Shown in pieces: positions 1-64,000 of a stretch of 64,000 nucleotides of DNA. Location: positions 14,384,001 through 14,448,000 of the forward strand of contig JAWMAR010000003.1 of assembly GCA_036785375.1 (NCBI GenBank), given 5' to 3'. The DNA comes from Leucoraja ocellata. Its lineage: Eukaryota. A program made the position numbers and the translations under genes. Within the stretch, counting starts at the first letter, position 1; each line of letters starts with the position of its first letter. Below the pieces are notes generated by a model that was not told where the DNA came from, made no database searches, and was given only the letters and a program-made list of their open reading frames with translations.

Positions 1-1197
1 GAAATGTTGATCCTCTCCACCCCCACTGAACCGCCTGGCCTGCCCAGTGCTGCCAATATTCTGCCACTTTGTTTTGGATTTGCAGCATCTGTGGCGTTTT
101 GCTCCGATTTACGATATTCATTTGAAGAGATTCAGCATGCTGTCGAATACTCTAACAAACTTTGGCAGAGGCACTGTGGAAAGTATCCTGACAGCTTGCA
201 TCATGGCTTAGCATGAGCATTTCCAACACTCAATCTAGTCTATCATAGGCATGGCCTTCCCTACCCTTGAAAGCATCCACATGAGATATTGTCTCACAAA
301 TGTAACATCAATCTTCATCATCCAGTTAAAACCCTATTTTTGCTGCTACCATTGGATAGGAGATGCAGAAGCCTTAAGTACAAAACCAACAGGTGCAAGA
401 AAATATGTAGGAAGGAACTGAAGATGCTGGTTTACACCGAAAATAGACACAAATTGTTGGAGTAACTCAGTGGGTCAAGCAGCATCTCTGGAAAGCAGTA
501 AAAGGTGATGTTTCGGGTCGAGACTCTTCTTAAGACCGAGACTCAGGGGAGAGAGGTCTGGAGGTATGAAAAGGTTTGGAACAAATCATAGCCGGCACCG
601 ATGACCAAGGAAAGGGGGAGCCCACAATGATCCATTGTTGGCTGTCGAAGAGGTTATAATGAAAAGATACATGGATGCAAACTAAACTACAACAGTTAGT
701 TTCCTACAACCATCAGAGTCTTGAACTAACCTGCATAACCCTAAACCTACCCCAGCAACGGAACACTATAGTCCACTTCTAGAACTACAATGGACTTGTT
801 TTCTAATTCCATTTTTGAACTAATGTTTTATTTTGCACCATCATTTTCTATTCACTATTTTATAACCTGTATTTTTTTTATTGACTGAGTCTATGTGCCT
901 ATGGTGCTACTGTGTCAGATTTTCGTTGTACCTGTACCTAACAGTGGGTGTGATGATAAACATGATTTGAACTCGACTTGGAAGCAAAAACAGTATAAAC
1001 CAAAATCTGATTGTGTGCAAACCTGCGGAGTAAGTCAATGGAATGTTTAATTAACAATGTAGTCACTCCACATCCTTGTTTACATAGTGGTTAGATAAAA
1101 CCCTACGTATATATCCTGAAACATCATCAGTCGAACTATGATAATATAGGCACTGCTGCAGAAAACAAGCTTCTAAAACAGAGGCTGGTTTTAGGGT

Positions 1198-2470
1198 CTA
1201 TGAAATATAAAGGGCTAGGAATATAAAGAAGGGCAGTAAAAGCTTCTTTAGATATCTTAAGGGAAAAAGAGTAGCAAAGTTAAATGTCCTGCACGGGAGA
1301 CTGGTGACTAAAATTAGAGCACGTGGTATTGGGGGTAGGGTGTTGACGTGGATAGAAAATTGGTTGGCAGACAGGAAGCAAAGAGTAGGAGTGAACAGGA
1401 CCTTTTCTGAATGGCAAGCAGTGGCGAGTGGAGTGCCGCAAGGCTCAGTGTTGGGGCTGCAACTGTTTACCATATATATTAATGATTTGGAAGAGGATAT
1501 TAGGAGCAACACTAGCAAGTTGGCGGATGACACAAAGCTGGGTGGCAGTGCGAACTGTGAAGAAGATGTTAGGTGGTTGCAGGGTGACCTGGACAGGTTG
1601 AGTGAGTGGGCAGATGCGTGGCAGATGCAGTGTAATATAGATAAATGTGAGGTTATCCACTTTGGCAGCAAAAACAAGGGGGCAGATTACTATCTCAATG
1701 GGGTTAGGTTAGGTAAGGGGGAGGTACAGCAAGACCTGGGTGTCCTTGTACACCGGTCACTGGAAGTTGGCGTGCAGGTATAGCAGGCAGTGAAGAAAGC
1801 AAATGGAATGTTAGACAATAGACAATAGGTGCAGGAGTAGGCCATCCGGCCCTTCGAGCCAGCACCGCCATTCAATGTGATCATGGCTGATCATCCCCAA
1901 TCTCCCGTTCCTGCCTTCTCCCCATATCCCTTGACTCTGCAATTATTAAGAGACCTAACTAGCTCTCTCTTGAAAGCATCCAGACAACCCGCCTCCACCG
2001 CCCTCTGAGGCAGATGTTGGCCTTCATAACAAGAGGATTTCAGTATAGGAGTAGAGAGGTTCTTCTGCAGTTGTATAGGGCTCTGGTAAGACCACATCTG
2101 GAGTATTGCGTACAGTTTTGGGCTCCTAATTTGAGGAAACACATCCTTGTGATTGAGGCAGGTTCACGAGATTGAACCCTGGGATAGCGGGACTGTCATA
2201 TGAGGAAAGATTGAAAAGACAAGGCTTGTATTCACTGGAGTTTAGAAGGATGAGGGGTTATCTTATAGAAACATGTACAATTATAAAAGGACTGGACAAG
2301 CTAGATGCAGGAAAAATGTTCCCAATGTTGGGCGAGTCCAGAACCAGGAGCCATAATCTTAGAATAAAGGGGAGGCCATTTAAGGCTGATGAGAAAAAAC
2401 TTTTTCACCCAGAGAGTTGTGAATTTGTGGAAATCCCTGCCACAGAGGGCAGTGGAGGCCAAATCGCTGG
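1198..2470 (+). mobile_element. CR1 LINE ORF2 fragment with a nested inverted CR1 3' end (~1813-2013)
   Basis: [10 protein letters not shown]...LADDTKLGG and GLYSLEFRRMRG RT motifs; nested piece has a (AGACAAT)n tail and is flanked by atgtt. Confidence 0.9.
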
Positions 2471-3705
2471 ATGCCTTTAGCCTCCACAGATGCCCAATTA
2501 TTCATTTATAACTACTATTTATATTCCCTCGAATTGTTCTCAATCATACCTTTTGGGCTCATTATTACTCTTCTAAACCATTCCGGTAGGTCTGACATCC
2601 AGAATTTGTCAGACAAATCTTCCAAGTTATTATGGGGAAGAGTTGGTCCAGATTCTCCTGTCTGCTACTTTAAGTGCCAAGATGGAACCTATCTGATGTA
2701 GAAATGTTTCAGGTTCAGTCTCATCAGGGTCCAAGTAATTGACGAGGGGAAATTTTACTCCAGCCCTCAGACCTTCTCCTAATAAAAGTCATCATTCATA
2801 ATCACATTGTATCTTTGTGCTCATTTTAAGTAATAGGATAGCGAGGTGCATTGGAACATTAAGTCTGCAATTCTTCACTATTCAAAAAACACTTCTCTAT
2901 TTGGTGAAAATGTCACATTTCCTCATTATATTGTGGTGATTGTCAAGAGCCAACAAACACCATGATCATAAAAGCCTGGGAAATAAAGAAATTAGGAACT
3001 ATGCGAAATTCATGCTAACTCTGCTGAAAAGCTGATGAAAGCTTGCTTTAAATTTTTTAAGGCAGTTGTCCAAAGATACTTGCCAACAAGGGGTGAAAGG
3101 CTACTGGAGGCTAATGGGAATCCCAGGATGAGATCGCAATCGGATCAGCTGTAATCAGATTAAATGGAGCAGGCTTGAGGGGCCGAGTGTCCTGGTCCTG
3201 CTAACTGGGTGAAGTTCTGGTCGCCAAACTACAGGAAAGATGTGATTAAGCTAGAGGGTGGAGAACAGATTCACAAGAACGTTGCCAATAACTGAAGTGT
3301 TATAAAGTGAGATTAGATAGGCTGGGACTCTTTTGGCTGGAGTAAAAATGATTGAGCATTGACCTTTTTATAAATTATGTTTATAACACATAAGAGGCAT
3401 TAGATGAGGTGACTATCCAGTCTTTTCCCCAGGGTATGGCAGCTTACAACCAGAGGGCATAGATACAAGTGAGAGGGGGGGAAGATTAACAAGGGAACAT
3501 AAGGAGCAACTTTTTCCCCACACAGGGTATATGGTGCCAAGCTGCTACAAGGGGGTACAATAACAATGTTCAAAATACATTTGGAACAGGTACATGGGTA
3601 GAAAAGTTTAAAGGGAGGAAGGAATTAGGAATACTTTGTCACATGTGACTAAGCAGTGAGCTTCTTTGCTTGCATGCACATTGTATACAGATAGCAGCCA
3701 CCTAC

Positions 3706-4913
3706 AGCCCCTGTCCCACTTTCATGACCTAAATCACGACCTCTGACGACCTTAAACGACCTAAAAAAAATCAAGGTTGCGGTAACCTACAACCTCCTAC
3801 GACCTTCAACGACGATGTCTATGGCCTCCTACGACTAAGTTGAAGACCTCCCACCACTATGAAGAAGACCTCCTTCGACCATGTTGAAGATTGGCTTTGA
3901 CCGTGTACGTTTTACTGCTGTTTGCAGTAGCCCTTTTGCTTCAGCAGCCTTTTAAGAAAGGCAGAAGGGGAAGAGCAAGGGTGAAGAGGAAGCACAAGAG
4001 ATCTAAATTGGTGAATGGAGATGACGTGATGGACTGTCCCAGTACATCAGATGACTGGAAGAGAGTGGTGCTGCGCTTTGACAATAGATGGAACAACCAT
4101 TCCTTAAGGTCCCCCTCCTGCTGCCTGGTGAAGGTGTAGGGCATTGGATTGGATTGGATTCAATTTATTGTCATTGCACCTTTCAGTGCATAACCTTCCT
4201 CCAGCCCTCTCTCACCACCAATGGGGCATCTGCCTCTGATGCTGCGTCAGGCACAGGAGAATGAGCAGCTTTGCTGCCTTCAATGAGGCAGTGAAGAATG
4301 GGTTGGTGGTGGGGACATATACTATCACCCTGGTCTCCTCCAGGGATCTCTCATGCAGAGCTACTTCGTCCTGCATTATCACCTCCTGTGGCATCACCTC
4401 CTGCCACTCCTCCTCCTGGGTGGGCAACACCTGCAGGGCAGTTTTTTTTAGGGTTGTGCCCTCCCCCTGCTTTGCTGCCTTTTTGATGCTATCTCTAAAA
4501 CACAAGTCTCCTCTCCAAAAAACTCTCCAACTATGAATGAACATGCCTTGGAATGACAGAGGTGACGTTATGCTGATTAAATTATCTTTTTTTTTCTACT
4601 GACCTTTTTTTCACCCCGGAGCTATTACCTTCGACTGCCTCCAACCACGTACGACTAGCATCACGACCTACTACGACCTACCTATGAGTAAAAAGTATCA
4701 ATTTTTTCCATGTCAACTTTTTTTTTACTCGTGGACATTTTTTATCAGGCTAGAAAAAAACACTGTGACCTACTTGATACCACGGAGTACGTGGAGACCA
4801 CTCACGAGCATGAAGAAGACCTTCTACGACCTCGTGGTGACCATGCTGCGAGTATGAGTCAAGGGCAAACTCGCAGAGGTCGTGAATAAGGTCGTGAAAG
4901 TGGGACAGGGGCT
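3706..4913. mobile_element. PIF/Harbinger-like deleted DNA transposon
   Basis: TIRs agcccctgtcccactttca / tgaaagtgggacaggggct; subterminal (acgacct)n motifs; same TIR type as the TAA-flanked MITEs at 27127 and 29283. Confidence 0.65.
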
Positions 4914-5874
4914 AAAGTTACAAAGCACGCCGGCTTCCCCCTTTTGACTCGGGTATCTTGGTTGGTGTGGACCAAGTTGGGCCAAAAATGCCCATTTCTG
5001 TACTGCATGACTCATTTGTAATCAACACTCCTAAAATGTGACTCACTTTCTTGCAACTGTACAATATCTATTTGAATGCACAAGTCCATAGTTACAGAAG
5101 TCTGAAGAAGGGTTTCAGCCCGAAACGTTGCCTATTTCCTTTGCTCCATAGATGCTGCTGCACCCGCTGAGTTTCTGCAGCATTTTTGTGTACCTTCCAT
5201 AGTTACAGATCCAGGTCTTCCCAGGCACAGGATCTGCCGTGTCTGCGCTTCACAGTTGGAACAAATCCCACAGCAGAGGAAACTGAGATGATCGGACTGA
5301 AATCTGTCAGTGGGTTTGGGACTTCAATGCTCATGTGCCATAGGTCTGAGCTTTCCAGCATCCACAGGGGCAAAATACCAACACTTTATCTTAGATCAGT
5401 TGACAGTTACTGGCAAGAATTGTCCACTTTGAATAAAAGTTCAAAGACTCAAAAGTAACATTAAAACTGTGAATATTTAATCTCTGATCTTGACCGCTTT
5501 TGGCCTACAGTGCTGCGATTTCTGACAGAATGCCGCCACCTACGGCCGCCACCTCGCCCAGAGCCCCCCTCCGCCTTACGCGTGCGAAGGATTTTTCCCA
5601 TTGATGACAAATCAGAGAGATATTAATGTTTTAAAAAAATTCACCATTCTCTCTGCTGCCCCTGCTGGAGGGAGGGGGAGCGACTATAAAACCAGGAAGA
5701 GGTGTGCCTCACTAATTCTTTGCAAGATGGATGAAGCCAAGGGTCACATCTCTCTGAGCTCTGAATAGCACTGAACAAATGTCTACACATCTGTGAGTAC
5801 CCTTAATGTGGTTTGAAAATGAAAATATGGTTTGTTTGAAGTAAAAAGACACTGCCTGCAAATGGTTGTTTGAA

Positions 5875-6525
5875 TCCTTTGGCTTGAAGTTGAAAGGCAC
5901 TACTTACTGCAAATGGTGGCATGAAGTTGAAAGGCACTACTTGCTGCAAATGGTTGTTTGGATGCTTTGGCTTGAAGTTGAAAGGCACTACTTACCGCAA
6001 ATGGTGGCTTGGGAGCTTTGGCTTGAAGTTGAAAGGCACTACTTACTGCAAATGGTGGCTTGGGTGTTTTGCTTGAAGTTGAAAGGCACTACTTACTACA
6101 CACGGTGGCTTGGGTGCGTTGGCTTGAAATTAAAAGGCACTACTTACTGCAAATAGCGGCTTGGGTGCTTTGGCTTGAGGTTGAAAGGCATTACTTACTG
6201 CAAATTGTGGCTTAAGTGCTTTGGCTTGAAGTTGAAAGGCACTACTTACTGCAAATGGTGACTTGGGTGCTTTGGCTTGAAGTCGAAAGGCACTACTTAC
6301 TGCAAATGGTGGCGGGTGATTTGGCTTGAAGTTGAAAGGCACTACTTACTGCAAATGATGGCTTGGGTGATCTGGCTTGAAGTTGAAAGGCACTACTTAC
6401 TGCAAATTGTTGCATGAAGTTGAAATGTACTATTTACAGCAAATGGTGGCTTGGGAGCTTTGGTTTAAAATTCAAAAGACAATACTTACTGCAAATGGTG
6501 GCTTGGGAGCTTTGGCTTGAAGTTT
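5875..6525. repeat. Minisatellite, ~51-bp unit with ~37-bp short variants
   Basis: ggcttgaagttgaaaggcactacttactgcaaatggtggcttgggtgcttt repeated head to tail. Confidence 0.95.
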
Positions 6526-6638
6526 AAAAAAATCACCATTCTCTCTGCTGCACCTGCTGGAGGGAGGGGGAGGGACTATACAACCAGGAAGTGGTGTGCC
6601 TCACTCACTCTCTGCAAGATGGATGAAGCCAAGGGTCA

Positions 6639-7060
6639 TAGAAACATAGAAACATAGAAATTAGGTGCAGGAGTAGGCCATTCGGCCCTTCGAGCCTGCA
6701 CCGCTATTCAATATGATCATGGCTGATCATCCAACTCAGTATCCCGTACCTGCCTTCTCTCCATACCCCCTGATCCCCTTAGCCACAAGGGCCACATCTA
6801 ACTCCCTCTTAAATTATAGCCAATGAAGTGGCCTCAACTACCCTCTGTGGCAGAGAGTTCCAGAGATTCACCACTCTCTGCGTGAAAAAAGTTCTTCTCA
6901 TCTCGGTTTTAAAGGATTTCCCCTTTATCCTTAAGCTGTGACCCCTTGTCCTGGACTTCCCCAACATCGGGAACAATCTTCCTGCATCTAGCCTGTCCAA
7001 CCCCTTAAGAATTTTGTAAGTTTCTATAAGATCCCCTCTCAATCTTCTAAATTCTAGAAA
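6639..7060 (-). mobile_element. CR1 LINE 3' fragment inserted in the Helitron-like element
   Basis: LEFRRLRGDLIETYKILKGLDR; (catagaaa)n tail; splits aagggtca|cgtctctctg, which is contiguous in the first module copy. Confidence 0.9.
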
Positions 7061-7184
7061 GTATACGTCACGTCTCTCTGAGCTCTGAATGACACTGAAC
7101 AAATGTCTACACAACTGTGAGTACCCTTAATGTGGTTTGAAAATGAAAATGTTTGTTTTTTTTTTAAGTAAAAAGGAATTGCCT

Positions 7185-7530
7185 GCAAATGGTTGTTTTG
7201 GGTGCTTTGGCTTGAAGTTGAAAGGCACTACTTACTGCAAATGGTAGCTTGGGAGCTTTGGCTTAAAGTTGAAAGGCACTACTTACTGCAAATGGTGGCT
7301 TGGGTGCTTTGGCTTGAGGTTGAAAGGCACTACTAACTGCAAATGGTGGCATGAAGTTGAAAGGCACTACTTACTGCAAATGGTGGCTTGGGTGCTTGGC
7401 TTGAGGTTGAAAGGCACTACTTACTGCAAATGGTGGCTTGGGTGCTTTGCTTGAAGTTGAAAGGCACTTACTGCAAATAGCGGCTTGGGTGCTTTGGCTT
7501 GAAGTTAAAAGGCACTACTGCAAATGCACT
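7185..7530. repeat. Second array of the same ~51-bp minisatellite
   Basis: Same unit, inside the duplicated ~900-bp module. Confidence 0.95.
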
Positions 7531-7904
7531 TGCTGTTTGCACTGTATATTGATTTTAGATAAAACGCTACACTTACGGCTGTGATTTTTGGCTATCTTAC
7601 TCAGTCCCCCCCTCCACTGAGCAGGTGCAGAGAATTCTTCCTATCAATGAAAAATAAAAGTGTTATTAGTGTTTAAAAAATGTTGAGAATCTCTCTCCTG
7701 TCAATCGCGCCCTGAAAGCCACTCCTTTTCTGGTGGGAGGGGTTATAAAACGGAATAAAAAGAAGTGTGGGTGTGGCTCAGTCTCTGCATGATGGGGGAG
7801 GGAGAGGTCATGACACTGTCTGAGCTGTGAATCAACTGAACACACTGAATGTCTGCTGAACTGTGAGTTTGGTGTTTTGTGTGGTTTTATGGTGGTTTCA
7901 CCCC

Positions 7905-8205
7905 TGCATGAAACGGTATGAAGCTGCATTAGAATTTGGTGGCCTTGGACCCTGCTTGAAGTGGAATAAAACTGCACTGAATTTGGTGGCCTTGCACCCT
8001 GCTGAAAGTGGTATGAAACTGCACTTGTATTTGGTGGCCTTGGATCCAGCTTGAAGTGGTATGAAACTGCACTTGCATTCAGTGGCCTTGCACCCTGCTC
8101 ATAGTGGTAAGAAACTGCACTTGAATTTGGTGGCCTTGAACCCTGCTTGAAATGGTAGGAACATGAATTTGTATTTGGTGAACTTGCACCCTGCTTGAAA
8201 TGGAA
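7905..8205. repeat. Minisatellite, ~48-bp unit
   Basis: tgaagtggtatgaaactgcacttgaatttggtggccttgcaccctgct repeated about 6 times. Confidence 0.9.
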
Positions 8206-8776
8206 TTTCAAGGAATAGTCATGAGTCAACTGCCAGCCCACCAGCTGTCAGTGAGCTGCCAGCAGATCAGGCTTGAGGGACTGAGCCGCCACCCCAAGAA
8301 CCCATACCAGCACTCCAGAAAGCCCCCCCACTGGCCACCAATATTGGAATTGGTGGAGGTGGAATATTGCGTTGGGGAACCAGCCCTCCCGTGTGAACAT
8401 GGTACCCAACGGGTCCCACTTAGTCTAGTAGAATATAAATCTTGTGTTTCCGTCCCCATCCCGAGGCAGTTCCTCTTCGTTGAAATTTAACAAGTTTACC
8501 AAGGTAAAAGATCTCACCGACAAATTCCTCAGAAATATTGCTGCAACTCTATGCTCCATTACTGGGTTCCACAAGCAGTCTAACACTGGATAACATTTGG
8601 GAAATACCAGCAAAGCAGTCAATAAGTTTGGGATTTTCACATTTCTGTAGGAATTCTCAACAGTGCAACATATGCAAAGAATTGTCTGCGTTGCCCCATA
8701 AGATCTTTGGTCCTTACCACAGACACCATTTCCCTCTAAGGAAACTATCTGAAACTGAGCTGGAGATATAATCTAA

Positions 8777-9895
8777 AGTAGACAAAAATGCTTGAGAAAC
8801 TCAGCGGGTGAGGCAGCATCTATGGAGTGAAGGAATAGGTGACATTCCGGGTCAAGACCCTTCTTCAGACTGATGTGTGGGGGGGGGGGGGGGGGCGGGA
8901 AGAAGGGAGAGGCGGAAATAGTAGGCTGTGGGAGAGCTGGGAAGGGGAAGGAGGGAGAAAGCAAGGACTACCTAAAATTGGAGAAGTCAATGTTCATACC
9001 ACTGGAGTGTAAACTGCCCAAGCAAAATATGAGGTGCTGCTCCTCCGATTTGCGGTGGGACTCACGCTGGCCGTGGAGGAGGCCCAGGACAGAAAGGTCA
9101 GATTCAAAATGGGAGGGGGAGTAGAAGTGCTGGGCCACCAGGAGATCAGGTTAGTTATTGCGAACCGAGCGGAGGTGTTGCGCGAAGCTATCGCCAAGCC
9201 TATGCTTGGTCTCACCAATATAGAGCAGCTGATGCAATAGATGAGGTTGGAGGAGGTGCAGGTGAATCTCTGCCTCACCTGGAAAGACGGCTTGGGTCCT
9301 TGGATGGAGTTGAGGGGGGAGGTAAAGTGACAAGTGTAGCATTTCCTGCGGTTGCAAGGGAAAGTACCAGGGGAGGGGGTGGTTTGGGTGGGAAGGGGCA
9401 AATTGACCAGGGAGTTATGGAGGGAGCGGTCTCTACGGAAAGCCAAAATGGGAGGAGATGGGAAGATGTGGCCAGTGGTGGGACCCCATTTAGAGGTGGC
9501 GAAAATGTTTGAGGATTATCTGTTGTATGTGACGTCTAGTGGGGTACAAGGTGAGGACAAGGGGGATTCTGTCCTTGTTACGGGGGTGGGTGGATGGGGA
9601 GTGAGAGCGGAGCTACGGGATATAGAGGAGACCCTGGGTGAGAGCCTCATCTATAGTCGAAGAGGGGAAACCCTGTTCCCTAAAGAATGAGGACATCTCC
9701 GATGCCCTGGTTTGGAACACCTCATCCTGGGTGCAGATGCGGCATAGACAGAGGAATTGGGAGTAGGGGGGATAGAGGAAGCTGGGTGGGAGGAAGTGTA
9801 GTCCAGATAGTCATGGGAGTCGGTGCGTTTGTAGTAGATGTCAGTCAGTAGTCTGTTACCCGAGATGGAAATAGTGAGGTCTAGAAATAGTCCAG
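8777..9895 (-). mobile_element. Penelope-like retroelement 3' part (decayed GIY-YIG endonuclease)
   Basis: GTFPCNRRKCYTC, LYIGETKHRLGDSFAQHLRSV; terminal repeat with CTGAAGA...GAA core. Confidence 0.85.
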
Positions 9896-10165
9896 GAGAT
9901 ATAATCTATTTTAGTTATGTTGTTTGAGGGTTAAATAATACTTAGGAATTATGCCTTTGCTTTTCCCTCAGAGTTCCGTGGGTCTTTTTGGGTCCATGTG
10001 AAAAGATGAGCATCAGTTTAAAATCTCATACAAAATGCAGCCTATCTGACAGTACAAGACTCCCAGTTCCACAGTGGAGGGTCAGCTGAGAGCACAGTGC
10101 TCAAATCCCCTCATATGGCATTTTAACCCACAGCTCCCCGGGCAAGAATGCCAACAACTGAACTA
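9895..10165 (-). mobile_element. Ancient Deu-domain SINE (AmnSINE1/SacSINE1-like) remnant
   Basis: Degenerate match by eye to the Deu core (tttaa..tctcat....ctgacagt.ca..actcc....cagtggag.gtcagc....gtgctcaa.tccc). Confidence 0.55.
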
Positions 10166-11159
10166 ATTCAAAATGTATGAAAAAGATTTGTCTTTGAACA
10201 GAACAAAAGCAAATTCAAAAAAATAATAATTATATTATTATTATCCCACAGGAAAATACGTTTCACATAATTGTCAAGATAGAGCCCACTGATAAATTTC
10301 TGCATGGCATTGGGGTTATGGAGACATCCTTTGGACAATTAAGGTATTGCAATCACATTGAACTGCAAAGATTTTAATTAAATGAAACTTAGAACTATGG
10401 TGAAACTGCAGCAAAGAAAAATACAGGTTCAAATAATTGTCTCTAATATATATTTAGGGACAGTTCTGATAATGTATTTAATTTGCAGTGAGACATAAAT
10501 TGTGGAATGCACGATTCTATGCTCAAATTGTTAGACAAATGTGCTGTGTATATCCTGAAACAAAATGCTGTTCTTTTTAATATGACATGAATTGAAATTT
10601 AGAAGTTCTCTTCTTCAAATGAAACTGAATTAGATCAACATCAGTATGCTTCAGAACATGACAGAAGTAGGAGTCGACCTGACAATCACAAATATCTGTC
10701 TGAGCAATTTCAGCAATGTGAGCAATCAAAAATAGATTAGCAAGCAAAAACTTCAAGCCAGTCTACAATTTTGCTCCTTGAATTCCACCTGCAAAACCAT
10801 AGATATATTATCTGTGCTCGTGCTTGCCTCTCATTCAAGATCCTACTATATGATCTGTGATATCTAAAGCCGAATATTAAGAAAACAGCAGTGCTTGGAA
10901 TTTGTCAATTACGGAATCTCCACACTAATAGCATTGTTCTTTCTTGAACAGTTTTCTGCACAGTGAACCATTTGCTCCTTGTGATCATGCTCCCTCATTG
11001 TTGCCCATTATGTCTACATTACTGGAACTCACATAGGTAATTGCACTTGAAAATCATCTTATAGAATTACAAAGTGTGCAACTCAATATGTTGGCAGATA
11101 GCTTCTGTTAATACTCAATAAACACTGAGGCTGAAATGGATAACGTAAAGACATTTTCA

Positions 11160-14100
11160 TACAGAAAGCACAACAGGTTTAATTCATACGTTATTCACAT
11201 TTTTTATATACAGCATATACAAAAATGAAGATTAGTCTATCTTAACTACCAAGGAGCCAGGTGGCAGACCTTATAACGCAAAAAATGGTCCATCAACTAC
11301 CCATGGAAATGTCAGAGCTTTCTCTAGTGGTTTTGCGGTTAATTTCATAACAATTCTAATTGAAACTCAAATGTTGTTTCACCAAGACTCCTGCTATTCG
11401 AGCTAATACTAGAGCACAATCTCATAAAGTGACCTCCTTAACACGGCAAATAAATAGCTGCCATGGAAACCAGGGCTGTGCTGAAAGATGATAGTAAACT
11501 CACCACTGGCTGTGTACAGTGCCCTCCATAATGTTTGGGACAAAGACCCATCATTTATTTATTTGCCTCTCTACTTCACAACTTGCGATTTGTAATTTTA
11601 AAAAATCACATGTGGTTAAAGTGCAAATTGTCAGATTTTATTAAATGTATTACATTTTTATACATTTTGGTTTCACCATGTAGAAATGCATACATTTCAG
11701 TGCACCATAATGTTTGGGACACATGGCTTCACAGGCATTTGTAGTTGCTCAGGTGTGTTTAATTGCCTCCTTAATGCAGGTACAAGACCTAGTCTTTCCA
11801 TCACCATTGGAAACTTTCATTGCTGTTTAAAGTTGTGCCAATGAAAGTCAAAGAAGCCATTATGAGACTGAGAAACAAGAATAAAACTGTTAGAGACATC
11901 AGCCCAACCTTAGGCTTACCAAAATCAACTGTTTGGAACATAATTGAGAAGAAAGAGAGCACTGGTGAGTTTACTAATCGCAAAGGGACTGGCAGGCCAA
12001 GGAAGACCTCCACAGTTGATGACAGAAGAATTCTCTCTCTAATAAAGAAAAATCCCCAAACACCTATCCAACAGATCAGAAACGCTCTTCAGGAGTCAGG
12101 TACGGATTTATCAATGATCACTGTCCACAGAAGACTACATGAACAGAAATACAGAGGCATGATGCAAGCCACTGGTTAGCCACAAAACTAGAATGGCCAG
12201 GTTACAGTTTGCAAAAAGTACTTAAAAGGGCAACCACAGTTCTGGAAAAAGGTCTTGTGGACAGATGAGACGAAGTTTAACATATCAGAGCAAGAGCAAC
12301 ATATAGACAAGAGAAGTAACTGCCCAAGATCCAAGGCATTCCACCTCATCTGTGAAACACAGTGGTGGGGGTGTTATGGCCTGGGCATGTATGGCTGCTG
12401 AAGATACTGGCTCTCTTATCTTCATTGATGATACAACTGCTGATGGTAGTAGCATAATGAATTCTGAAATATATAGACACATCCTATCTGTTCAAGTTCA
12501 AACAAATGTCTCAAAACTCATTGGCCGTCGGTTCATTCTATAGCAAGACAATGATCCCAAACGTACTGCTAAAGCACCAAAGAAGTTTTTCAAAGCTAAA
12601 AAATGGTCAGTTCGAGTGGCCAAATCAATCACCAGATCTGAACCCAATTGAGCATGCCTTTTATATGCTGAAGAGAAAACTTAATGGTACTAGCCCCCAA
12701 ACAAAGCATAAGCTAAAGATGGTTGTAATAAATCCCTGGCAGAGCATCACCAGAGAAGACCCCCAGAAACTGGTGATGTCCATGAATCACAGACTTCAAG
12801 CAGTCATTGCATGCAAAGGACATGCAGCAAAATACTGAACATGACTATTTCATTTACATGACATTATGGTGTCCTGAAATGTGGGGGACTATGTACAAAC
12901 ACTGCTGTAATTTCCATATGGTGAAACCAAAATGTATACAAATACCCTTTACTAAAATCTGACAATGTGCACTTTAACCACATGTGATGTTTTTCTAGTA
13001 CAAATCTCAAATTGTGGAGTACAGAGACAAATAAATAAATGATGGGTCTTTGTCCCAAACATTATGCAGGTCACTGTAGATGGTATAGTAAGCAGACCCC
13101 AAATTATCTAAATATGGCCAACATGATCTTTCCTGATGATGAATCTTTTTGCAGCTTTCAAAAGGTGTTACATTCCACAAAGCAATTAAAAAACTAGAAA
13201 GCAAAGAACGTTACGAAGTACACCTTATCAATGTCAGGTTGAAAATACAGATGTATTGGCAGGTATAAAAGGACTGCCCAAACTAATCGTATAAAATAAT
13301 CAAAATATTAAAGATTAAACATTGAAATATGAACTAGAATAATTTAAGTTCAATGATCTTTTAGTATACATTTAAAAAATGATGACTGCACAGCCCTAAT
13401 GAAAACACCTTTTATCTCTTCAATGCTAAGGACATCACATCCAAAGGCATCAAGATAAATATATCCCAATTGTTCCAAATCCAAAAGCCATTCTGTTTAT
13501 ACAAAATACTGACTTATAGGATCACTAAAATACAATCACAATCTTATCTTTCAGAAACTGAATATACAAAGCACGTTTCAAAATATTTCCAGAGGCAAAG
13601 AATACAAATAACTATTAATTATACATATGGTTGCAATTCTGCCTGCAAAACGTCATCAGGAAATGTACATAAGGCCTCCAGTAAAATGTACATCTATATG
13701 TAGTGTTACAACCGAATGTTCAAATAAAAAATTGACAATATCATACATATTTCCACTTATTAAGGTAGACAATTCCAAAATACAGTACTCTTCTGTACAA
13801 AAAGGATTTCACTTTTGAGATGGAAAGCTAGTTTCATTTCCATGGTAACCAGATGTCTCAGTCTAATCCTTTCAATTCTGACTATGCACAACTTTCACTT
13901 AGACAATGAAACATTACGATTGTAAATTTTTCAAAAATCACCATATGAACAGAATCTCAATAGCTACAATTATAAACAAAACGTACTGTCCTAAGAGATA
14001 AAAAGCTAGTTCATTTTTTAAGCCATATAAAGAGACAATTTTTAAAAAATCACTTGATTTAAAGAAATTTACATTATACAACACTGCGAGGGAAGGGGAG

Positions 14101-15336
14101 CGTTAGTGAATGTACATTAAGATGCAAACTTTGTTTTCTAAAGGGTAAAAGACATCTTAACATTTACAGCATCAGGTTTACAAATGTACAATTTTACAAC
14201 CAAACTATGCATTACTATCAAGTTAGCCAAGCTTCAGATTAAACATTGAAACTGCAGATTATCGTTTGTTTTGAAATAGTAAACTTACACCTATAAATTG
14301 CAAGTCTACACATATACATTATGCATTTGGAAGCAAAATCAGTTTCATTCTTTTTACATATGTTAAGTTGGGTAACCAAGACCAACCTTTAAGACCCCCT
14401 AATTTGCATATCTGCCCAAAATTTCTAATTGTTTACGTTGAAAAAGTAAAAATAAAACTGCCACACATTCGTAAACCTCATATTAGTTATTCAAAAATAC
14501 AAATTCCCTCAAATCTTTGCAAAATAGACTGAAAAGCCAAATTTTGTTTAGAAAAAAATCAACTTTTCAGACAATTGTATATTTAGGTAATGTGTTTCAT
14601 AATGATTCTTTACTGCCACCTTGCCCAATGGTTAAATACATATGTATATACATCACTTCTATACATTGTTGAAATAGAAAAGCAGGGCAGTGTTTATCTC
14701 AAAAAATAAAACCTATTGAGTATTGACATCTCTATAGTAAACATCAGGAGTAACATTACATATCAGCCAGTCACTTATGCACTTCCCTGAATTACATCAA
14801 ATTTCAACATACCATTTGAGGTGCTATTTAAATATTGGTGTCAACAAGGATCTTGCTGAAGAACAATTCAACTTTAAACTATTTTCATAATTTGATGAAT
14901 GTAGTATTTTAATCAGCATTTTCTATAAGATTAAACTAATCTACTGGGCCTGAGAATGTACTAAAGAAAGTATCCAAAACTACCAGAATTTAAAGTGGTT
15001 AATCTAAAAGTCAAATTCTTATAAAATAAAGGGAAATTATTTTATGAGATATAAATTACAACATTCACAATTTAGTTTAATACAATTATTTTAAGTTTAT
15101 ATATTCTGCATTTTACCCAGGTCTTCCCATAATGTGCCAGCAAGAAGAAACAAAATGCACACCGACTTGGAACTGGGCTGTGAGTTGCAATTAATTGGTA
15201 AAATATACAATTTACAATTAATAGAAATAATTTATAAAATGCAACAATAAAATGTTAATTTGTCTTTCTATCATTTAGTTTGGTGCACACAATATTTAAG
15301 TAGCACAGGTTCCAATATTTCTTGTGTAAATCAACT
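11160..15336 (-). other. PUM2: Putative PUM2 3' UTR (distal end uncertain; Tc1 inside)
   Basis: Long AT-rich stretch after the stop with no recognisable repeats except the Tc1; many TGTA cores; candidate ATTAAA at 11178-11183 followed by GT-rich sequence on the minus strand. Confidence 0.5.
11517..13076 (+). mobile_element. Tc1-like transposon, near full length, frameshifted transposase
   Basis: TA|cagtgccctccataatgtttgggacaaag...attatgcaggtcactg|TA; ~200-bp IR/DR TIRs; GRPRKT, WTDE, KHSGGGVMAWAC, WPNQSPDLNPIEH. Confidence 0.95.
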
Positions 15337-15468
15337 TTACATTATTCCATTTTGTGGTCCACCAATTGGCCCCAGATCAGTGTTATTCTTCATATAATAC
15401 TTTTCCAGTTTGGCTAAAATGTGTTTTCCATAAGTGTATTTCCGTAAGGTTGTAATATGAGGACGAAT
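15337..15468 (-). CDS. PUM2: PUM2 terminal coding exon with TAA stop
   Basis: cag|ATT CGT CCT...; [43 protein letters not shown]; ITTL and PIGG are PUM2-type. Confidence 0.97.
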
Positions 15469-16009
15469 CTGCATGCAAAAAAAAAACATTTTCAGAAACA
15501 TCTTTTAACGCGATTCATTCAATTGATAGCAACAATTTACTTCAAAGGTTATGTCCACTATAGGTTGGTGTCCATATTTGCTCCTTTCATTCATTTTGTC
15601 CAAATATTTGAGTTGCAATTTTAAAGTTGTAAAATACCCATTTTAATTTACCAAAAATTTAAGAATAGATTCATAGACAACACAGAAACAGGCACAAGTC
15701 ACCTAAGCCAACTAAGGGGCCTGAGCCAGTCCCATTTGCCTGTACTGGGCTCATATGTCCCATAGTGCAAACAAATAATGGTTTGGTTTCTGAAGATCTT
15801 CTGGGATAAAGTAGCCTTTCAATTTTATTGGAAAGGTATCATCTTAAGTTGTAATTATACTTTAAAATGTATCCTGACACATTGTATTAATTATTTTGCT
15901 AATTGACATTGATAAAGACAGTCATGGAGCATTACATTGGGACATATGGCCCATTGAGCCTGTGTTTTTTTTATCAAGCACCTATTTACATTCATTTTAA
16001 ACTACTCCT

Positions 16010-16275
16010 GATTTATTCTCCCCACAGTCACATGGAGAGTACACGCAAACTCCTCTGAACATGGGGAAAATGTGCAAACCCCATCAGTGCATGGGGAGAA
16101 CACACAAACTAAACATGCACACAGGAAGAATATTGGAACACACGCACACAGGGAGAACATTGGAAGAAAGCACAAATTCCACCTGTCCACAGCTGGAATA
16201 TGCACGTTTCACCCATGCATGGGGAGAACTTGCTACCTCCACCGGCCCACTGGAAGAACATGCAAACTCAACAAA
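16010..16275 (-). repeat. Degenerate tandem array of a SINE-internal motif
   Basis: Repeated (g)gggagaaca..caaactcca units resembling the reverse complement of the V-SINE core at 30.9 kb. Confidence 0.5.
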
Positions 16276-16669
16276 CACAGCAGGATCAGGATTAAATCAA
16301 TGTTTCTAGGGTTACATATGTAGGAAGGAACAGCAGATGCTGGTTTAAACCAAAGATAGACAAAAAAAGCTGGAATAATTCAATGGGATAGGCAGCATCG
16401 CTGGAGACAAGGAATACAAAGGACATTTATTATCACATACACCAAATGGTGTAGTGAAATTTGACTTGCCAATGCAGCTCACGAATAAAGATAAGACACA
16501 ACATTAAATAATTTAACAACATAAAAACATCCCCCCACAATGGTTCCCACTGTGGGGGAAGGCAGCAAAGTCCAGTCCGATCCCCTGTTCACCCATAGTC
16601 GGGCATATTGTGGCCTCCGCAGCAAGTCCGATGTTTTCAGGCTGTCTTGCCAGAAAGCTGGAACTTCAG

Positions 16670-17018
16670 CATCGGGTGAACACTCCTCAGTTGCTTGGAA
16701 ATGTCTGGAGCGGCTGCTTCCTCCCCGGAGACCGCGGCAACCGTAATCCTCAGGCCGCACTGGCTGGAACTCCGACTCTGGCGATCTCGGATCCCAGGCT
16801 CTGTGGTGTTTTAAATCCAGCCAGTGGAAAGAGAGAACCCGGGGGGGGGGGGGGGGCCACGGGTGCGCTGCATTTAAAACACCGCAGAGCCTGGGATCCG
16901 AGATCGCCAGAGTCGGAGTTCCAGCCAGCGCGGCCTGAGGATTACGGTTGCCGCGGTCTCCGGGGAGGAAGCGGCCGCTCCAGACATTTCCAAACCACTG
17001 AGGAGTGTTCACCCGACG
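16670..17018. repeat. Long GC-rich inverted repeat (~147-bp arms)
   Basis: 16670-16817 is the near-perfect reverse complement of 16872-17018; the spacer contains a poly-G run. Confidence 0.95.
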
Positions 17019-17364
17019 CCGCAGTCTTCAGCGATGATCTTTGGTCTTCAGTCGACAGCCAGACCTTTTTAAATATGGGGGGGGAGGGAGGTGACGTCAG
17101 TCACAGCGTGAGCAGACGGCAGATCCATTATCACGTCATCAGCGGAAAAAAACAGCCGTTTTGAATTCAAAATTGGATTGGATGTCAACATTTTTATTAA
17201 TAACTCAAGAAATAAAGCATGAAATTTACAGGTAAGCTGATTTCTGAATCCACGGGATAAAACTCTACAGGAATATGTTAAACTTTTACCATTAGAGCAT
17301 CGTTTTTTTCGAGCAGATGTGATTATACAAACACAAACATCCAAGATCAGAGTTTTAATAGTTG

Positions 17365-18160
17365 CTAGACCAAGTGCAGACCCATTGGGTCTGTTCCCGC
17401 AACGCATGGTTGCGAGGGGAGGGGGCGGCCTGAGGCGTCACACACACACTAACCAACCTCTCACACACAGTAACCACCCCCATCGATATATTAAGAAAGT
17501 AGGGAGGAGGGGGGTAGGGCCGCCCAGCAGTCGTCGGCCTCAGAGTGAGCGTGAGCTCCATGGCCTCGCATCGTCGGCGCTTCAGACCCAGAGTATGGGG
17601 GGGGGGGTGAAGGGTGGAGTGGGCGGACGGGCGTGATCCCGAGTGAGCCTGCTGGCCGCCAGCGAGGACGGCGGAAAGCAGCAGGGGGGGGGGCAGCCGA
17701 TCTGTGCCTTCCGCCAGCGTGTACGGGAAGGGTGGAGTGGGTGGGCGGGCGTGATGCCGAGTGAGCCTGCGGGCCGCCAGCAAGGATGGCGAAAAGCAGC
17801 TGGGGACTAGCCGATGTTTGGCTTCAGCCAGCGTGTCAGAGCCAGGCCGGGGGGGGGGGGGGGGGGGGGAGAGTGGAGGAGAGTTGGGAGGCAGCAGCCG
17901 TTATGGTCGCGCGGGAGACGCGATGAGAAGGTGGTCAGCAGGAAGCGACAAAATGAGTAAGTGGGAGGGGGGGGGGAGATTTTATTAAAAAGGTGTACAG
18001 AAAAATGACTACATTTAATGAGGATCAGTGAATGTAAAAGTAAAATCGCCAGCGAAATGGTAAAAATCTCGGCGTTTTTGCGACTGGTTTTGGCAGAGTA
18101 ACGAATCAAAGGCAAAAATAATGACACGCGCCCACACACACAGTTTTAATAGTATATAGA
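17365..18160 (-). mobile_element. Non-autonomous Helitron
   Basis: Minus strand: A|TCTATATACTATTAAAAC 5' end; 3' hairpin cagacccaatgggtctg then cacttggtCTAG. Confidence 0.75.
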
Positions 18161-18235
18161 TGTTTCTTAGATCACTGAATTGTACATCAAATATTAATCA
18201 ATACTTGAATTATCAAAGGAATCAATAAAATTTAC

Positions 18236-18428
18236 CTTGTGCATGATAATTTTACGCTGTGCTGGTTCTGCTACGTCAATCATCTTCTGAACCACATAGT
18301 TAGCATATTGATCTTTCATCATTGTGTATAAGGCACTGTGAGGGCCATCATTCTGACAGCAGATCTCATCAATCAATAAAGCACGCTCAGCACGGGAAGC
18401 ATGGGTGACACACTTTTCAACAACATTG
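18236..18428 (-). CDS. PUM2: PUM2 coding exon (193 nt; PUF repeats 7-8)
   Basis: [64 protein letters not shown]; cag/gtaaat. Confidence 0.97.
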
Positions 18429-18618
18429 CTGGAAAAAAGTCATTAAATCTAATTTATTGGTCAAACAAAAGATCCTTGTTCAAATTTTGTTGTGCACAAT
18501 AGCAGTGAGAGGGACTATTAATTAAAGACAATAGATTGTAGAATTTCGGATGTTCTAACAAAATTTGGGAATATATTCGTCTAGTGCTACTATTAATTAG
18601 TATGGATGTATACATTCA

Positions 18619-18762
<144 letters not shown>

Positions 18763-19559
18763 CTAATTAAACAAACAATAAAGAATGTTACAAATCAATT
18801 CAGTGAATCCTCGTAGTCATAAAAGGCATTTTAAAAACAATGTTTTCTGGACCACTACTCACGTACACACCATTCAGTCACCAAATCTCAATTATTAAAT
18901 AATGGACAATCAATCAATAATTAAACACAAGTATTTTGTTAGATGGGGTTGTTGAATTTTGGTTCGCTCTAATACTGAGTGTATAGGATACTGGAAATCA
19001 CCACAAACAAAAGTAAAGATTACCAGCTTAAAGAATTAGGTCTACTTCCTTTACAACTGCATAGACAAGTGGTAAACAACATTAGAAAATGGTCAAAGAA
19101 AGACACAAAATGCTGGAGAAACTCAGTGGGTCAGGCAGCACCAGTCAGGCTCCTGGAGAAAAGGAATCAGTGATGTTTTGGGTCGAGATCCTTTTTCAGA
19201 CTTAGAGGTGTATAAAATCATTAGAGGATTAGACAGGGTGGTATAATAACAACATTTAAAATACATTTGGATAGGAAAGGTTTAGAGTGATATGGGCCAA
19301 ACAATGGGATAAGCTTAAATGGGACAACTTAAGTCAGCATGGATGAGTTGGGCCGAAATTAACTGCAATTTTATAATGGATTGAATACATTTATGCTCAA
19401 CATACTGAATAATAAAGTAACATCTGAACAAAGTCACTCAATGGAATGAGTGGCAAATCTGAAATCAAAACCATGGTAATGATCCAGAAGTTAAAACAAA
19501 GAATGTTTTGTTGGGCAAATCCACAGCCATGTCAATATGAGGGGGCGTAGAATAAATTA

Positions 19560-19757
<198 letters not shown>

Positions 19758-21236
19758 TCAGACTTTTCTTCACCATGAATCTTGCTTCCTTTGAAGCTAA
19801 CAAAAATAGATATTTTCTTTAGTGAAAATATTTTTAAGGTTACAGGGGCTAAAAAATACCATTCAGGAAACTTATTTCAAAAAGACATGGTTGATGAGAT
19901 GCACCTATTTCAGAAAACTCTTAGACCCATTTTCAATATGTCCAAGCACTGTTATCCAAGTTGCTGAATAATTCTGTATCTGATAATAAATGATGTCCTC
20001 ACTACAATCAATAAGCAAGAATTTGTCAATTCTTATTACTTTCCAATTATCTGTGTTTGTAACCGAGATAGAGATTTGTAATATCAAATCCCAAACTTGG
20101 CATTTATTTATCAATATATCTCCAATATGAATGAGGCGTTCGTCTTTATCAGATGGAAAAATGTGAGATAAGTATGATAACAAATGCCCATGAGTGAAGC
20201 TACTGCCATAATAAAGTTACAGCAGTTGCCCCCCATTTATCTCAGGTAAGTGATTTTGGATAAGTTTTCAACTCATCTGGATGCGTTTAGTTGCAAAGTT
20301 TTGGCGCAGCAAACCAGAAAAATAAAACATCAGACATTGGCAATATGAAATTTAAAAAATGGGATATGGGCATCTTCGGAGGGAGAAACACAGGATTAAT
20401 TCTTAGAGGTGATTGGCTTTTCATCTGTGTTATTTAATCTGGTTTCAGAGGGATGGATGACTCACCTGAAATCAAATTACCTGACCGATCACTTGAGAAT
20501 AATGGAATTCTCACCTTACATTGTTGGGGTATGAGTGACTAAACACTGAGCTCACTTTCATTGGTGGTAAAGTGTTTTGACTACTTATTTCAACAAATAT
20601 AATCTTTGTTTATAATTCTGGTGACCTCAAATTTATTGAACCTTGCCATAAGGTATGTAAATTGTTCTTCTACTGAAGCTGTCGTAATATTACTGTAATA
20701 ATTGACATTACATATCATTGATATAGCAATGTTGTATTACTGTCTCTTCTAATTTATTTTTAGCCGACACTTCACACTCAATGATGTTTGATCTTTACAC
20801 AAAAGGCAAATTTGATTTTTTATTTATCGGGCCATAGATAAAGACAAAGTACATACAAGATCCTCAAAAGTGCAAAGTCTATAGTCACAATCTTCCAATC
20901 CACCATGGATATGAGGATTGGTGTCAGAGGAGTGGAGGACTGAAATTGTTGCAACACTACTTTAAAAAAAAAGGGAAGCTAAACATGACAACTATATGGC
21001 AGCACATTTCATGCCAGAAAATCCTCAGTTACAAGAAAGCAGAAGAAAATTAAATGATATTTGGAAAAGTATAGGCTAACAAATACATTTGTAATATGGA
21101 CTGGAAATTTGATATATTTCACATAATACATATTTGCAAACTTAGAAGTATGCAATTAAGAAAATGATGGCAGCATGCACACAATATTAGTTAATGGACA
21201 GAATCAGAAAATAGTTTCCCAGACCTCAAGGAAGGT

Positions 21237-22400
21237 AGACAATAGACAATACGTGCAGAAGTAGGGCATTCGGCCCTTCGAGCCAGCACCGCCATTCAAT
21301 GTGATCATGGCTGATCATCCCCAATCAGTACCCCGTTGCTGCCATATCCCCATATCCCCTGACCGCTATTTTTAAGAGCCCTATCTAGCTCTCTCTTGGA
21401 AGCATCCAGAGAACCTGCCTCCACCGCCCTCTGAGGCAGAGAATTCCACAGACTCACCACTCTCTGTGAGAAAATGTGTTTCTTCGTCTTCGTTCTAAAT
21501 GGCTTACTCCTTATTCTTGAACTGTCGCCCCTGGTTCTGGACTCCCCCAACATCGGGAACACGTTTCCTGCCTCTAGCATTTTCAAACCCTTAACAATCT
21601 TATATGTTTCAATGAGATGCCCTCTCATCCTTCTAAACTCCAGAGTGTACAAGCCCAGCTTCTCCATTCTCTCAGCATATGACAGTCCCGCCATCCCGGG
21701 AATTAACCTTGTAAACCTACGCTGCACTCCCTCAATAGCAAGAATGTCCTTCCTCAAATTAGGGGACCAAAACTGCACACAATACTGCAGGTGTGGTCTC
21801 ACTAAGGCTCTGTACAACTGCAGAAGGACCTCTTTGCTCCTATATTCGATTCCTCGTGTTATAAAGGCCAACATGCCATTCGCATTCTTCACTGCCTGCT
21901 GTACTTGCATGCTTACTTTCATAGACTGATGTACAAGGACCCCCAGATCCCGTTGTACTTCCCCGTTTCCCAACTTGACGCCATTTAGATAGTAATCTGC
22001 CTTCCTGTTTTTGCTACCAAAGTGGATAACCTCACATTTATCCACATTAAACTTCATCTGCCATGCATCTGCCCACTCCCCCAACCTGTCCAAGTCACCT
22101 TGCATTCTCATAGCATCCTACTCACAGTTCACACTGCCACCCAGCTTTGTGTCATTTGCAAATTTGCTAATGTTACTTTGAATTCCTTCACCCAAATCAT
22201 TGGTGTATATTGTAAATAGCTGCGGTCCCAGCACCGAGCCTTGCGGTACCCCACTAGTCACTGCCTGCCATTCTGAAAGGGACCCGTTAATGCCTACTCT
22301 TTGTTTCCTGTCTGCCAACCACTTCTCTATCCATGTCAGCACTCTACCCCCAATTCCATGTGCCCTAATTTTGCCCACTAATCTCCTATGTGGACCTTAT
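21237..22400 (-). mobile_element. CR1 LINE 3' fragment
   Basis: RT motifs [21 protein letters not shown]; long ORF2 C-terminal frame; (agacaat)n tail. Confidence 0.92.
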
Positions 22401-23862
22401 CAAATGATTATCCATGAGTCAACATTAGGATCAATGTTGATTTTGGTGTATAATTAACAAGCTTGCCTAGTACACAACCATAATTTCAGTCTCTAAACTA
22501 AACTAAACCTAAACGTTGAAGACAATGGCTTTCTGCTTAAATTGATGTTAATCTCCTTAGAACAGAGATTAAGTAAGGTTTGAAAGGGTTGCTCTAAACT
22601 TTGTGTTTATGGTGTTGATGAAGGAATTAAACAACATTATCTCGTAAAAGCAGATTCAATGACTGGTGAACATACTTAACATTATCGTAAATGAATCAAC
22701 TGTTCGCATGTAACATTTCTGCAATGAAGGAATGCGATCTGACATGTATTTACAAAAGTGGTGGTAGATTTAAGTGACTATCAAAAGAAAATGATAGGGG
22801 ACAACGATAGGGAATTGGAGTAACTGCATAGCTCTGTCAAAGAGGGACTAATTGAACCAAGTGCAGGGGATGCATAATCTCCTGAGCCCACAGCAACTAT
22901 GCATGAAGAAAATAGGTTTACCTTCAATAATTATTGTTTGGAAAATATATTTTTATAAAGAACTTGTATGGTTAGTTGGTAGACAAAAATGCTAGAGAAA
23001 CTCAGCGGGTGAGGCAGCATCTAAGGAGGGAAGGAAATAGTCGACGTTTCGGGTCGAGACACTTCTTCAGAAGTATGGTTAGTTTGTCTGTTTAACCCTT
23101 TGTGAATTTAAACAATGGCCTGGCCATTGTTTTATAACTTTCTAACTCACACACATCAAATCAACAGAATAAGCTGTCAACAGTTTATTCAGTTAAAAGC
23201 TCATGTGTGGTAATAGGTTAAGAAACAAATTATGGAATTATTTCAGAGTTAGATTCAGGTTCATTCAGAGAAAATATTCAAAATAAAACAACAACAAAAA
23301 ATTGGCTAATTATTCATAATCAATCACAATTGCAACCAAAATGTAGTCTGATAATCTAAAGTACATTTGGGTATATAAAAGATAAAAGTTCCATATAAGT
23401 GAATACCTGATAAAAGAATAGCTAATTCCAAAATAATTGGTACAGGCTACATTTTTTCTCAGATTGAAATACTGCAGATTTGTAAACTGTCAAATAACTT
23501 CTTTATTTAATAGTTTCGTTCAGCTGAGAAAATAACTTAACTCAATGTCAATTATCTGTACATAATTTGCCAGTTAAATAAATTAAACAAGGTCATCCAA
23601 GAATATCACACGTAGTAAGCACTGTACGATCAGAATATTGTAGCAATTTTACAAAAACATATTCCTGATGTGACTTTTCACATGTTGAAAACTTGTGAAC
23701 TTTCTCTCCTTGATTTACTGTACCCTTAAAATAAAAGAAAATTGCCATGTACTCATGGCATTTTGACAATCTTCTCAATTGGGTGAGGTTCCAAATTAGA
23801 ACCATCATTTTATAAATTTGACTCGTTTGAGTGGTAGCTTAATAAGCACTTCGATTGCATCA

Positions 23863-24114
<252 letters not shown>

Positions 24115-24183
24115 CTAGAGTATTAATATCTGTGCACCAATGATTATCCAAGTTTTAATTATAAAAAAGCTGTTCAAACTTAC

Positions 24184-24318
24184 AATTACCTGCTGGTCTG
24201 CGGAAATGGATTCTAAAGCCTTCTGAATAACACGACAACCATACATCTGTAGAGCCAAGGGTAAAACATGCCCTCGGATGCGCTGGGCTAAAGCTAGTTT
24301 CTGATCCAAACTTCCAAA
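24184..24318 (-). CDS. PUM2: PUM2 coding exon (129 or 135 nt; tandem donors +/- Val-Ile)
   Basis: [43 protein letters not shown][VI]; CAG|GTAATT|gtaagt. 'HVLPLAL' and 'ESIS' are PUM2-type rather than PUM1-type. Confidence 0.97.
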
Positions 24319-24744
24319 CTAAAAAATTCAAACAAATTCATAAATTTCATGTCAAGCGAGATGCAGATCGACCATCTGAAAGGCTGCAAAATGTGTGAGG
24401 GAGGGGGGGAGGAAAGGAAGGGTGACGGCAATGGAAGCCGGTAATTAAGTAATGGTATTCAACTATATAATTTAAACAAATATGTAAAGCAGTTTGGACC
24501 AAGTATTAACTGACCATTGGAGAGGCACAAAAACTACAGATGCTGGAATCTGTGGCAAAAAGGAACATCACGGGTCAAGTAGCATCTGTGAAGGGAATGG
24601 ACAGGTGACGTTTCAGGTTGGGACCCTTCTTCAAATTGTGGATGAGGGAGGAGGAAGCTGGAGAAAAAAATGTGGGGCAGGGCAAAGCCTGGCAGGTGAT
24701 AGGTAGATACAAGTGAGGGGGTGGCTGATTGGAAGATCTATATT

Positions 24745-26200
24745 CCCTTAATTTTGAAAGAGCTGGTATTAGAGATGATGGATGCTCTGGTTATCATTTT
24801 CCAAAGTTCTGTAGATTCAGAAGTTGCTCCTGTCAATTAGAGGGGGAGAAATTGTGACCCCACTATTTAAGAAAGGGGAAGAGAATAGAGAACTACTAGC
24901 AGCAAAATTGCCAGAATCTGCAATGTAGGATGGAATTTTAAAAAAACGTGAAAAAAATAATAGGATCATGCAATCAATATGGATTTATAAAGTAACAATT
25001 GTTTTGGCTAATCTGTTAAGAGTTTCTTTGAGGATGTCTCTAATGGAATAAGTAATGGGGAAACTCAGCAGGACAGGTAACATCTCTGGATCTCTGGTGA
25101 TGTTTCGGGTCGAGACCCTTCTTTAGACGTGGAAACCCATGGATGTCGGGTATTTGGATTTTCTGCAGGTATACTGACATGGAAAGAGAAGTAGTCATCA
25201 GGCATGAAAGAGAGCAAACATACAAATCTTTCTCAGATTGGCCAGCAACGACTAGTGGGTTATCACGACTGATGCTTGGGCCCAGCTTCCTGTGATATAC
25301 TGTGATATATTATCAACACCTTGGCTGAGGGAAATAAATGGTGTATTTCCAAATTTGCTGATGATAGTAACCAAGGTAGGAAAGTAGTATGTGTCAAAGG
25401 ATGAGAGAATGGATAGTGCCGATGTTTACATGGACCTCTGTGTGCTTGTACATCACTATGCTGAGGCAGCAGGCAATTAGGAGGGTGAATAGCAATCAGA
25501 AACTTTATAGGAAGAGGGGTCAAGGAACTACAAATGCATGGAATCCTGAGCAGCAAATAAACTGCGGAAATCTGTGGGTTAGGCAGCATCTGTGGAGGAA
25601 ATGAGCAGGCGATGTTTTTGGATGGGACCATTCTTCAGACAGAAAGATTTGATTACACACATAAAGATGTTGTATTCCAATTGCATTGAGTCTTGGTGAT
25701 TCTAAACCAGGAATATTGTGTACAGTTCTTACCTTCTAGTCAAGAAATGGTGCATTTTACAGAGGAAGTGCAGGAAAGTTTCATTATACTGCTTCCAGGA
25801 ATTATGCATTTTCCCCCAAGAGAGATTATGTAATTGGGTCTGTACTCCAGAATTATGAAGAATGACATTTATATTCATCGATATTTACAAGTTTCTTATA
25901 GAGCTCCATTGGTTAGACAAAACTGCTGGAGAACTTGAAAGTGATAGACAACATTCTGGACGGAAAACTAAGCTTGGACCAGGATAGAGAATTCCAAAGG
26001 TGCACCACTATTGCACCAAACCTGGAGTCTCAGTAATTGTGTAAAAATGGATTATTAGATTTGTCAAGGGATATTGGAATGTCAAGGGATATTGAAATGG
26101 GCTGGAAAACATCAGGTAAAAAGATCAGCCAAGATTCTGATCATGGCAGAGAAGGCTCAAACGGCTGGATAGCCAACTCTTGCTTCTAGTTATGATCCTA
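24745..26200 (+). mobile_element. Highly decayed CR1 LINE with Penelope-end insertions
   Basis: Degenerate CR1 landmarks (aatgtgaccccactatttaagaaaggg, tccaaatttgctgatga, gaatattgtgtacagtt). Confidence 0.6.
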
Positions 26201-26285
26201 ACACACCCAAATCCTCAGGATACATAAGTTAAAGTAGCTATTATATTCTCAAAACATTGTTTTAAACTTTAGAAAATATGCCTAC

Positions 26286-26415
26286 CTCAAAGAATTTCTG
26301 TATTACATAATTTCCAAACACATCAGTCATCAGTTGATAAGCAGCTTGCAGGATCTCACTAAAAACCATCTGACGTTCTGCAGGCGTAGCTCGTTCTAAT
26401 TTTTGCTGGATGAAT
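26286..26415 (-). CDS. PUM2: PUM2 coding exon (130 nt; PUF repeats 1-2)
   Basis: [43 protein letters not shown]; ag/gt flanks. Confidence 0.97.
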
Positions 26416-27126
26416 CTGTCAGACACCCCCAAATAAAAAATGTAATTGGCTAAATGCTAGAACCATTTAAAAATCAATTTTTCCTCAAAACATTTCATCA
26501 AGTAAAATTCTTTACAAAACTGATATTCAGGTTAACGAACTGCAGATGCTGGTTTAAATCGAGGGTAGACACAAAATGCTGGAGTAACTAGCGGGACAGG
26601 CAGCATCTCTGGAAAGCAGGAATGGGTCTGAAGAAGGGTCTCGATCCAAAACGTCACCCATGCCTTCTCTCCAGAGATGCTGCCTGTCCCACTGAGTTAT
26701 TCCAGCATTTTGTGTCTACACTCGGGTTAATTGCCTACTGAAGCCCACATCTTTTTGCTGTCAAAGCTGAGATGCCATTTTAAAAAGACATGGTCTTATC
26801 ATGAAATGTCAGAAATCTTCCTCCATCATGGCGGTAAGGGGATGTCTCAGAAATACAAAATATGTATAGCTCCAGCACCATCTAAACAGAACACAGATGC
26901 CAAGACACACAAATTACAGCAGTTGCACAAATTTAAAAAAAAAGACAAATCTGAAAATGGTGCATAAAAAGGGGAGACTACAGTCTATTTGGGGCAGTAA
27001 ATAGTTACCCAACAAGTTTTCTTTTTACATAGCAAGTAGTTAGGATCTGGAATACACTGGCAGCACCAGTAATGGATTGTGATTCAAGTTAGCATTCAAA
27101 GTGAATTGACTAAATATCCATAGTAA

Positions 27127-27346
27127 TGGGCCTTTTCCACGGCGATTTTTTCGGCGACCTACCGACATCATTGACTGGCGTATCAGGTCATCGTAAAATT
27201 TGCGGCGTGACGACATACAAAGCTTGGTGTTTTTTCAAGTGTCGCAACATTTGTCACCGCTGGATTTTGAAATGTGCAAAATCTTTTGGCGACACTGATA
27301 TGACGCTGGCAGTCGCCAAAAAAAATCGCCATGTGGGACAGTCCCT
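27127..27346. mobile_element. Harbinger-type MITE
   Basis: TAA|tgggccttttccac...gtgggacagtccct|TAA. Confidence 0.75.
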
Positions 27347-27482
27347 TAAGTTTTAAGGCTAAGGGAAGATGGCAAGAAAGTGGGATCAGCATGGTTACTC
27401 TTACACACAAACGGGTGATCACAACAGGTTGAAAGGCCTCCTCCCTCTGTGCCTTAACTGCTGTGATTCCTTTGACAACACT

Positions 27483-28170
27483 AAACATAGAAAATACGTG
27501 CAGAAGTAGGCCATTCGGTCCTTCGAGGCAGCATCGCCATTCAATGTGATCATGGCTGATCGTCCAAAATCAGTACCTCGTTCTGCCTTTTTCTCCATAT
27601 CCCTTGATTCCCTTAGCCCTAAGAGCTAAATCTAACTCTCTTGAAAACATCCAATGAATTTTCCTCCAACGCCTTCTGTGGCAGAGAATTCCACAGATTC
27701 ATAACCCTCGGGGTGAAAAAGTTTTTCCTCATCTCATTCCTAAATGGCCTACCCCTTATTCTTAAACTGTGACACCTGGTTCTGGACTCCCCCAACATCG
27801 GGAACATTTGTCCCGCCTCTATCTTGTCCAATCCTCTAAGAATTTTATATGTTTCTATAAGATCCCCTCTCATCCTACTAAATTCCTGCGAATACAGGCC
27901 CAGTAGACTCATTCTTTCATCGTACGTCAGTCCCGCCAACCCGGGAATTAACCTGGTGAACCTACGCGGCACTCCCTCAATAGCAATAATGTCCTTCCTC
28001 AAATTAGGAGACCAAAATTGAACAGAATACTTCAGGTGCGGTCTCGCCAGGGCCTGTACAACTGCATTCCTTGCTCCTAAACTCAAATCTTCTCGCAATG
28101 AAGGCCAACGTGCCGTGCCATTGGCTTTCTTCAATGTCTGCTGTACCTGCATGTTTACATTCAATGACTG
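27483..28170 (-). mobile_element. CR1 LINE 3' fragment
   Basis: RPHLKYSVQFWSP...RMRGDLIETYKI; catagaaa tail. Confidence 0.9.
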
Positions 28171-28292
28171 TACTAAATTTGTACAAATAAATATTGTTCC
28201 ACATTGTTAATCAATACCATGAAATCAATATTATTAAACTTGAAAACATATGTCCACTTAAAAAAATCAAAAGAATAGTCTGCAGATTTTAC

Positions 28293-28560
28293 CTAGACCC
28301 ATGTTGGTCCTGGGAGAATTCAACTATGTGACCGACCAGATCACGTAGTTGAAGATTAGGGAAACGGTTATTTCGGAAGTCCTCCAACAGCCTACTACGA
28401 CCCGAAGGCATGATATCAGATCTGCTGTATCGAAGACGTGAGGGAGGGAACAGTTGACTGCTAGAGCTGAACAGACTTGTTGAACCAGTTCCACTACGAC
28501 TTTTAGCTTCGGCACCAGGTGCTGCAGAAATGAACCGACCACTGCCATTTGTCAGTCCGC
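28293..28560 (-). CDS. PUM2: PUM2 coding exon (268 nt; start of PUM-HD)
   Basis: cag|GC GGA CTG...GGG TCT AG|gtaaaa; [19 protein letters not shown]...[36 protein letters not shown]. Confidence 0.97.
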
Positions 28561-29282
28561 CTGCAGTGAAAATATATGAAGCAACTTACAAGTCTGACCA
28601 TTTTCAATATGACTGATTGGCATGAAAATCCAAGTTTTACAGTAATGGAATCTAAACTTTATCTTAAATTACCACTTTCTTCTATTTCAAAAATGTTGTA
28701 TACTACCAAAGAACTGATATAAACTCTTTCCCTCCCCTTCCACACACAAAAACAACATTCATGAATTTACTCGATTTAAGATTTATTCTTTATAATTCAT
28801 TATTCAAGATATTCTTGAAGTTAGTGAAATCTAACAGGAACAATCAAAATGGAGCACTAGCAATGCAATAAAATGAACTTTAACTAAACAATATCCCAGA
28901 AATCAGCTGTATTTTTCAATGAATGAAACCCTATCAGAAGTACAAAAGCATTCAATGATAAACACATCAGTCCCGACAGCTGCAGTGCAGATGTGCATAT
29001 CAGGCAAGATTTTGTATCAGTGATTATCTTACCATAACAAAGGAAATAGAGCTTTCTTTTTAAGAAGATATAGTCTCCACACTTCTGCACATTTCATTAG
29101 TGTAGTTAAGGGGCCAGAGATAAACAGCAAAAAAAATGTCACTTTTGATAATCACAGATGGTCATTCTTTTTATTATAAGCAAAAGCCAATAACACCTTT
29201 GGCATATCAGGTGTCTGAAGGATTACTGCATTAAATGATAAGGCACAAAACTAATTTGCAAAAACAGAATTATTAAGACTAA

Positions 29283-29479
29283 TGGGACTGTCCCACTTGA
29301 GTGATTTTTTTGGGCAACTACAGGCGACTGCTGCAAAATTTTCAACATGTTGAAACATTTTCTGCGACAGCGGCGACAATTTTTGTTGTCGTAGGTTGAC
29401 GTAGGTGTTGTCGTATGTTGTTGCCAGGTGAATTCCATTAAAATTAGTCCCTGGCAGTCGCCTAAGTGGGACAGGCCCA
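29283..29479. mobile_element. Harbinger-type MITE
   Basis: TAA|tgggactgtcccactt...aagtgggacaggccca|TAA. Confidence 0.8.
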
Positions 29480-29599
29480 TAAGCTCACCTAGTTTGTAGA
29501 GTAAGCAATGGTCTGTGTAAGACTGAAGAGTTAACAGAAATACAGAAAATTGCACACTAAACCAAATCATTATACATTATGGAATTTTAAAAAACATAC

Positions 29600-29836
29600 C
29601 AAGGTGCAGAGTAGATGACGATCCCTGTGAGGAAAGGGATGGAGGTGGTGTTAAAGAATGACCAGGATTCTGGCTGGGAAGGGGCATGCCAATTGGACCA
29701 GGCGAGGAGGAGAATCCCAAGCTGCTGTAGAATTGCTGTCCTATGGGAGGCAGATTGCTGTTGGGTCGTTTGTATAGATCAGAGCCAGTAGACAATGAAT
29801 CTCTTCTGGATACACTGTTGCTTCCAGAACCGCCAA
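29600..29836 (-). CDS. PUM2: PUM2 coding exon (237 nt, symmetric phase 1-1 cassette candidate)
   Basis: cag|TT GGC GGT...CAC CTT G|gtatgt; [15 protein letters not shown]...[21 protein letters not shown]. Confidence 0.95.
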
Positions 29837-30849
29837 CTGTAAAATTCAGTGTTTTGGATGCAAGATCAATAAAAGCATGTCAATATTTTAGTTATCATTG
29901 ACTATTGAGCTGTAAAAATTATAAACCAACAAAGGATAACTGAGATGATTAACAACTGAATTACTAACTTTGTCTTGGCAATTTTCATGCCATTTCAATT
30001 ATATTTACCGATGACCACAGAAAATAACAGAACTATTTTCAAGAACAAGACAGAGTATACTTTGTGTTCATTTTTTTAAAAAAAGGTTATACTTTAAAGG
30101 AAGAAACATGAGTTTAAGGACAACTACACGAGGGAAAATTTACAGAAAAATATTGACTTTTCTGAACACGCTTCTGAAAGTAGAAAATTGCATTGATACA
30201 AATGGAAATCATGTAAAAATAATCTGATAGATTTAAAATATAGATAAATAAAATGCAACTAATAGCTGCATTTTCAATATGCTTTTAACAAGTACCACAT
30301 TGTTACTTAATTACTTGGGCAAAAAAACACAAAATACATTGTAACCGGCCAAGTTTCAGTAATGAAAATATAATTTAGAAGCATATGAATCTTTAGGACA
30401 ACTAAACATTTGTTAGGTCAGATCTTGCTGGCTAAAACTGCACGTTCCAAAATAAGTCACCTCTTTTTAGTCATCTAAATAGAGGCCTGGAATTTACAGA
30501 CATACACCGTCAATTTCTCAAAAGAATGGAGCATGGGGGTTGGCTTACTTCTTGGATTTCACATCAGGTCAGATATGGCACAGAATTTCAAGGAACTACA
30601 GATGTAGGCTTACAATAAAAAATACAGTACTCAGTGACTCAGCGGGTCAGGCAGCAACCATGGAGAATAATGGATAGATGATGCTTCGGGTCGGGACCCT
30701 TCTTCAGAACTGATAAGTGAATTGATAGTCAATTAAATAGATCAACTTCTGAAAAGCAAAGTGGTCAAAAAATATGTTGAGAAACAAGTGTGGATGGTCT
30801 GGAAGGAAAGGAGGAAAGAAAGTATTTTTGGCTTGCACGAATGCCACAA

Positions 30850-31180
30850 GTCACGGTGGCTCAGCGGTAGAGTTGCTGCCTTACAGCGAATGCAGCGCCG
30901 GGGACCCGGTTTCGATCCCGATTGCGGGTGCTGTCTGTACGGAGTTTGTACGTTCACCCCATGACCTGCGTGGGTTTTCTCCGAGATCTTGGGTTTCCTC
31001 CCACATTTCAAAGACGTACAGGTTTGTAGGTTAATTGGCTTGGTAAAATTAAAAACTGTCCCTAGTGGATGTAGGATAGTGTTAATGTGCGGGGATCGCT
31101 GGTCGGTGCGGACCCAGCGGGCCGGAGGGCCTGTTTCCGCACTGTATCTCTAAAACTAAAACAACTAAAACTAAAACAAA
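30850..31180 (+). mobile_element. tRNA-derived V-SINE (HE1-like)
   Basis: A box tggctcagcgg, B box ggtttcgatccc, core ggagtttgtacgttc...gtgggttttctcc, CR1-like tail and (ctaaaa)n. Confidence 0.85.
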
Positions 31181-32162
31181 AACATCTGAATCTGGTATAA
31201 TTTAAGGGTGCAGAATATATAAGATGCCTGTAAACCTGGTTAAGTCTCTTGATTTAAGACAACCTTCAACAAGGCACATTGTGTTCCTCCATCATTTTCG
31301 TACAAGGTGGTATTGAAAAACACATGATGTTTAATTCTTAACTTTAAATTAGCAAGCCTCAAAGACTTGAATTCTTATTAAAAAAAGGCACAGCTAAAAT
31401 AGTTTCTTTAATCAAAGAAAAGCCATGTCAAAATTTACGCGCAGCTTAGCATTTTTTCCCGGATACCATAAACTCTCATATGGCCCGTATTTATGCACCC
31501 AAATTCTCATGCAACCAGCAAAAATGTCTACAGATTTAAAGCAAATGTGAAATGATATTTTTAGTTGATTATGTTTATACATAATGGCACTGCAAGTGTG
31601 GGCAGAGTAGAAATCGCCATACTGGGAAGATTTGGCATTTTGTGTGAAAGGGAACCTTCATTCATTTTGATTTATTTTTGTTGCATTTTACACCGAATGT
31701 TTAGCCTTAAAATATAGAATTGTAGCGTGCATCATTCATATTTAAAAGGGGGAGGAGATGCAATTTATTTAAAGGTCCAAGCAAAGAATATTAATGTGAG
31801 GTGCGCAGAAATGTTTTCGTTTTAGCAATTTTATGCAACTGGCATCCTTCATTACTCATGGATGCAGGATGGCCGAGAGTTTACTATATGTAGACTTTCC
31901 CTCTGCAGGTGCACACGGAAATAAGATTACATTAAATTGAAATTTGCATGGTTTCTATTACAAATACATTTTCACTTTAAATTAAACTGAAAATTGTTCA
32001 ATTATTACAACGCTCAATTTTTTTAAGCACCATTTTCCAGCAGACTGAATAGATGCCAATTAAAGAAAAAAGGTTTTGTTTAGCTGTGTCTGGCTGATGT
32101 AACTACTGGAACATAGTATTCTTCACTCTATGTAAATGCAAACATACTGATTACTTAGGTAC

Positions 32163-32438
32163 CTGCTGATCCAAATCCTCCAAGTGCTGAGCCAATTGCA
32201 GCACCCAACGAGTTGCTGCTCCCAAAACCAAGTGAAGTGTTGTTTGGTTGGCCTGGCCCATGAGAGAACAATGAACTGCTCTGAGAACTATTTGAAAGGG
32301 AGCTACTGCCATAAAATGAGTTTGACTGCAAGTTGTTACTTTGCTGTTGCTGTTGTTGCTGTGGTTGGTTTCCAATTGGACGGAAGAGGCCATTTGCTGC
32401 TAGGCTGTTTGCTGTTCCATTAGCTGAAGCTGCCACAG
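32163..32438 (-). CDS. PUM2: PUM2 coding exon (276 nt, Ser/Asn/Gln-rich)
   Basis: cag|CT GTG GCA...TCA GCA G|gtacct; [33 protein letters not shown]...[15 protein letters not shown]. Confidence 0.92.
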
Positions 32439-32587
32439 CTGTTTTAAGAACATTGCATTAAAAAAATTAATGCCAAGACAAATAATTTGTTAAAATTGTG
32501 AAAACAATGAAATATCACACAAATTAAAACGGTTCCATTGTAATAGCACATATCAGGCAATTATTTAAAATACCAAATTACATCACC

Positions 32588-33060
32588 AGAAACATAGAAA
32601 ATAGGTGGAGTAGGCCATTTGGCCCTTCGAGCCTGCACCGCCATTCAATATGATCATGGCTGATCATCCAACTCAGTATCCTGTACCTGCTTTCTCTCCA
32701 TACCCCCTGATCCCTTTAGCCACAAGTGCCACATCTAACCCTCTTAAATATAGCCAATGAACTGGCCTCAACTACCTTCTGTGGCAGAGAATTCCAGAGA
32801 TTCACCACTCTCTGTGTGAAAAATGTTTTCCTCATCTCGGTCCTAAAAGATTTCCCCCTTATCCTTAAATTGTGACCCCGTGTTCTGGACTTCCCCAACA
32901 TCGGGAACAATCTTCCTGTCTAGCCTGTCCAACCCCTTAAGAATTTTGTAAGTTTCTATAAGATCCCCCCTCAATCTTCTAAATTCTAGCGAGTACAAAC
33001 CGAGTCTATCCAGTCTTTCTTCATGTGAAAGTCCTGACATCCCAGGAATCAGTCTGGTCA
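32588..33060 (-). mobile_element. CR1 LINE 3' fragment
   Basis: GLYSLEFRRLRGDLIETYKILKG; close to the copy at 6639-7060. Confidence 0.9.
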
Positions 33061-33072
33061 AAAAACGTAGTA

Positions 33073-34083
33073 CAGGTGCACAACCTTTTATCCGGTGTTC
33101 CGGAAACCGAAAAACTCCGAAAACCGGCCATTTTCCCCCAGGATGTCGTCTGCACACCAAAGCTCGCGTTTGGCGCCAAACTTGACTGAAACGACCCACG
33201 GTCAACCCAGGTCTGTACTACTGTCGCGGCTGCCTCCTCCCTGGAGACCGGGGAGACACTTAAACATCTGTAAATCATTGCTTAAATGTTAGTCAGTTAG
33301 TTTGGAGGGCTTTTATGTGAAAGGGAGGGGGGTTAAAGGGGTAAACTTTAATTCTTAGTCCCCTACCTGGTCGGAGAGGCGGGGAGCGGTCAATGCCTTA
33401 CCGGGTCGCCGTGCAGTAAGCTCCGCAGCACTGTGGCCGCCAACTCCCAGCTGGGGCTGCGGGCGGCGCCGGTTGTAGCTCCGACCCCGGCAACTCTACC
33501 CCTGGCTGCGAGGTGCTCCAAATCCACCGCCGCCCGCCCGCAGCCCCAGCTCCGCGAATGTTGGGAGTCGGCGGCGTCGCAGCGCTGGGATACCAGCGGG
33601 GAGCAGGCAATGCCTTACCGGGTCGCCGTGCGGTAAGCTCCGGAGCGCTGTGGCCGCCGACTCCCAACATTCGCGGAGCTGGGACGGCGGGCGTCCGGCC
33701 GTGGGCGGCGCTGGATTTGGAGCGCCTCGCAGCCAGGGGTAGAGTTGCCGGGGTCGGAGCTCCAACCGGCGCCACCCGCGGCCGGACGGAGCCCCCAGCT
33801 CCGCGATGTTGGGAGTCGCAGACCAGGTAGGGGACTAAGAATTAAAGTTTCCCCTTTCACACCCCACCACCACCCCATAAAATCCATCCAAACTAACTGA
33901 CTAACATTTATGCAATGATTCCCCGGTCTCCGGGGAGGAGGCAGCCAGCCGCTCCAGACTTTTCAAGCCGCCCGCGCTACCTACCTAATCTACGCTAAAA
34001 ATCTTCCATTCGGAAATCCGAAAATGTCCGAAATCCGACAAGTGTCTGGTCCCAAGGCTTTCGGATAAAAGGATGTGCACCTG
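33073..34083. mobile_element. Tc1/mariner (pogo/Tigger-type) MITE with nested internal inverted repeats
   Basis: TA|caggtgcacaaccttttatccg...cggataaaaggatgtgcacctg|TA; GC-rich interior. Confidence 0.85.
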
Positions 34084-35819
34084 TAGTGCCATGTGAGGAA
34101 TTATACACTTCCACAGTAAACTAACTTTCACCGAATTTACAGTTAAATTAAAAATCAAAAATGAGCCTAGGAAATTTATTTGGCAATCTCTCCCAAAAGT
34201 AGTTAAAGGTTGGAAGGTGATTAAAATTCTGCAAAACACTCTTCCAATGTGGGCATTTCGGCGAGGATAGTTTCTGTGGAAAATGAAGGGATAGATTAGC
34301 AATTTCCCTTCATTTGGAAGCAATGCGAATTGATATTGTGGTCATACTTGGTTAGCAACAAGGCTAACCAAGTATGACCACAAAATTATCTCGAGGCAAC
34401 AGCAAAGTGTCCTAAAGTTTTCCGCACTATGAATAGTCTTTGATAATTTGGACAGGGTTCGAAAAGCAAAACAAATATATTGGGAAATAGGTTTTGAACT
34501 ATAAGAAATTGAAACGACATATTTTTTTAAATAGTATGGTTGTGCCACTTAATTTAGATCAGTGAGGTACATTAAATCAGCCTTGATAAAATCCAGACAA
34601 AAGAAGAACTTGCACCACACCCAAAAGTGAATTGTGCAGAGCAAACTAAACACACCAATCCTTTGTCCATATCTTGGTCAAACAATATTGGTAATTTCCC
34701 ACCCCCCCACCGCTTTCAACACAGAGATAGCTAGGCAGAAAAGTTAATGTTAACACTAGTCTTTTAAAAATAGCGTTTTTAATTTTTCTTTTACAAATTA
34801 CATCTGGCTAAAGATATGTTAAAATTAAGTTGTTTGCCTGTGTATTAAACATCTTTCAAACTATGATGAAAGTTTGTACAATGTCAACAGACAAGGTGGA
34901 ACAATGCGAACAATGGATATAGGCAAACAAATGTGGCTAAAGTGATCAGCCTGCCTTCCCTCAGCTATAGCTCAAGAATACAGAACAATTAGATTGTTGC
35001 ACAAAGGGACACAGTGGAAGGGATAGCATGAGTCATTATCTTTCATGTTCTAACCCAAGGATGATTTTTTGAAAATTCTCTTTATTGTGAAATAAAACAA
35101 TTTGACAAAATGCCCCAAGCCACATTTCATCTCATCTTAATTTCTTCTGGGAAATACAAGAAATGTGCAAAACACAATTGTTTATGGTTCAGGTCATGAA
35201 GCAAACTCCCTCAGAAATTCAAGTAGAATAGATTACTTTATCAAATTTCAATAAAAGTAAAAGTCCCAGATTGATTTTTGGATATGCCGATCCCTTGCAC
35301 AAAAACAAAATCTATGACAAACCTGAATCTCGTTACCTTAATATATACAATGACATGCAACCAAATATTCAATGGAAACATGCCCTTCTTAAAACTTGTT
35401 TATGGAAACTAAGCAGGCTTAAATACAAGTGAAGATGGAAAACAATGGAGTTTAGTTCATCCATTTTAGGCTACAGAAGCATCAAAGGAATTTATGGCCT
35501 ACCTCCAAAAGTGGGCTTCAGTTCTCATTTTATACCTGAATGACTCCAAGCTGCGGCGGCTCGGCTGGACGGGCAGCATCCCCGGAGAAAAGGAATGGGT
35601 GACGTTTTGGGTCGAGATCCTTCTCCGGAGATGTTACCTGGCCCGTCGTAGCGCCCCGTGTGCGTCCGCGCCAGTGGCCAGCGCTCGGCCCCCGCCGCTA
35701 CCAAACCTCTCCTGCCGAGTCACAACATCCTCCATCAAGGAGCATTGGACAGGGAGAGAGGCGCGGCCTGCGGTCCCCGGCCCACCGGGGGACGCCCCCC
35801 TCCCCCGGTGTCAAAGTTT

Positions 35820-36352
35820 GTTTCTTAAAAAGCAGATAGCAACAAAATTGTTAAAGGTAATCCATGGCAATCTTTAATTGATTCGTCAGACGTGAGTGGC
35901 AAAGATCTACAATGAGCACAAACGTTGCTCAGCGCTTCTCGGGCTCCACTCACAGAACAAAGGAATGGTAGCACAATTATAATTTTTTCTTATCAGTAAA
36001 GCACTCCTACCAAGTCTGAATATGGCATGACTGAAGGTTTTTATAGCCTTTCACAATATAGGAAAGCTGGGTTCAAATCAAGCTCATCCAATAACAATTT
36101 ATTACTCATCTCTGGAACGTCAGCTATTTTTTCAATCTTGGCTTCTTTATGGCCTTGAAAGAAGCACATGTTATTACTGCAGGATTCCATCTTAATTTCT
36201 TTATTGAAAAGACAACCTGTCCTCCATATTGTGTTCCATATAATTTAGTCATTCAGTCATGGCACCGAGCCATTCTTTTGTTCTGCTAGACCATGCGTTT
36301 GTAGAAAAATGACCCCATTTTAGATCTGACAATTAGATTTGACTATTAGCTC
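35820..36352 (-). repeat. Direct repeat copy B (gag-like segment of the mosaic)
   Basis: Colinear with 40861-41238 (tttcttaaaaag.agata.caacaaaattg ... gatttgactattagctc); copy A carries internal deletions. Confidence 0.85.
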
Positions 36353-36565
36353 TTTCATTCCCTCATTTTTATCAAACATGATAACATTCACAGTCCTCGG
36401 TAGGTACACACAATGGTCGCAAGTATTAGAACAATGATTAGCCGAATGATATAGCCATAATGTATCACAGTACCCCAACGTCCACCAAACCAAAGTTATG
36501 GCTACCAGTTCAATAGTACCCCAAAGTCCATCAAACCAATGGTATGGCAACCATTTCTCACTCTC
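36353..36565 (-). mobile_element. Retroviral env TM-like fragment (decayed)
   Basis: WFDGLWG / WFGGRWGTVIHYGYIIRLIIVLILATIVC...SCLIK: Trp-rich membrane-proximal region plus hydrophobic anchor. Confidence 0.5.
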
Positions 36566-36569
36566 TTCA

Positions 36570-37273
36570 TTGACAACCATCCTGATGAAGTAGGGTCAAT
36601 GGATCAGGTGCGACCTGTAGGCAGTGTAATCCTTTCAGCCGATATTCTGGTTGTGCCATAAAGTTCTCACCTGTCCGAGGGTGTTGCCAGTCTCTTCGTA
36701 GATCGTTGCACAGGTGAGGTGCTCCCCCCCTCTCATCCTGTGGTGGGGTTTATCACCTTGATCTAGACGCTAGCTTATCCGTAGGTTCTCTTCCCAGTAG
36801 GTTTGGTTGGCCTACTTTCACATCACCACGTAGAAGCAGCTGCTGGACTGGATGCCACAGACAAAGCCAACATAATTATGATCTGTGTTGACATAGAAGG
36901 TGCCACTGAAGTTTATGACGTTGAACTCCTCAAAACCGACAGTAAGGCCAGGGTCAGAGTTGGCGGTCTGAAGTAACTCCCTGCCCTTGTTGCGCACTAC
37001 CCAGTTAGGAACGATCTGCATCGTACCCTTTGGAACTTCCTCAGGTCAGTCTCACTGATGGGGCTGTTCTCTGGGCATACGTCATGGATATCTGGGATGT
37101 TGTTGTCAAAGTCGTCCTTGTTGGCACCTCCTTTGCTGTCACCATTGACATCTGGTCAGGGTTGGGAACAAAACGGCAATTGACTTCTCATCAGAAACGC
37201 CATCACTGCCATCCTCATCACACTGATTACCCACCAGGTCTGAGTCATTGTCTTCCTGGATAGGGTTATGCAT
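36570..37273 (-). pseudogene. THBS2: Intronless thrombospondin-2-like fragment (type 3 repeats + C-terminal domain)
   Basis: [74 protein letters not shown]...[37 protein letters not shown]; stops and frameshifts. Confidence 0.88.
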
Positions 37274-37275
37274 AG

Positions 37276-37435
37276 TCTCTTTCAAGATGATCTGTTTTAA
37301 AATGTTCAGCTTCTCCCCGTCTAGACCCTTGGTCATACGGTAGAGCTCAAAATGCTTCAAAATTGTTGATCAAATGTGGTTTGTCTTTCTGAAGTTGTGA
37401 CCAAAGGCTTTGCACTACCTCATGATCTGTAAAGA
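37276..37435 (-). pseudogene. Probable RAB44/CRACR2 (EF-hand/coiled-coil Rab) family fragment
   Basis: With frameshifts reads FTDHEVVQSLWSQLQK/KPHLINNFEAF/LYRMTK, like the LW.QL....P.L..N...FL..M motif of the family. Confidence 0.5.
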
Positions 37436-38200
37436 TGTTCTTTCTTCTGTATGGATCAGCTTTACATGTCATTGGAGGCAGCGATCAATCAGAAACACCT
37501 TGTTACCTCCTGGGTGGGGGCAAAGTCTTTCACGCACCTCTTCATGCTGCTCTTTTATATGTTTAAGTCAGTCAACTCCTTTGTAAACAGCACAGCAACC
37601 CTTATACTGACATCGATACATGGTGAGGAAATCTTCCCTTTCCAAGTTTGGTTTACGGCCATGTTTTTGTTCAGATTGTTTCTTCACATCCTTAATACTG
37701 CACTTCTTAACTGGTAACTTACACTTCTTCTTCCAATATGGTTCAAAAGACTCATCTGAATAACCATTCTAAACTTTTGTTTCTCTGTCATCTTCACTTG
37801 ATAAATACCTTTCAGAAAGATCACTGGACTCCAATCCATCCACAACATCATTTCTTATAGAACAAGATGCTACATTGCAGTTAACTGTTTTTCTTTTCAC
37901 ATCAAATGGTTGAGTTTCATCTTGTACCTGAACTTTTTCCCAAGAACCCTCTATATATTCAGGATCTGAGCACAAGAACATATCCTTCTTCAATGAGGAT
38001 TCCGAGTTGTCCACATCCACTGACCGCGAAGTGCTTCCACTATATGTACAAGTGTGAAAGTCTGCTAACATGGGGACAAGTTGATGCTTCGCAACATTAT
38101 CACCCTCACCATTTTCAGCCACTGTTCCATTCCGAGACAAAAGGGTTATTGAACCACCCAGAACTTCCTCCATTGAGTCCTTATTTCTACTGGATGGGCA
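37436..38200 (-). pseudogene. ZNF276: Intronless ZNF276-like fragment
   Basis: SDLSERYLSSED..., YSDESFEPY, EREDFLTMYRCQYKGCCAVYKGVD*LKHIKEQHEEVRERLCPHPGGNKVFLIDRCLQ*HVKLIHTE match ZNF276 zinc fingers 1-2. Confidence 0.85.
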
Positions 38201-39021
38201 CTGTCACCTCATTCAAAACAACGCTGCGACTTGAATGCATGTCCATATAACCATATAACAATTACAGCACGGAAACAGGCCATCTCGACCCTTCTAGTCC
38301 GTGCCGAACGTGTCCAGGATGTAACTGTGGCAAAGTGGAAACCTGCCTCACCACAACACCAACTAGCTTTTTGCCCTCTGTTATCAGTTCTGAACAGTCC
38401 TTCCAATTGCTAGGATTCTGCCTGATTCACCTCTACCCCATTGCAGACATTGGACTTTGTCTCTGGAACTAGTGTGCTATAATGCTCAGAACTATATTCT
38501 CCATACTAACCTTTCCCTTGCTCTACCCATTTTAGGTGAACCTGACTGGATTGCATTTATTCATGTTAATCCTTTGTGTCTTACTGACATTGAAAATGGG
38601 TGCAAGATTCTTTAGACTGATCATTTAGCTGTTTAATAACTGTTAACTAGGTTCCTGCTTAATTAATGCTTCTATACTTAGCTGATTTGATTCAATTTCA
38701 ATAGGTTTGTTTTAATCTGTATTCTGGGTCAAGGGACATATGAACATTCAAATTGTGAGCCTTCTCAAACCGCTTCTCACATTGGTCACAACCAAATTAA
38801 AGTTCGGCTTCTGCCTTGTGCTTGGTCTTGTGCACTCCAAAATCAAGGCTTTTCAACCCCACAACCCGATTGCTCTCCTTCAGCTGCTGTGTGATGGAAG
38901 CGAGATGGTCATTTAAAGAACGGGCATTGGTGAGCACATTTCTCATCTGTTTCAGCTCGGAATGTAGCTCTGGGATAAGCTGCCACCTTCTTTTTGTTAT
39001 TTCAAGAACCTGTGGTATTGG

Positions 39022-39085
39022 ATCCATCTTGGTCAGTGTTATAAACGCAAGGACAGTTGTCAGCCTTATTCAGGACGTCTTGGTG
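39022..39085 (-). pseudogene. THBS2: Second THBS2-like fragment (type 3 repeat)
   Basis: [17 protein letters not shown], like DVFNERDNCPYVYNTDQ, which natively lies just N-terminal of the 37273 piece. Confidence 0.7.
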
Positions 39086-39169
39086 CTGGGTTGTTTCCTC
39101 AAGTCCAGCCCCTGGGCCAACCTCAGGATGAAAAGTAGGGTCAATAGCCCCATTGTCCTTACTTGGTTC

Positions 39170-39505
39170 TCCTCTATTTACAGTCAATCGTATCAGATGT
39201 CTCCAACGGGGGTAATCTTCAAACTTCACGGCGGTTGATGTCGTAGTAGCACCTCGTATAGTCCCCTCCAACAGAGTCCCAATTTTGTCCGATCCCAGTA
39301 GTATGGTCTGTGTCTGTGTTCAACTGACAGTGGCTTCTGCATTTTCACCCCCTGTGAATGCAAGACTGACAAGGTTGTGCTTAATTGCTGTGCGTATGTA
39401 ATTAATTCATTGCTGTGGTCATAACTAACTTCCACACTCTTTAGTGTCCTATTCATTCCCTCCACTAATCCAGAATTCTACGGGTGGTGGGGGATGTGAG
39501 ATCAC
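39170..39505 (-). mobile_element. Retroviral integrase fragments (core end + GPY/F C-terminal domain)
   Basis: HIPHHP*NSGLVEGMNRTLK; WRGLYEVLL/TSTAVKFEDYPRWRHL, gamma/epsilon-retrovirus-like. Confidence 0.8.
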
Positions 39506-39509
39506 TCTT

Positions 39510-40313
39510 TAACTACCTATAAGGCAGACCCTTTGAAAATAGATCATTATTTAAAAAAAAATCCCAATTGTTCCAATCTATCTCCCCAAATTTACAATGT
39601 CAAATGAACAGATTTTGTTCTAAGATAAAGGCATCTCCAATCTCATCTGACACATCTACCTGAATGCTACGTGGCCATCATGGAATTCAGGTCTCTATTT
39701 GAACTCAATTCAAAAGGTAAGAAATAGGAAGAAAGTATACTTAAAGTTAAGAGAAAACAAAGACTAAACAATTAATTTTCATAATTGCAAGCTCATGCAA
39801 TGATATCCTATTTCATCTGACACGGACCATTTCATCAAAATAAGAATATATAAATATAGCCTGGACTGAATGACAAGTATCCCGATAGGCTTTGAGAGAA
39901 ATGAAACATACACAGCAAAATCCCGAACACAGTAGTAGCTGCCAGTTTCTTGGCAACATAGTCACGAAAAAAAACAGTGAACTCTCTAGTTAGACATGAA
40001 ACAGAACTTGGATTAGTGACAACTCAAAAGAACATGGAGATCTGTCTAATTAGATAAGAGCCAGAACTTGGATGAGTGATAACTTGAAAGAACATTTTAG
40101 AATATTTTTTAGAGAGCTTTTGGATTTGTAACAAATACCACCCTTCGAACATTGAAAGAAAACTAGTACAAAACTAGTACAAAAACAGGCAAAATATACA
40201 TCGGGTATCCAAGAGGAGTTAGCCAAAGTTACGCAGCCCCTCACGCTTCCAAAATAAAATCACGCAAAACATTAGAGACGTCTCTCTATATTAACTTTAC
40301 ATCCCCCTCCCTT
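39510..40313 (-). mobile_element. Candidate polypurine tract and LTR start
   Basis: Minus strand AAGGGAGGGGGA (40313-40302) directly followed by TGTAAAG; far end of the LTR not determined. Confidence 0.45.
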
Positions 40314-40860
40314 GTCTGACAAAAGCCGTTCTGTTTAAAACAGTCTTTGTTTCTGTGGGGATCAATTTGCAGAATTGATGCATAATTAGCAAGCTAGGAA
40401 ATTCCACTGGGACTTTGTGAACGGGGATTGGTACGCTTTGCAAAAGTTGTCTTCTGTTGGAGTTGCTAATTTAAAATGAAAAAAGGAAGTAGTTTAACGT
40501 AATGGTGGGCGGGCTAATGTTCAAAATGGGGGTGGTCTGAGCTGTGATTGGACAGTGATCCAGATTGTGATTGCAATATTTAATTGCATTATTCTATACA
40601 CAGGGTCACCATTGCCAGACATAGGGTCTCGAGAGGACCTCGAGAGGACTTACCGGTACCGGCTTTGTTCGCTGAACTCTTATCAGCACTTTCTTTCTCT
40701 GCCTTAGCCATTATCTCCTATTCCTCTGCCCACTGGCTTTCCATCTGTAATACTTTCCATTCTTTTAAAAGTTCTGTCTTCATTCCACAATTCAATCCCT
40801 TTTTTACGAGCATAATCCATCCAACGCCTATCTCTGCCGACTACAACCAAATTTCAGTTT

Positions 40861-41238
40861 GTTTCTTAAAAAGTAGATAACAACAAAATTGGCAATCTTT
40901 AATTGATTCGTCAGACGGGAGTGGCAAAGATCTACAATGAGCACAAACATTGCTCAGTGTCAGGCTCCACTCAAATCAAGCTCATCCAATAACAAGTTAT
41001 TACTTATCTCTGGAGCGTCAGCTATTTTTTTCAATCTTGGCTTCTTTATGGCTTTGAAAGAAGCACGTTATTACTGCAGGATTCCATCTTAATTTCTTTA
41101 TTGAAAAGACAACCTGTCCTCCATATTGTGTTCCATATAATTTACAAAAAGTCACAGACTTGGCATCGAGCCATTCTTTTGTTCTGCTAGACCATGCTTT
41201 CGTAGAAGAATGACCATTTTTGATTTGACTATTAGCTC
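40861..41238 (-). repeat. Direct repeat copy A (gag-like segment)
   Basis: Deleted derivative of 35820-36352; coding-like frame continues toward ~40600; gag identity is tentative. Confidence 0.8.
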
Positions 41239-42842
41239 CTTCACCGGAAGTCTGGCTGTAGCCGGTGTCGCGCCCCTCCTGTGCAGGCGGCCAAGCCCGG
41301 CCCGACACTTCCCGGCCATGGACGGGACACCCGGGGGAGAACAGGGAAGTCCCAGCAGCGGCTTGGCGGCGCCCGCGACCAGACCCCACGGAGCTGGGCA
41401 TGTGCCGGCGGAATACCGAACTCGCTTATAGGCCACAATCAAATAATCCATGATCTTCCTGAAGGCTCGAGGGCCATATGGTCTTCTCCCAATTCCCTTT
41501 ATATGTTTTTAGAGTAACTTTGTGTTTCACATTATACACAATTCATACTAAAAGAGTGAGTGAACTGTTAGAATTATATTTAAGTTTGAAAGCTATCAGG
41601 GATAGGGTACATTGCACAATGCATCTATGGATTTCAAAGAAAAAGACTAAGAACTGTTGATTGGGAATATCAAAGGGCAGTTAGGAAGTTACATTTCAAA
41701 GGCAACCCAATATAATAAAGGCATGTTTATTATTTTGAGCCACATTCAAAACTGAAAGACTATGGAAAATTAAAAACTTGGAAAGATATATTAGCCATAA
41801 TTCTAACACACAAATGGTTTCAATACAATTTCAAGAAATGGTTAACTACAAGAAAAAAAACATGAAATCCATGTATTGAAATATAATCTGTGGTTGAAGC
41901 ATAAGAAACCGTTCCTAACATCTTGTATTCAAAGCATTTATCCTGCTTATCTGTGGCATCATTCCATCAGAATCTCATTGCTGCTTTGAAGGAGAAATAA
42001 TGACAATTCCTTCTGAGAAAATTTACAACACAGGAATTGCTTGCATGAGCTGGATAAAGCTATCCACCTAAATCCAGCATAAGGTCTATAGTCTTGGTCA
42101 GGGTTCTTCATGGAAACATCCAAATACTGTTTAAATGTGACAAGGGTTTCTGCCTCCACCGTCCTGTCAAACATTGAGTACGGCCTCTTATCTCCCATAA
42201 ATCAATCACTTTAAACCTCTGCCCCTTTTGTATCCAACCTCTTTGTTAAAGGTGACAAGTTGCTCCTATCTACTGTCTTTTGGACCCTCAAAAGTCAGCC
42301 TCTTCTTTTTCAAATAAACCAACCCATACATCCCATTTTTTCCCACAAAGTTAAGATTTTCAGGGCCTGGAAACATGTTTGTAAATTGCCCCTGGTGACC
42401 AGACATATTTACAAGTGCTTAAGCCATGAGCACTTCAAGAAAGAAAATGTTAACCACAACATTTTCACTGACTTAAATATAGGGAAAGCTGTCTGTTACC
42501 CAGAGATATAGGTTTTTAAATTAACTGAATTTCATAAAATAATTAACTTCTCTTGCTTTCACAAACAAGAGAGACTGACAATAATCGGTGTTCAAAACTA
42601 AGACTACGTGCCAAAGCATTCAACAAGTAATAACAAAATAACATGAATGTTTGATCTGGCTTATTTCTATTACAGGCAACCATAAATACTGCAAATTGCA
42701 AGTGAACACAGTATATTTAAAATATTAAAAAAGACATGGCAATAATTCCATGGACAAACCATTGAGCTAGAAGACATTACAATGGCCAGTGCCAAAATCT
42801 AGGTAAATTAACATAACATGCTCATAAACACAGGGTATGAAT

Positions 42843-43540
42843 AGACACACAAAGCTGGAGTAACTCAGCGGGTCAAACAGCACCTCTGGAGAAAATAGGT
42901 GACGTTTCGGGTTAAGACCCTTTGCAGAATGAGTTAGGGGAATGGGAAATGAGAGATATAGACAGTGATTATAGAGAGATATAGAGCACATGAATGAAAG
43001 ATATGCAAAAAAGAAATGATAAAGGAAACAGGCCATTGTTAGCTGTGGGATAGGTGAGAATGAGTTACAGACCATGAGGTCAAACATGATGACTTTGAAG
43101 CCAGTACAACGATTTGGGTGGAAGATGAGTAAGAGGGGATGCAAAGGGTTATTTGAAGTTAGAGAAATCAATATTCATACCGCTGGGTTATAAGTTGCCG
43201 AAGCAAAATACAAAGTACTGTTCCTCCAATCTGCGGTTGGCCTCACTCTGACAATGGAGGAGGCCCAAGACAGAAAAGACAGTGTGGGAATGGGAAGGGG
43301 TATTAAAGTGTTTGGCAACCGGAAGATCAGGTAGGCCCAGGCAGATTGAACGAAGGTGTTCAGCGATATGATCGCCCAGTCTACATTTGGTCTCGCCAAT
43401 GTACAAAAGTCCGCACCTTGAACAACAGATACAGTAGATGAGATTGGAGGAGGTTCAAGTAAACCTCTGCCTAACTTGAAAGGACTGTCAGGATCCCTGG
43501 AGAGTTGAGGGGGGTGCTATCAGGACAGATGTTGAATTGC
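42843..43540 (-). mobile_element. Penelope-like fragment
   Basis: YIGETKCRLGDHIAEHLRS...AKHFN...RLEEQ GIY-YIG region plus terminal repeat. Confidence 0.85.
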
Positions 43541-43744
43541 CTGCAGAACATCTAAGAACATCTAACAGCTAAGGAACCGCTAGTCACATCTTCTCATCTC
43601 CACCCCTTGCGCAAGGCGGAAAGGGGTGGAGATGAGATGTAACTAGCGGTGACTAGAAGCAGACAAGCATCAGGTTAGACATTCCATCCATATCCACTTG
43701 AAAGCAGGGAATTATTAGCACTTTATGTTAACATCAGAACCTAC

Positions 43745-43888
43745 CAGCTTGTGCTGCAGCAGAGCTGATGATAACTGGCGTCGATGCTACCAGCCTAACT
43801 GGTGTCCCTAATCCAGTCCTTGCGCCAGGACCCACCACCAAGGTGCCAGTTTGATCATAGTATGCAGCTGGGGCTAGAACTTGATAAC
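43745..43888 (-). CDS. PUM2: PUM2 coding exon (144 nt)
   Basis: tag|GT TAT CAA...CAA GCT G|gtaggt; [33 protein letters not shown]. Confidence 0.95.
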
Positions 43889-45540
43889 CTAAAGAGAGGC
43901 AATTTGGTAAATAGAAAAATATCAACTGCCTACACTTCCTGTCCACAATTCAGAAAGCAACAGTTCTCAACTAATATCCTCACTGCTCTAAATTAGGTGC
44001 AACATTTAATTGCATTATTCAGATCCAGTACAAATGGTAATTCTAAGTGTTTAAGGAATTCTTAAATAATTAATTTCCTCTTGTCCATAAAATTACTCTT
44101 GGGCACTTAAATTGCATGTTATGTTGTTCGGATGCAGGATAATTTGCAAAATAAATGTGAAGAGTATTAAGAAGCAGTGGTATGACTACTTTAGCTAGAT
44201 TAATTTTCAACTATGCATTGCAGTCGCTCTTGTAACACATTTATACTGACCAGACATGCAACAGTTCCTCTCATTAAAAAAAAGAAACAATTTCTAACTG
44301 GAAACAAAATAATATAATGCAGTTTCTTCCCCCAGAGTAGGGGATTCACGGACTAGAGGGCTAGGTTTAAGGTGAGTGGAGAAAGATTTAATAGGAAGCT
44401 GAAGGGCAACTTTTTCCACAGAGGGTGGTAGGTATGTTCAATGAGCTGCCAGAGGAAGAGATAGGGAAAGATGCAATGTGGAAATTTAAAAAGCATTTGG
44501 ATCGGCCAAATGCAAGCAAATGGGACGAGTTCAGGAAGCCACCTTGAACGTCAGGGATAAATTGGACTGAAATTTACATAAATTGACAAGCCCATCTACA
44601 TAGTCCTCTTTCATATCTGTGTTTACATTTCATGCTCATAGGTCTTTTTTTTGCTAATACCTTATAGCAATCGGACAGAAAAAAAGGCCTTGTCGATTCA
44701 TAGCGACATACCGTAAAGAAATAGGTCCTACATCCCATCTCATCCATTGATTTTTTTTGCCTATTTATACCAATTCAATTAGGGTAGTATCCTTCTATGT
44801 CGTCCCATTTAACTGTTTATCTATATGCCTCTTAAATGTGCTATCTTATTGAATCACCTTGACTGGCAGTGTGCTCTAAATATGAACAATATGCTGTAAA
44901 AACATTACTCCTTAGATCCCCTTTCTTTACTCCTTAAAACACTGTTTTTGACACTCCGTTGCATGGGAAACAGATGTTGGCTATCCATAGCTCTCATTAT
45001 CTTACATACAGTATGCTCCATAATGTTTGGGGCAAAGACCCACCATTTATTTATTTGCCTCTGTACTCCACAATTTGAGATTTATAATAGAAAAAAAAAT
45101 CATATGCGGTTAAAGTGCACTTTGTCAGATTTTAATCAAGTCCATTTTTATACATGTAGAAATTACAGCTGTGTTTATACATAGGCCCCCTCGTTTCAGG
45201 GCACCATAATGTTTGGGACACAGCAATGTCATGTAAATGAAAGTAGTCGTGTATATTATTTTGTTGCATATCCTTTCCATGCAAGACTGCTTGAAATCTG
45301 ATTCATGGACATCACCAGTTGCTGGGTGTCTTCTCTGATGATGCCCTGCAAGGCCTGTATTGCAGCCATCTTTAGATTATGCTTGTTTTGGGGGCTAGTC
45401 CCCATCAGTTTTCTCTTCAGCATATAAAAGGCATACTCAATTGGGTTCAGATCGGGTGATTGACTTGGCCACTCAAGAATTGACAATTTTTTAGCTTTGA
45501 AAACCCCTTTGTTGCTTTAGCAGTATGTTTGGTATCATTG

Positions 45541-47216
45541 CTACCTCTCACACTGCTTCCTCTCCCAGTTTGACCTGGTCACCCCTACTGAAATCTCCAA
45601 ACTCATCAGCTCTTCCAAACACACTACCTGCTCCCTCGACCCTCTCCCCACTCCCCTGCTGAGGTCCTGCCTCCCCGTTCTCTGCCCCTACCTCATTAAT
45701 CTCTTCAACTTCTCATTGTCCCAAGGAATTGTCCCCTCAGCTTTCAAAACTGCTGCTGTCACACCAATCTTAAAAAAACCTGGTCTTGATGCCTCCTCTC
45801 TCATTAACTACTGCCCAATCTCAAACCTCCCCTTTCTTTCAAAAACCCTGGAGCGTATCGTCGCGTCACAACTTAATTCCCACCTACTCGCGTATAACCT
45901 ATTCGAACCCCTCCAATCTGGATTTTGCCCCCTCCATAACACAGAAACTGCTCTCCTCAAAGTCCTCAACGACCTCCTCACCTCTGCTGACACTGGTTCC
46001 CTCTTCCTCCTCGACCGGAGTGTGCGGCCTTTGATACCGTGAACCATAACATCCTGCTTACCAGACTTAAAGACCTTGGCATTGAAGGTTCTGCACTCAG
46101 CTGGCTCCGTTCCTACCTTTGCAACCGATCCCACTTCATCTCTCTCCATAACCACACCTCTGCTACAGCCACTGTCACTCAAGGCGTTCCCCAAGGCTCC
46201 GTTCTCGGTCCCCTCCTCTTCATCATCTACAACCTCCCCCTTTGTCATATACTCCGTCACTTCAAACTGGACTTCCATTGCTATGCTGATGTCCCCCCAC
46301 CACCATCTCCCATATCAACTCCTGCCTGTCAGCCATCAAATCTTGGATGCAACTCAACTTCCTTAAATTAAACAGTAACAAAACAGAATTTCTCCTCATT
46401 GGCTCCAAATCAACACTTACCAAAATTAACAACCCCACTCTCACTATTGACGGCACCACTGTCTCCCCATCTCCTCAGGCCCGCAACCTTGGCGTAATCT
46501 TTGACTCAACCCTCTCCCTCAAGCCTCACATCCGCCATGTTGTCAAAGCATCATTTTTTCACCTCTGCAACATTGCCAAAATCAGACCCTCTCTCACACC
46601 CCCCGCTGCTGAAAGACTCATCCATGCCTTCATCTCCTCCCAACTGGACTACTGTAACTCTCTTCTCTTTGGCATTAATTCCAGCAACATCAACCGACTC
46701 CAAATGGTCCAAAATGCAGCCGCCCGACTCATCACCCACACCAAATCCTGGCACCACATCACCCCAGTCTTCAAAGAACTTCACTGGCTTCCCATTTCCC
46801 ACCGGATCATCTACAAAATCCTGGTCCTCGCCTACAAAGCCCTCAACCACTTGGCCCCCCCTTATCTCACTGACCTCCTCTCCCCCTACCAACCCTCACG
46901 GTCCCTCAGATCCATTTCAACCGGTCTCCTCTCCATTCTGAAATCCAACCTCTGCTCTTTTGGAGACAGAGCCTTCTCCAGGGCAGCCCCCAGGCTCTGG
47001 AACTCCCTCCCACAATTGATCCGAAATTCTGAGTCCCTCACCATCTTCCAGTCCCGCCTCAAGACCCATCTCTTCATCTCTGCATACCCTTAGTCCCATG
47101 CCCCCCTCCCCTTTGCATCTCTGTCTTACTGCTCTATTTTGTTTTGTTCTTGACTCACCATGTTAAGCGACTTTGAATCCTTGAAAAGCGCTATACAAAT
47201 AAAATGTATTATTATT
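45541..47216 (+). mobile_element. L2 LINE 3' 1.7 kb
   Basis: [34 protein letters not shown]; aataaa + (att)n tail. Confidence 0.93.
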
Positions 47217-47903
47217 ATTGTCTTGCTGTAGAATGAACTGCTGGCTAATGGGTTTTGAGGCATTTGTTTGAACTTGAGCAGATAGGATGTGTCTATACAC
47301 TTCAGAATTCATTATGCTACTACCATCAGCAGTTGTATCATCAATGAAGATAAGTGAACCAATTTCTTCAGCGGCCATACATGCTCAGGCCATAACACCC
47401 CCGCCACCATGTTTCACAGATGATGTGGCATGCTTTGGATCTTGAGCAATTCCTTCTCTCCTCCAGACTTTGCTCTTGCCATCACTCTTATATAAGTTAA
47501 TATTCGTCTCATCGGTCCACAAGATCTTTTTCCAGAACTGTGGTTGATCTTTTAAATACTTCTTGGTAAACTGTAACCTGGCCATCCTATTTTAGCAGCT
47601 AACCAGTGGTTTGCATCTTGCAGAATAGCCTCTGTATTTCTGTTCATGAAGTCTTCTATGGACAGTGATCATTGATAAATCCATCAACTCCTGAAGAGTA
47701 TTTCTAATTTGTTGGACAGGTGTTTGGGGATATTTCTTTAATATAGAGATAATTCTTCTGTCATCTGTTGTGGGGGTCTTCCTTGGCCTGTCAACAGTCC
47801 CTTTGCGATTCATAAGCTCACCAGTACTCTCTTTCTTCTTAATGATGTTACAAACAGTTGATTTTGGTAAGCCTAACATTTTTATTCTTGTTTCTCAGTC
47901 TCA

Positions 47904-48817
47904 GGAAGCTAAGCCGAGCTAGCTGTCTTTGTTAACAACAGGCGCTTGGACTTCCAACAAACACCCACTTATGGCGTAAAGCTGGACAGGTCGCTTACAT
48001 TTCGTCAACACCTGGCCGATCTCCGTGACAAGGTCATGGCATGTAGCGGCCTCATCGGACGCCTGGCAGGTAAAAGTTGGGGAGCCAGACCATCAACTCT
48101 CCGCACCTCTGCCTTAGCTCTTGTGTATGCCCCAGTTGAGTACTGAACACCCGTATGGAGGAGAAGTAGACATACTGGCCTGGTAGACATGAGCCTGAAC
48201 AGCACCTTGCGCACCATCACTGGGTGCCTTCACCTACTCCAGTCAAGCAGCTCCGTATACTTGCAGGCATTCCGCCTGCAGGGATCCGAAGGCAAACAGC
48301 AACTCTGGAACTATCTTGTCATGTCATGGACCCAGATCACCTCCTCCATCAGGCTATCAGCAGAGAGCAGAGGCCACCCCGACTGAAGTCCCGTCACCCC
48401 TTTGCTCCACGTGGAAAACAACTCCTAACATCCACCCAGCCAACTGAGACAAAAGCACCCTGGATAGCCACCAAGTGGTCACAGGAGTGGAAGGCAACCC
48501 CATTACACAGCTACATCTCTTCACCAGATAAAGGCTGTCCAGGGTCTGGCCTCACCAGAGGAGCATGGGTGGAGCTCAACAGACTTGGTACTGGAGTTGG
48601 GCGTTTCAATGCCAGTGTGTGGAGATGGGGACTCTGCCAGAGCCCAGCCTGTGAATGCGGAGCAGAACAACAGACAGCCAACCATGTCATCCCTGGGTGC
48701 CCGCTCTACCACCCAACAAATGGAGCTCAGTGACACAGAGACAACAACCTGGCTGCTCAACACCCAGCTTGAGATCTAACTATTCCTTTGGTTTATGTTT
48801 CATTCGCAGGAAGAAGA
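47904..48817 (+). mobile_element. RTEX/Jockey-like non-LTR 3' fragment
   Basis: GVKLDRSLTFRQH, SWGA...LRTSALALVY, CECG...HV...CP knuckle; (GAA)n tail; TSD agtctca at 47897-47903 and 48818-48824. Confidence 0.8.
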
Positions 48818-49349
48818 AGTCTCATAATGGCTGCTTTGACTTTCATTGGCACAACTTTGGTCCTCATGTTGCTAAATAGCCAAAACAAAGTGTCCAAAGG
48901 GGATGGAAAGATTGGAGGAAAGACTAGGTGCTGAGAGCTCTCTTATACCTGCATTAAGGAGGCAATTAACCTGAACAATTACAAACACCTGTGAAGCAAT
49001 GTGTCCCAAACATTACGATGCACTGAAATGGGGGGGGGGGGGAGGACTATGAATAAACACAGCTGCAATTTCTACATGGTGAAAGCAAAATGTATAAAAA
49101 TGGCCTTTATTAAAGATGATTTTTTTCTATTACAAATCTCAAATTGTGGAGTACAGAGGCAAATAAATAAATGATGGGTATTTGTCCCAAACATTATGGA
49201 GGGCACTGTAAATCTATCAGATCACCCCTTAGTCCCCTTCACCGAGGGAAACTGCACTCTTCCAGGAATTATTCCAGTCAGTCATGATAGAGAGAAATGC
49301 AAATGTTTCAACAAGGCCTCTCCAAAAACAATGCAACAAATGCATATAC

Positions 49350-49485
49350 CTGGCAATCCTGTAGCAAGGCCTTGACTGAAGGCAAGAGCTGAATTGGTTG
49401 CAGCAGCTGCTGCCATTGAGTCAGCTTGTTGACCCTGCTGACCCTGATTTGGAGTGAGTGGGCGCTGATTGCCACCTCGTAGAAC
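49350..49485 (-). CDS. PUM2: PUM2 coding exon (136 nt)
   Basis: tag|GTT CTA CGA...TTG CCA G|gtatat; [45 protein letters not shown]. Confidence 0.95.
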
Positions 49486-50099
49486 CTACAAATAATGTAG
49501 AAAAATTAATTAATATTTTACTATTTTCATGATACATATCAGCCAGCTAAACTCATGAATAAATAGATTCTCAGCACCAAAAGTCAATTACTTGGGTATG
49601 CTCTGTCACTAGTCTTAAAATGTTGAGGTTAAAAAAAAAACAATACAATTTGTGCCACACATCTCCAGAGATCCAGATTTGATCCTAGCTTTTCAGTGTT
49701 GTCCTTACATAGCCCACATATTCTTCTTGTGACTGGGTGGGTTTCCAGGGCCTTGGCAAAGATGGGATGATTGATTTGTGAATTGGCATCCATAAATTGT
49801 GACTAGTGAGAGTGGGTGGGAGGAAAATGAAATGATTGGTTGGGGGACAACGACTCTATGCTAATGTAAAAGTAAAAATAGGTATTTGTGTGGAGTGGTG
49901 CTTGAAGATCAATTGGTTAGGCTGAAAGGCCGGTTCTTTTACGGGTTCATCATGACAAAATCAACAAAAACGTGTCATCCAGTATCTAATTAAATTTGTC
50001 TGGAAAAATATAAAGAATTCAGTACAACACTACAGCATTTAAAGTAATTATTTTATTAGAAGGGAGTACTAGACCTTGAAATTAATTGGAAACACATAC

Positions 50100-50242
50100 T
50101 TGTTGTCCTTGCTGTGCCTGTGATGCAGCCTGCTGGTTAGCAGAATTATTTGCAGCTGCTGCAGCTGCTTGCTGTTGGAACAGATTTGCTGGATACACAC
50201 CCCATGGAACTCCATAATACTGAGGTGGGACAACTGTAGGAC
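50100..50242 (-). CDS. PUM2: PUM2 coding exon (143 nt)
   Basis: tag|GT CCT ACA...CAA CAA|gtatgt; [29 protein letters not shown]. Confidence 0.95.
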
Positions 50243-50744
50243 CTAGCACAAAGACACGCAGTGGTGAGTCAGCCATGTTCACTGGTCTTTTTTCAGCTTC
50301 CACTGGAATAAATTGTTCACAAATGCTATTGGAATTACTCTAACATTTTCTTTACTGTTATTGCCCCTTTAAACATCTATCTTCTAAACTCATGTTTCAA
50401 TATGCCCTGGTCATCTGAAACTTTATTCAACCGTCCTCTCCTGTGTGTATGCTGCTATCACTTAATTACCAATCCTGCACTGCCTATTTTGGCGCAACAT
50501 TTCCATTTATATTAGGTTATTAGTTACTGAAATGATGAGCACTCCAAATCTGCCAGTAATGTGATCTTTTGAATTACTAGCATTTTCCACCCTGCAATCA
50601 CATAACATTTCAAACTTTTTTAATAATTGGAACTAAATTGAGAAAAAATATTGCAGGTGAATGGAAATGGATTGGGAAAGAGGAAAGGATTTAGAAAAAT
50701 TATTTTAACATGAATGAATGTGGTTGAATATCTAGATCGAAAAT

Positions 50745-50900
50745 TAGAAAACCCGTGCCAAGGATTGAGCCAAAGTGGCAAATATTAAGTATATCAGGAA
50801 TACATCTGCTGCTGGAGGTGTTGAATTTCACATACTATGGTAAACATCAACTGTCTGCTCGCTGAGGACTCAAAAGATCACATTCATTATTCACAGCATT
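50745..50900 (+). mobile_element. Decayed Deu-domain SINE remnant
   Basis: ctg.tggaggtg...tttca....ggtaaac....gtctgc.c.ct.agg...aaaagatc resembles the Deu core. Confidence 0.4.
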
Positions 50901-52603
50901 TGTTATAAAATCAATAAATCAATGGCACAAATTGTGAAAAATTGGTTTGCTATAAAAACCATTACTGAGATAAGGTTATTTGATAGCCAAGATTTTGGAA
51001 ATAATGATTCTAGGCTACTTGATATTTAGAAAAGAGAGAGAATGGAAACTGGTTTGGTGTGAGACATCTGATCCTCATAATGAAGAAAGACAAAGTAGCA
51101 ACGATAGCTCTTACCTTAGAAAGGAGACAAGTAAAATGAGCACGAATCACGACAGAGTTGAAGAGAGTTCAAAACCATTGGCTATTTAATAGCAGCTATA
51201 TCAGGGGACTGTTATTCCATTAATACAAAGATTTAGGGGGGGTCAAGGAAAGAGTGTTCACGTCGCGGCCCTGTTTCCTCCAATCTTTCCCCCACCACAC
51301 ACAAGAAGCGCAACACAGACACCACTGTATGCAGATGCCGAGAAGTGTGTTCAGCTCTGGTGTGGACTCGATAAGATTTAGTAGTAAAAACAAAACAATA
51401 TCACAGAGCCTTGAATTTTTACATTAACTACAAATGAAAACAAGTTCAGTCCAAGCATTCAGAGAGGCTTACTGGAAGCCCACCTCATGAGATCAACAAG
51501 AGAAATAGCTATTTGAGAGAGATGATTGATCAGCAACCTCAGAATGTGATTCGCTGGAGAAAACAGGTTTATAGCACTATCAAAGGTAACGTAGAAGGCC
51601 ACATTTGGCATTTAATTATCAAAGAATGCCCCAAAAAAAAACAATATATAGAAAATAAAAAGTGCAATAGTATATGTTATGGAAAATTATGGTGTGGGGC
51701 ATGGCAAGCTATAATGGGGAAAAATAAAAGTGTTTTCAAATCCTGAACTGATTGACAGATTTGAAATGCCTTTAGTTAGTTCCACCTCCGGACTCCACAA
51801 AGAACCCTCTAGAGCATGATGCATGAGCATGAGCATGATAGACTCCTTTGCATTAGTCTCAGTTAGATCTGGCACAAATTTAAAAAATCGCCAATTTTAA
51901 CATGGATTCTACAGCAGAAAAAAACAAAGTAAAGAAGGAACGATCCATTAAAACTATTTTGGTTCAATCCAACTCTTAATTAGCTTGTATCAAATAAAGG
52001 CTAATTGAAAAAAAAAATGTTTTAGCTCATTTTGTGACATTTAAAAATCCTTATAATATTATCATTGGATACATATAATTTATGACAGTCCTTTGCATTC
52101 AGATCTGGAAATAATGAGTGTGGGGGAACAAAATAGCAATTCCAAATAAAATGGGATAGACCAGGATTCACCCCAAGATAGACCAGGATTCACCCCAATA
52201 CTTAATAGTTGCAACTTAAATGTACAAGACTGAATTGCAGAGCAGATGTGAGGTATATAATGGCCTACATCCATTCTTATTCATCTCATCAATAATCCAT
52301 TTTGTATTCAAAACAGAATGCATAGCATATCACCATTGCCTCATATTAAGCCATGCTGTTTACCACGCATGTCCCATCCTCTCCATGCAGTCTCACCTCA
52401 ATGGTAAGTGATTGGAACTGGAAATATTTAGCACGTTTTCCTCACCAAAGCCTAGGCTATGCATCCACACTGTCAATGTGGCTCAAAGCAGTTAGTTCAA
52501 ACGCAAATAATGAGCTATATGGAAGTGCACTGAATCAAATGGCTGCCTTTTACTTCTTCAAAAGCCATCAAGAGAGACCTATATAATCTTATTTAGTCCT
52601 TTA

Positions 52604-52759
<156 letters not shown>

Positions 52760-53519
52760 TTAAGACAAAAATATTAATTACTCACTCTATTCAAAACAAT
52801 TCACAAAACACATTTTTGAACACGTTCACCCTTCATCCCTGCTGACAAACACTCTCCTCCCCCCAACACAAAATCGAAATAACTCCTCTCAGCGGTACAT
52901 GTCTGATTTACCTATAGCACGCGCAACAATAACATGAGTTGCAACACCAGTGCTGATAAGGTTGTGTAGATATTAAACAGTATGTGAGGGAGGTTAACGC
53001 AGTGGGACTGCCAATTGCAGAATTTCTGGGAAGGGCTTCATAGTCCATTGAACGGTCATTTAAAAATGCGCTGCGTCCTGCTGCCATTCCACCCAATTAT
53101 TTCAAACATTAGTTCCAGCACTTGAGGTTACATATACAAGATGTTCAAATAATCCTTTGTAACCACATACGTGTGAGAATGAGAATGTTATTGGACATGC
53201 CTACTAAGATGTGCCTAATTCATTTTATTCTCAGGTAAGAAATCAAGCGGCAAGTGAGATTCCATACCAAAGTAGTTAAGCATTCTTGCTTCCACAATTT
53301 CTACTGCTGATATCACGCTGCATATTCTACACCCCCCCACCCCAACGGAGTGTAGAGATGGTCAGTCTGTCCATAATAGTTTATGGTAGTGTCTGTGCTT
53401 CACATAAACCTTTCTTCATTCGTCTTCATCTAAGTCATAACGTTCCAGTTTTCTCTCGCTCTATGGGTTCAGTCTTCTAATAAACATTATTTGACATTCT
53501 AAACGATCAATATGAACAA

Positions 53520-53850
53520 GGTAGACAAAAATGCTGGAGAAACTCAGCGGGTGAGGCAGCATCTATGGAGCGATAGAAATGGGCAACGTTTCGGGTCGAG
53601 ACCGTTCTTCAGACTGATGTGAAGGTGGGGGAAGAAGAAAGGAAGAGGCAGAGACAGTGGGCTGAGGGAGAGCAGAAAAGGGGAGGAGAAAGCAGGGACC
53701 ACCTGAAATTAGAGAAGTGAATGTTCATACTGCTGGGGTGTAAACTGCCCAAGTGAAATATGAGGTGCCACTCAATCAATTTACGGTGGTCCTCACTCTG
53801 GCCATGGAGGAGGCCCAGGACAGAAAGGTCGGTTTCGGAATGGGAGGGAG
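53520..53850 (-). mobile_element. Penelope-like 3' fragment
   Basis: SHSETDLSVLGLLH...HLIFHLGSLHP plus terminal repeat. Confidence 0.8.
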
Positions 53851-53977
53851 CCAGGAAGATAATCAAAAGGGACTTATTTTTCACCCAGACTTGCTTTCAC
53901 CAAGGTTAAAGTATTTAACCTTTCATTTTACTTTATCCAATCATATATTGACTAGATATCTTATACTTGCTCCTTAC

Positions 53978-54071
53978 CTATATGTGGCTGCTGGCTTGCT
54001 GCCAGGGCATACTGCTGTTGTTGGGCTGCAGTCAGCTGCTGTACTGTCAGTGCATTTTGCCGTTGGAAGAG
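53978..54071 (-). CDS. PUM2: PUM2 coding exon (94 nt)
   Basis: cag|CTC TTC CAA...CAT ATA G|gtaagg; [31 protein letters not shown]. Confidence 0.95.
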
Positions 54072-54818
54072 CTGCAATGCACAATTACAAAATGAATGTG
54101 GAGCACCACAGCAAAGCACTCATATATTTTACCTTACAGTTTCTTCAAGAATTACATGTAACAGCAGAGAAGAATGACAAAAGAAAATAAATATTTTGAT
54201 CACCATTCTAATACACTCCTACAAGTATCTTGTAAAACAGCATTCAAGATAATTAACTATAACAGAATAATTTAGTCACAAATAGTGGGCAAAAGCTCAA
54301 TTTGAATGCAACCTGACTTGTTGAGAGTTGGAGATATTTATTAGCCTGCTTCCAGTATGTCTGCTGTTAGTAAGTGACTATAGATGATTCTCAGAAACCG
54401 CTCATTGTGTGATAGTATTTTGCAATTTTAAGTAATAATGTTAACAAACTTTCATTATTTTAGTTTCACAACATAACTGGAATGAACACATCTTAAAAAT
54501 ATTACTGGGTTCAATTGCTTTCTCAATCATACTCCAAAAACGGGTTCTCCAACTATTACCCGAGTGAAACGTCCCCTCTCAAATCCCCTGTAAATCTTCT
54601 ACTCCTGATCTTAAACCGGTCTCTGGTTTTACACACCTCTGCTTTGCACAGCAAATTCATGGCAGTTATCTAATCTGTGTCTCCCTCAATATCATCTGTT
54701 CCGCCCCCGCCCATTTAGTCTCTCCGCATACTTGAAATGCTCGATACCAGGCATCATCCTGATATTCCATAGACTCATTATCGCAAGTCCTACCGAACTC
54801 GATTAAAAGTGTCATGAG

Positions 54819-56746
54819 TAGAGCCAGGATGTTTAGGCATTAAAAAACACTGAAATAGGCAGGCAAAACGGCATAATAAAATTACAAAAAAGGCATGAAA
54901 AGGCATTTATGGACCAAAGAAGGCATTAAAAACAAAAATATGGTTTAAAATGATAATATAAAGGTATACTACATTAAATGACCACAGTTGCCTGGTTGCA
55001 CATAATTACTAGCATTTTATTCATATTATCTGGTGTTAAACCATGCCGTTTGCCAGACAGAATATGCTTCAGTTATGAAAAAACTCTTTCTACCTCAGCT
55101 AAGGTCACTGGTGCAAACCCAAAAGAAGCTACAGACTCTATATTCATGTTGATATCTTGTGCATTACAACTACCTTCGAGAACTTTAGCTAGGTTTTGTA
55201 TTTCTTCAAGATCTTTGTTAGCTAAAATCACTCTCTCACACATTTTCCTTGTATTTCTTTACCTACATCGCCAGCTTTACGAATATCGTCAGTTACTTTG
55301 TAGAAAACCTGCAAGTTATTCACTAATTTTTGCCACGTTTCTCAAGGGAAGTTTGCAAAATTGGAAGTAATAAACACAAGATCACGGTGGAGGGACTTTT
55401 CCTGCATGATTTCACTGACAATCCTGACTGCAGCAGATTCTTCTTCTTCAAAACAGTTGACAATGTATTTTATCTTTTCAAAACTTGCAGCATAGTAGGG
55501 TACAGCAGAGCGCCATGTACCCCACCTAGTCAAAACGGGCTGAGGACGTAGCGGAATCTCGTGTGTCATTTCCTTGAACAACTGCACACGTGACGGTGCT
55601 TTGAGGAAGATTTTCTTGACATTGGAAACTAGGCGATCGACATTTGGATACAAGCTACGTATGTGCTTGGCAATTCTATGAAGTCCTTGAGCTAAGCATG
55701 TCAAATGCAACATTTTGGGGAATAAAACTAAGTCACAAACAGAAGAACATTCTCGTGTTTTATACCTTACAGCAAGTGAAGATGTAAACAACTGAGCAAT
55801 AGTTGAACAGTTTGACTTCTCCAATACTTCCGATGTCAACAAATACTCCTTTGATGGTTGACCTGCCTCCAGTGTACCGATGACCACATTGGCAACATAT
55901 CTCCCCACAGCATCGGTTGGCTCGTTTATTGAGATCCATATTTTGTCGCATGCAATTTCATCTCTAATTTTCAGTACAACAATGTTGAAGTTGCTGTCAA
56001 CATAATTTTTTCGTAATGATGACTCGCTTGGTATATGTTCCTCTGTGTATTTCCACAGTGGAATTCCAGCGTCAATGAATGCCTTGCACAGATCACTCGA
56101 AAACTCAGATTTGTGACAGGAGCCAGCAGTAAATAAGTGAGGAGACAAGCTTGGGTAGTCTACACTCCAGCGGTATCAACATTGACTTCTCTAATTTTAG
56201 ATAGCCCTCGTCTTCTCCCCCCTCCCCCTTCCCAACTCTCCTTCTAGTCCTACTGTCTCCACCTCTTCCTTTCTCTCTTCCCCCCCCCCCATATCAGTCT
56301 GAAGAAGGGTCTTGAACCGAAACATCGCCTATTCCTACTCTCCATAGATGCTGCCCACTCGCTGAGTTTCTCCAGCATTTTTTGTCTACCTTCAATTTTT
56401 CCAGCATCTGCAGTTCTTTCTTAAATAGATCTTGGAGAAGATTGAACCAGCGTGCAGCAGCACGAACGAATGAATGACTGACGGTTGCGCCCCCGGTTTC
56501 GCCCCGGTGGCGGAAGTTTTCTTGTAAGTTATACTATGTTAACACGTTAATAATAACATTAATATTAACATAGAAAACATCATTGTAATCACAGTACAAC
56601 TAGAGAAAATAGCACGACCTTTTAGCAAAACTGCAAAAAAAGGCTGATTTAGGCACTCGATTGTGAAAAAGGCATTATCCTGGTGAAATCGACAAAAAAA
56701 GGCATGAAAAAGCAATTATGGCATTTAAGGGAAAATCCTGGCTCTA
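54819..56746 (-). mobile_element. hAT-superfamily transposon with decayed CGGBP1/DUF659-like transposase
   Basis: 8-bp TSD gtcatgag on both sides; TIRs tagagccaggat / atcctggctcta; ORF 55342-56148 (DLCKAFIDAGIPL, WISINEPTD, HLTCLAQGLH, PVLTRWGTW); Penelope end inserted ~56150-56425. Confidence 0.88.
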
Positions 56747-59700
56747 GTCATGAGTTTTTGGGTAATTATCACAATGGTTCACAATGTTAAAATTAACAAA
56801 ATCAATTCGTAATGTCATCCAAAACTACTGTAAGTGTAATTTCACAATTTAGTGATACTCTCTGTGAAGAGTTATAACCATGATCTGACATAGATTATCT
56901 GAAACAAATAAATGCTTTGAAATAATATTTGTTTCTGTTTTAAATTGTCTGAACATGAAATAAATATATTACATACACATACATTTTGGAATGAGAAAAA
57001 GACAAAATTGAAGTCAGAAGCTACTTCAGATGTAATGCAGTTGAAGACAGAATCAATATGTAAATTATATCTACATATTTCATCTCAGTTATCAACTGAT
57101 TTCAAATAATGAATGCTATCCAATAACAAATTCAAATATGGAAGTTCCAAAGTGCATCATGTTTAGTTGTATAAAATCTCCTCGATCTACCTTTTTCTCA
57201 GTAAGCCATTCTTGTTATCTTTCTTCTTTGCAATTACTATTGGTATCCATTTTGCAAATTCTGACCACTAACCCATCATTGCTGTGACAGATCTCGTAAT
57301 AAAAATCACTGAATCACTGCAAGAAATTGGTTTTCTTTTTTAAATTTGCATAGATTCAATCTTCTTGATAAAACTTTATCAAATTAGTGTTATTTTTGTC
57401 AGCTTCCCAATCTGACATTTCTGACTGCCAAACCAATTCTGATACAGTCCTCACCACTTTGACACAAAATTAACCCAGAACGAACATCTTTATTGTAAAA
57501 CTTCATAACTGTAGTTTCTGCATTAACTGTTTCAGATAACTAGACACTGCATATACATCAGACAATGCGGAAGGAAAATAAACCGAAAAAGTGCGAAAGA
57601 TTACTAGGAAAAACAAAAATGCCCAGTGCATAAATACCCCGCCGGGCTGCAGCTGCGGACTGGGAATGCGGCCAGAGGCCTTTATTAAGGCACCGCGGTC
57701 TCAATGCCTGGATGGCCGCAGAGATGCCCAGGCCTCGTGGGTCGGAGCCCGGGTCGGCAGAGCGGACGACAGATCACTCGACTTGGGCCACGGTCGGCAC
57801 CACAGAGGCCTCAGGAAAGGACCTGGCAGCGTTGTGGAGAGGTCGGTGCGGCCTCGCGGCAGTGGGGCCTCGGCAAAGCAAAGAATTTCACTGTGCCTTG
57901 TCACATGTGACAATAAAGTATTTCATCCATCCAAGAAAGAAAGGTTATTATTTTATGCTATTTCCATCATATTCTGAAGGGAATGAGCACAAAACTGTTC
58001 ACCGATACTGACGTTACCCATGCCAAATGGGTAATTTCCAAATTTCCTACATACTCAGCTTATGTAGAAATGAAATTAGTCGCTGATTAATATTTGTGAT
58101 CCCAATTCTTCCAATGCGACAGTTACTGAGACAATCTGAAATCAATGAACACTCTGGGAGCTTTGCAAAGTGTGAGCTCATAATAACAAATACAAAGACG
58201 AGGCAACGTAATAATGCGAAGACCATGTGTGAAGTTGGACACTTGAAAGGAATGCACTAAATGAATATCATAAATAAATGAAAGTTGCAAAGCAAATAAA
58301 TAGCTTATGAATTCAGTAAATTAAGCAACTGAAATGCTGACAGGAGAATTTGTGTAAGTTTTCCTGCCTTGTAATTCACAGAATCAATTGCACAAAAGGT
58401 TGTATGATCCATTGTAAAAGTGATGATTCTTTGAAAGAGTTCTCCAATTAGTCCAATGCATATTGACCCAGTAACTATTTCCCCTTTTCAAGCATGTATC
58501 TACTGTTTTGCGTTACAATGACTTGATTTATGAAAGCACCACGCTGTCTGGTTCTTTTGACAAATACAATAACTTTTTTCCCTCTGATTACCTATCTTTC
58601 TGCATGAAACAATTCCATTTGTTCACTTTGATGAAAACCACAAATTGCAATTTTTAATAACCTGAATTGAATGAATGCCCTGGCATAGCAAAAAATGTGA
58701 AAGAAAATTAAAATGAGCAAAAACACCAAACATGACGGTGCCACATTATGATTTATGAATATCAAAACTGTAGAGAATGGGAAAAAATGTGGCTTCAAGT
58801 AAACTTTAAACAATGCAAGCCATTTCTGTCCAAATTAAAATCAAGGCATGATGCACGTTGAGCAAAAATCCTGAAACCTTCTATCTTTCACAATTATCTA
58901 GCATAAAATTGTGATATAGTGTTCTGAAAATTGGTATTAGCTGACAACTGTATATAATAAGGATTGTTATGGGAGCTGTTAGTACACTAAACAATTATTA
59001 TACGAGTTTTCTATTTATTTTGCTAGTTATAGATTATGCCTAGATATAGGCTAAAATTCTACAATTCCAGTTGATAAAACAACAGCTTCAGATGGAACTT
59101 TAAGGGGAGCAATGAGTTTATATTTTGCCCTATTGCTCACAATCTTAACTTTCATTGCTTTTAAGAGAAAAACCCTAGCCTCTTTCATTTCTGCATTACA
59201 GGATGCTATTCCAGTAAATCTCTTCTCAACTGTAGAAAGAGTATAGTACTTACTTAACATTGTACCTAAATTCCACTACCTTTAATACATTGAATATTGC
59301 AGGTACATGCTGGATTTGTTTAGCTCAACTAATAATGCTTGTTTAAAGCTCCAAGTGATATTCAAAATAGTTTCTTTCACTTTCTATGATAACACAGCCT
59401 TAACTTATATGTATTAAGCAAATTTCGAAATCAGCAATGCAAGATGACTGTGAAGAAAACATAAAACGGTGGCTAAATCGTAAACATTTTGAACAAGTCC
59501 TTTATCCATAACTGGTTTGAACAGCGGTTTCAGCCGCACGCCATACCCTTCCGGTCAGAACAGATTCATCTGATGGAATACTTTTCCTGAAATTTTCCTC
59601 TAATGTTCTACTTCAAGCTATTAGCTTGTAAAAAATAATTTTAACGCTATTAAATAGAAACTGACTATGTGCTACATCCAGGACATTTTGCAAACATTCT

Positions 59701-60189
59701 TACGACTGTCTTGAACCTTAACTTCAGGCACTATGTAAAGATCTTGAGAACCATTGCTATAAAATTCAACATTTCAGGCAGTTTTAATCAGAAGGAACAA
59801 ATCAAAACTTCTTTGCTGAATCTCAATGCACTTAGCTTTGCATTAGAAGTCCTTGTTTGTTGTTACTTCTTATGCCAATTTCCATATATTTCACAGATCA
59901 ACCAAGATTTAAATATTGCATAAATAGAGCATGGAAAAATTAAAGCACCAAATTCTGAAAGATAAATTCTAAAAAAAAAACCTTAAAGTAATAAAATTTG
60001 AAAATACAGCTGAACAACAAACCATGCTAACGAACATAAATGATAATTTTCTTATAAGCTTTTGAACTACGTCAAATCACATCTCCATGGCAGGAAAAGT
60101 TTTGAAAATTGACACTGGCAAAATCCTGCAGTGGTATTGGTCAAGTTTTCTTGGATTGTAGATTGTGGATTGCAAAAATGGTTAAACCC

Positions 60190-60760
60190 TCTGCTAGCAT
60201 TTATTTCAAGAGGGCTTGAATACAAAAACAGTGATGTAATGCTGAGGCTCTATAAGGCACTGGTCAGGCCGCATTTGGCGTATTGTGAGCGATTTTGGGC
60301 ACCATATCTGAGGAAGGATGTGGTGGACCTGGAGAGGGTCCAGAGGAGTTTCATAAGAATGATCCCAGAAATTAGTGGGTTAACTTATGATGAGTGTTTG
60401 ATGGTACTGGGTCTGTACTCGCTGGAATTTAGAAGAATGAGGGAGGGACCTCATTGAAATGAAACAAATAGTGAAAGGTTTGGATAGAGTGGATGTGGAA
60501 AGAATGTTTCCACTAGTGGGAGAGTCTAGGACTAGAGGCCATAGCCTAAGAATGAGAAGACGTTCCTTTAGGAAGGAGGCGATGAGGAACTTCTTTAGTC
60601 AGAGGGTGGTGAATCTGTGAAATTTTTGATCAGTATGGGTGTCAGGGATTATGGGGAGAAAGCAGGAGAATGGGGTTAGAATGGAGCGATAGATCAGCCA
60701 TGATTTAATGGCAGAGTAGACTTAATGGGTTGAATGGCCTAATTCTGCTCCTATTACATG
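60190..60760 (+). mobile_element. CR1 LINE 3' fragment
   Basis: LYKALVRPHLAYC..FWAPYLRKD...GLYSLEFRRMR. Confidence 0.88.
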
Positions 60761-61168
60761 TGACCATATGATTAACTAAACACCTTCAAGCACAACTAAG
60801 AATTAAGGGTATTTGCCTGTGGAGTGAACAAATTTAAATGATGAAAACGTTTATAATTCCAATCGGCTCTTGAAAAATTGGCATTGGTTATGGTTGATTT
60901 TACATTCAAACTAAATGAATGTTTTATTCTCATTTTTTGAGCATTGGCAAAGAGATGCCCCAATTCCAATAAGGTGAAAATCTGTAAAATCATGTTCTGG
61001 TCTAGGCTTTACTGTAGTTAATCTGGCACTGAATCTGAGCAAGTTTTTGCAAATGATTTGGGTCTTAGAGCATTCTGATATACTTTTCTATTTCAAATGT
61101 ACTCAACTCTGTATATGATGCTTTATCTCAAGGGAGAAACAAACACCAAATCACTCAGCAGGACTAAC

Positions 61169-61448
61169 CTGATGCTGGGAGCTGTAGTCAAAAAGACCCA
61201 CAGCTGCTGCTGCTGCTGAAGAGTCCATGGATACTTGATTGCTTGAATAGTCAAACTGCAAATGATCTAAGCCAACTGTGGCCTCAATGCTGTCTAAATT
61301 TTGAGTGTCAGAATTATGAAACTCTTCTCCAGGTGGTTTATTTGCTGTAGCATTGGTCAATTGGCCTAAACCTTCTGAAGTGTTCTGGTTTGGACCCAGG
61401 CGTTCAGCCATTTCCGTGGGAGGCGCTTGATGGCTTCCAAGAGTACGG
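61169..61448 (-). CDS. PUM2: PUM2 coding exon (first in window; 280 nt)
   Basis: cag|C CGT ACT...CAT CAG|gttagt; RTLGSHQAPPTEMAERLGPNQNTSEGLG...GLFDYSSQHQ resembles the PUM2 N-terminal region; phase fits the next exon. Confidence 0.93.
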
Positions 61449-62474
61449 CTGTGCAGCATAAAGATACAAATATGGGTTTATAGTTTTCTGTTAAATGCAA
61501 CATACATACTCTTTAAAAAAGGCAATTGATTTTGAATTATTAAGAAGCTAGCTTAAAAAAGAGGGGCTTCTCATCGTGTAATTATTAAAACAATCCTTAA
61601 TTAACATTACAAATACAAATGGATATTGGACATATATTAAAGAGATTTCCGTACATTTCAAATTAATTGGATAAATCCAAATTGGTAACATAATGATGTG
61701 CTTAGCGAAAATAACTTATTTTCAATACCAAATTAATTGACACACCAAACAGGTTAATAAACACTGTGGTTCTTAATACTCGAATGATAACCTGTTTATC
61801 GTAGGATTCATTAACAAAATATAAAATACACAATTATTGCCAAAAAGGTATCGTACAGTGCCCTCCATGTTTGGGACAAAGACCCATCATTTATTTATTT
61901 TCCTCTGTACTACACCATTTGAGATTTGTAATAGAAAAACAAAAAAAATCACTATAAGTTAAAGTGCATATTGTCTGATTTTATTAAAGGCCATTTTTAC
62001 ACATTTTGTTCACCATGTAGAAATAACAGCTTTGTTTATACATAGTCCCCCCACTTCAGGGCACCATAATATTTGACACAATAATGTCATGTCAATGAAA
62101 GTAGTCATGTTTAGTATTTTGGTGCATATCCTTTGCATGCAATGACTGCTTGAAGTCTGCGATTTATGGACATCACCAGTGCTGGGTGCCTTCTCTGGTG
62201 ATGCTCTGCCAGGACCGTATTGCAGCCATCTTTAGCTTATGCTAGTTGTGGGGGCTAGTCCCCTTCAGTTTTCTCTGCAGCATATAAAAGGAATGCTCAA
62301 TTGGATTCAGATCAGATGATTGGCTTGGCCACTCATGAATTTACCATTTTGTAACTTTGATAAACTCCTTCGCTGCTTTAGGAGTATGTTTGGGATTGTC
62401 TTGCTGTAGAATGAACCGCCAGCCAATGCGTTTTGAGGCATTTGGTTGAAATTGAGCAGATAGGATGTCTAAAC

Positions 62475-62881
62475 TCTGTGTCCCCAGAGTCAGAACTAAA
62501 CATGGAGAGGCAGCATTTAGTTTTTATGCATCATGTATCTGGAACAAACTCCCAGAAAACTGCAGGTCTGCTGCAACTCTCAGCTCTTTTAAATCTAGAC
62601 TGAAGACTTTTCTGTTTGCCGCTGCCTTTCAGTAAACAATACAATTTATTAATTACCTATACTGCACTGTAACTTCTATTCCTGGTTTTATTCTATTTTA
62701 AATATTTTATTTGATTGCTTTTAATTTTGTAATTATTTTATCTGAATAATCTAATAATCGTTTTACATCTAAATGTCATTTTATATGTGTTTCTTTCCAA
62801 TGCTTTTAATGTTTTATGAAAAGCACTTTGAATTACCTTGTTGTTGAAAGGTGCTATACAAATAAACTTGCCTTGCCTTGC
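62475..62881 (+). mobile_element. L2-like LINE 3' end
   Basis: tggaacaaactccc...tttaaatctagactgaagac; aataaa + (ttgcc)n tail; flanked by ctaaac. Confidence 0.75.
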
Positions 62882-63002
62882 CTAAACACTTCAGAATTAA
62901 TTATGCTGCTACCGTCCGCAGTTGTATTATCAATGAAGATAAGTGAGCCAGTACCTTCAGCAGCCATACATGCCCAGGCCACAACACCCCCACCACTGTG
63001 TT

Positions 63003-63724
63003 CTGGGGGTGTTGATCTGGGGGTCCTTGTTCACCAGTCAATGAAATTAAGCATTCAGGTACAGCAGGCAGTGAAGAAAGCAAATGGCATGTTGGCCTTC
63101 ATAACACGAGGGGTTGAGTATAGGAGCAAAGAGGTCCTTCTGCAGTTGTACAGGGCCCTAGTGAGACCACACCTGTAGTATTATGTGCATTTTAGGTGCC
63201 CTAATTTGAGGAAGGACATTCTTGCTATTGAGGGAGTGCAGCATAGGTTTACAAGGTTAATTCCCAGGATGGCAGGACAGTCATATGCTGAGAGAATGGA
63301 CTGGGCTGGGCTTGTATACTCTGGAATTTAGAAGGATGAGAGGGAATCTTATTAAAACATATAAAATTATTAAGGGTTTGGACACGCTAGAGGCAGGAAA
63401 CATGTTCCCGATGTTGGGGGAGTCCAGAACCAGGAGCCACAGTTTAAGAATAAGGGGTAAGCCATTCAGAACGGAGATGAGGAAACACTTTTTCACACAG
63501 AAAGTTGTGAGTCTGTGGAATTCACTGCCTCAGAGGGCGGTGGAGGCCGGTTCTCGGGATACTTTCAAGAGAGAGCTAGATAGGGCTCATAAAGATAGCA
63601 GAGTCAGGGGATATGGGGAGAAGGCAGGAACGGGATACTGATTGGGTATGATCAGCCATGATCACATTGAACGGTGGTGCAGGCTCGAAGGACCGAATGG
63701 CCTATTCCTGCACCTATTGTCTAT
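63003..63724 (+). mobile_element. CR1 LINE 3' fragment
   Basis: DLGVLVHQSMK...GLYTLEFRRMRG; (ctattgt)n tail; flanked by tgtgtt. Confidence 0.9.
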
Positions 63725-64000
63725 TGTGTTTCACAGATGCGGTGGTATGCTTTGGATTTTGGGCAGTTCCTTCACTCCTCCATACTTTGCTCTTGCCATC
63801 ACTCAGATATAAGTTAATTTTCGTCTCATCTGTCCATGATCTTTTTCCAGGACTGCGGTTGCTCTTTTAAGTACATCTTGGCAAACTGTAACCTGGCCAT
63901 CCCATTTTTGCGTCTAACCAGTGATTTGCAACTTGCAATGTGGCCTCTGTATTTCTGTTCATGAAGTCTTCCGTGGACAGTGGTCATTGACAAATCCACA

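What the first reader, a model, noticed from the sequence alone, without database searches (positions are those of the whole stretch)
35625..41430. Intronic retrovirus/host-mRNA mosaic: ERV pieces shuffled with spliced fragments of at least three unrelated genes
Seen, reading the minus strand 5'->3': GC-rich piece; gag-like segment; PPT + TG LTR-like start; integrase core and GPY/F tail; THBS2 type 3 repeat; coiled-coil piece; LINE tails; ZNF276; RAB44/CRACR2-like piece; THBS2 type 3 repeats + C-terminal domain; env-TM-like anchor; second copy of the gag-like segment; GC-rich piece. All coding fragments are on the same strand, intronless, abut directly without poly(A) tails, and carry many short internal deletions. 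Established: retroviral and LTR-element RT switches templates onto co-packaged cellular mRNAs (as in oncogene transduction), whereas LINE-made retrocopies are normally single-gene with a poly(A) tail. Inference: this is the fossil of a non-autonomous ERV-derived vehicle that repeatedly captured and shuffled host mRNAs, possibly a multicopy family in this lineage.
Basis: partly seen in the sequence, partly recalled or inferred. Interest (0 to 1): 0.9.

Follow-up and report, generated by a model that had tools for sequence, protein, structure and literature searches.

The report
Skate retrovirus relic carrying four genes
This is one of over a hundred scattered copies of a broken retrovirus relic in skates whose coat gene is replaced by spliced pieces of four host genes nested inside one another, likely picked up one after another by the virus's copying enzyme jumping between RNAs, with copies of the earlier stages still in the genome.

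Summary
Confirmed and extended. Window 35809-41243 (minus strand) is one copy of a multicopy, non-coding ERV-derived LTR element in a Pumilio-gene intron of a skate. Intronless pieces of four host mRNAs replace the inside of env, each traced to its source gene: THBS2, a RAB44/RASEF-like gene, a BICD gene and ZNF276. They are nested, env[THBS2[RAB44[BICD]RAB44[ZNF276]RAB44]THBS2]env, and the ZNF276 and RAB44 pieces run 3' part first. At least 139 places carry the cargo (some are haplotype duplicates). Junctions recur in public runs of other organisms, and a little-skate copy is annotated as a gene. Earlier stages survive: cargo-free relatives with env, and ZNF276-less copies that branch first on the cargo tree. 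The cargo decays about neutrally. The mechanism is known (LTR-mediated retroposition; maize Bs1). The scale, nesting and surviving stages were not found in nine paper searches. The scan earlier noted a different skate LTR element carrying ASPM-TLK2 pieces (not tested here).

The parts
41244..41247 (-). 4-bp target-site duplication, 5' copy
   Evidence: 4 of 4 bases match the 3' copy
40853..41243 (-).
40831..40849 (-). Primer-binding site position, conserved after the 5' LTR of other copies; tRNA-Ser likeness is recalled, not confirmed
   Evidence: tRNA checks 69 and 77 found no matching tRNA
40700..40835 (-). gag remnant (most of the leader and of gag deleted)
   Evidence: 40835-40764 matches gag aa 114-137 of a coding relative at 67%
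39520..40700 (-). Family-wide inner stretch: a short pol remnant near 40370-40280 (indirect) and about 0.8 kb of unknown origin with a 60-bp tandem pair
39190..39520 (-). End of integrase core and C-terminal tail, broken
   Evidence: matches pol aa 1224-1306 of a coding relative; MLVIN_C in relative L203
39085..39160 (-). 5' stub of env (signal-peptide-like)
   Evidence: same stretch opens env in cargo-free relatives L201, L202, L204, L209
39023..39080 (-). THBS2 piece 1 (type 3 repeat)
   Evidence: 90% to exon C76:1448007-1448057
39001..39025 (-). RAB44-like stub from a downstream exon (C423, near 1782480-1782500)
   Evidence: read by eye
38831..39001 (-). BICD-gene piece, three exons joined, two inner deletions; nested inside the RAB44-like stub
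   Evidence: (C249:3157043-3165746)
38365..38827 (-). ZNF276 3' part: last exon, stop and 3' UTR with its resident repeat. About 240-320 bp upstream (RAB44-like piece and one ZNF276 exon) are missing in this copy but present in others
38243..38309 (-). Later short LINE-tail-like insertion, private to this copy
37437..38369 (-). ZNF276 5' part: seven exons joined without introns, placed after the 3' part
   Evidence: C242:684383-706607, 89-96%; name
37276..37445 (-). RAB44-like piece 2, resuming where piece 1 stops in fuller copies; inner deletion
36565..37275 (-). THBS2 piece 2: type 3 repeats and C-terminal domain, six exons joined
   Evidence: name
36375..36564 (-). 3' stub of env (membrane anchor region)
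36358..36372 (-). Polypurine tract
35809..36357 (-).
35805..35808 (-). 4-bp target-site duplication, 3' copy
35625..35804 (.). GC-rich target sequence, 3' half (not part of the element)
41248..41430 (.). GC-rich target sequence, 5' half; itself repeated
   Evidence: summed depth 1361-2756 against 7-15 in the next, unique intron bin

Best explanation
This is one of more than a hundred copies of a non-coding ERV-derived LTR element of skates whose env interior is replaced by nested, spliced pieces of four host mRNAs, likely captured one after another by reverse-transcriptase template switching and likely spread by proteins of a coding relative. Shown: the anatomy, the source genes, the nesting, the copy number, independent insertions, and two earlier stages still in the genome. 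Inferred order: a pol-deleted ERV with env; then THBS2 into env, RAB44-like into THBS2, BICD into RAB44-like; some spread; then ZNF276 into RAB44-like, a further inner deletion and the main burst. The order of the first three captures rests on nesting alone. For ZNF276, entry and exit fall at the same short shared sequence and the 3' part comes first. The simplest reading (inferred) is that the enzyme left the element RNA, copied one mRNA towards its 5' end, jumped to its 3' UTR, ran until it met the part already destroyed by RNase H, and returned. The cargo has no sign of function.
For: LTR pairs with K2P 0.048-0.112 in 11 of 13 rows (two rows were fragments of one LTR). 4-bp duplications are perfect in 13 of 20 copies with intact ends, 3 of 4 in 3, 2 of 4 in 3, none in 1; 6 more copies had damaged ends. 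Cargo crosses exon junctions of four unlinked genes on C76, C423, C249 and C242. 139 places on 104 contigs, 83 with two or more cargo genes (pooled). Cargo-free relatives hold env in the same slot; a coding relative has an RT closest to murine leukaemia-type enzymes (312 bits, against 184 foamy and 148 Ty3) and a TLV_coat env. Six ZNF276-less copies (4 lineages) of 86 loci examined have RAB44-like uninterrupted and fall outside a 37-copy clade (UFboot 97) on the cargo tree rooted on host exons. Sites where ZNF276-bearing copies differ while ZNF276-less copies keep the outgroup base: 5 against 0 in cargo, 14 against 3 in the backbone. Family-wide differences from the host are lowest for ZNF276 (0.013-0.017 per site; THBS2 0.055, RAB44-like 0.076-0.080). 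By eye, 9 of 17 readable joints share 4-10 bases between the two donors; random same-gene positions do so in 2.7%. Joints are bridged by contigs in runs of four coded organisms, and XP_055501298.1 of Leucoraja erinacea has the same permuted joints.
Against: Six of the 17 joints share only 0-1 base, among them the three family-wide THBS2 deletions. The one automated test found no excess (mean 0.43 against 0.74 random, 7 gaps, some misplaced by the aligner), and the by-eye count has no formal test. The backbone tree is poorly resolved: ZNF276-less copies group with the nearest env-bearing relative L205, but distant outgroups root it elsewhere (support 0.64), and 28 cargo sites were mixed. No THBS2-only or THBS2+RAB44-only stage was found among 86 loci. 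No coding relative with the same LTR was found; the one compared shares about 60% amino-acid identity in the integrase tail with relative L203 and showed no LTR match. The primer tRNA was not confirmed.
Confidence: 0.85

Rival explanations
1. The element is the same LTR family, but cargo entered at the DNA level: LINE-made or free cDNAs, including a circularised ZNF276 cDNA, recombined or inserted into a master copy one after another, and the master then retrotransposed.
For: ZNF276 is flanked by a short repeat, as a single crossover with a circle or a target duplication would leave. Six joints share almost no bases. LINE insertions into single copies are common.
Against: All pieces are sense to the element RNA, lack poly(A), and land inside earlier cargo in the env slot. 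The flanking repeat is part of the ZNF276 mRNA itself. The ZNF276 3'-to-5' joint is inside exons, not at splice sites.
Confidence: 0.1
2. All four mRNAs were captured in one multi-jump reverse transcription (like the mouse four-gene 'Super' retrocopy), and ZNF276-less copies arose later by deletion between the two short repeats.
For: Direct repeats flank ZNF276; large deletions are common in copies; two copies (L213, L221) lack this region yet sit inside the main clade.
Against: ZNF276-less copies branch outside the main clade (UFboot 97) and keep host bases at 5 against 0 sites. At the joint, L212, L214 and L223 show the base of the RAB44-like gene, where almost all ZNF276-bearing copies show another. 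ZNF276 is the least diverged cargo.
Confidence: 0.07
3. The mosaic is a trans-spliced or read-through transcript, a segmental duplication, or an assembly chimera.
For: 8 near-identical flank pairs among 50 flanks show that the assembly holds duplicates.
Against: Gene-gene joints lie inside exons. Most flanks differ and carry their own 4-bp duplication. Joints recur in other organisms' contigs and in a named little-skate protein.
Confidence: 0.02

Closest known systems
LTR-mediated retrocopies of animals (Tan et al. 2016, PMC5131818; passages, section 7; supplements not read)
   Same: Partial, intronless mRNA inside a broken LTR element, no poly(A), several parent genes possible (mouse 'Super' retrocopy: four genes plus an Alu-like element), able to retropose again as a non-autonomous element.
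   Different: In the passages read, the four-gene case is a single locus and re-mobilised fly copies have a few sites (18 sites for nine retrocopies). Here there are over a hundred places, several species, nested inserts, permuted mRNAs and surviving earlier stages. Cartilaginous fishes were not among their species.
Maize Bs1 (as described in PMC13317346, passages, and PMC5131818; the primary paper was not held)
   Same: Non-autonomous LTR element carrying pieces of three unlinked host genes from separate captures.
   Different: Plant retrotransposon whose chimeric frame is translated; here a vertebrate class I ERV, four genes, cargo decaying.
HERV-K capture of FAM8A1 (seen only as cited in PMC5131818) and oncogene-transducing defective retroviruses (recalled)
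   Same: A retroviral genome with viral genes replaced by a spliced host mRNA and dependent on a helper.
   Different: One host gene, or a selected fusion protein; here four genes and no kept frame.

Membership tests
Non-autonomous LTR retroelement / ERV | Two LTRs with TG...CA ends | tested here: met
   19 of 20 intact-ended copies start TG, all 20 end CA
Non-autonomous LTR retroelement / ERV | Short target-site duplication | tested here: met
   4 of 4 in 13 of 20, window copy included
Non-autonomous LTR retroelement / ERV | tRNA primer-binding site after the 5' LTR | tested here: inconclusive
   Conserved motif at the right place (15 exact LTR-PBS joints, control 0). No matching tRNA among 32 tRNAs held or in 20 of 1176 motif sites sampled
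Non-autonomous LTR retroelement / ERV | Polypurine tract before the 3' LTR | tested here: met
Non-autonomous LTR retroelement / ERV | No protease, RT or whole integrase of its own | tested here: met
   window copy and reference copy L022 match only gag pieces, the last ~90 aa of pol and the env anchor of a coding relative
Class I (gamma/epsilon-like) ERV | gag-pol-env order with MLV-type integrase tail and gamma-type env | tested here: met
   CX6CC motif read in relatives
Class I (gamma/epsilon-like) ERV | RT phylogeny | tested here: inconclusive
   The element has no RT; a relative's RT scores best on MLV-type structures; no tree was built, so gamma versus epsilon is open
LTR-mediated retrocopy (Tan et al. 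2016) | Intronless partial mRNA between two parts of one LTR element, no poly(A) | tested here: met
LTR-mediated retrocopy (Tan et al. 2016) | Short shared sequence at switch points | tested here: inconclusive
   4-10 bases at 9 of 17 joints by eye; 0-1 at 6; automated pass showed no excess
LTR-mediated retrocopy (Tan et al. 2016) | Further retroposition as one unit | tested here: met
LTR-mediated retrocopy (Tan et al. 2016) | Co-transcription of cargo and LTR element | tested here: inconclusive
   two contigs of run X18 bridge joints, but the run is only guessed to be RNA
Oncogene-transducing retrovirus / Bs1-like chimeric gene | Kept chimeric reading frame under selection | tested here: not met
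   Private dN/dS 0.69-1.20 with stops in all six pieces; RAB44-ZNF276 frame open in 9 of 41 copies against 13 of 90 for control stretches, p 0.32
LINE-made processed pseudogene | Poly(A) tail and own target duplication for each piece | tested here: not met
Pack-TIR or Helitron capture | Genomic pieces with introns; TIR or Helitron ends | tested here: not met
   Introns absent; ends are LTRs

The most novel reading that the evidence does not exclude
A vertebrate retroviral relic worked as a serial mRNA collector. Across rounds of germline spread it took up four host mRNAs, each inside the last, and left every later stage in skate genomes as a datable series. Its circularly permuted inserts with one shared entry and exit point record a two-pass copying route on a single mRNA molecule, not found in the papers searched. 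With the ASPM-TLK2 element noted earlier by the scan, skates may hold a whole class of amplified 'Pack-ERVs' that fill gene annotations with false paralogues.
Probability: 0.5. Interest if true: 0.75.

Novelty: new variant of a known kind. Interest (0 to 1): 0.62.

Why it matters
Capture of host mRNA by retroviral reverse transcription is usually seen as a single end product. Here the cargo-free parent type, an intermediate and the final form coexist in over a hundred copies, so the order, timing and joint chemistry of repeated capture can be tested directly. It shows that an ERV-derived element with four host-gene pieces can amplify in a vertebrate, as gene-capturing elements do in plants. 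It also scatters THBS2, ZNF276, RAB44-like and BICD exons through skate genomes, and at least one copy is already annotated as a gene (XP_055501298.1).

Tried and rejected
The repeated ends as gag: they are LTRs. Different cargo in other copies: 114 uncovered gaps in 86 loci were screened. Those read or shared were gag pieces, LINE-like or private insertions; one unassigned 270-bp replacement is shared by L213 and L221; gaps mostly covered by host-locus or window sequence were not listed, and these hid the longer ZNF276 form found later. Origin of the 0.8-kb inner stretch: a DNA search returned only this ERV group (40 of 367 candidates scored). Primer tRNA: not found. Protein search with the integrase tail: no hit. 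Empty site in other species: contigs of X16 and X8 reach from the unique intron only to 41409, so it is unresolved. Expression: no RNA holder listed. The ZNF276 dN/dS used a wrong exon end and is replaced. The count of LTR starts with an exact 22-mer was faulty and is not used; 238 exact matches is only a floor for LTR number. A formal test of shared bases at gene-gene joints was not completed. Nine paper searches (listings only) found no report of this family. Supplementary Table 8 and Figure 5 of PMC5131818 were not read and may bear on copy number and nesting of known cases.
Full report
Observation. It lies between Pumilio-gene exons at 49285-49485 and 28292-28585 on the same strand (the name PUM2 is recalled, and exons between these two were not mapped). 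The host is a skate: its ZNF276 exon is 100% identical to the Amblyraja radiata and Leucoraja erinacea proteins.

Ends. The repeats 4.9 kb apart are LTRs. The 3' one is 549 bp, TG...CA, after a purine tract; the 5' one has lost about 120 bp and is followed by a primer-site motif; a 4-bp duplication flanks the unit. Of 26 fetched copies with two LTRs, 6 had damaged ends. Of the other 20 (five pairs are duplicates of one insertion), 13 have a perfect 4-bp duplication, 3 match 3 of 4, 3 match 2 of 4 and 1 none. LTR pairs differ by K2P 0.048-0.112 (window copy 0.049), so the spread is old. I have no calibrated rate and give no age.

Family size. A DNA search scored 30 of 5477 candidates and returned 117 matches with the same order of pieces. 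Pooling the listed matches for three cargo pieces (host genes removed, positions entered by hand to the kb) gives 139 places on 104 contigs, 83 with two or more cargo genes. This is a floor, but it includes haplotype duplicates: 8 near-identical pairs among 50 flanks. The first 22 bases of the LTR occur exactly 238 times, control 0.

Viral parts. The genome holds related ERVs with long open pol frames. One served as a yardstick: gag with a zinc knuckle, pol with protease, RT, RNase H, integrase and MLV-type tail, env with TLV_coat, RT closest to murine leukaemia-type structures. The element matches only parts of its gag, the last ~90 residues of pol and the env anchor, so it is non-autonomous and class I-like. 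Closer, decayed relatives (L202, L203, L205) share the leader or inner stretch and the integrase tail and still carry env where the family carries cargo. No coding element with the same LTR was found.

Cargo. All are sense and intronless. Median distance of copies to host exons is 0.07-0.12.

Nesting. Reading copies against source exons: THBS2 replaces the inside of env; about 30 bases of THBS2 are replaced by the RAB44-like block; BICD replaces about 9 bases inside a RAB44-like exon; ZNF276 sits at one point of RAB44-like, with a short shared sequence on both sides and a small local duplication. ZNF276 is circularly permuted: exons from the zinc fingers to the 3' UTR come first, then the 5' part up to the same exon junction. 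The RAB44-like block also starts with a downstream piece. Gene-gene joints fall inside exons, which rules out trans-splicing.

Stages. Six of 86 loci (four lineages: L163; L210/L211; L212/L214; L223) have RAB44-like uninterrupted. On a tree of the shared cargo (43 copies, host exons as root) they lie outside a 37-copy clade with UFboot 97. Polarised sites favour them as older: 5 against 0 in cargo, with 28 mixed and 39 shared; 14 against 3 in the backbone. In the backbone tree they join the nearest env-bearing relative L205, though distant outgroups root that tree elsewhere with weak support. Family-wide differences from the host are lowest for ZNF276. Eight loci keep about 100 codons of ZNF276 that the window copy lacks; 4 of 47 copies spanning that point keep them. 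That is a further step before the main burst. No THBS2-only stage was seen.

Mechanism. Template switching onto co-packaged mRNA, multi-gene chimeras and re-mobilisation are described in PMC5131818 (passages, section 7). By eye, 7 of 17 readable joints share 6-10 bases between donors, 4 share 3-4 and 6 share 0-1; 9 share 4 or more, against 2.7% at random. The automated pass on alignment gaps showed no excess, so this evidence is mixed. The two-pass reading of the ZNF276 permutation is my inference: it explains why exit equals entry, but crossover with a circular cDNA would leave a similar trace.

Other species. Runs of seven coded organisms hold part of the cargo words (20 of 21 rows; shares 0.25-0.44 in 17). 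In four runs laid all 30 bins are covered. Listed contigs bridge RAB44-ZNF276 (X4, X5), ZNF276-RAB44 (X3), RAB44-THBS2 (X1, X3, X5) and THBS2-env (X3, X5). The ZNF276-less joint appears in X4 and X5 (X5's kind is unknown, so host mRNA is possible there). XP_055501298.1, a Leucoraja 'ZNF276-like' model, has the RAB44-ZNF276 joint and the 3'-before-5' order, so it is most likely a copy of this element.

Function. Copy-private changes give dN/dS 0.69-1.20 with stops in every piece. The ZNF276 3' piece is somewhat low (p 0.014, uncorrected for transition bias), but its frame is not open more often than controls. Two contigs of a run guessed to be RNA bridge joints while the unique intron bins have no depth, a weak hint of transcription only.

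Verdict. A real, multicopy, stepwise-grown gene-capturing ERV relic. The mechanism is known from flies, mouse and maize Bs1. The amplification in a vertebrate, the nesting, the permuted mRNAs and the surviving stages were not found in nine searches. A sequence look-up in the scan's notes found no earlier report of this family; a place look-up listed a different skate LTR element with ASPM-TLK2 pieces (unchecked).

Noticed in passing
L241-L244, L246-L248, L251-L255, L239: Another decayed subfamily of the same ERV group has a reverse-transcriptase fragment in the env slot between the integrase tail and the env anchor, so this slot was replaced more than once.
   Followed up: partly
P0017 (XP_055501298.1): Leucoraja erinacea 'zinc finger protein 276-like' gene model is most likely a copy of this element.
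   Followed up: yes
P0003, P0020: Unnamed public-run proteins with an open 133-aa RAB44-ZNF276 fusion frame, about 90% identical to copies here.
   Followed up: partly
window 33071-34085: Nested inverted repeats with 24-bp terminal arms, a MITE-like element in the same gene.
   Followed up: no
window 35625-35804 and 41248-41430: The GC-rich target appears to be a repeat of its own (high depth) but had almost no match among loci held; identity unknown.
   Followed up: partly
L187 (C249 near 3157170): The host BICD exon lacks one base relative to the element copies, probably an assembly error.
   Followed up: no
L105 and L106 (C234:2041156 and 2090458): Inverted duplicate of an exon of the other BICD gene about 49 kb apart.
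   Followed up: no
L213 6167-6442 and L221 6039-6310: Two closely related copies share a 270-bp unassigned sequence in place of the RAB44-ZNF276 block.
   Followed up: partly
G000:C905 and C149: Clusters of many copies on one contig (the related subfamily on C905, this family on C149), suggesting local duplication.
   Followed up: no
window 5880-8203: 51-bp and 48-bp minisatellite arrays.
   Followed up: no
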